DNA from: Eledone cirrhosa
Taxonomy: Eukaryota
NCBI GenBank assembly: GCA_964016885.1
Contig: OZ024753.1
Coordinates: 45,694,001-45,758,000, forward strand
Direction: 5' to 3'
DNA: 64,000 nt
Shown here: positions 1-64,000 of the stretch, in pieces
Numbering within the stretch: the first letter of the stretch is position 1
Layout: each line of letters opens with the position of its first letter
Made by a program: the position numbers and the translations under genes
The notes under the pieces: model-generated
Databases searched by the model: none
What the model saw: the letters and a program-made list of their open reading frames with translations, nothing else
Told to the model about the DNA's origin: nothing

Positions 1-1680
<1,680 letters not shown>

Positions 1681-2246
1681 TTTGAACAGATTTCACTGAA
1701 TGGAGCCAATGGCAAGGAAGCTAACCTAGCAATTAACAGCACTGAAAACAATTCTATTCAATTCAATTCTTTATGAATCTTAGAATCCCGAAATATACAA
1801 AGAAATAGCTATTGATATCAGTAAATAGAAAAATTAGACATTACGTTATCCGCCATTTAACTCGGTTGCGATGTAAATGTGACTTACGTTTCACTGGATT
1901 ATACATAATGCATGGCTGTACACAAAGGAGGGAACACTTGGAGAGGATTATAACTTCCAATCGTCATCGTCAACGGCCACGTTTTGATTGGATTCCCTTT
2001 GATATCTTACACGAGATTAGCTGATGTGATTGGAATTTAGAAAATAGTGAGCTGCTATGAATTGATGTCCTACTTTGACGCTGTTTTCTACTTTTTTTTT
2101 CAATCATGCGTTGACATTGGCTTTACGCTAGCGATACTCAATATTCGCAGACTGTCTGCTTAATTTCCCTCCATAATATGGTGAGGTACTATCAGACATA
2201 CTACGCTTTCTCTCCTCTCTGTCTCTCTGTCTCCCTATTCATATGT

Positions 2247-2279
<33 letters not shown>

Positions 2280-2281
2280 CA

Positions 2282-2345
<64 letters not shown>

Positions 2346-2347
2346 CA

Positions 2348-2392
<45 letters not shown>

Positions 2393-2746
2393 TCCTACAT
2401 ATGTATACATATTTATCTCGATGTTTGTATGTGTGTACATATGTGTATCTATTGGGTGTATATCGTCGTACTGAAATTCATATTTCTACTAGGGAACACT
2501 GCCGAATATATTTCGGTATTGGAAAGTATATTCTTTGGAATACATTCCGACACATCTTTAAATACATTGCATATACATACATATACATACATATACATAC
2601 ACCTACTCGCCCCTCAAATGGACACCTCCACACACACTCACACACACACACACACACACACGTATATCTATCAATAAATCAATCAATCAATCAATCAACC
2701 GATATATATATACATATATATACATATAATACCCACCCCCACCCCC

Positions 2747-2810
<64 letters not shown>

Positions 2811-2813
2811 ATA

Positions 2814-3073
2814 TAAGGCGGGTAAAATTCCCGAGATCCATGGACGAGTTCTTTCCAGCGGTCTCTGTCCCTCATTATCGCTGCCATGCTCAAAAGTGAC
2901 ACAGAGGAGACTGAGGTTGGCTGAACATGCTCACCGACATCCAGAGTTGACATTGCACTCAGTACTCCTTTGGGAGCCCCTACATGGACACACTAGAAGA
3001 GGAAGACCAAGGTTAACGTATGTTGATGCCCTAAGGATAGACACTGGTCTGTTGGAGACACAGGACATGGCAG

Positions 3074-3078
<5 letters not shown>
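2814..3078 (-). mobile_element. 5'-inverted 3' fragment of an RTE-clade LINE inserted in (TA)n
   Basis: + strand 2889-3078 encodes QRRLRLAEHAHRHPELTLHSVLLWEPLHGHTRRGRPRLTYVDALRIDTGLLETQDMAA. The - strand 2888-2814 continues MAAIMRDRDRWKELVHGSREFYPP. Together these form the typical RTE ORF C-terminus (RRLR..GH, G.R.RGRP..T, DR..W). Confidence 0.85.
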
Positions 3079-3131
<53 letters not shown>

Positions 3132-3247
3132 CTATGGAGAGTAAGTGTTAAAGGGTGGGAAAGTATTGAGTACATAGACATATATGTAATTATATATCCC
3201 CAATTCAGAACGTAGACCCACCACTTACCACACGACACCACTCCCCA

Positions 3248-3343
3248 CTTACGACATCACTCCACATTACATCCCACCACTCCCTCACATTCACCTTACG
3301 ACATCACTCCACATTACATCCCACCACTCCCTCACATTCACCT
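3248..3343. repeat. Perfect 47-bp tandem duplication in a C/A-rich segment
   Basis: cttacgacatcactccacattacatcccaccactccctcacattcac occurs at 3248 and 3295. Confidence 0.9.
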
Positions 3344-3734
3344 ATACACATGATAAACACCTATAAGTTTCCATGCCTATAAATCTATCACTTCGCCCTG
3401 TCGCCTAACTCTTGTGTAAACCATATAATATTACTATCTCCTAACACCTTCTAACATCCTACTTCAAAACTAGAACATACTATAATTGAACTGGACATAT
3501 ATGACATATATAGTCCGTTCTATTTCCCCAAATTAGACGTTTTAGAATTCTGTCTTTCAATTTTCATGAGTTTCACCATAATTCCACATCGTCAGCTCAA
3601 ATGCTCCAACAGAATTCTTTTTAAAAAAAAATGTTCTCTTGTAATAATAGTAATGATATGATTTGAGAAATTTACTGCATGGAAATTATCATCGCGATTG
3701 TAAAAGTGCAAAATAAATATATACCTTTGTATAG

Positions 3735-4023
<289 letters not shown>

Positions 4024-4824
4024 TTATTCATACACATATAGATTTCTGTGTGTTTGTGTATATGTCTTTATATCGGTGAATGTGAATGTGTTTGTTTTTT
4101 TTTCGTTGAATGCCAGTGTGTGTACGTATAGGTAATTATTATAAAGACTTGATTGATAGAGAAATGAAGCGATTCTGTTAGGGACTGGTTTCATGCCGTG
4201 CCTGTATAGATTAATTTGATATCACCCATGCCTGAAATCAGTTTATTCCGTGGTTCTCTACCACTCTATGACCTTACCATGTGTTACGACATCAATATCT
4301 TTAGAAAGAGAACATTCCGTCAGAAGGACGTGACAAATTCTCATTTGAAACATATTTGTAAAGCACAATATTCTGCAGACTACTCTCGTTTATCTTAAGT
4401 CTCTCTCGCTACATTGATTATCAAGTTATTTCGCCCGTGTTTTAATATTTTGCAGTACTTTACCAATACAGAGTTTCGGCACGTGTGAAGCACTTTAATT
4501 AATATCCCACTTTCCGCCTTTCCGTCCGATATTCATTCACTGCTATGTGTCAACTAAAAAAGAAAAACTATTTAATAACACATGGAGGCAGGTATTATAC
4601 TCCTCTCGATTCACACACACACACACACATTTATACTAATCATACACTCGTACACAGACACACGGCATTCAACACCACTTACCTACGACCCAATGAGTGA
4701 AAATCTTTGTATGTGGTTGCAAGACCTGCATGAAAGTGTAAATAATCTTTCGCAAACTGCATGCTTCTCTATGTTATAGTTTAACACAGAATAAACGAAA
4801 TGGAAGATTGGATAATGCAGCCTC

Positions 4825-4854
<30 letters not shown>

Positions 4855-4855
<1 letters not shown>

Positions 4856-5008
4856 TTAAAATAACAGATTAAAGTTTAAGCGATTCTTTGCTTAAACTTT
4901 AATCTGATATTTTAATAATTTTTTGCTCTAGGGTTCTTATATATTTGATATATATTTATTCTTATCGAGCCATCTTTGAATTTTAGTCTTCATATTTATT
5001 ATTATTAC
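4855..5008 (+). mobile_element. TA-embedded element family A, foldback copy
   Basis: Arms 4855-4881 and 4890-4916 (1 mismatch), then the family 3' end ...cttatcgagcc..tttagtcttca.atttattattattac(TA)n, shared with the copies at 24317, 25990, 35238 and 53226. Confidence 0.8.
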
Positions 5009-5047
<39 letters not shown>

Positions 5048-5324
5048 ACACGATATACACCAGCCACCCCGCTATTTTCGCCATCTGATGCTGCTAAGGT
5101 AGAGAAATTTGGTAAGTTGGCACAATAGTGACATCAATTACATTTTGATAAACATACTCTCTAATGGGTAGAATTATATTTATGATCAAGGCCCTGTTCA
5201 GAGAGAGAGGGGGGGAAGGACTGTTTCATGAGAGGGGGGCGGGCATTCGTCGCACTCCACCTCCTTCGCTTCCAACCCGGTTAACTGTTCCTTTGTTTTA
5301 CATGTGCATTATATATATATATAT

Positions 5325-5352
5325 TTATTAAAATAACAGATTAAAGTTTAAG
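5325..5352. mobile_element. Family A inverted-arm fragment
   Basis: ttattaaaataacagattaaagtttaag matches the inverted arm of the other family A copies and directly follows (TA)n. Confidence 0.65.
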
Positions 5353-5394
5353 TACTATATATAATATGCATATGCATATACGTGTACCATGTGC

Positions 5395-5427
<33 letters not shown>

Positions 5428-5543
5428 CGTCTTTCTTCTTTCGCCATTCACCTTTTTTCTTCCGTATTCTCTGTTTTTCCCGATTTCCTTTTTATTATAT
5501 TTATGATGTACATTTACAACATTTACATGTCTGCTCCGATTGA

Positions 5544-5594
<51 letters not shown>

Positions 5595-6103
5595 AGTTAC
5601 ATTGCTTTGCAGTATGTAGCTTAGTTTATGTGTATGTGTGAAATGCTGCATCATGTCTGTGTAGTTGTGTCTGTATGTGTTTCACATGTAGACTAATTCA
5701 CTGTGTTTGTTTCTATGTGAGTATGTGTGAAGTGATATGTCTTGCATGTGTGATTGTGTGTGTATATATATATCTAGGTTGTGAATTAGATATGTTTCAC
5801 TTTATTCCTTCCTTTATGTGTATGTATGAAGTGACGTATCATTCTACCTATGTATATCATTAATATGTATAATACACAGTGCCTGTGTGTATAACATTCA
5901 TATGTATGGTACACAGTGTGTGTGTGTATATGATAATCTGTGTGTCCGTTTGTAGTATAATGTTTCATAATATTTGCTGCGTGTATATTTTGATGTTCGT
6001 GTTCGCCTTTATAAGTATGAATATCACTGTGTGTGTCAGTGTGTAAGTGTACATATATATATATATACATACATATATATGTGTGTGTGTGTGTGTGTGT
6101 GAG

Positions 6104-6135
<32 letters not shown>

Positions 6136-6972
6136 CGTGCGTGTGTGAGTGTGTGTGTCTGTGTGTGTTAGAAACGTATAATATGTTCAGGTATGTTGGT
6201 TCGTTGATGTTCGTGTCCGTGGGGGGAGGCGTATCACGAGGTCTGCTGCAATAGTGTTCGTGTTGCTGATTGCGTCTGCGCCAAATTTCAGTGTCTCTGT
6301 GAATTGTATTTATGAATGAACTTCTATATACATTTGTTTCTAAGTATATGTATAAATGTAGGATATTGCATGCGTTGTTCGTCTTGATCATGCTCATTCA
6401 TTTGATATAGTTTTAATTTATACATTTCCTTACGTTTGAAGTAATCTTTCATAACCTCTTGATTTTATTTATGGATATCCATAAGACGAAAATTACTGCG
6501 AGATCAATGGTAAGAGTTTTTGAGAGCGGGGTGCCCGGAATGTTACAGACTAATGTATATAACTTTGAAAACTGAAAATGAAGGCAGTAGAATTTATGAT
6601 CAAAAGAATCAATGGATATCTAACGTTGTAAATGTTGGCTACAAACTAATATAATTACAGCTAGGTTCTTCAACGTATATTACAGTGTTTAATAGCAATA
6701 ATGTTCTGAGGAATTTTACTCCGGTAATTTCCCTTAAGCCTATGTATATGTTAGAAATACACGCTGCTCCATTCCCGACGAAAAAAGGAAAATCAAACAA
6801 ACAAACAAACAAACAAAAAAATACAGAACACAAAAACAGTTAAATAAATAAAAATAAGTGAATATTAGATAATAAAATAAATAAAACATATTTGAAACAT
6901 GCCATCATCAATATATGTTCTTCTTATTCATACTTTCATACGAAATTGTTACTATTATCATTGTTATTATTA

Positions 6973-7114
6973 TTTAAATCCCACTGAGGTGTGCTTTACC
7001 TTTCATCCTTACGGGGTCCATAAAATAAAGTACCAGTAATGCACTGGGGTAGATTTAATCGTATTTCCCCCTTCCCCTAAATCGTTGGCCTTGTGCCTAA
7101 ATCAGAAACCATTA
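6973..7114 (+). mobile_element. tRNA-derived SINE family S1, 5'-truncated
   Basis: Body cctttcatccttacggggtc.ataaaataaagtaccagtaatgcactggg...ggccttgtgcctaaa, shared with eight other copies. Confidence 0.85.
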
Positions 7115-7154
7115 TAATTATTTATATATTGGCTACTAGGGCCGACACAAAAAG

Positions 7155-7410
7155 GAGAATCGCATGAGGTGGAGTTTGTCGTGTATAGATCTATTCCAGA
7201 TTGCGCACGTTTGTGCTTCCCTACCAGACGTTTATCAGCGCAAATCCCTTTGCTATCATCTTATGTTAAATCAGATTTAGGGGTCAGATGTTATCAATAA
7301 TGTCCCCGTTGTTCTTGTCTTTCCTCATCAACATTACTACACCGCTAAGTTTAGGAATATCCCCGTTCTGTTGCCTGTTGTGGTAGACAGCTTTAAGGAT
7401 ATCGGAGATT
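7155..7410 (-). mobile_element. Decayed Tx1/L1-clade LINE reverse transcriptase fragment
   Basis: The - strand reads DILKAVYHNRQQNGDIPKLSGVVMLMRKDKNNGDIIDNI*PL..KMIAK, then after frameshifts AQTCAIWNRSIHDKLHLMR. This matches the RT N-terminal G.IP / L+.K / N.RP / K++AK / Q...R.I.D motifs. Confidence 0.75.
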
Positions 7411-8907
7411 GTTTAAGTTCTTTATTTTAAGAAATACTTAAGAAATATTCTTTAAAGCGACCTTTTTCACGTGGATATAAAACATTGTCTTTCGTCTCGA
7501 TAGCAGCTATAATTGCATTCCATCTCTGCAAATATCCATCTTGATCTCTTCTTATAACAATGGTGATTTAGTTGTTCAGTTCTTCAGTTATCCAGTTATA
7601 CAGCAATGTTATCCATTACTGTTGCACTCGAAACCGTATTCTCAACTTATAAGTAGGTATTGGATTAATGTATATTATAAGATGTAAAGTGAATTTACCT
7701 TTTGCATTATATTTCGAAATCACTTTATGGATATCAGCATCTAGGTACCATTTGCATGCTAAGTAATCTCAACATTAGTTCCGTTGTAACCGTCACAGAC
7801 GCCACCATCTCTACCATCGTATATGAATGAACCAACAGCAACGTAAACTACTAATACAACATTACAACTGCCCCGACCATAACCAATAATTCCATTACCA
7901 TCAGAGTGATCGCTATTAATACATTAAAATGTATTAAACGAATCCCCCCACTACCTTTTCTTTCTCTTTCTCACTCTATTTCTCTCATATTAGGAAAGCA
8001 ATTTTAACTCGATCATCATTTTCGAGCGATTTATTACATTTATGTTGGAAATGATATAAAACTCCATCTTGTAAGTTGAAAATATCTAAAGATGTTCGCT
8101 TTCATCTTAGAAAATGACCTCGAAGATAATTTGCGAACCCATATCGAATAGTAATAGTTTGATATCGCCAATATCTGATCCGTTATAAATATAGGGTGGG
8201 GTTTCTAGAAATAAGTGGATTTCTACATTATATCTTAAAACCTAACGCATTAAATATAATATCATTAATACTGGCATATTTCAGCTTTAGATTTATGATG
8301 ATTTCAAATTCGTTGGAGAATTATGACCCGAATTCAACTTTTCCCTATGTCGACATTTTCTGTATAACGTCGGTATTTAAAGATCATATTTCGTAAATAA
8401 TAATATTAAAATAATATTGTATTTCTAGAGTTATATTGAGGAACGTCGTCTACATTATAAATTTGATACTGTTATTTTCCTAACAATAGCTAAAATTACC
8501 TACCTAGATTAAATTCAGAAATAATAACAAAATAATAATAAATATATATATTTATGTATCATAGGAAAGAAATATAAGAATATTGATGAATAATGAATGA
8601 CGAATATCGTATTGAGTATTTCTGAAAGTACGGGAAACAAGTGTACACGTTTCGCATTTATCATGATCTCGTCAGGGAATCAGTAAGAAAATTGACAAAA
8701 TATGCGCTGTTTTAATGGATTTTTTTATACACATATGCTTTACTATTGCTCTATGTGTGTATATGTGTTTGTGTGTGTGTATGTGTATGAGTGTGTGTGT
8801 GTATGTATATATATATATGGCATTATACGGCAATTTTCCTCAGGGGAAATACGATGAGCAAATATTGAATAAATGAAGCCGTACAAAAATTTAGACAACC
8901 CCCGAAA

Positions 8908-8990
<83 letters not shown>

Positions 8991-9624
8991 CTCATAAAAA
9001 ATATTTTACTTGAACAAATTCAAAATTTGTAAGGAATTCTCTACGTTATAAAAACTTTGATATATCACGTTCAATGCTCGTGTTTGTAGGCTTGTGTGTG
9101 TGTGCATGCGTGTGTGTGTTGCGCATACTCAACGCAAAACATAATGTGATGATAATGGAATGGGAATATATTTATATTTATATATTATAGATGTGAGGTA
9201 AACATATCTGTACATATTATCATTCCAAAGAATAATAAATAAAGAATACAAACCACACACAATTCTTCTTCTTCTCTGGTTGCATGCAACACTTTAACAT
9301 ATATTAATACTCTATACATAATATCTCTCTTACATATCCAATACAACAAATTTAAATGGATATAAAAATGCATTTAAATGTAATAATATTCCTAAAATAA
9401 TATCGATGGATATATACATATAACCAGGAGGCAAATCATGGATGGGTATGCATATAATGCACACATGCACACGGAAGCAAAGATACACACATACACACAC
9501 TTATAATTATATGACTATGTATCTCCATATATATATATATACACTCATTTAAAATATATAATTACTTCTGTATGTGGATGTGTTTTTCTATATACATGCC
9601 TAAGCATGATTTGCCTCCAGGTTG

Positions 9625-13387
<3,763 letters not shown>

Positions 13388-13689
13388 CGTAAGATAAGAA
13401 AATTATAAAATTATAAAAAATTATGAAATTGACTTACTAAAATATCACTTCCAACTAATTAGTTTCTGGAATGGAGTAAATATATTTTCCAAAGAATATA
13501 TAGAAAAGCATTCCGTCGTCAGGAAAGTCTATTTTCATGTAAGTTTCCAGGCATATCGAGGACTCTTGAAACTTATTAAAAAATAATTCAGTGGAAAGGA
13601 AATAGCGAAGCATGGACTGAAATCCTAGCCATTGAGAAAATCACTGCCTCTACGTCTGTGGCAAATTCAAAAAGAATCAATCACGTTGC

Positions 13690-13924
13690 TAGGCACAAGT
13701 CCTAGCAACGTTCGCATCTCCACGTCATCGCTGTTGTCCAAGGGAAAGGCAATGACTGATACCGCTTGACAGCAGTGACGTCACAACTTATTGCTACATC
13801 TGAGTCAACCAGAACAACGCGAAATTTAAATATCTTCCCCAAGGACACAACACAGGTCAGTCAGGGAATCGAGCTGACAACATCCCGATTGTAAGGCCAA
13901 CGCGCTAACCACTAAGAGCTACGC
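13690..13924 (-). mobile_element. tRNA-derived CORE-type SINE
   Basis: Reverse complement starts gcgtagctcttagtggttagcgcg (A-box-like), then gctcgattccc (B-box-like), then tgtgtccttggggaagatatttaa (CORE-like). Homologous to 40035-40185 and 27062-27130. Confidence 0.7.
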
Positions 13925-14069
13925 TATCATATATAATTATATATATGTATATATGGGGGGGGGGGGTATGCTTGCAGATATGTAGATAAATGAATACAAA
14001 ACGTGAGAGATCGATCGAGTTACATACATACAGATATACGTATGTGTATGTATAAACACACATGGTAAT

Positions 14070-14760
<691 letters not shown>

Positions 14761-15429
14761 TATTTATAAACGAGAACTATCCAATGCAACTCTCTATATA
14801 TTGTATATATTCTACTTCTTATCCCCGTGTCTCCTCTTTGAAACATTTGTTTCTTGAGAATGGTCTATAGATTTACCATTATTTATAATTTCCTTAAATG
14901 TTGCAGTGGCTCGTAATAGCTATTCTCTAACATCCATATCCTCAAATATATATTACAATTTTCTTATAGATGTAAATAATACTTCATGCTGTTAAATAAA
15001 GGATTATATTATATAATAAATGTTTATTGATAAATGACTATATAGACAAGGGTGTTGACAGGAATCTAATATAGTTTACAATGATATTGTTTCTGGATGG
15101 TTAAGTGTCGTTTCTCACTCAGAAATGCTGTGAAGTTTGCAAATGTGTCATTCACAAGACATTTCATCTGTCAAGCTTCAATATTTATATAAACAAAATT
15201 TATTCCACATTACATATTGAATATGTTTATATTTATGGCAACATATATGGTAATATATCCACAATTATCAAACTACATCCAACAAAAGCTAATGATGTTC
15301 TGGATCTTGGCTCCATAAATAAACCCACAGTCTTCCACAATATAAGATTGAGACCGAAGGTTTTCCCAGATCATATTATGCAAAGGAACTTTGGCATAAC
15401 CCCATCATACCCGCTTCCAATATTTTCTC

Positions 15430-15615
15430 TCGGGTGTTAGACTACTCGGAGAGCCAGGATGCAGGAAGATATATCCTGTCTATAAATTTGAGGGTAGAAC
15501 ATATAGGAAAAACTACAGATCTGCCATCTCTTCCACATCTTAGCTTCCTTGGTCTTTTTATTTCTACTTTTATATCTCATGCTGATGAATGACAAGCGTC
15601 AGAAACGTTAATACT
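15430..15615 (+). mobile_element. Possible Penelope-like remnant ending in a hammerhead core
   Basis: CTGATGA-a-tgac-aagc-gtca-GAAAC-GTT at 15582-15609. Upstream fragments PGCRKIY, LRVEH and SAI weakly recall a GIY-YIG endonuclease. Confidence 0.35.
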
Positions 15616-15730
15616 ATTTGCCTAATATATAAAAAGTTAAACTAATACATATCTTCATTGTACACTATTGTTAGTCTTGCTGTTTTCCGTTTATCTTTCG
15701 CTTGCAAACACATACACACACACAATCAAT

Positions 15731-15823
<93 letters not shown>

Positions 15824-15937
15824 TATATACTATATGGGCTATAAACGAAAGAAAAATAGCAATTAACATATAATGTGGAAGATGAGTTCAACGTTTGTAC
15901 ATCTGTGAGATTGCTGGTAATGCATAAATAATCAAAC

Positions 15938-16020
<83 letters not shown>

Positions 16021-16463
16021 GTGTTTATGCGCCTCTGTGTGTGTTTGTGTGTATGCGACTGTGTGTGGTTTTATATATCTTATAGAAAGTACAATTTCCT
16101 TTATTGATTTTTTTTTCTAATAAAAACAAACGAAGGCAAATTACAAAAATCCATAAAGCGCACAGGATTATCATACAGTGGAAAAATATATTGTATAGTT
16201 TAAGAAAAACCCTACATATATATCAAAGACAAAAATATATATATATATATATATTCAGAAGCTCTATCATTATGCATAAAACAAAACAAAAAAACGAATT
16301 TCCTGCTTATTTCCGTTTTTCAGACGAGAAAAGAAAACTACGAACAAAATGGCGGCTAAGCAAATATAATTTTCAGCACGATTATATACACATGAAACCA
16401 TTGACTATATACACTAACGCCTACGTATATATATATATGTATATGCTTATATATATGTGTGTG

Positions 16464-16521
<58 letters not shown>

Positions 16522-17058
16522 CATGTATATATAAGCATTTCTCTGTGTATTTTCGTGTTTCGAAATAAGTGATGTATACATAAGCATATAGAATATTGTA
16601 AAAGAGATCAGAAAAATTATATGTTTGTGTATATGCATGACCTGGCCTGCTTGTATGCGTCTGAGATTAGACATAAATTGAAACATGTTCTATAAATTCT
16701 ATTTTGTACTACGGTGGACCAAAAAAATGGATCTCTGTATTTTTAATACGGAACAATAGGATGGTGTCTTTACAATGGACCTCGGCTGAAAACAAACCTC
16801 TATTCTTGTGTTTGTTCTGTGTTGTTTAATATGCATGACTCTAATATACATATATACATATATACTTTGTATACGAAAGGTCTCCACACGTTATCTCTCT
16901 ATAGCTACATACATATATATACCGTGTATACGAAATAATTCCACTCTCTATCTGTTTATACATACATGCATACATATATACAGTGTATACAAAATGGGTT
17001 CACGTTCTATCATTCTGCCAAATGACATTCATAATGTATTGGCATTAATAGTAGAAAT

Positions 17059-17249
17059 GGCGGTAGATTGGCAGTATCGGTAGAGGGTCGGACACTATGC
17101 TTTGCAGCATAGAGTTACAGCCCTTTATGATATGAGTTCAAATCCCGCCGAGGTTAACTTTGCCTTTCATCTTTACGGGGGTCGATAAAATAAAGTACCA
17201 GTAATGCACTGGGTAATTGCTGGCCTTATGCCAAAAGTAGAAACAATTA
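17059..17249 (+). mobile_element. SINE family S1, full length (internal-deletion variant)
   Basis: A box tggcagtatcggt, B box gagttcaaatcc, conserved body; 14-bp TSD attaatagtagaaa (17044-17057 / 17246-17259). Confidence 0.92.
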
Positions 17250-17274
17250 ATAGTAGAAAGATGGATTAATAATA

Positions 17275-17483
17275 GGCGGTGGATCGTTAGAACGTTAGGC
17301 AATATCCTTTGCAGCATAGAGTTATGGCCGTTTACGTTCTGGTTTCAAATCCCACCGAGTTTAGTTTTGCCTTTCCACCTTACGGGCTCGTTGAAATAAA
17401 ATACCAGTTGCGCACTGGGGTCGATTTAAACGACTTTCCCTCCCATAAATGTTTTGTTCTGCCTAAATCAAAAACTGCTATTA
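17275..17483 (+). mobile_element. SINE family S1, diverged long variant
   Basis: Same head and body, retaining the ggggtcgatttaaacgactttccc segment; lies immediately 3' of the previous copy. Confidence 0.85.
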
Positions 17484-17819
17484 GTAATAGAGGTTTGATC
17501 AAGTGCCGCACTGTTAGAACGAACCCAGAACCACGTGTTATAGAAAGAACTATTTAAATACAATGGAATCCATGTATAAATGTGTATATATTACATGTGT
17601 ATAAATGTGTATATATTATATGTGTGAGTGGTTTTTTTTATAGTTATATCTTAATGGAATGTATGCTAATGTTCAGGAATATTGATTTGCTTACATAAAT
17701 AAATATTGTGCATGTGCATTATTGAAGATGTGTATATATAACTAAGTTCCAATCTATAATATATACATATATAAATATATACATTCTCACACAGGCATAT
17801 ATTCACACATATATGTCTA

Positions 17820-18090
17820 TGTATGTATGTATATGTACCTAAGTAGATATATAGGTATGAGGTAAATCTACCTGTAATGTATGTATGTATATATGTATGT
17901 ATATATCTATGTATGTATATGTGTGTATATATATGTATATCTAAGTAGATATATAGGTATGAGATGAATGTACATGTATGTATATATGTATGTATGCATA
18001 TATCTATGTATCCATAAATCTATGTATGTATGTATATATATGTATATCTAAGTAGATATATATAGGTATGATGCGAATGTACATGTAAAT
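17820..18090. repeat. ~105-bp three-unit minisatellite
   Basis: ctaagtagatatataggtatga-like core at 17839, 17941 and 18048, with TATG-rich spacers. Confidence 0.8.
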
Positions 18091-18243
18091 GAGTATTTGA
18101 GAGTACAACTTAATGAAATAACATATGTATATATGCTATTGATCAATGGAAAAATATATTACAAACTTTATGTACGGAAGCTCAGAGTCTGGAAAATATG
18201 TCTCCCCTGATGCGAGAATATCGAATACTTAATAAACATACAA

Positions 18244-18304
<61 letters not shown>

Positions 18305-19151
18305 TGTGTGTGTGTATATATATATATATATACATATACGAGTATATATATATATATATATATATATATGCATGTATGAGTGTATATGGAAATTTGAAAG
18401 ATTTTAAATATAAAATATGTCACCGTCGTTTTCTTGACGCTCCGAGCATACCATCTCAATCCTTACAATACCTAAGAACACTTACATTTTCTTCTGCTGT
18501 CATATTCTCTCAACGCTTTCATACATTCTTTCAACATACAGATATATGTTATCTTTGTACTATCTCTTCACAAGTATATCCCTCGCTGAAAGCATTGAAA
18601 TTCATAATTCACTAGCAACGTCTGGAAATCTCTGTCTCTCTCTCTCTCTCTCACTTTTCCCTTCACAATCTTCAAAGTTTCCAAGTTCATGTCCTTCATA
18701 GAGAATCATGATGGCAATTTGAAAATTTTTTTCAACAATTGAATTTGAAACAGGTGAAAGGGCGGCAGAAAGAAGCTTTCATTTTTCTGTCTTACACTTA
18801 TCTCTGGAGTTTGATACGCCTGAGAACGTCGAAGAATTTAATCGTAACATTTAAATAAGTTTATCAAGTTAAGAATGAATGAAACTATAATGGCTTTGGG
18901 TCGGAGAAAATTTTATATGTAACGTAATTCTCTTTCATCTTAAATTTGAAAGAGAAGCTGTGTTCATAACAGACGAAATATTCTTGTATTTATCTTAAAA
19001 TTGTTTTTCATAATTCTCTTCCTACCCAAAACCTCGAAAACTTTACTTCTACTTTTCTACAGCTCATGTAATATATATATATATATAACATCTTCAATAC
19101 ATGCATAGAGACACAGACACACAGTCACACGTATATATAAATCGGCATGTA

Positions 19152-19196
<45 letters not shown>

Positions 19197-19275
19197 ATAT
19201 ATATGGGGTGGGGTTATAGATTTTATAAGACTGTCGCAGACACCTCACACAGGAATATACATACTAAAACACTCA

Positions 19276-19315
<40 letters not shown>

Positions 19316-19624
19316 TATATATCAGGGGCGGTGGAACTGGGAGGGGGGCTGGGACCATGCCTTTCACTCCCCCAATAATTATATTTTTCCTCCTTAAACA
19401 ACCAAAACACATCTATATGTATATGCACTACAATTTATATACATATTATGTTTATCGCATACTGAAATTTTCATATCTTGGTTGATATTTGATAATATAT
19501 TGTTACCTTCATAGCAAATTTGTTTGTCATGTGATAACTATTAATATTTCTGCACATATCACTATTTACCAATGGCTAGTATGTATATTCAGAGACAGAT
19601 TGCATAGGTCATTTTGCTATAATC

Positions 19625-19945
19625 ACGAGAGTGGGGGATGAAAGAGACCGTGTCGTGATAGATATAGAGAGGGGGGAGTTTGGTGGTAATGGATATAGAG
19701 AGAGGAATTGGGAGAGACTGTTGTATAGTTGATATAGAAAGTGGGAGAGTGTCGTGGTGATTTATACGGAGAGGGTGACTAGGAGATATAGATATAGACA
19801 GGGGGAGAATTTGGTGGTAATTGATATAGAGAGGGGGATTGAAAGACAGTTCTGTGTAGTAGATATAGAGAGGGGGGTTGAAAGAGAGTTCTGTGTAGTA
19901 GATATAGAGAGGGGTTTATGTTAATTGATATAGAGAGGGGGATTC
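19625..19945 (+). repeat. GA-rich minisatellite (core gatatagagaggggg), dispersed family
   Basis: About nine recurrences of the core; the reverse-complement homologue is at 55895-56070. Confidence 0.8.
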
Positions 19946-20171
19946 TACTCCAGAAATCAAATTGAAATAAAAAATATATGAAATTAAAATACAGTGATTA
20001 TATCAGAGTGAGATCACAGAAATAAATTAATAAATAAACCTTAGCCTGTGTATTGAGTGCTTCTGCTCCAATGAATATACCCAATTATATAGATAGTGTA
20101 CACACAGACACACACACACACACACACACATATATATGTATATATATATATACATACATATATATATTTTT

Positions 20172-20220
<49 letters not shown>

Positions 20221-20680
20221 CATTCATCATCATTATATTGATCTGCACATATGTTTTACTATCTAACGCTAGTTATATGGTTGGCCTATATTGCAGACTT
20301 GCTGAAATATATAATGTAAATGTTTCAGATATATCGACATAGAATTTGTGATAAACATATATTAAATAAGTTGGACAATGTGTTCTAAACACTCTGATAT
20401 AGTTTCGGATGAGATCAAATTAAATTCAATTAACTCACCAAATTAAGTGTGAATTAATTCTTAGAAAATAAAATCATCTTGTCCATTCCTTTGTTCGTTT
20501 TTCCAAATTAGAAGAGCATATTCTTTAGAGAATCATCTCATTGTTTAACTTAAAATTAATTCCTATTGTCTATATAAACAATAGAAATAGGAATGAACTT
20601 GTTGTCACTCTTTTATCTTTTTTTTCTGTTGCTAGCTAGGGCATATATACCGGCATACATACACAGATACATACAGACAT

Positions 20681-20757
<77 letters not shown>

Positions 20758-22093
20758 TGCATTCCTCTAAACAGACTCTGCCTCTTCCCATGCATAGTGC
20801 ACTCTTCTGATTTGTGGTCTCCCCGCTCTCGATACCGCAAGCTATATATATATATGTATATACCATGACCAAACCCCAAGTAAATCTACACCAAACCAAT
20901 GGCATCCTCGATATCAACCACACACAATCCATAACCTTCCACTAGCTTCACTCCACTCTCAATATATAGGAAGATCTATCCTGCCGTTCTAAACCATGCT
21001 GAAATACTTCCACTATAACAGAAACAAGTCTACACCAATTACTGCCACGGGCTTCTTTGTGTGCGTGAATATATGTGTGTGTGTATGTGTGCGTGAGAGA
21101 GAGCGAGAAAGAGAATTATTTTGCCTATTATTCATAAGTAAGCATGTACTGTTAGGTGAAATTTACATAGCCTAGCATTTTATTTTATTGTATATCTTAA
21201 ACTCTAAGTGGCAAAATAGAGCTAATTTTTAATACGATTCATTAAAATATGTTTAAGAGGAAATACATCAGTAGGGTGATGGATTTCTCCTGTGTATTTT
21301 AGTGAGATTATCTCTAGAAATAGTGGGATATTACCTCCTTTTAGAAATATTCAGAAACAAAATCTGTTATTTTCTACATTAATATTTAAAAGAAAAAAAT
21401 AATAAAAATATATCTTGATGGGGACACGACCTTATATCAACGATTTAGATTTCAAATATCTCAAAATTTCGATCTAATAAAGAATAATCTCATTGACTCA
21501 AAGTGATTCGAACCAACTATATTAGTTATGTTATAGACTTACAAACCTATCCACTGTCCCTGTTACGCATGTTTACTGAAGAGGGTGATCCCTCAGAACA
21601 AAATAATAATAATAATAATAATTGTAGTAATGATAATAATAAATAAATAATCGATTATGCGATCCAAGTCTTATTGTCTTTAAAAGTTTCATTCAAAGAA
21701 AATCGTTTATATTACTTAATTACACGCTGTATTATCCTTTTACAATCAGTTCTACCATTAATTGTGAAATTTATTGAACGTTCTACTTCAATGTAATGTA
21801 CGGATACCTTCAATTTTCTTCTACTTTTAACGCCTCTTCTCACATTTCTTTACAGTAAAAATCTAAGAATAGCTCACTACATTTATCTTGCTTCCAACAT
21901 CTTTCATTTTTATTTTCTTTATAATCTACACTTTCCTTTCTAATCAAACGAGAAACGTAAATTCCAGTCCTGATAATGTTTAATCAAATTAAATAAGTTC
22001 ACATATCTTTCTTTGAAAGTTAGGAACGCTCATAGGTTTCATATAAGTAACTAATACATCTGAAGACGGTTTATTAATGTATAAATTCAAATA

Positions 22094-22284
22094 GGGCGGT
22101 GAATTGGCAGTATCGGTAGAGGGTCGGACGCCATGCTTTGACGCATAGAGTTACGGCCCTTGCTATTCTGAGTTCAAATCCCGCCGATGTTAACTTTGCC
22201 TTTCATCCTTACGGGGTCGATAAAATAAAGTACCAGTAATGCACTAGGTAATTGCTGGCCTTGTGCCTAAAGTAGAAACAATTA
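22094..22284 (+). mobile_element. SINE family S1, full length
   Basis: A/B boxes and body; 18-bp TSD attaatgtataaat(t/a)caa (22073-22090 / 22281-22298). Confidence 0.92.
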
Positions 22285-22457
22285 ATGTATAAATACAAGA
22301 TAATAAATTTTGCCTTATCGTATAATACACACCTACACACATATATATCTATATGTATGTATCTATTTAATATATATATGTATCTCTCTCTCACTCTCTC
22401 TCTCTCTTTATATATATATATATAATATTCTTAATATATATATATATAAAATATATA

Positions 22458-22502
<45 letters not shown>

Positions 22503-23380
22503 TTTGTGTATATGTATGTGTTTGTGTGTGCATGTGTGTGTGGTAAGTCATACTGCACGCTGATTTCTACTTTCTCTTAGATCTCTAATATATGAGGTAC
22601 ATACTGACCTGCACTAATTTACGACGGCTGTCTATATACCCAACTGTTTTCCCCATGTAAGTTGATATTTTTCATTTCTTTCTGTTTTCATTCTCGCCTT
22701 TATTTCTATGTTTTTCGGGCATTTCAAAGTTTCTCACCTCCTATTAAAAAGTCAGTGAGGCTTACAGCGGATTCATTGATTAGATTTTTCAGTCAAGAAG
22801 CCTAGCATGCTTATCCATGCCATTTAACCACAAATAAAACCCTTCTTTCATGAATTGACCGCCTTTTACTAACTTATATCCTTAACGAAATGTGAACCAG
22901 TCTGTATTTTCTCTTTATTTATTTGTACCCACCTTTAATTATATCAACGTTTTAAGAACGGTTGTTGGGAAATCAAAACCTCCTGATAGTATAACTATCA
23001 GTGCAAACATATCAAAATGTTTCTAAGTTACACCTGCACACTTCTCTTTCTTCATCATAAGAATTTCCGATTTCCCCATAGAAATAAAAGCTACATTCCT
23101 TTATAGATTCCAGGTACAAATATCTTAGTCTGAAGCAAGGTGTTAAATCATTACCGATCTGTTTAGAAAAGAAATTATTAGAATCCAATAATAAATGCTA
23201 GAAGAGCATTGGTTTATTACTGTGAATTTCCCACTGGTACAACTGGTTTTATTAGCTATCGGTCTGCCTTTTAAGTAAGACACTCGAAGGACGAATAGAT
23301 AAGAAACTATGAGGAATGCAAAAGTTTCAATAGTGAACTATAATTAACTGAGTAGAAGCAAATCGGAAAATATAGATATA

Positions 23381-23518
23381 GAGTTGTGGTCAAGGGGTTC
23401 GATTTCCAAAGATATGATCTCGGTTTCAATCAAATGATGGGGCAACTTGAGCAATCTTCTTTTACAATGGCCCACCTTGAGCAATGACTTGTGAGTGAAA
23501 CGGAAACTGAAGCAAATC
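23381..23518 (+). mobile_element. Decayed tRNA-derived SINE of a different family
   Basis: tRNA-like head followed by caacttgagcaatcttct (CORE-like) and cttgtgagtgaaacggaaactgaag. Confidence 0.5.
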
Positions 23519-24253
23519 TTTCATGTTGTTCATCATGTTTAGAATTTTGTGATCTCGTTTTCATGAAATGCATGTTTGCACGTGAAATGCATGTTCGCAC
23601 GTGATTCTGTTCTCGCTTAGGAAGTGAAGTCAACGGGATTAGTATATTTCTATTGGTGTCATTATTGCCCGGTTTCAGTTTTTGACTGTTGATCGTTTTC
23701 TTTCACATTTTTAGTTTTTTGTTATTGTTTGTTACTAACGATTTAACCTATGTTATGAGTAAGTTTCTGCCTATATATTTCAGCATTATGCTGTTCGTTT
23801 GGTATCGATTATATCACTAATTAAATTTTGTCACGGAATCTCTTGCGTATATTGAGATATCAGATGGTTTTTAGCCAGGTTAACTTGCTATAAATATACT
23901 GAATCAATTTAAACTTATTAAATATTAATTGTATCCATAATTAAGGTGTTGTTGTTATTGTTGTTGATGTTCCAAACAGATATACTCCGCCGTTTCCAGT
24001 GCTTATTAATTAACAATGTACTTGTGATTTTTTAAAACATAAACCTGTCAAAATATTTACACACCAACATCTCGACCGTTGATAGATATTTTCTATGTCT
24101 TCGGCAGTTGTGTGAATGATTTTACATATAGGAGAGTTCGGGAATTTATATGTTGTATTAATATTAACCTTTTTGCTACCATATACTTAACACAAAATTT
24201 ACAAATCATTTTCATTATTACCAGGTGAGTGGGGTTTAGGAAAATGTATAACC

Positions 24254-25068
<815 letters not shown>

Positions 25069-25383
25069 ACGTGTGAAGTTGGAATGGATAATACGTGTAC
25101 GTCATAATAACTTGTACGTCATACGTATTGTTTCATAAGTAAATAAGGTCTAAAGAAAGTAATAGATTTAATGACATCGTCTTTCTTATAACTACCAGAC
25201 GAAATATCACAGGAGGTATTCTTTTAGTTATCTCTTAATATACTTCTTTCATCTGAGAATCTGGTATCTATTTAATTTCCTCCCAGGTAGATGTTCGAAA
25301 TTTCATAACAATTCATATTGATATATTAATCCCGTGATATGATTAAATGTAATGAAATGACGAATCTTATTATCTTTGTCATT

Positions 25384-25421
<38 letters not shown>

Positions 25422-25509
25422 CTCTCCCTCTCTCTCTAAATATATATTTATATGCATATGCATATATATCCCCCCTCTCTCTATATATATATATTATACA
25501 TATATATAT

Positions 25510-25545
<36 letters not shown>

Positions 25546-25918
25546 TACATATTTATGTAAAAAGGAATCTTGTAAATGAAATTAAAAAAACGCAGCATAT
25601 ATATATATATATATATTGAAGACTATGCTTCCGTTTCGTAGCTCTAAAATATGATATAATACAATTGAAAATGATATAGTATAATAGATAGCTGACAATA
25701 TGTGTATGTGCCTGTTTGCAGGATTGTGTGTGTGTGTGTGGGGGGGGGCACTGCGTGTTTCTAACTGAATGACACCAAAATGCACTTGAATGAACCAATG
25801 AATCTTTCAGTAATACAATATCATGATTTAGATGTGAATATAATATATATACTTCTTTCCATATAATTGTCTTCTCACGTGCCTACATGACACGTATCGA
25901 GCTATGACAACGCGAATG

Positions 25919-25953
<35 letters not shown>

Positions 25954-25989
25954 ATGTATATATGTATGAATGTATATATATATATATAT

Positions 25990-26180
25990 ATATTTATTAA
26001 AATAACAGATTAAAATTTAAGCAAAGAATCGCTGCTTTCACCCTTAACGGGATCTTCTGAAACTCTTTAATCTGTTATTTTAATAAATATTTGCTCTACG
26101 GTTCTTATATATTTGATATATTTATCCTTATCGAGTCCTCTTTGGATTTTAGTCTTCAAATTTATTATTATTATTATTAC
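25990..26180 (+). mobile_element. Family A element, foldback copy
   Basis: Perfect 25-bp arms at 25990-26014 and 26066-26090. The spacer's reverse complement contains a non-canonical hammerhead-like core cagaaga-tccc-gttaa-gggt-gaaa. Confidence 0.85.
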
Positions 26181-26214
26181 TATATATATATATATTTGTG
26201 TGCGTGTGTATATA

Positions 26215-26380
26215 TCCGTATGTGGTTGTCGGCTGAGAGACATAGAACTCAATGCGGAAGTAGAGTTTAAATATTCATTTTATTAAGGCTAAATACAGAA
26301 TCTTATTACATTGGAGTTTGGTTTGTGATAAACAGGTGAAACTCCAGAGTAACCACTCACTATTTAGCCTTAATAATATG
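26215..26380 (-). mobile_element. TA-adjacent foldback element (agaactcaatg type)
   Basis: agaactcaatg motif shared with the elements at 47375 and 53445. Arms ttattaaggctaaata (26280-26295) / tatttagccttaataa (26361-26376), with inner ggagttt/aaactcc. Confidence 0.65.
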
Positions 26381-27061
26381 TTTATATATAACCCATTTTT
26401 TTGTATATATATATATATATATATATTCTCATAAATACCTATATACACATCTACAGATTACTGTGTTTACTTAGATATATCAACATATATCTTACTTTGA
26501 AATGTTTTTGTCTTCAATATAGAACAAAGCAGCAATGTAATGTCGAGTTTATATAACATGTCAGAATGATGTGTTTGCATCTTGCCTCGTTACAGTCAAC
26601 TACACGTTAAATTGATAAAACTGCCATAGAAATTACTTCACACTCTGATGTCTCCTCGGAGTTTAGTCGACCATAGCAATGTGAGTTTCCAAATCAAATT
26701 TTTATGAAAGCGTCGAAATTGTTTCGTACTTGAACATAAGCTGACTGAATGATTAAAATGAACAGGCGTGTCTGTCTTCAAGAGTTACTTGTTTAAACAA
26801 TTTGACAACCGCTAGGGAGATATTTTAGCCAGGAGAGAAGTATATGAAATGAGAGTAACGAGGTAAACTGCGATTAGAAATATTTTTCAATTAATACGTG
26901 ACGTATTATGGGCCCATCGGTCGGTTTAAAACAGCGAGCACATGGATGAATATTTCTTATATATTTGTACACTAAACCTAATTCTAAAGGAGACCTAGCG
27001 TGACAGAGATTGTGGCAAAGGTTGGCCATTTGAATTACACATGCATCCATTTGTCTACTTT

Positions 27062-27130
27062 AGTGGACTGGAGCAACGTTGTAGTTATTGTCTTGCTTCC
27101 AGGGAAAATTCACTGCACGCTCCGGAAATC
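27062..27130 (-). mobile_element. CORE-type SINE fragment
   Basis: gtggactggagcaacg...tgtcttgcttccagg resembles the corresponding part of 13690-13924 and 40035-40185. Confidence 0.45.
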
Positions 27131-28109
27131 TTGCATCCGTCTTTATGTAAATAAGCACAATATCCTATATTCTATCTTATTACCATTTAATTCTCTTATT
27201 AAAAGAGTACAGCTGAACCTAATATTATTTCAAGACACATACAGTTCGTTAAAATCAGAAGGAAATTAGATTATAATAATTAATAACATGGTTGATTAAC
27301 AAGGAGGACATATTTGTGTAATATTCTCAAATTTAATTCAACAAGCTAAATTATTCCTCATCTCTTCACCACTGATTAAGGTTGGTGTAACGTTAAATGA
27401 AGTTTGAAAACAACTAATAAATACGGCGTGACAAACTACAACACGTCCTTATTCTAAAATGATTCTATTGATACAGATTATACTTATTAAACCAATATAT
27501 TTGATAGATCATTAACAAGTCGTCAAGACTAAATAACTAACTGTTATTAATCGTATTACATAGTCTCTTCAAATCTGTTAGTATATTGAATATTGTCTGA
27601 AGTGTTACTGAAGTTTTTGTAATAAGGTTTATTAGTGTAGGATCAATAAATAAGAAAATAATGGATAGAATGGTAGGTTTGTACGTTAGTCGAAATATTT
27701 ATATAAATGTAATCTTACAATCGTGCAACATAGAATATATTTCAAAATAGAGGTGTATATAAGACGTATATAAACATATCTGCCAGAATATAAGAAAAAT
27801 AATATTTTTTTCGTTTCGTTAAGAAAAAATATTTTTCTTCAGCAGCAGGACCACCTATGTTTGGTATAAACGTGTTATATATGTTCATATGTCTTCATAT
27901 ACACATTTAGTATTCTTAAACACTGTCTTAGTGCTACAGCCAAATAAATATTTCAATATGTATCACAAATAAGTATCTGACAGACTGCTAGAAATGGCAG
28001 GGTATTATAAAGAATTAATTGTGGTATTTGGATAGAGTCATTTAATAACTTCCAGATTTCGAAACAAACAGACGATGATTCTGCTAATCATTATTTCAGG
28101 GTCAATATT

Positions 28110-28298
28110 GGCGGTGTATTGGCAGTATCGGTAGAGAGTCGGACATCATGCTTTGAAGCATAGAGTTACGTCCCTTTATGATCTGAGTTCAAATCCTGCC
28201 GAGGTTAACTTTGCCTTTCATCCTTACGGGGTCGATAAAATAAAGTACCAGTAATGTACTGGGTTATTGCTGGCCTTGTGCCTAAAATAGAAACAATT
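28110..28298 (+). mobile_element. SINE family S1, full length
   Basis: A/B boxes and body; perfect 18-bp TSD attatttcagggtcaata (28090-28107 / 28296-28313). Confidence 0.93.
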
Positions 28299-29080
28299 AT
28301 TTCAGGGTCAATAGAAATGATAAAATCAAGTAATAGAGAGAACTCCACTCACTGTTCGACCTGTATGCTGTGCGAGACATTAATATACCGTACTTATCAT
28401 AACAAATATTTATTATTAACTCTTTTTCTCTTTGTTACTTAAACATTGTTTACCGTTTAAACCTGTCGTATTTAAATGTGAATTTCCATAAACATTGTCA
28501 TAACAATGCATTTATATGTAATTTCATTGTATGCATATAAAAGACATTTGAAAACCATATGGAACAGACTCCCAATTATAAGTGAAACAAATAAGAAACT
28601 CTATTGTATGGATGTAGATTTTAATTAATTCAAGTTGATATAATTATTTCTATGATAGTCTATTCATTGTTTTACCGTTAATAATTGTTATGGAAATATC
28701 AGCTAGCAGGTATATTAAACATAAATTCTAAATAGACATTGTTAGAAATTATTTTACCTCTGTAAGGTATACAACTAATTATATATTCTATTCTCTATAC
28801 ACAAATAAACGTTGTAATTTGTCTACCTAAACTAAGGAAATGGAATTGAAAGAAATAATAAACCGAAATTGTTTTTTCTATTGAAATAGAATTCTTTGAA
28901 GTAAACGCCTTAGAAAGTTTAGTAAAATATACTTAATGAGTGCGATCTCTGTGAGGCGTAATCATAGTTTAATGCTTTTTTTACACAAGCACAGACACAC
29001 AAATACACACACACACACATATATTTACATATATTTATATTTACATATCAATCGCTCTCTATCGCCCCCTTAATGTCTCT

Positions 29081-29150
<70 letters not shown>

Positions 29151-30025
29151 CACAGAGCTATGATTGTGAAAGTAAATACGAAGATAGTCAGATAGGGAGA
29201 TATATATAGAGATTTACAGTTAAACAGGAAAAAATATATATATACATACATATATATATATACAGAGAGAGAAAGATCGAGATCCTAGACTGAATGATGT
29301 ATAGACAGACATATAGATACACAGAGAGAATAATAAATGATGCCTAACATAAATACAAAAAAAAAGATTTTTATTCCTTCGTGTTTTTACTGGTTATATT
29401 TTCGACCTCTTCGTGTATCCTGGAAATATTTTCATCGTTCTGTCTTAAATTGTATTTTAATATTGAATAATACAGAAGTCTTATATCATTTCCTCATATA
29501 TTAATTGTGGAAAATAGAAATAAAAATAGAAGATGAATAGCCACATAAATAGATATATATATTGACTGTAATGAGAGTGGATAGAATGAGAGTTAGAAAC
29601 GAACATAAGAAAATAACTTTTCTTTCTGCGCATATTCTGTTTATACGGATTCGGAAAATTGTACAGGCGTATTTTATACTCGAAAATATAACTGTTCGGT
29701 TTTATTCCAGTCATGCGCGCAGTTTAAAGTCCCAGACAGCCAGACGGAACACGCGACAAGCTATCATGCGAGATATATAGAGATACAATGCAGAATCCAT
29801 TGCAACAATAGTAGCATGTAAATTGTTTCCAACTCCACCGTAAATACATAAAACACTTTACTATATTGTAAAAAGAATAAAATGATAATTTGCAAGATAT
29901 TATAAGCTTAATATGGTAAAATTATTCAATTTAATGTAACTTCAATTGACAGCTTGGAAATACATGGCTTAATATGGAACAGTTTATAGCTATGACTTTT
30001 GTAATTTTTTATCAAATCATACGGT

Positions 30026-30473
<448 letters not shown>

Positions 30474-32049
30474 GTAAAATATCGATATACAAGGCTGTAA
30501 ACTACCCAACAGAGGGAACTTTATTCATTTTGTCATTAAAGTGTTTATTAATATTAACCCTCTCTACAATATATTATATTATGGAGTCCTTGATATACTT
30601 AAACTGACGGGATGGATTCTCATGGAGGGAGCGTGTGTAAGCATATCGTTAATTATTGGGGTAAAACCTTGGAAAAAAACAACCTACAATAACGTTTATG
30701 GTGATGAATGTAATGTTCCTGTCTAAATGAGATTGAGGTAAAAGAAAGTTATTGCTTGGAAGTGGGATTTATTACACGTCGAATCCACTTTTCATAGAAA
30801 AGGAAGTTATTCAGTATTGAACTAAACGATGGAGTAATAGATCTTTGTTTACCAAATTAATCTGAAGACAAACAGCAAGAAAAATAAAAGTTGGCACCGC
30901 TTAAAAGATTTCCCGCTTTTTGGAAAGAATGATAAATATAGTTTAGCATTTGTTACATCTCCTGCCATGAAATTGTATTAGTGGCAAAGGGGTGCCAGTA
31001 TAACGTAAAACTGATTGGAATATTTTGCTGGCAGCACAAAGAAAGTAAATAGTAAAATGTTTTACTTCACAGCGGAAATACACGGAATCTATTGCACCTA
31101 AACTTCTTTCAAAACTGTTTTGACAAAATACTGAATATTTTTGGCATCTAGAGATTGTAAATACAATCTAATCTTTTAGTCAGACAACAGAGACATCCAA
31201 CAATATAACAAACATACTCTGTCAGACAACAATGATACCTACCCAGCAATGCAACAAACATACATGAAACACAGACATATCATTTACTACCCAAAGTGAT
31301 TATCTATAGAGAATCCTGTGTCGCATGGTCTTAGTTTAGATACTCAAATTGTTTCAGTTATTTATAATTGTATTCCTTTAATTCCAGACGATATTTGGAT
31401 TAAATCATTTCATATTTCTAGAAGTATAGATTATATTAATAACTACGATGACAAACAATTTGAATGATGGGATATTTTTTTATACTCCTATTATCATAGG
31501 ACCGACTTTGAACCAATGCTGCGTTGCACAATATTTGAAGTGGCTATGTTACCAACGCGTGACTTGGGGGAGGGGTTCATGGGATAACATGGTGCAATTA
31601 AAATAGAATACAATATATTGTGTCTATTCCTTATTTTGCTGTTTATTTCACAATTGGTGTCTACAGTATGAAAGCTTAATCATGTGAAAAAATCTATTTC
31701 CTATTTCCTCCTTTCGTCTTATGAAGGGCGTTACAAACAATTGTTCATTATTCATAAGTTTACAGATGAGAATGACATGAAATAGACTCGTAAAAATAGA
31801 TGAGCAGATGAAGAAATAAATAGAAAGGTAGTCTAACGTAATTGAAGTCGACATATTTCATAAGTTAACAAGGAAAAACTGGTGACTTCTGATTAATCAC
31901 AGGATTAATTAACAATGAAACTAAAACTCATGAAAGAAATTGTTGCCTGGATTAGCAAGCATGTTTTATTTGTGCATTCAGGTCGGGAATAACTAGTAAC
32001 ATATTTATTATATAATACCTTCCATTAGATCAGCTGCGACTAATTAGCC

Positions 32050-32238
32050 TGGGTGTTGTCATACTCCACCTCTCGTTTTGTGAGGCCCATAGAACTGGTC
32101 TCTACCACCGAACTCCACCAGGAAGACGTTGGAAGATTCCTTTGCAGTACTCCTATTTAACTGTTTGTCTATTGGTGACTATTTATGATTCACAACGCCT
32201 CTGTTGTCGATGACCCAGCAAGCATCACCTAGGTCTTA
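32050..32238 (-). mobile_element. Decayed mariner transposase fragment
   Basis: The - strand with frameshifts reads VML..DNRGVVNHK*SP.QTVK*EYCKGIFQRLPGGVRW*RPVLWASQN..DNT. This matches the mariner catalytic region KVML.VFFD.RGVVH.E..P.GQTVN.EYY..VL.RL...VR.KRP.LW....HDNAP. Confidence 0.7.
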
Positions 32239-32902
32239 CAAATGAAGCAAAATATGTTATTGTATATGATTTTGCAAACTTTGGACTCCACTAAAGACCC
32301 AGAACAGTGTAAAGGCAGTATAGGACCAGACGACAGATTAAGTCTACTACACATGCATATAAAAAGTAATAAAATATATATTGGCTATTATAATAATTAC
32401 TAATACAACATACACAGACGAGTACATCAAAAAGATATCTTATAGATATTAGTGGCTGTAATAGTCTGCATAACGAAACTATTCGGGAAATACTGACTTA
32501 CTACCTAGGGAAATATGTTCATGTAAATACAAACATATATGACACAAGCAGAGACGTTACAACACATTTTATTTCAACTATTACACGCTATAATAGTTAT
32601 TACTAAGAAATATATTCCAATATTGATCAGATGACTTGTGAAATTCTTTGATTCTATCATATAATTTATTGGTTGCTAATGTATTCAGTGAAATTTTAAT
32701 CCAGTTATAAGAGAGAAAGGGAGTCGATGGAACATGGAATCTAGCTCGTATGTATTGCTTTTAACGTGCTCATTTTGAAATCTTTTTCAGCATCTAATTT
32801 CAATGAATATATTAAGCTATTTGATATCGAAAAACGATCACACTCATGTTTATGTAGATATATACATATAATCATACATATAATCAGACATGCATACACA
32901 CA

Positions 32903-33016
<114 letters not shown>

Positions 33017-33092
33017 TAGAGATAGAATAGTAGTTACCAGTTTAGACTAGTAAGTCCATTCTTTGGTTTAATAGCCGTTATTCAGGAAAGTA

Positions 33093-33200
33093 GTGTGTAT
33101 GTATTGTCAAAAGTTACTGCCCAGCGGCTGAGCTCTTGCCATTTCAAAACGAAAGAGCTCAGATGTCAGACAGTAACGTATTACAATACACATACACACA
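33093..33200. mobile_element. Degenerate foldback next to TA/CA tracts
   Basis: Nested complementary blocks tgtattgt/acaataca, gttactg/cagtaac and ctgagctctt (33128-33137) / aagagctcag (33153-33162), with cgaaa in the loop. Confidence 0.55.
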
Positions 33201-33219
33201 CATCTATATACATATGCAC

Positions 33220-33274
<55 letters not shown>

Positions 33275-33530
33275 ACTAATATTTTGTGTCTGCAAGTGTG
33301 TGTTGTGAATGGGAGTCATTATAGTATAAAAACATCAGGATTGTTAGCTCTTTCTGGGTATTTTCCATACAAAGACATTTCTTACCATTTCTTGGCAAAG
33401 ATTCTTTAATAATTCTTTCTTTGCAATAATTTTTATCAGTTTTGATTTTGCCATGGATTTTATTTCAACAGTAGAGGAAACTCCTGGAATTTATAGTTCA
33501 TTAAAGTATCTGAGTGCATTTTTGTCAAGC

Positions 33531-33605
33531 ACAGTAATGTACTGGGGGCGATTGACACTCCTCTTCCCTGATTGTTGGCCTTGTGCCTAAATTAGAAATC
33601 GTTAT
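33531..33605 (+). mobile_element. SINE family S1, 3' fragment
   Basis: cagtaatgtactggggg...ttggccttgtgcctaaattagaaa followed by an ATT/GTT tail. Confidence 0.7.
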
Positions 33606-34841
33606 TATTGTTGTTGTTGTTAGGAGGAGAATGGAGAGAATTAGGAGGAGGAGGAGGGTAATTATGTGTAGGAGGAATATAGGCATTATGATGATAAAGA
33701 TGACGATAATGATGATGATGTAGATGAGGAATATGATGACAACGATGATGATGATGACGTAATTTAAATGTTAGCCTGACAGCGATGACAATGAATATTG
33801 CATTGATTAAGTACACGATGAGGAGGTAAACGTTTAATAGTAGTGGTTGTATTAGGAAGAGTAGGAGGCTGATGATGATGTAGACAAGGATAACTAGTGG
33901 CTAGTTAGTTGACGTTGATGGCAAAAATTAGCTTGATTTTAATTATGATAATAATTATTATTATTACTATTATTATTACTATTACTATTATTATTATTAT
34001 TATTGTTTTTTAATATTATTGTTATTAATATTATTATGAATAACGCGATCCTAATGATGATTATATATGCAGTCACGTGGGCGTGAAATTGAAAAACGGA
34101 ACAACGTGGTTAACTAGGGAGATGACAAAATTGTGAAGCATTAATTAGCAGTGTTGTAATTAAAAGCAAGGAATACTAATTAATTATCTGAATCAATTAA
34201 TGAAGTGTACTAACACAACGACAAACAACTCATGTTATGCTATAGTGGTTTGGGAATTAAATGTGACTAGCATTTAATCGATTGATCAGAAGGTTCGAAC
34301 GCAATGATCAGTTATCATAAATATACTCCAGCAAAACTATTTCTATTTTCGCTACATAATGGTGAATGTATAAACTAATTTGAAAAGTTTGAATTAGTTA
34401 CTAGGATGCTGGACACAACATAAAGATGTCCGTTTGATTCTCAGATTAGATGTAATTTCTGACATTTAGCAAAGCTATTTATTTCAATTTTTTTGCTCTC
34501 AGTTCAGTAAATTGAACATAAGCATCGGTTCTAGCTGGAGATTAGATCCGATGTAGACCGGAGTCTCATCAATAAAGAACTCACTCGTATTCCAAGTCGT
34601 GTAAATCACATCTAACCAATATAAGCACCAGTGTCTGTTCAGTTTTTTTTTTCAAGCATAAAACCAAAGAGGACGTTATAGCTCAAACATAAAACATATG
34701 CTTTCTCTGTTCTGTCAACCGGGGCACCACGGGGCGGTCAGTGCATGGGTCCCCATTTGGTTATAACAGTGAGAGATATGGAGAGTGAGAGAGACGGAGG
34801 CAGTGACAATGGGAATTTGATTATTTTATGTTCAGTCCTTG

Positions 34842-34942
<101 letters not shown>

Positions 34943-35185
34943 ACACTCTACAATGGAATGTCACCTCTCAATTCATCTGAGTAAAGTATTAATACATCTC
35001 ACATTGTATGTTTTTTTTAGAAATAAATGGTAACGTAGTTTTAAGTGATTTCATTCCGCTGATATTTCTACCAAATTAACTCTAGTAACTAGAGTGTCCA
35101 AATGGATGATTTCTGTCTTGTTCAGATGAGCGGTTTAACTTTCTTCTCATTGTTTCATTGTTTCACACGTACACACACACTGATA

Positions 35186-35237
<52 letters not shown>

Positions 35238-35243
<6 letters not shown>

Positions 35244-35345
35244 TAAAAAATCAAAGTTTAAGCAAATAATCGCTGCTTTCACCCTTAACGGGATCTTCTT
35301 ATCGAGCCGTCTTTGGATTTTAGTCTTCACATTTATTATTATTAC
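35238..35345 (+). mobile_element. Family A element, 5'-inverted copy with internal deletion
   Basis: Inverted part ttaaaat...gctgctttcacccttaacgggatcttct is fused near 35299 to sense tatcgagccgtctttggattttagtcttcacatttattattattac; (TA)n on both sides. Confidence 0.82.
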
Positions 35346-35424
<79 letters not shown>

Positions 35425-35440
35425 AGAGAGAGAGAGAGAG

Positions 35441-35486
<46 letters not shown>

Positions 35487-35941
35487 AGAGAGAGAGAGAG
35501 AGATAATGTATATTTATATATATGGAACTGTATGTGTATTTGTGTGTATGTTTGTGTGTGTCTATATATATACTCGCGTGCCTCATATATACGTTCACAT
35601 AATTTTATATGTTTAAAATTTTTACCAAACTGACTACATTAAAAATTTAAAATATTTAATAATTATACTTTTTTAAAGAAAATTACTTGTTTGGTGTGTT
35701 TGTCGTCTTATTTAATTTACTGCACGATCTCATTTATAAACATCATGCACATATTTCTTTTATTAGATATTATATGCAGAATTAACTATTCATGCATAAA
35801 TTGCCAGATAACAAACTTTAATGACAGCAGAGTAATTAAAATATTATCAACGTATAATAGAACAAAAAATAAACAGAGTTACTGAAAGATAATACATTCG
35901 TGATCAACGAAGAAAAGAGATAAAAACGACGCACTTCTTCT

Positions 35942-38580
<2,639 letters not shown>

Positions 38581-39060
38581 GTTATAAATATATTCTCCGA
38601 TATATGTCATGCATTATTCTCTTACTGTTAATTATTTTCTTTAAAAAAATGCAATATTTTCCCTCGTTAATGCAGGTAATGGTGTGCACGTACAACCACA
38701 AGCACATTTCGCTCTCTCTCACTCCCTTTCTCTCTCTATATATATATATATTTATATATATATATTCATATACGTATGTATAAATGAGTATATAGATAAA
38801 CGTATGTATAATAACATAGAAATTCACGTGTGAGTATATATGCTCTTATATATATATAAATATATATATATATAAATATATATATATATACCTATTTATA
38901 TATATATGTAGGCATACCTACAAACACAAGTGCATCTCTCAATCCCTCTCTCATATCTATGTATGTCTATATAATATACAAGCGCATGGAATTCGATTCT
39001 TCTTCTATCTGTTTCTCTCATCTCTTCAACTACCGACACAGACACACACTGTATCTGTCG

Positions 39061-39099
<39 letters not shown>

Positions 39100-39104
39100 T
39101 ATTT

Positions 39105-39136
<32 letters not shown>

Positions 39137-39326
39137 CTATCCCGCTCCCTACGTTTCTGGATGAAGTCTGTCTGGTTGTGTCAATATATTCCTCCAATCT
39201 CCCAACAAACATGTTATAAGTTACTAACCTTCTTCTACTCACAAATACGTATAAAAGAAATAAATGGATGAAAATATTATTCTATATATACAGTTTGTCG
39301 CTGGAAATCTCTTTTTATCACAGTCG

Positions 39327-39507
39327 ATTGGCAGTATCAGTAGAGAGTCGGACGCCATGCTTTCCAGCATAGTTACGTCCCTTTACGGTCTGAGTTCAAA
39401 TCCCGTCGAGGTTAACTTTGCCTTTCATCCTTACGGGGTCGATAAAATAAAGTACCAGTAATGTACTGGGTAATTGCTGACCTTGTGCCAAAAGTAGAAA
39501 CAATTAT
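39327..39507 (+). mobile_element. SINE family S1
   Basis: A/B boxes and body; 8-bp TSD ttatcaca (39315-39322 / 39504-39511). Confidence 0.9.
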
Positions 39508-39762
39508 CACAATTTATGAACTGTTTATTAATTATGAGAAATAGTTTACAGAAGTAATTATTAAATGTGTTGGGTGATGCATTAAATCTAAATTCAATGG
39601 CAATATGTTATGTGAATATTTTAGCTTAAGTCGCTAACACCAACGTGGTATATATATATAGCGTTGATTCTTACACAGACTGTTGCAATCTAATGAATGT
39701 ACGTCAGATTATATACGTACTAGAAAACAAAAGCGAGTAAGTAGAACCAGATGTCCGTTAAG

Positions 39763-39854
<92 letters not shown>

Positions 39855-40034
39855 TTAGAGCAAACATCACGGGCGCTCTATCTCAAAATTATTTTTGAAA
39901 AGCATTAGAAATGTGCAACCGGTAAAAACTTAAAACCAAAACTGAATACTAACCAATACTTATTACTAATTTTTACTTATTCCTAATTAAACTATTTTTC
40001 ACTGGGATATATATATATATATATATATATATCG

Positions 40035-40185
40035 TAGCCCCTGTAAGTTGCATACCAGTCCCCATTTCCACCCGATCGATGTTTTCCAAAGGAAAACAAA
40101 AAGTTGACACCGCTTGGCATCAACGATGTTCTAACGTTAAATAAAATGTCTTGCTCAAGGACACAACAGTCTAACCACGAAGCCC
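40035..40185 (-). mobile_element. CORE-type SINE, internally deleted
   Basis: caccgcttggca, tgtcttgctcaaggacacaac and ctaaccac are homologous to 13690-13924. Confidence 0.6.
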
Positions 40186-41351
40186 TGCATTACATATAAA
40201 TATTTCGTACGATGCTCTCACAATTTCGCGAATCATTAACGCACTTAATGTTCATTCAAGCGTGATTGGAGCTTAGAACATAGAGATTTTCTGAACAAAC
40301 CACAAAGTAATTTATCTTACACGATAAGAATTCAGTAGATTCGCCATCTATATACTCCGGGACGATGAAAACATCGTTAGAGATTTGCCACTGTTCATAA
40401 AAGTCAGACAAACATATTGAGATCAGAAGCTTAATTGCTCACATATAACTGTAACTCTGAAAATTAGATTAAAAAATAATGAATTCATAAAACACAAAAA
40501 ATACTTAACAAAAAAAAACTAATATAAAATAGGAGAAGAGAAGAGATATTTGATGTAATAAATATATTTCGAATTATTTAGTAATTTAACTTTCAGAAAG
40601 ACATTAATATTGCGATAATTGAAGAATATTATATAGTATAATCTTGTTTTCATGGTATTTCCAAAACTTCACATCTCTTAATCAGTACTGACATCGCAAT
40701 TACAGTTAAGTATAGCAATTTAAAAGTTGCAGTAGAATTAAATGCCATTTTAATAAAAGATCGAATTGTGATCAGGAAATATAAAAATAGCGTTTAAATC
40801 AGTGTAAAGCTAAATTTTAATTCCCACATGCATTTCTAGAATCTAAAAAAATAAAAGATTATGTAATGGTGTAGCTATTTATTATAACTATGTAACTATG
40901 TCATTTTATCTGGTTCAGGCACGTAGTTGTTCTTCCTCTAATACACACACACTCTCTCTCTCTGACATTCTTTCATCGTATTTATACAAGCATACACAAG
41001 TATACAAGTATATACATTGTATTGATCAGACTCTTACAACATGAATAAATGTATTCCTACTACATACACACACCTCCACATATACACAGGCACACACAGC
41101 GACGCACACTCATATATATACACACACATATGTATATATGTATGTAGAAACTAAACAGAAATAACAAAACAAACAACACAATGTAGAAATATATTAGTTT
41201 AACGCTTGAAATTATAGGAAGAATGTCTCAATGTGTCCACTCTAGTCCTTCATCGGAATATAGAATGAGAAATAAAAGATGAACCAAGGCAAAAATGCAT
41301 AAGCGAGGAGCTGGGTAGTTTGATCGAGACCGAGGCCAGGGGTATATTGTC

Positions 41352-41405
<54 letters not shown>

Positions 41406-42699
41406 AGAGAGAGAGAGAGATTGAATGTGATGGGGATTGAGAGAAAGAAGGGGAGAGAGCAAGAGAGAGAATTTGAGTGAAATTGAAAGTAATAGAGATC
41501 GAAATTCAAAGATAAATTTGAGGATGAGTGAGAATGGTGTAAATAAGAGAATAAAAGTGGATGACACATATGTAGATAGAGAATAATAATGGTTTATAAT
41601 GGAGAGAAAGTAAAGGAGGCGGTCCTGTTGATAATAGAGATATTGGTGATAATTACACTAGCTAAGTGAAGAGTGAAATATTTTATTCATTATTATTACT
41701 TATGCTTGTTTTCTATGTGTAATACAGCTTTTCGCTTACACTAGATGAAAGCAATTCTTTAAATGTTCTATGCTTTAACGTATGTGTAATGAAATTCCTG
41801 CCAAATGGAAATGTGTGGTGTTTGAGAATGAATAGCTCCACAGATACACATCATTTCTCTTCTATTTTTACACCTCGTTTGAACATTATTAGTTGCCGCT
41901 AAAGGCCCTCATGCAAAGTGTCTCCTTATAAGCCTCGTATACGTTATATTTTATAATGCGATTATGCGACATAGTCACCAGAGTTTCGTTTCATCAGAAA
42001 TTGAATTATATATTGAACTATCTCACCCCTCCCCATGCAATTCCATTACAGGAATTGGTAGCGAAATGATTATTGGACGCAATTATAGGTGTAGCTAGTT
42101 AGTGATGCGACATTTCCTTTGAAGAAGAAAATATTTTAAGAGCATTTCGAGGAAAAGCAAAGCTATTAATGAATATATTTACATTTCAGGTCGCATGTGG
42201 TTCTATATTTAGGTAACTACTAAATATATATGTTTAACTGGGAACATTTAAATTAATTTTATGTAGATTTTTTACTGTTTATATTCTAACAAATAAAAAA
42301 TAAATCAAAGCTGGTAATAAATAGTTATTGATATTTTGTGTGGAGGGATGCCCCACCCCCAGGAAATATGCGAAAGAATGCCAAGTATTTGTCTCTCATT
42401 GTGGTTTGGCACAATAAAGTAAACACCGTCCGAGAGTAATTTTACTTAGAAGAGACACATAATTGTTGATGTCATTGTTGTTCTTGTTCCATTGATCGAA
42501 CATTTTCAAGATGTAAAACATAAAACGAGCTTCAGTTGTGGCAGTACCATTGAATTAAAGGATTACCGTAGGAGTCTATTTATTAATTGTTCAAGATTTT
42601 GATTGAACGAGATTTGATTCCTAAATCTAGTATATCAGAAAAATTCTACATATATGAAAATGATCTCGAATGGGCCTCTCCAAGATGCACCAAATCCGC

Positions 42700-43119
42700 T
42701 CTGCACGTTCTCGTTCATTCCTTGTGCATTATCAACTTCCATAGTAATGTTGTATAGCTGCTGTTGTGTTGGATGTATTTGGCTGTCGACTAAATCCATC
42801 ATAATATTCACCCTGCCATTCTTCTTTAACAGAAAATAGAGGGTAGCGTTCCTCTGATTTGTAGATATAAGGAAATTGATTGTATAGTGGATAAGATTGA
42901 ATGGAACGAAGTCATCTTGTTGTTCGTATATTTGTTGAGATAACTGACTAAACTAAGGTACTCAATTCTCCATTACCAACATGTATGAAATCTATATATC
43001 ATTGCATGTTTTATCTACCTAGGTTCTCTACTATATATGTAATTCTCTTTCCCATGACTACATGCTATAAATTCTCTTTGTAAAGCCGCATCACCCGATA
43101 CATTTGTTGTAAAGGAATT
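42700..43119 (-). pseudogene. Decayed cadherin-repeat coding segment
   Basis: The - strand reads NSFTTNVSG..LQRE...SREPR*..HAMI, then a frameshifted IHV.N/EN.(P)*FSQ. A stop-free 105-codon frame (42638-42952) follows, containing QDDFVPFNLIHYTI...YFLLKKNGRVNIMMDL...YNITMEVDN. This matches the order of cadherin EC motifs (SG, LDRE, D.G.P, DxNxxxPxF, DxD..N...Y.I, Y.+.V.A.D). Confidence 0.55.
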
Positions 43120-43720
43120 AATTATTATCATTATTATTATTATTATTACTAATTTTGGTGTTGTTGTTGTTGTTATAATTGGTGTTGGTGTTGTTGTTAT
43201 TGTTGTTAATATCATTATTATTGCCATATCTGCCTTGTCTAATTGGATTTTTTCTTAATGAGAAGTAATATATGAGCCATATTGTGCCTTTGTGACGTGC
43301 ATTTAAATACGGAATATATTTAATAGAAAATATATTTTTAATTTGGAATTTGAATAATAATTATATTGAAGTATGCAATCTACTTGATTTAGGAAGTAAA
43401 GCGTGACGTGGCATTTCTTATTCGCTATCAAATTCTCCAGCAGATTTAATCAATAGATAACTGAAATTATTCCAATATTCTATATTGCATATTGAAGCTG
43501 AATACATTATTGAGGTGCAGAGTGACATTGGTGAAACCTAATAACATATCATAAACGGAAGTCGGATGTCGGAATCATAATTGCAAAGTAACTTTCTTTT
43601 ACATTTTATGTATATTCACACACACTTCAAAACATCCAAATATATTAATCCATAAATACGTATACACTTTTGACAGCAGACACACACATACACACACACA
43701 CACACTCACACACACACAGA

Positions 43721-43851
<131 letters not shown>

Positions 43852-43967
43852 ATATATAAAACATAAACATTCTGCCTGTACCTTCAACGTTTTAGAAGTG
43901 GCAGGGATGAAACAATTGTCTAGTCAACTTCTGTAGCTCATTTTTCTGTAGGGAATTTTCTGATCAT

Positions 43968-44015
<48 letters not shown>

Positions 44016-44018
<3 letters not shown>

Positions 44019-44198
44019 CCAGTAAGACCCCGACAGCTGAGCTCAAGCCGTTTCGACGGCTAATTCTGGACTTAGTCCAGAATTAGCCGTCGAAACTGTC
44101 GGGGTCTTACTGGTTCCTATTACCCACTCTACTACCTCAAGTATTGAGTACTTTGGTGCGTTATGGTCCACCTGGTTCCTTACCACATTTCCTTCGTT
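44016..44198 (+). mobile_element. TA-embedded foldback element family B
   Basis: Perfect 23-bp arms at 44050-44072 and 44074-44096 with a 1-nt loop, plus outer arms at 44016-44036 and 44096-44116. Contains GAAAC-t-GTC; 3' tail caagtattgagtactttggtgcgttatg...ttaccac is homologous to 48783-48900. Confidence 0.85.
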
Positions 44199-44715
44199 AT
44201 ATATATATATATATATATATATATCGAGAGTGACGTTTACACATAAGCGTCTTCCTCTGATGAACGAATGCTGCAGTTAACGCAATGTTAGATAGATGAA
44301 TATTAACGGAAAGTAGTTACGTGTTCTAAAGTATCCCCACCCACAAGAAATATTTGTTTAATCATGGAGACAGAACTGATAGAGTAAAGTCAAACTAATC
44401 TAATATATCGTCATAAAGTCACAACAGGGTTTTAGCCCTGAGATTCAAAGTCTGGTAAGAAAGGCATAGATGGTTGACGATGAAAGAAATACAAAGAGAT
44501 TCAAAAGTGGATATCCAGCAAATGTTTAACACGTAGGATCTATATAGGGACTAAACTATTTCCATGTTGGTTACGGTTGAGTGAATGTCACTGATGTCAC
44601 ATTAACGAATCATGGAACAAAGCTGTCTATCATTTCCGACTGAGAGTGACACTCTGTGATGTGTTCAGACAGAGGAAAATGTTTCTTTCTTTACGAACAT
44701 ATATTTTTGTATTTG

Positions 44716-44746
<31 letters not shown>

Positions 44747-44747
<1 letters not shown>

Positions 44748-44940
44748 GAATGTATGTATAGTATATTTGGCAACATACTGTATGTTTATTGAAAACATGT
44801 AGAAGACCATTCGCTATGAGTTTTAAATAGCGTATGGTCTTCTAAATGTTTTTAATTAAACATACAGTATGTTGCCAAATATACTATACATACATTCACG
44901 TATTATACATCGCTATTTCAGAGCATCAATACTAATACCA
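44747..44940 (+). mobile_element. TA-embedded foldback element family F, short copy
   Basis: ~71-bp arms at 44747-44817 and 44827-44898; termini and tail gctatttcagagca.caat.ctaata are homologous to 56791-57275. Confidence 0.85.
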
Positions 44941-45552
44941 TATATATATGCCATTTCGAAAAGTACATCGATAAGACAAGTATACTTCTTGAAGAAACTA
45001 ATTCTTCAAGTCTTGAGGAAAAATACAGAATTACATCGCTACGATGTAAAGTCTCTTCCCCTGCATTGGTACAGTCTTGTGTCTGAAGCCAGTAAAGAAA
45101 AAGACAGGGAAACCATTCATAAGAATATTTAGAATTCTCAGACAATAATTGCAGTTACAGTCAGGTGCTAAACATTGTATAAAAATCTGTTAAAGAACCT
45201 TAGAGACGGAAGGATGTTACTAGTAGCTTATATGAAGTATCGAACTCCATAACTTCCAAATACCGGCTAGGTGCACTGTAAATAAGATTAGTATGGACGG
45301 TATTTAGAGTTTAAGGTGACCTGACATGTTCAGAGAAGCACTAACTCCTGCTATAAATCGATTTTAGGAGAAATGCCAGTCCAACTACTAAAGAAACGAT
45401 TCATTTATATAGTCAACCATTTCATGGGAATCAATTCTACAAGAGAACAACAGATTTCTATTGGATAAATTATGAAAATCATTAGGATTATCAGAAACAA
45501 AATGTTGTGTATGTATTATGTAAGTGTGTATGTATTATGCATGTGCGTATGG

Positions 45553-45588
<36 letters not shown>

Positions 45589-45648
45589 CCATACGCACAT
45601 GCATATATACATACACACTTATATATATATATACACATATATATATAT

Positions 45649-45705
<57 letters not shown>

Positions 45706-45731
45706 TGTATATATATATATATATGAATGTA

Positions 45732-45782
<51 letters not shown>

Positions 45783-46314
45783 GTGTGTGTGTGTGTATGT
45801 ATGTGTGTATGTGTGTGTACACATATATAACCATTTACATACGTGTATATACATTCATGTGTGCGTTTATGTATGCACGTATATGTGTAAGCATTACAGA
45901 GAGATAATTGATATATATCTAATTAAATACACATTGAAGTATGCAATATTCGAAGCATATTTATAATTGTGTGTGCGTGCATTTATGTCTGCGTATTTGC
46001 ATGTATGTGTGTCAGTGTGTATATGTATGTATGCATGTAAGTCTGTATCTGTGTGTGTGTTAGTTTTGTGCATTCAACAAGAAGCCAAATGTCATGTTAC
46101 ATTGACCTGAAATATCAGTTCTGAATTCAATACGTATTACACTCCACATTTATATCCACACTCACACACGTGCACACACACACACACACACACACACACC
46201 ACACACGCACACACACACACTCACTGACCACGCACTTACAGCCCCCCTCACACAAATATATACATATATATATATATGTGTGTATTTATACATATATATA
46301 CATATATATATACA

Positions 46315-46353
<39 letters not shown>

Positions 46354-47285
46354 AAAATGTGAGTAAATATTTCACAAACCAAATATTCGTTTGTTTTGTG
46401 TTTTTTTCGCACATACATCACATAGTTTATAACTGATCTGTTTCCTGATTATAGTTACGAAATTTATTATCGTGTTATTGATCATGTTCTTTGTCATAAT
46501 TCAATTTATGAAGGCCTTTTTATTACGTTTAACCTTTGCAACCACGAAAGCGATTTTACATCATTTCAAAATCCATGCGAATATGGTTTGTTACCTCATT
46601 AAAATTGGCTTGTGTAAATATCAGTGTGGCTGGATATGATACTCTAAAGCATTACTTGTCAAGCTTGTAGAGTCGTATAAAATCCGTATGATTCTAAAGT
46701 AAGTGTGGCTTTAAATTCAGTACGTACTGATATAGAACTGTATTTATTAACATTCGGTTTCACGTTATTCTTCATAAAATCATCTTTAAATGTAATAAAT
46801 TCGAAAGAGCATGTTCTTCCACTCTAGCTGCATGTGTTTACTAATACGTTTATGTAATTCAGTGTTCTGCGAAATCTGTGAAATACATATCCTTTTATTG
46901 AGCTCTGAAGGTGTGGAATAAAAATATATGACAATATGCTATATCATATTACCATAAGAAAGATTCTCTGCGTTGTTCGTTTCTAGAATGTCATTCTTCC
47001 GGTTATTATATTGAAGGTTTCACAGTCTTGTACATTGAGTTGTATTAAGTGGTAAGAATTAAGTTTCTACACTGGTGTAGGTATAATTATTTCCTGCGAT
47101 GTAAATGGTTTCTGATATATTTATGGTATTAATATGTTTAACATGTAACATATGGCCTGGCCATAATAGTGAGGATATGGGAGGATTGTATATACAGTGT
47201 GAAATATCGTACTATGATTAAAACATCCGTCTAAAGTTGAAATCACAAGTATATTTACACCATCTTACGTACGCACACATATATA

Positions 47286-47374
<89 letters not shown>

Positions 47375-47377
<3 letters not shown>

Positions 47378-47525
47378 GATAAATCTACCAAGAGTTTACG
47401 GTAGTGTCCAATCCGTATGAAGAACTCAATGTATACAGAGTCAAGATAAAATATTAAACAAATAATGAATAAACAATTCCTTATATTTGTTTAATATAAG
47501 GAATTGTTTATTCATTATTTGTTTA

Positions 47526-47534
<9 letters not shown>
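47375..47534 (-). mobile_element. TA-embedded foldback element family H
   Basis: Perfect 42-bp arms at 47446-47487 and 47493-47534; gtcca.tc.g.atgaagaactcaatgta is shared with 53445-53680. Confidence 0.82.
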
Positions 47535-47601
<67 letters not shown>

Positions 47602-47612
47602 GATAGATATAT

Positions 47613-47808
47613 AAGTTATTCCGGGTTGAATCGGAGGTAACCACAGTAAGTAAGGTACTCAATACATAGCATAGTATAAAAGTTTTAATATAGAACAGCT
47701 TCTACAGGACTAGAACTGTTTCATTCGTGAGAAATGATCAGGCTTCCTGGGGATTTCTCACGAATGAAACAGTTCTAGTCATGTAGAAGCTCTTCTATAT
47801 TAAAACTT
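47613..47808 (-). mobile_element. TA-embedded foldback element family C
   Basis: 56-bp arms at 47680-47735 and 47753-47808 (2 mismatches). The - strand has a hammerhead-like cctgatca...gaaacag and a gtattgagtacc motif. Confidence 0.82.
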
Positions 47809-48728
47809 ATATATATATATATATATATAGATAGATATATATGCACATGTATTTGACACTGCTTGGGCACTATGCCCCCCCCCCCCCCCAAATGCTGCTA
47901 CTATGTTTCAAACAATGCCCACAATTGTTTAATCCAGCAGAGCCATTCTGAGTACTTCAACATCCCACAAGAATCACAGGAAGGCGAAATTGAGAACTCT
48001 CACAAATTATTCTAATTCACATTTTCATAGCACTTTATATATTTAATTTTATAGATAATTATAATATAGATAATTGGTTATTGACTAATCGGTATCGGCC
48101 GGAGATTCAATTCTGAATATTCGGTAATCGGCCAATTTGCTTATCAATGCATGCTTACTATATATGGCATATATAGCAAAACCAGTAATAAATCTGTTCA
48201 GAAAAGATATTGTGCAACAGAGCATAGTTAATAACGTGACAGATATTGTGTAATCAGTGAATAATTAAACAGACCACGTGTCTATCACAATAGATAATGA
48301 TGTGGTATATACCTTTCACCGTCAATATTATTGGATTATAATAGATGAAGAGTAGAATAATTCTCTACATTCATAACACTTGGTTATAACGATAGAGGTT
48401 CCATTATAGATAACCATCAGCTCATAATAAAGAGATAGAAAATAGTAGCAACTAATATTATCTAACAATTCAAACACATTGGTGATTTGCCAATAATATA
48501 TTTGTACTGGTTGTGCATTCTTTCATGTTCTGTGCTGAATATATTGGCATTATATCTATCATATAATTAACATTGTTTAAATCAATGTCCCGTTTCTAAA
48601 AAAAAAATAATAATATTATAAACATATATATCTAAGAATTACTTTTTTTTAAATTCAAATTCTAACATTTCCTTTTATTAAAAAAAGACATATCTTCTTT
48701 ACTTTTATGTTATAGATATACTTTTATG

Positions 48729-48782
<54 letters not shown>

Positions 48783-48784
<2 letters not shown>

Positions 48785-48900
48785 GAAAAGATTCAGGACC
48801 TCGACGGACATGTCGAAACAGCCGTCGAGGTCCTGAATCTGTTCATATTGCCCCAAGAATCGAGTACTCTGGTGGGTTATGTCTGGTTTTTACCACGCCC
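48783..48900 (+). mobile_element. TA-embedded foldback element family B, second copy
   Basis: 25-bp arms at 48783-48807 and 48822-48846; gacatgtc-GAAAC-agcc-GTC is a 3' half-hammerhead; tail caagaatcgagtactctggtgggttatg...ttaccac. Confidence 0.82.
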
Positions 48901-48928
48901 TATCTAATATATATATCTATATGCGTGC

Positions 48929-49008
<80 letters not shown>

Positions 49009-51038
49009 GATATTGTGTACTTGTAAGTGTGATTGTTGTCTAGAAGCCTATCGAGTATTTCGCGATACACAGTGAATTTCTGACAGGAGACACGACAAGA
49101 GAAACTTGTGCTGTGATGTCTATACGATGTGATATGACATGAGTAAAATAAATGTATAACATTTTGTAAACAGAAGATAAATTCATTTAGAAAAAAAAAT
49201 ACACTTCCATTCAGTACATTAGCTACTATAAAGAAAATGTTGCTTTTCATGCGGAAAGTCTGGCTACAGAATAAAGAAAAACGATTTGAACTTATTAGAA
49301 CTGGATTGAACCTGGGACCCAGACAATATTTCCGAATGACAGAAAAAAAACAGAAATCTATACATCTATATTCTTTTATTTATTTTCTCCTGCTTCAAAC
49401 AGGTTAATGGCATTCGGAAGTTCGATTCACTCTGCACGATATATAACCTCTCCTGATTAAATAAATATAGTGCCATCAAATGTTGAACAGCTTCAAGTAT
49501 CATGAGGAAGTTTCAACCGGGATATGATGAACAAATATGTAAGTGTTTGCTATATGTGTGTACAAAAGACAGCCTAATACTTTTGAAATCAGACTTCCAT
49601 CTTTCAGATGGATAACAAAATAAAGAATATATTTTACATGTTAGACCTCTTATGGTTCCGCTAAGTTCTAACCAGTATTAATCTATTCTCTTTCTATCTT
49701 GTCCTATTATTTGACTGACAAAACTGGTCTGCGGTGGGGCGAGATTTATTCCTGAATTTGTACCTAAACATAGTATTCCGAATTAAAATCGTACCGTGAT
49801 TTAGTTAGTTGGTAGACTTAGGAGGCAGAATTCCTCGTCTAATTTAAACCTTACCACCCTACCCTTGTAGGTTTAGCGGATTCCACTCGTTTGGAAGTAT
49901 TTGAGTCTGTTTTCAAATTTTACTATAGACTTGTTCCTACCTCATTCCCAAGGTGTTATGAGGCCCTAAAAAAGAGTTATGGTTAGTAACTTGTCTTTCC
50001 TTCTGACACAGAGATGAAACTGTCAGAGGCAACCGAGGATACATAACACCCGGAACTGTATTTGTTGTTTTAAAGAAACTGAATTCCAAAAATGTTTCTC
50101 TCAGTGAGCACGAGAGATTTCACATTATTAACGAACCATTAGTCTTTATAAATCCAAGTATTAATGTTTAAAAGTTATTTGTACGTATTTTATTTTATTT
50201 ATAACATTGCAATGGCTTCATGATGAATATGGTCGTATGAAGAGGCGGAGTAGAATATAGTGTTATGTTGTGTTGTACAAATGCAGAATTTCTTGCACAG
50301 CAACACAAATTGACAGCAAAACCTTGCAGCAACATCATATATTTTCCTCAACTTGGATGAATACCACGGTATTTAAATGAAGCAGCACCTAGTAATTTAA
50401 ATAAAGAATGCGAAGTAGATTGCCATATAATTTATTTTTAAGAAAAAAAAATTAGAAAAGAAAAGGAAACACAAAAACCTGCTACTACGTGTATTTTTCT
50501 TTATGTTATTATTATTATTATTTTCTGGGGTATTTGAAAGTATCAATTTGGCTTATTTTTCCATCGTTTTTATTTTAAAAGCTATTATTATTTCAGAAGC
50601 GAGTTCGCGGGATAAACAATTATTTGACAGTCTCATGAATTTCTCAAGACATGCTATTTAGTAGAGAAAACAAATTCTATATGACACATTACAGAACAAC
50701 TTCTAATAAATTAATCAATAATAATAATAATAATAATAATGATACTAAGAATAATAACGATGATGATGATAAAGGGGAAACAGATGTCGGAATGAAAATG
50801 CAATCACCTTCGTTGTAACACGAATACATTGCGTTATGTATCTTTAAAAAAGTCTTTATATGTCCATATACTCTCGTATGTCACACGTTCAAGATGTAAC
50901 ACAGACACTTTTGTGATATTTCCATTAGTTCACATATTCTTCCTGTTAAATCTGTTAAATATATTGAGCTATAGCACCAGTATCTGTCCATCTTTAAAGG
51001 GCCATAAATCAGTGAAATAATGTTGTTTTCTGTTATTA

Positions 51039-51218
51039 TTGGGAGTATCGGTAGAGGGTCGAACGCCATGCTTTCCAGAAGGTTACTTCCCTTTACAGGC
51101 TGAGTTCAAATCCTGCCGAGGTTAACTTTGCCTTTCATCCTTACGGGGTGGATAAAATAAAGTACCAGTAATGCACTGGTTAATTGCTGGCATTGTACCA
51201 AAAGTAGAAACAATTATT
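51039..51218 (+). mobile_element. SINE family S1 (internal-deletion variant)
   Basis: A/B boxes and body. Confidence 0.9.
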
Positions 51219-51230
51219 TGAATATAGAAC

Positions 51231-51428
51231 GGCGATACATTAGCAGTATCGATAGAGCGTCGGCCTAAACTTATGGTTCGTTGGGTTCTAAGTTCAAATC
51301 CCACCGATTTGCTTTCATCCTTAAGGTATAGATAAAATAAACTACCAGTAATGGTTGGGAATCGATTTAATTGAATTTTCCCTCCCCACAAATTTGTTAC
51401 CCATGAGCCAATATGAGGAATAATTATT
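51231..51428 (+). mobile_element. SINE family S1, diverged long variant
   Basis: ggcgatacattagcagtatcg...gttcaaatccc...ctttcatcctt...taccagt...atcgatttaa; lies directly 3' of the previous copy. Confidence 0.8.
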
Positions 51429-52446
51429 TCAATCTAATATAATATAGTTAAAATCAGTATTTTAAAGTTTTCTATTTCTCTTTTGCAGCATAGACGTAAA
51501 CCTAAATTGCTGCACAAAACAGGTAGGTGCAAAGTTATTTTCTGAAAGGTGTCGATGGGTAAATGCCTCAAACCTTTGGAAACTCAAATGAAATATTGCA
51601 ATACATCCTTTCTATTAGATGCGAAGATGTGATGTGGTATTGAAATGGATTTTGGTATTTCAAGACTGCCGCAGATGGAGTTGGTGCTCACTCAACAGAC
51701 TGATAGACTATAGGACTTGAATGACAGTGGTAATCACCCACGGTTATATTAGTAATGGGTAGAATATCATAGCATAATACTTTACCTACAGAAATCCTTT
51801 GTAATTTACTAAAGTATATCAACATTTGTTATAGCAGTATTAAAGAAATCTGTTAATTTTTTTATGTATTTTTTGTAATGGGTTTGGTTGTATGTGTTCC
51901 ATTTTAACAGTTATGACGTAAATTCCTGTGCAACATTGGAAATTATTAAACGATGCCATTCATAGAATTGGAAAAACATTGAAAGACAAACTAAAAATAA
52001 TGACAAACAACAGCAAATCAAACGAACTTCCATGGAAAAGACAAATTCATTTTAAACGCTCTCACAATATTCGATTTGTTTTCTTTCCTTTGATATTCTT
52101 TATTATATTCTAGTTCATTATTGTTGTTCTTCTTCCTGTTGCTGTTGTTGGTGATGATATTATAGTTCTTGCTGATTTTGATACGATTATTTCTAATGCG
52201 ATTAATTCAGATATATTTAGTTCCAACGAATCTCTTCGATCTATGATGCCTTGATATATTGGTTAGAATCTAATTGTGATGAGAAAATTACAAGCGATTA
52301 ACATTGGACAGAAAATTTCTAGAACAAAATAAAAAAGCAAACCTATTGTGAAGCTACATACTTTGACGACTATATAATTCTAAAAAATATATATTCGATC
52401 GATATTGCACAATTATTTGTTCTCGTTACTTTTTTTAAATGTCTAC

Positions 52447-52520
<74 letters not shown>

Positions 52521-52627
52521 GTGTGTGTGTGTGTGCGTGAGAACATTGATATATTTACAATAGTAGAACTAAATGTTTCAACTCACACTAAGATACATAG
52601 ATGGCGCTCCCTCTCTCTCTCTCTCCC

Positions 52628-52658
<31 letters not shown>

Positions 52659-52903
52659 ATGTATATATATAGGTGTGTGTGTATGTGTGTATATATATGT
52701 GTGTGTGTGTATGTGTGTATATATATGTGTATGTGTGTGTGTATATACATGTGTGTGTATGTGTAGTATATTATAAAAGACATGTGTCAAACTTGTGTAT
52801 TCCTTCCAAGGTTCCCAGATTTTAGCGAAGCAAGCTGATATTATTGATGCTACGTTTGTCAGTCATTAGAAAGAGCATCACACGCACACGCACACACACA
52901 CAG

Positions 52904-52936
<33 letters not shown>

Positions 52937-52942
52937 CACACA

Positions 52943-52979
<37 letters not shown>

Positions 52980-53225
52980 TTGTACGTGTTTAAACTCGTG
53001 CACACCTACATATGCATATGTATTATATATATTGGTCTGATTCGTTACAATTTTCGATGTTTCCAGCCCCTTCCCTTCTAACTTTAAATCTGATCCAGCC
53101 CCAGCCAAACACTTTTGAAGCCCTTACATTTTCCACGGGTACTGCTCGATTCCATCTGACGACTTCAGTAGTCGTATTAGTCCTATTAGTATATATCTAT
53201 ATCTATCTATATATATATATATATA

Positions 53226-53374
53226 GTAATAATAATAAATGTGAAGACTAAAATCCAAAGAGGGCTCGATAAGGATAAATATATATAAAATATATAAGAA
53301 CCGTAGAGCAAATAACAGATTAAAGTTTAAGCAAAGAATCGCTGCTTTCACACTTAACGGGATCTTCTGAAACT
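53226..53374 (-). mobile_element. Family A element, essentially colinear copy
   Basis: Contains the hammerhead-like part and the 3' end in one orientation, which defines the unrearranged order. Confidence 0.82.
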
Positions 53375-53444
53375 AAAAAAATCAATCTGTATATGTATGT
53401 ATATATATAGTGTATAGTTATGTATATATATATATATATATATA

Positions 53445-53677
53445 CAGAGATATCCATGGTAAGTTGTGGGGTCCAGTCTGCATGAAGAACTCAATGTAAT
53501 CCATATGTTGAAAATGTTGTAGGTTAAAATAAATCCCGGAAAACAATAAAACATTAAAAGGAAAACAGAGTCATAATATAAGTTAAAATAATGAAATAAA
53601 AAAATCAAGTCATTAGAAATATACTTCACTGCTTTGAAGTATATTTCAAATGACTTGATTTTTTATTTCATTGTTTT

Positions 53678-53680
<3 letters not shown>
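53445..53680 (-). mobile_element. TA-embedded foldback element family H, second copy
   Basis: ~46-bp arms at 53582-53628 and 53635-53680; atgaagaactcaatgta motif. Confidence 0.82.
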
Positions 53681-53724
<44 letters not shown>

Positions 53725-53940
53725 ATATATATATAGTATATAATTATATATATATATGTATGTATATGTATATGGGTATATATATATATATGGGTATATA
53801 TATGGGTATATATATATGGGTATATATATATATATATATGTGTGTATGTGGGTATATATATATATATGTATGTGGGTATATATATATATATATATATGTA
53901 TGTGGGTATATATATATATATGTGTGTATGTATATATATA

Positions 53941-53985
<45 letters not shown>

Positions 53986-54159
53986 ATATATATAATATAT
54001 ATGTGTATATATATATATATATATATGTGTGTGTATATATATATATGTATGTATGTATATATATATATATATGTGTATATACATACATACATACATACAT
54101 ACATACATACATACATACATACATACATACATACATACATACATACATACATACATACA

Positions 54160-54190
<31 letters not shown>

Positions 54191-54200
54191 GTGTGTGTGT
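53681..54200. repeat. Compound (TA)n with GGG interruptions and (CATA)n
   Basis: Direct inspection. Confidence 0.93.
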
Positions 54201-55049
54201 GTAGTCAAGGAAATGCAGTCATAGAGCGAGAGCGGGGGGGGGGCAGAAAGAAATAGACGACGGATAACAATAGAGCTGGAGAGTGAGAAGGAAAAACAAG
54301 GGAGATATTCAGGGAGATAGAGATATCCGTTGAAGCATACAATACACATGAAATTCTATATTTTTCTAGTATTTTTTTTTAGTGGGGTGGTGTTAGATGA
54401 TGTCGTCTATGTTTATCTATACTTATGTACGATTGCACAATATATATTTTGAAGAATGATTTCTATCTGATATAAGAATCCCTAGCTTTCATACAGAGTA
54501 ACCGTATCAATGTATATTGTAAGCACTTGAGTTAATCTGATTTTGTAGAAATAAAGTTATTTTCAACACTACTGGAGATGTAAGTTTATATCATTAACTG
54601 AAGTATCTCCTTAAAACAACTTACTGGCAGACACTCCTACTGACATCATGGCGGAGCTACTTGAGAGCTTCTCTGGTAGACATTTTATATTGATACACAC
54701 CATCCACCATCTCATTCAATTTCTACCCACCTACCATTTCTCTCTCTCTCTCTCTCTCTCCCTCCCTCTCTCACCCTCCCTCTCTCTCTCACCCTCCCTC
54801 CCTCTCTCCCTCTCTCTCTCTGACCCTCCCCCTCTCTCTCTCTCTCTTACAGACAGACAGACTGACACGTACATTCACACATATACAGAAATCACAGACG
54901 TTTAGACAGATATATATGCGTACACACAAAGAAAAACACATATGTGCACATCTCTCTTTCTCTCTCTCTCTCTCTCTTTCTACATATATATATGTGTGTT
55001 TGCGTGTGTGTGTGTTTACATATATACGCACACAAAAGACACGCACACA

Positions 55050-55295
55050 TATACATACATATATATATATAATTATACATACATATATATATATAATTAT
55101 ACATACATATATATATATAATTATACATACATATATATATAATTATACATACACATATATATATAATTATACATACATATATATATATATATATGATACA
55201 TACATATATATATATATATATATAATTATACATACATATATATATAATTATACATACATATATATATATATAATTATACCTACATACATATATAT
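55050..55295. repeat. ~22-24-bp microsatellite-derived minisatellite
   Basis: Recurring ataattatacatacatatatat unit. Confidence 0.85.
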
Positions 55296-55656
55296 GTGTA
55301 TATATTTGTGTGTAAGTATGTTTTTTGTTTTGTACATTAGAATAATAGCGAGCTACACTGAAATAGACTACGATACATAAATGTTTGTGTTAGTTGTCGA
55401 GTATGGATTCTTCCAAGTCCAATACATTTATTACTAAACATATTAGAATCTAAACACACTTTCCATTGAATTAAATTCTGTTTTGATCTCCTGGACAGTT
55501 TAACATCTTAACATTAAGTAGGTTATTGACTTAAGTTTATATTATTTACATCTAAACATTAGTGAATGTCTCTGTCTTTCAAATCTCCCCCACTGTCTCT
55601 TTCTCTGTGTATATATATATATAAATATATATATATATGACCCTCCCCAAGTATAG

Positions 55657-55699
<43 letters not shown>

Positions 55700-55894
55700 G
55701 ACGAGAGTGTAAGTATTTCTGAATGGGGTGGGGGGGGGGGATTTTGTCAATTCAGATGTAGTCATTAGTTCAACTTTTGCTCGCTAAAATAGTCAGAAAA
55801 CTTCGATATGCGATAAAGATACTATAGATATAAATTGGACGGATGTCCAAATAGATGCGAGTTTTGTTGGTTTGCAGAGAGAGTACCAAAACGC

Positions 55895-56070
55895 ACACTA
55901 CTACATGGAACTCTCTTTCAATACCCCTCTCTATATCAATTAATACCAAACTCTCCCCCTCTCTATATCTACTACATGGTCCTCTTTTTCAATGCTCCTC
56001 TCTATATCAATTAACACCAAACTCTCCCCCTCTCTATATCTACAACACGGAACCCGCTTTCAATATCCGT
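55895..56070 (-). repeat. GA-rich minisatellite family, inverted relative to 19625-19945
   Basis: Repeated ccctctctatatc core with alternating aattaa.accaaactct and tactacatgg spacers. Confidence 0.8.
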
Positions 56071-56135
56071 CTCGACAGTGTATATATATATATATACACT
56101 CGGACAGTGTATATATATCCTCATATACTCCACCA

Positions 56136-56195
<60 letters not shown>

Positions 56196-56726
56196 TCATA
56201 TTCTCCAGCATTGTATGCCGTAACTACATAAGATGAGTAAATATTGGACGTATTACATATTCAATATCTTCAAATGAACTATGAAATAAATACATAAATT
56301 CAACCATTTTTCTCCATGTAACTGAAACTGTAAAAATATATTAGAAATTGTTAAACAACTGTTCTATGTAATCTGAAGAGAAACATGCAGTTGTTTAAAT
56401 ACATCCAGTGTATTTAGCTTAGTTTCATTAAGATAAGAAGTGTGGGTTGAAAGCTACGATGCATTATACTCTTATATTATAGCATCAATACAAACAATGC
56501 TTAACTCGTCAGAAACATATGAAATATGAGCCTAATATGCGACATGAAGTTTAGTATAATAAAATCCAAATACAATACAATGGTTTACCAAGTAATACAG
56601 TAGATATTAGTTGACCATAGCGTGAGACAATTCCGATGTATTTCCTCAAAGGATTTCATATGTACATTCTGCAGCTCTGCCTATGTTACTGAAACCATTA
56701 TGTATGTATGTACATACATACATACA

Positions 56727-56795
<69 letters not shown>

Positions 56796-56900
56796 TGTAT
56801 ATATAGTGTATTTTGCAATACACTGTATGCTTAATTAAAAACATTTCGAAGACTTATGTTATTGTTTTAGAGTAGTGACAGACTCACTTACTTTAATTTT

Positions 56901-56985
56901 CAGCAAACAGGGGAGCTAAAGCTGACAGGGCCCTGTTTCGCATTTATTGATGCTTATCAAAGCCAACTACTCCTCCTGTTTGCTG
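56901..56985 (-). ncRNA. Type I hammerhead ribozyme (left-arm copy)
   Basis: Reverse complement reads cagcaaacaggaggagtagttggct-TTGATAA-gcat-caataa-atgc-GAAA-cagggccctg-TC-agctttagctcccctgtttgctg; stem III is palindromic. Confidence 0.75.
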
Positions 56986-57050
56986 CAATCATGGATGTTT
57001 GGTTCTTATAGAATTTTAATAAATAATCAGTAAGAACCAAACATCCATGA

Positions 57051-57141
57051 TTTCAGCAAACAGGAGGAGTAGTTGGCTTTGATAAGCATCAATAAATGCG
57101 AAACAGGACCCTGTCAGCTTTATCTCCCCTGTTTGCTGAAA
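57051..57141 (+). ncRNA. Type I hammerhead ribozyme (right-arm copy)
   Basis: Core UUGAUAA at 57079-57085 (U3:A8); stem II gcat/atgc with G10.1-C11.1; GAAA at 57100-57103; stem III cagg/cctg; GUC at 57113-57115. Stem I ggct/agct extends through ggag/ctcc to a 14-bp tttcagcaaacagg/cctgtttgctgaaa helix. Confidence 0.78.
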
Positions 57142-57269
57142 ATTAAAGTAAGTGAGTCTGTCACTACTCTAAAACAATAATGCGAAATGCTTTTAATGAA
57201 GCATACAGTGTATTGCAAAATACACTATATATACATTCATATATATATATAGCTATTTCAGAGCACCAA

Positions 57270-57315
<46 letters not shown>

Positions 57316-57326
57316 TACATACATAT

Positions 57327-57392
<66 letters not shown>

Positions 57393-57395
<3 letters not shown>

Positions 57396-57670
57396 CAAAA
57401 GGGATATTCAATGTGTTGGTAATTCAACAAATATAAATGTTTATAACTGATTCAGAGCACTCGACAGTTTTTCAAATTGAAACTATATTTATAAATCCCT
57501 ATTTATTCTATTATATATATTTCAAGGGTACCAAAACTTTGGTACTTTGTCAACATTTATAAAACAAACTTTGTATTTTATCTGATGAGTCGTCCCAAAG
57601 TTGTGGTACCCTTGAAATATATATCATAGAATAAATATGGTTTTTATAAATATAGTTTCCATTTATTTAA
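57393..57670 (-). mobile_element. TA-embedded foldback element family G
   Basis: ~69-bp imperfect arms at 57474-57542 and 57595-57664; CTGATGAG at 57582 in the spacer; gagcactcga motif shared with the 61052 element. Confidence 0.75.
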
Positions 57671-57673
57671 TAT

Positions 57674-57729
<56 letters not shown>

Positions 57730-58189
57730 CTATATATTTTCCCCTGTATTTTTTTATGTATATAATTATAATTACGTATGTGTATAATGATATCAGTATT
57801 GAAGCATCTCCCAATAATTGCAGCCACTCGTCCGCATTAAGTTTCAATTAACTCTTAATTGGCTCCAACATTGATGATATGTAAGTTGGCTGTCAATCTT
57901 ATCTGGATGGCTACTCATTGCGGATTTGGTACATTTGCTACCGTGTCTTCATTTCACTTGCCTCCTAGAAATATGTCCTATTAAGTTATATACACAAACT
58001 AACAAACACACATGGACACAAATTATCTATCTATCTATTTATCTATCTATTTTTCTATCTGTCTATCTATCTATTTTTCTATCTGTCTATCTATCTATTT
58101 TTCTCTTTATCTATCTATCTAACTAGGTAACCAAACGAAACCACGCACGACAACAACAACCCATCAGAGAATCAGCATGTTTCGTGCTT

Positions 58190-58700
58190 TTATGAAGGAC
58201 CAATAATGAACTGAAGGCCCTCATAACACGAAATAAGGAGATGAGAGGGAGAGGAGCTGTATTTTGATACCAACAACTTCGAAGTGTCATAGACATTAAT
58301 GATAATGCGAATGGCACCATAAGAATATAAGAACATTACTTAGAGTTGCCTGCAAGAATTGGAAACACCAATGTATGAGCCACGAGTATGCTAGAACAAT
58401 CAGCGGACATGGAGATCGAATCCTCCGATCTCCAACAACACTCGGAGTGTACGTAGATCCCTTTTGTTCTTTCAACTTACAGTAATCAACATGGAAATTC
58501 TAAGAACCAAATTTTGTCTGATGGACTTGCTGCTATTATATCGTTCTTGGTGACATATGCTGGTAGTATGAATGAGAGCGGGCGTATCTGAAATGTAATG
58601 ATCATAAAGAGTTCAATGGACAAGATCGCAGACCTCATTTACTTACCGAGTGGCGTAGAAGTCTTCAATTCAGACCCCAACATCGCGGTAGTGGTGTAAT
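58190..58700 (+). pseudogene. Decayed filamin-repeat-like coding remnant (possibly TRIM-NHL type)
   Basis: NNELKALITRNKEMRGRGAVF*...VIDINDNANGTIRI*..LP..IG, then GDRILRSPTTLGV. This follows the filamin-repeat pattern (T.D..G....GG, +.DN.DGT..V.Y.P...G, G.HI.GSP..V.V); stops and frameshifts are present. Confidence 0.4.
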
Positions 58701-59779
58701 ACGCAGAGAAGGACTTACTGTACCAACCGTGTATATATATAACCATTATATGACCTGCCTTTCCTTGTTTAATGCGGTATAAGTGATGTCAAGGAAATTG
58801 TGATGCTATTACTAGCATTCTGAGTATAGCAGTCATCTCGTACACAATTTTTATAACGTTAGTTCATATGCTCCTAGATCGATTTCAGAATTACTTCTCA
58901 TATCGATTATTTGTTCATAAAACGGATATACACATATATCGTACAGCAAATTCAAATAATAGTCACTACCTGTGGGGAAATTATCATGAATTCTAGTAGG
59001 TTATAAGAAATGACATTTATATCTGATAATTAACACAAGGCACTATTAGTCCACCAGCTGCCACGTAGTTCTCTGGACTAATGATCACCACTATAAAATC
59101 ATCTTTCTCATCACCAGAATACAGCCATTCTCAATTTTACTTCTGAGATCCAACTACTAAAATCTCGGAACTAATTTCTCTGGATATCTCTCTTTCTTCC
59201 TCTATCTTCATTTGGTACACACACACACACTCTCATTCAGACAGAGATGCAGACAATCAACACACGCACATAAACATACAGATAAATACACACTCATATA
59301 TACGCTCTTAAAATCCACAAACACTTACTCAAATATGCTCACAGTTATAACGCCAACAAACACATTCACACATACACTCATGAAGAAACACATACACATA
59401 TACATACATTTATATTTCAGCAGAGTGTACTGTAGTAATGTGAAGTGAAGTGTATATTCCTCAAGTGTATAACAAGCTTGGACACAAATCTATACCATTC
59501 TGATAGTGAATTTGAGATAGTAAAACCCCAAAGACCAGGACCTGAACCGAAACCCAGACTCCAATGAGGAATTAATATAAATGAAGCTATGAACTAAGTA
59601 ATTATAACACCTATAGTCAAAGAAATCGACTGGCAACTATTTAATAAGTTCATATATATAGTGGCTTGAAGAAAATTGTATTTTTGTTGTTAATTTACAA
59701 TGAAAATCAATTTAGGTGAAGTCAACCAAAACTTTAGAATATTTAGTTGTTTATAAGTGTTTAAGCACATATGTCCAAA

Positions 59780-59823
<44 letters not shown>

Positions 59824-60886
59824 CATGTATACATACAAACATACATATATATATATATATATATACATACATGTATACATACAAACATACATGTATATAT
59901 ATATATATATATATGTATACATACAAACATACATATATATATATACATACATACATGTATACATACAAACATACATATATATATATACATACATATATAT
60001 AAATGAATATATATATATATATATGTATCTGTGTGTGTTTATATATATATACACCAAAGGCTATTGACACGTAAAATTTGATGTTGCCCTCGACTGTTTC
60101 CTATTTTTAGGTTATATACATGTTTGGACAAGACAATATATTCCGTCGTTTAATTATTCAAACATATTGTCAAGTGAAGCAGAAAAAATACAAATATTTC
60201 AATCAATTTTTTTTCTTATGTCTAGACTTTAAAAACAAACTATAGCAATATATAATGGTCACACTAATCTGCTCTTTGTAAACGCAATTAACAAGCAGAA
60301 CTAATTAAATAATTGGATCATGTATCAAGTATACGTATATAGAAAAGCAGTTCTTTAAACGGCCGAGCTCGGACGGCACAAAGAGGCCTCTTGCTATCTG
60401 AAAGTGATTATAGAAAATAAACGAGTAGCGGATAGCTTTGAAGTTTATTTTATCGAAGAATACATTAAATTACGGGGCCAAATGAAACAAACCTTTGATG
60501 CTAAACTTTACATATATATTTCAAATATTTATGGAACAATTTCTATTTTAGTATTAAACAAACCAAGCGGAAAATTCTTTGAGAAGCCACATTTTAAATT
60601 ACACGTATATAATTAAATATAGAAGTATGGTACATACATGAAACTATACCAACATAACGACTAGACATGGTTAGTGATGTTGGTCGTTTCGATTTCAATA
60701 CAAAAACCAATTTCTAAGCATGTGTAATGATATTAATATCACCAGTAGTATATATACACATATATAAAATTATATATATATATATACATACAGCTATATA
60801 TACATATGTATACATGTATATATCATATTTATATATATATATATATACATACATATATACACGTATATATTTATATATATATTTAC

Positions 60887-60926
<40 letters not shown>

Positions 60927-61051
60927 ATATATATATATACATATGTACATATATATATATGCATACATATATAAGTATACATATGCATGCATATAAACAC
61001 ATATATATACATATATTCAATACATATATACAACACACACATATATATATA

Positions 61052-61410
61052 TTGAGTATATGTTGGTTGGTTACCGAAACCTCAGTATGCAGATTGGAGC
61101 ACTCGATGAAGTACGCAGGTTGGTTTGTTTACTCCGGACTAATATAAAATAAATAAGTCAAACATGTAAAATTTGTCTTCGTTTATTATAAATTCTCTGC
61201 TCTATATATTTCGGTGACAGCTATTATTGGCTGTGACCTCTTCAGGCAGTCCAAATTAGTGTGGAAAAGGTAGGTACACATGTTGTTGAATTGTGTTCCA
61301 CTCTGTCAATACATCGATATGCCCAGTTCCTGGGTGTGTTGTTAGTGCTCCGAGTTGATTCCAGTTCCTCGGAGGACTAACAACACATTAACAAAATGTA
61401 TCGATATATG
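61052..61410 (-). mobile_element. Penelope-like terminal repeat remnant with a hammerhead core and distal hairpin
   Basis: The - strand order is hammerhead core, AATAAA, atcgagtgctc motif, (TA)n; 20-bp hairpin at 61335-61354 / 61368-61387. Confidence 0.65.
61196..61250 (-). ncRNA. Hammerhead ribozyme motif (minimal, possibly defective)
   Basis: ctgc-CTGAAGA-ggtcacagc-caataata-gctgtcacc-GAAA-tatata-ga-gcag. The core is canonical and stem II pairs at 8 of 9 positions, but the cleavage-site/stem I register is off by 2 nt. Confidence 0.55.
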
Positions 61411-61419
61411 ATAATAAAT

Positions 61420-62612
61420 ACGTACATATCTATTAATATGTATTGATAAATATACTAATTTATGATAAATATGTACAAATATATTAATATTTATTAATAA
61501 TTATACTAGTATTTGATAAATATATATACATATATACATATATATTAATATATAATAATAAATATATTAGTATATTATAAATATGTATAAATATATACAT
61601 ATATATTGATATATATTAATAATTGTATTAATATACGATAAATATGTATACGTTTGTACATATATATTAATAAATGTATTAATATATGATTAATATGTAT
61701 AAATATTTACATATCTATTTATATATATCAATAAATATATTACCTTATGATAAATATCTATAAATATTTACATATATATTAATATTTATTAAGAAATGTA
61801 TTACTATATGATGAATATTTAAAAATACGTATATGCATATCAACATATATTAATAAATATACTAATTTATGATATATAGGTACATGTATATTAATATACA
61901 TTAATAATTATAGTAATATATGATAAATATGTATAAATATATACATATATACTTAAATATATGAATGAATATAATGGTATATGATAATTATCTATAAATA
62001 TGTTCAGATATATTAATAAATATGTTGATATATGGTATTAAATATTTATAAATACGTACATATATATTAATATATATTGATAAATATACTAATTTATGAG
62101 AGATATGTATAAATATATTAGTATATATTAATAATTATACTAATATGTGATAAATAGGTGTAAATATATACATATATATTAATATATATTAATAAATGTA
62201 TTAGTATATGATAAATATATCTATAAATATGTACATATAGTAATATATATTAATAAATACATTAATTTATGATAAATATGTACATATATGTTAATGTATA
62301 TTAATGACTATACTAATATTTGATGAATATGTATAAATACATACATATAGATATTGATATGTATTAATAAGTGTATGAATATATCATAATTATGTATAAA
62401 TATGTACATATATTAATATATATTAGTATATGTATTATCAAAAATATGTACATATATAGTAATGAATATGAATAAATACATTAATTTATTATAAATACGT
62501 TAATATATGTTAATAAATGTATTAATATATAGGTAGAAATATGTGCATATATATTAATATATATTAATTCATATCTATTAATAAATATACTAATATAGTA
62601 AATGTATGTACA
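61420..62612. repeat. Degenerate AT-rich minisatellite (~50-60-bp units)
   Basis: Recurring tgataaatatgtac/tataaat...atattaatatatattaataaat.tactaat blocks. Confidence 0.8.
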
Positions 62613-62613
62613 T

Positions 62614-64000
62614 ATTTATGATGCCATGTTAGCTACTTTAGAGACATTTTAGTGTCGTGTATGATGCCGTTTTAGCCATTTCAGAGTTGTTTAAGTCATT
62701 TATGATGCTGTTTTGGCCATTTGAGTGTCATTTTAGTCATTTATGATGCTGTTTCAGCCATTTTAGAGTCACTTTATTGATTTATGATGCCGTTTCTGCC
62801 ATTTTAGTGTCATTTTTGTTATTTATGATGCCGGTTTAGACATTTCAGAGCAATTTTCGTAATTTATGATGCCCTTTTAGAAATTTCAGTGTTGTTTTAG
62901 TCATATATGATGCTGTTTTAGCCAGTTTGAGTCATTTTAGTCATTTATGATGCGGTTTTAGCCATTTGAGAGTCAGTTTAGTCATTTATGATGCCGTTTT
63001 AGCCATTTTAGTGTCATATTCGTCATTTATGATGCAGTCTTAGCCATTGTAGAGTCGTTTTAGTCATTTATGATGCCATTTTATTCATTTTAGTGTCATT
63101 TTCATTCATTTATGATGCCGTTTTATCCAATTTAGAGTCCTTTTTGTCATTTATGATGCCATTATAGTCATTTTAGTGTTATTTCCTTCATTTATGATGC
63201 TATTTTGCCCATTTTAGTGTCATTTTCTTCATTTATGATGCCGTTTTAGCCAATTTAGAGTCAATTTAGTTATTTATGATGCAGTTTTAGCCATTTGAGA
63301 GTCAATTTAGTCATTTATGATGCCGCTTTAGCCATTTTAGTGTCATTTTAATGATTTATGATGCCCTTTCGGCCATTTTATCTCATTTTTATCATTTATG
63401 ATGCGTTTTAGCCATTTTAGAGTCATTTTAGTCATTTCTGATGCTGTTTTAGCCAATTTGAGTCATTTTAGCGATTTATGATGCCGTTTAAGCTATTTTA
63501 GAGTCATTTTAGTCATTTCTGATGCCGTTTTAGCCATTTCAGTGTTGTTTTAATCATATATGATGCTGTTTTAGCCAGTTTAGAGTCATTTTAATGATTT
63601 ATGATGCCGTTTTAGCCATTTGAGAGTCAATTTATTCATTTATGATGCCGTTTTAGTCATTTTAGTGTCATTTTCCTCATTAATGATGCAGTTTTAGCCA
63701 TTGTAGAGTCGTTTTAGTCATTTATTTTGCCATTTTAGTGAATTAAAATCATTTTAGTCATTTATGATGCCGTTTTAGCAATTTTAGTGTTATTTTAATG
63801 ATTTATGATGCCGTTTCGGATATTTGACTCTCATTTTTGTGATTAATGATGCGTTTTAGCCATTTTAGAGTCATTTTAGTCATTTCTGATGCTGTTTTAG
63901 CCAATTTAAGTCATTTTAGCCATTTATGATGCCGTTTTAGCCATTTGAGAGTCATTTTAACCATTTATGATGCCTTTTTAGCAATTTTAGTGTCATTTTC
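62614..64000. repeat. 41-bp tandem satellite (runs off window end)
   Basis: Consensus tcatttatgatgccgttttagccattttagagtcattttag; atgatgc recurs at 62661, 62702, 62743 and onward; about 34 units. Confidence 0.95.

Follow-up and report, generated by a model that had tools for sequence, protein, structure and literature searches.

A palindromic hammerhead locus in Eledone cirrhosa as a probable inverted, 5'-truncated insertion of a 319-nt retrozyme-like repeat

The window, by which we mean the entire 64,000-nt stretch of Eledone cirrhosa DNA that was analyzed, carries at 56781..57276 a palindromic element set into (TA)n, each arm of which encodes a type I hammerhead ribozyme (Table 1). Positions within the element are numbered after a natural 319-nt unit (L025:1410-1728) of the repeat family to which it belongs. 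The original prediction described inverted arms of ~210 bp. Inverted arms are indeed present, spanning 159 nt at 96% identity without gaps (56859-57017 / 57022-57180) and ~220 nt if an 8-nt gap is allowed in the right arm, but they are unequal: the left arm covers unit positions 70-319, and the right arm covers 92-319 and then runs 25 nt into the next unit (92-344). The arms meet at 57030/57031 without inserted bases, and the apparent central loop of the palindrome is further left-arm sequence.

Table 1. Features of the palindromic insertion and its flanks (window coordinates)
Feature	Position	Strand	Details	Basis
(TA)n target, left flank	56733..56790	.	Untailed element end blends into it	sequence
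Inverted arm	56781..57030	-	Unit positions 70-319, no tail; outer edge uncertain by ~10 nt within TA	
Type I hammerhead, left arm	56899..56987	-	U3 56960, A8 56955, G12 56939, C17 56924	
Left-arm part unpartnered in right arm	57009..57030	-	Unit positions 70-91; hairpin loop	
Direct arm	57031..57250	+	Unit positions 92-319; 8-nt deletion near 57181	
Type I hammerhead, right arm	57052..57140	+	U3 57079, G5 57081, A8 57084, G12 57100, C17 57115	
Right-arm stem II	57086-57099	+		
Right-arm stem III	57103-57114	+	A15.1 at 57103	
25-nt tail	57251..57276	+	Next unit's positions 1-25; this end only	
(TA)n target, right flank	57277..57310	.		sequence

The presence of a complete hammerhead in each arm was borne out by a strict scan of the whole 64-kb window, in which helices I to III had to be paired and either C3-G8 or U3-A8 was required: exactly two matches were returned, one per arm. 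The core UUGAUAA with its U3-A8 pair, C17, and the predicted cleavage site after 57115 on the plus strand all lie where they had been placed, and the minus-strand cut is predicted after 56924. Stem III of the left arm is a perfect 12-nt palindrome; that of the right arm is not, its center being broken by a G-to-A change at 57108. A search with the Rfam models, proposed earlier as a check, matched Hammerhead_HH9 (RF02275) to both arms, but weakly, with 21.6 and 19.4 bits (E values of 0.042 and 0.21) against a gathering score of 52. The arms share with HH9 the type I topology, a similar stem II loop, and an internal loop in stem I, whereas even the better arm scores well below the gathering level; none of five family loci gave an Rfam hammerhead match at that level. 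Rfam miRNA matches in the window, all below their gathering scores, were rejected as artifacts of the long hairpin and (TA)n. Elsewhere in the window, three diverged 71-bp tandem copies occupy 55898-56073, and a second, unrelated inverted insertion with two alternative ends lies just downstream of the palindrome (57394-57677), again in (TA)n. This second insertion carries, near 57582-57625, a C3-G8 hammerhead-like motif of the minimal type and belongs to a repeat family with 3,450 first-look candidates in the genome; a diverged relative follows a Penelope-like element (PLE) reverse transcriptase (RT) fragment in L057.

The repeat family, which carries a likely self-cleaving RNA motif, has thousands of copies, and the palindrome is one of these rather than a unit in itself. 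The repeat unit is 319 nt long with 34% GC and is non-coding (longest ATG-started frame, 40 codons; longest stop-free frame in a doubled unit, 48 codons). In the 3.0-Gb genome searched, a 26-nt query comprising the core and stem II gave 527 exact matches, compared to 0 for a reversed control, so the hammerhead motif is not due to chance. A U3-A8 pattern of this spacing gave 2,878 matches (control, 5), and a C3-G8 pattern of the same spacing gave 154 (control, 1); descriptors restricted to C3-G8 would therefore miss the larger class. Most of the 154 C3-G8 matches (L160-L179) belong to another, older-looking repeat family without similarity to the 319-nt unit. In the 26-nt context itself, the C3-G8 version has no exact match in the genome, and allowing one mismatch retrieved 7 sequences, all with single changes (5 C3-A8 and 2 U3-G8). 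When the right arm was used as the query, 1,610 first-look candidates were obtained; among the 40 that were scored, the top copies are 92-94% identical, and many of the copies are spaced ~319 bp apart as tandem units. Tandem arrays of the family range from dimers to 17+-mers, and the window's copy lacks tandem ribozymes. Head-to-tail arrays of 17+ and 14+ full units at L182 and L183 (G000:C1:82.39 Mb and 93.46 Mb) are candidate source loci. A few low-depth contigs in a run labeled as another organism (X4) were not taken as evidence for the distribution of the family.

A 28-nt motif immediately downstream of the ribozyme has 662 exact matches, and the first 100 of them, all on contig C1, were used to survey insertion anatomy. 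The motif lies outside the ribozyme, and sampling thus did not select for it. The 85 fetched loci merged into 76 insertions, of which 60 were inverted by a loose count that included at least one spurious self-match (L109); a strict count, based on alignments of >60 nt with five stray segments dropped, gave 56 of 76. The complete ribozyme region occurs on both strands in 30 insertions, two ribozymes lie in tandem on one strand in 12, and no LTR-like layout was seen in the sampled insertions. Eight of the strictly inverted insertions have a cut end, leaving 48 with both ends intact. In 44 of these, one end carries a 25-28-nt tail and the other does not (binomial P of 7e-10 relative to random pairing); of the remaining four, three have no tail and one, a compound locus, has two. 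The tail/no-tail rule is strong but not absolute, and its four exceptions count against the insertion model that we favor below. The tail directly abuts (TA)n in 52 of the 76 insertions, the two fixed outer ends lie ~25-35 nt apart, and inversion junctions are scattered over unit positions 1-257. Element ends lie within (TA)n, where a target-site duplication, which is longer than 4 bp in non-LTR retrozymes that have one, is unreadable. The insertion signature of PLEs, namely an inverted 5'-truncated copy, a one-sided tail, and an AT-rich target, is found here. The window's copy is typical of family insertions, and its mirror-image form is likely a routine by-product of insertion.

Long inverted arms flanked by TA runs could also reflect a foldback or MITE-type DNA transposon with a hammerhead lying by chance in its terminal inverted repeats. 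Such elements have a fixed structure and identical termini, whereas arm lengths and junctions vary freely in this family, the outer ends differ in 44/48 intact copies, and direct tandem arrays exist. The asymmetric ends largely refute this origin, which we consider extremely improbable.

In the 52 insertions with overlapping arms, the arms of one insertion differ at 70 of 975 subfamily-diagnostic sites (7%), compared to 34% between insertions, and 8 of 118 rare variants are common to both arms, compared to 0.7% between insertions. At non-diagnostic sites, the arms of one insertion differ by 3.5%, close to the 3.8% seen between unrelated copies. The low diagnostic difference, combined with the 3.5% difference elsewhere, indicates that the two arms share a single source and have diverged after insertion. 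The idea that the arms derive from two different RNAs paired via stem III is unsupported, as 0 of 52 arm pairs clearly represent two subfamilies; the worst pairs disagree at 5/31 and 3/11 diagnostic sites.

These comparisons bear on whether the palindrome is an element in its own right, as originally described, and specifically on whether it could be a selected two-ribozyme device in which self-cleavage is set against hairpin formation in transcripts of either strand. Such a device would account for the two intact cores in this copy and for the 30 insertions with a ribozyme on both strands. However, intact cores are normal anyway (81 of the 102 complete copies retain a fully intact core), inversion is usual, junctions are scattered, and the arms of one insertion have diverged like unrelated copies. 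Predicted folding also argues against it. In a nearest-neighbor model that leaves tertiary contacts uncounted, the active fold lies 1.7 kcal/mol above an alternative fold in the isolated right arm and 5.7 kcal/mol above it in the isolated left arm, a result that weighs against our preferred reading. For the right arm alone, predicted pairing is 0.91 for helix II, 0.08 for helix I, and 0.13 for helix III, and the stem III self-duplex is weakened in this arm (-13.4 versus -24.3 kcal/mol). Once the left arm is included, the pairing probability of helices I to III falls to 0.00 at three transcript lengths, and the hairpin of the whole palindrome is predicted at -344 kcal/mol, compared to about -36 for the ribozyme. 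These figures are equilibrium predictions rather than kinetics; nonetheless, a hairpin with a 22-nt loop should zip up as the sense arm emerges and is predicted to wipe out the ribozyme fold in this copy. The balanced contest between cleavage and hairpin formation that had been envisaged is unsupported by these predictions, and a two-ribozyme device is very unlikely. With one ribozyme per strand, no unit-length RNA would be released, and this copy, at a probably silent locus, would be a dead end. A read-through transcript would form a ~220-bp hairpin in which the ribozyme is hidden, and its only use would at most be as input to double-stranded-RNA pathways; inverted Penelope copies have been described as siRNA sources (PMC3681739). 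The locus itself is ordinary, representing a known kind of element and not a two-ribozyme switch.

The double change at positions 3 and 8 and the intact helices had been taken to suggest selection on catalysis in the source element. Among genomic copies, the core is not measurably conserved above its flanks: rare-variant rates are similar in the core (1.5%), stems (2.1-2.3%), and flanks (1.9%), and shared variants fall in 0 of 12 core columns versus 21 of 187 flank columns (P of 0.62). Single insertions decay about neutrally. A pair-level test on 100 copies (2 dropped) gave a clear signal for the fold, with variant pair types common to ≥5 copies keeping pairing in 12/13 cases and rare ones in 14/77 (P of 4e-7, which is optimistic as the copies are related). 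In a three-family alignment of 23 hand-picked copies, 96.4% of cells pair and 12 of 28 pairs change on both sides. Shuffles of this alignment reached 12 double-changed pairs in 43 of 500 cases and 77 cells in 0 of 500, and slid controls gave 0-3 pairs.

The 3-8 pair is U-A in 18 and C-G in 5 of these 23 copies. Sister family B (L180 and L201-L229), which is 78% identical, has C3-G8 at the homologous positions, with 25/29 cores exact, and sister family C (L230-L249) has U3-A8, with 20/20 cores exact. Families B and C are 86% identical to one another and 76-78% identical to the window's family; since B is closer to C, B may have reverted to C3-G8, although this relationship is unrooted. A tree with positions 3 and 8 masked (unrooted, no outgroup, and one row only of the third family) needs one change of the 3-8 pair (support of 94/80). 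Helix covariation across subfamilies, together with the C3-G8 sister family, suggests that source RNAs were likely selected for the fold. Selection in the source element is to this extent supported, for the ribozyme fold in the source lineage.

Stem III stays palindromic across subfamilies, including double changes within its loop. At stem III columns 168/171, which have poor pairing prospects in a monomer, 82 of 100 copies have GC, 8 have AT, and 5 have GT. A kept stem III palindrome would fit action as a dimer, a principle described for hammerheads (PMC4209133). We also considered whether U3 was favored for weakening a misfold; this was rejected, as the predicted gap shifted in opposite directions among subfamilies.

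The reading of U3-A8 as a compensatory variant holds family-wide and has precedent in nature: natural U3-A8 hammerheads have been reported, with earlier in vitro activity cited (Perreault et al. 2011, PMC3088659). In a study that describes minimal hammerheads of the Schistosoma Cercyon PLE, ~1,300 U3-A8 minimal hammerheads were reported in Schistosoma mansoni, as were opposite-strand hammerhead pairs 100-700 bp apart (Cervera and de la Pena 2014, PMC4209133). The present family shows the same 3-8 covariation, but its ribozyme is unlike minimal hammerheads: stems II and III have 4 pairs each, stem II ends in a 6-nt loop, and stem I is long. It also differs in that homologous C3-G8 and U3-A8 families coexist, and these full-length ribozymes allow a natural rate comparison.

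Judged by sequence features, the family fits the animal non-LTR retrozymes as a new member. Non-LTR retrozymes have been defined, and their circles shown in coral, mussel, and axolotl, by Cervera and de la Pena (2020, PMC7229834). As in those systems, a canonical type I hammerhead lies in each 150-450-bp, low-GC (<50%), non-coding tandem unit, copies number in the thousands, and autonomous PLEs reside in the same genome. Unlike them, the present family has a U3-A8 core in a full-length ribozyme and occurs mostly as inverted, tailed (TA)n insertions, an anatomy undescribed in the consulted portions of PMC7229834 and the 2026 preprint cited below. Craig et al. (2021, PMC8557442) reported inversion, a one-sided 30-40-nt tail, and (TA)n bias for PLEs, as well as algal PLEs that are non-autonomous. 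The present insertions resemble these in 5'-truncation, partial tandems, an adjacent inverted copy, a tail at one end, and a (TA)n/AT-rich target; they differ in lacking an RT/GIY-YIG open reading frame (ORF) and in a tail that extends 25-28 nt past the unit boundary (25-35 nt between end classes) rather than 30-40 nt. U3-A8 has been published before, as have opposite-strand hammerhead pairs and tailed inversions. We found no description of the 319-nt family or of retrozyme tail/inversion anatomy in a literature search that covered the main texts of mostly open-access papers.

We conclude that the palindrome is very probably a single inverted, 5'-truncated insertion of a 319-nt U3-A8-hammerhead repeat, likely a non-LTR retrozyme placed in a (TA)n target by Penelope-like enzymes. 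The earlier suggestion of a Penelope-like or retrozyme source thus gains support from the tandem non-coding units, the inverted insertions, the one-sided tail, and (TA)n. Under this model, tandem source copies would be transcribed, and the hammerhead would cut the tandem RNA into units, likely aided by pairing of two palindromic stem IIIs. Unit RNAs may then circularize. Predicted circular folds of 4 units are more stable than those of shuffles (z of -4.7 to -6.9), with the ribozyme stem contributing much of the difference. A borrowed RT/GIY-YIG protein would nick both (TA)n DNA strands, each strand being primed at one of two RNA start sites, and the two cDNAs would end at random points before joining head to head. 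The genome encodes RT + GIY-YIG ORFs of 574-727 aa. For PAc in vitro, both target strands were cut and extended and two internal RT start sites defined the tail, but hammerhead mutants did not impair insertion (PMC11167929), which counts against the role given to the ribozyme here, as does the lack of cleavage in 8/9 Xenopus retrozyme dimers (Li et al. 2026, bioRxiv 10.64898/2026.07.22.740005).

A more specific reading, plausible but held tentatively and at somewhat less than even confidence, is that the inverted copies preserve traces of past Penelope-type double priming on a single small ribozyme RNA, either circular or tandem. Priming of both (TA)n strands would start at two fixed positions, which lie ~140 and ~170 nt downstream of the cut; one stretch would be copied twice and the halves then joined. 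If true, the thousands of copies of a 319-nt template would give direct proof from structure that Penelope-like proteins carry animal retrozymes, and they would provide a minimal substrate for how PLE proteins make inversions and tails. A switch of the 3-8 core pair between U-A and C-G would also have taken place within this single lineage. Li et al. (2026) tied retrozymes to PLE terminal repeats, with cleavage in 1/9 dimers, and argued their passenger proposal from co-occurrence and trees; the word "tail" does not appear in that preprint. The family described here contributes evidence from insertion anatomy to the view of animal retrozymes as non-autonomous PLE passengers and offers a short template for testing inversions and tails made by PLE proteins.

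Alternatively, the 319-nt unit could be the terminal repeat of an undiscovered autonomous PLE, with its copies being ordinary 5'-truncated ends that lack an independent small-RNA cycle. In its favor, the insertions have the anatomy known from PLEs (PMC8557442), the majority of PLE insertions are 5'-truncated, and Xenopus retrozymes match pLTRs (bioRxiv 10.64898/2026.07.22.740005). In the sampled insertions, however, including the 17+ arrays, what lies upstream of a unit is another unit and not an ORF, and the ribozyme is full-length rather than of the minimal type usual in metazoan PLEs (PMC4209133). PLE coding matches (L001-L124, L160-L199, and L200-L249), where inspected, are separated from the unit by (TA)n or interrupted, and none of those inspected is continuous with it, across a few hundred of several thousand copies. 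We consider this alternative unlikely and retain the retrozyme insertion as the preferred explanation. It counts against the latter that 6 endonuclease-downstream regions and 26 loci of the commonest PLE family yielded no autonomous element whose terminal repeat is related to the unit. In local alignments to those 6 regions and the neighboring palindrome, the scores of three unit types equaled or only marginally exceeded the top score of 30 shuffles, and among the 26 other loci of the commonest PLE family, none has the unit next to the ORF. The RT + GIY-YIG ORF between terminal repeats that identifies an autonomous PLE is absent from the 319-nt repeat.

Two sets of candidate parents were rejected. 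The GIY-YIG fragment in L004 (Pfam GIY-YIG E value of 0.0036, below the cut-off) lies beside copies of the repeat but is part of an abundant PLE family whose own 3' end is different, and the repeat interrupts it. The PLE fragments close to other copies come from several families and are either set apart by (TA)n or interrupted. At L123:5826-9843 (G000:C3), a ~1.5-1.8-kb block made up of a PLE endonuclease fragment and repeat copies is present in three tandem copies. The terminal repeat of the abundant autonomous PLE family at L155:4170-4310 (G000:C5) contains, by eye, an apparent hammerhead-like motif in which position 4 is C, helix II is ~90 nt long, and stem III is palindromic.
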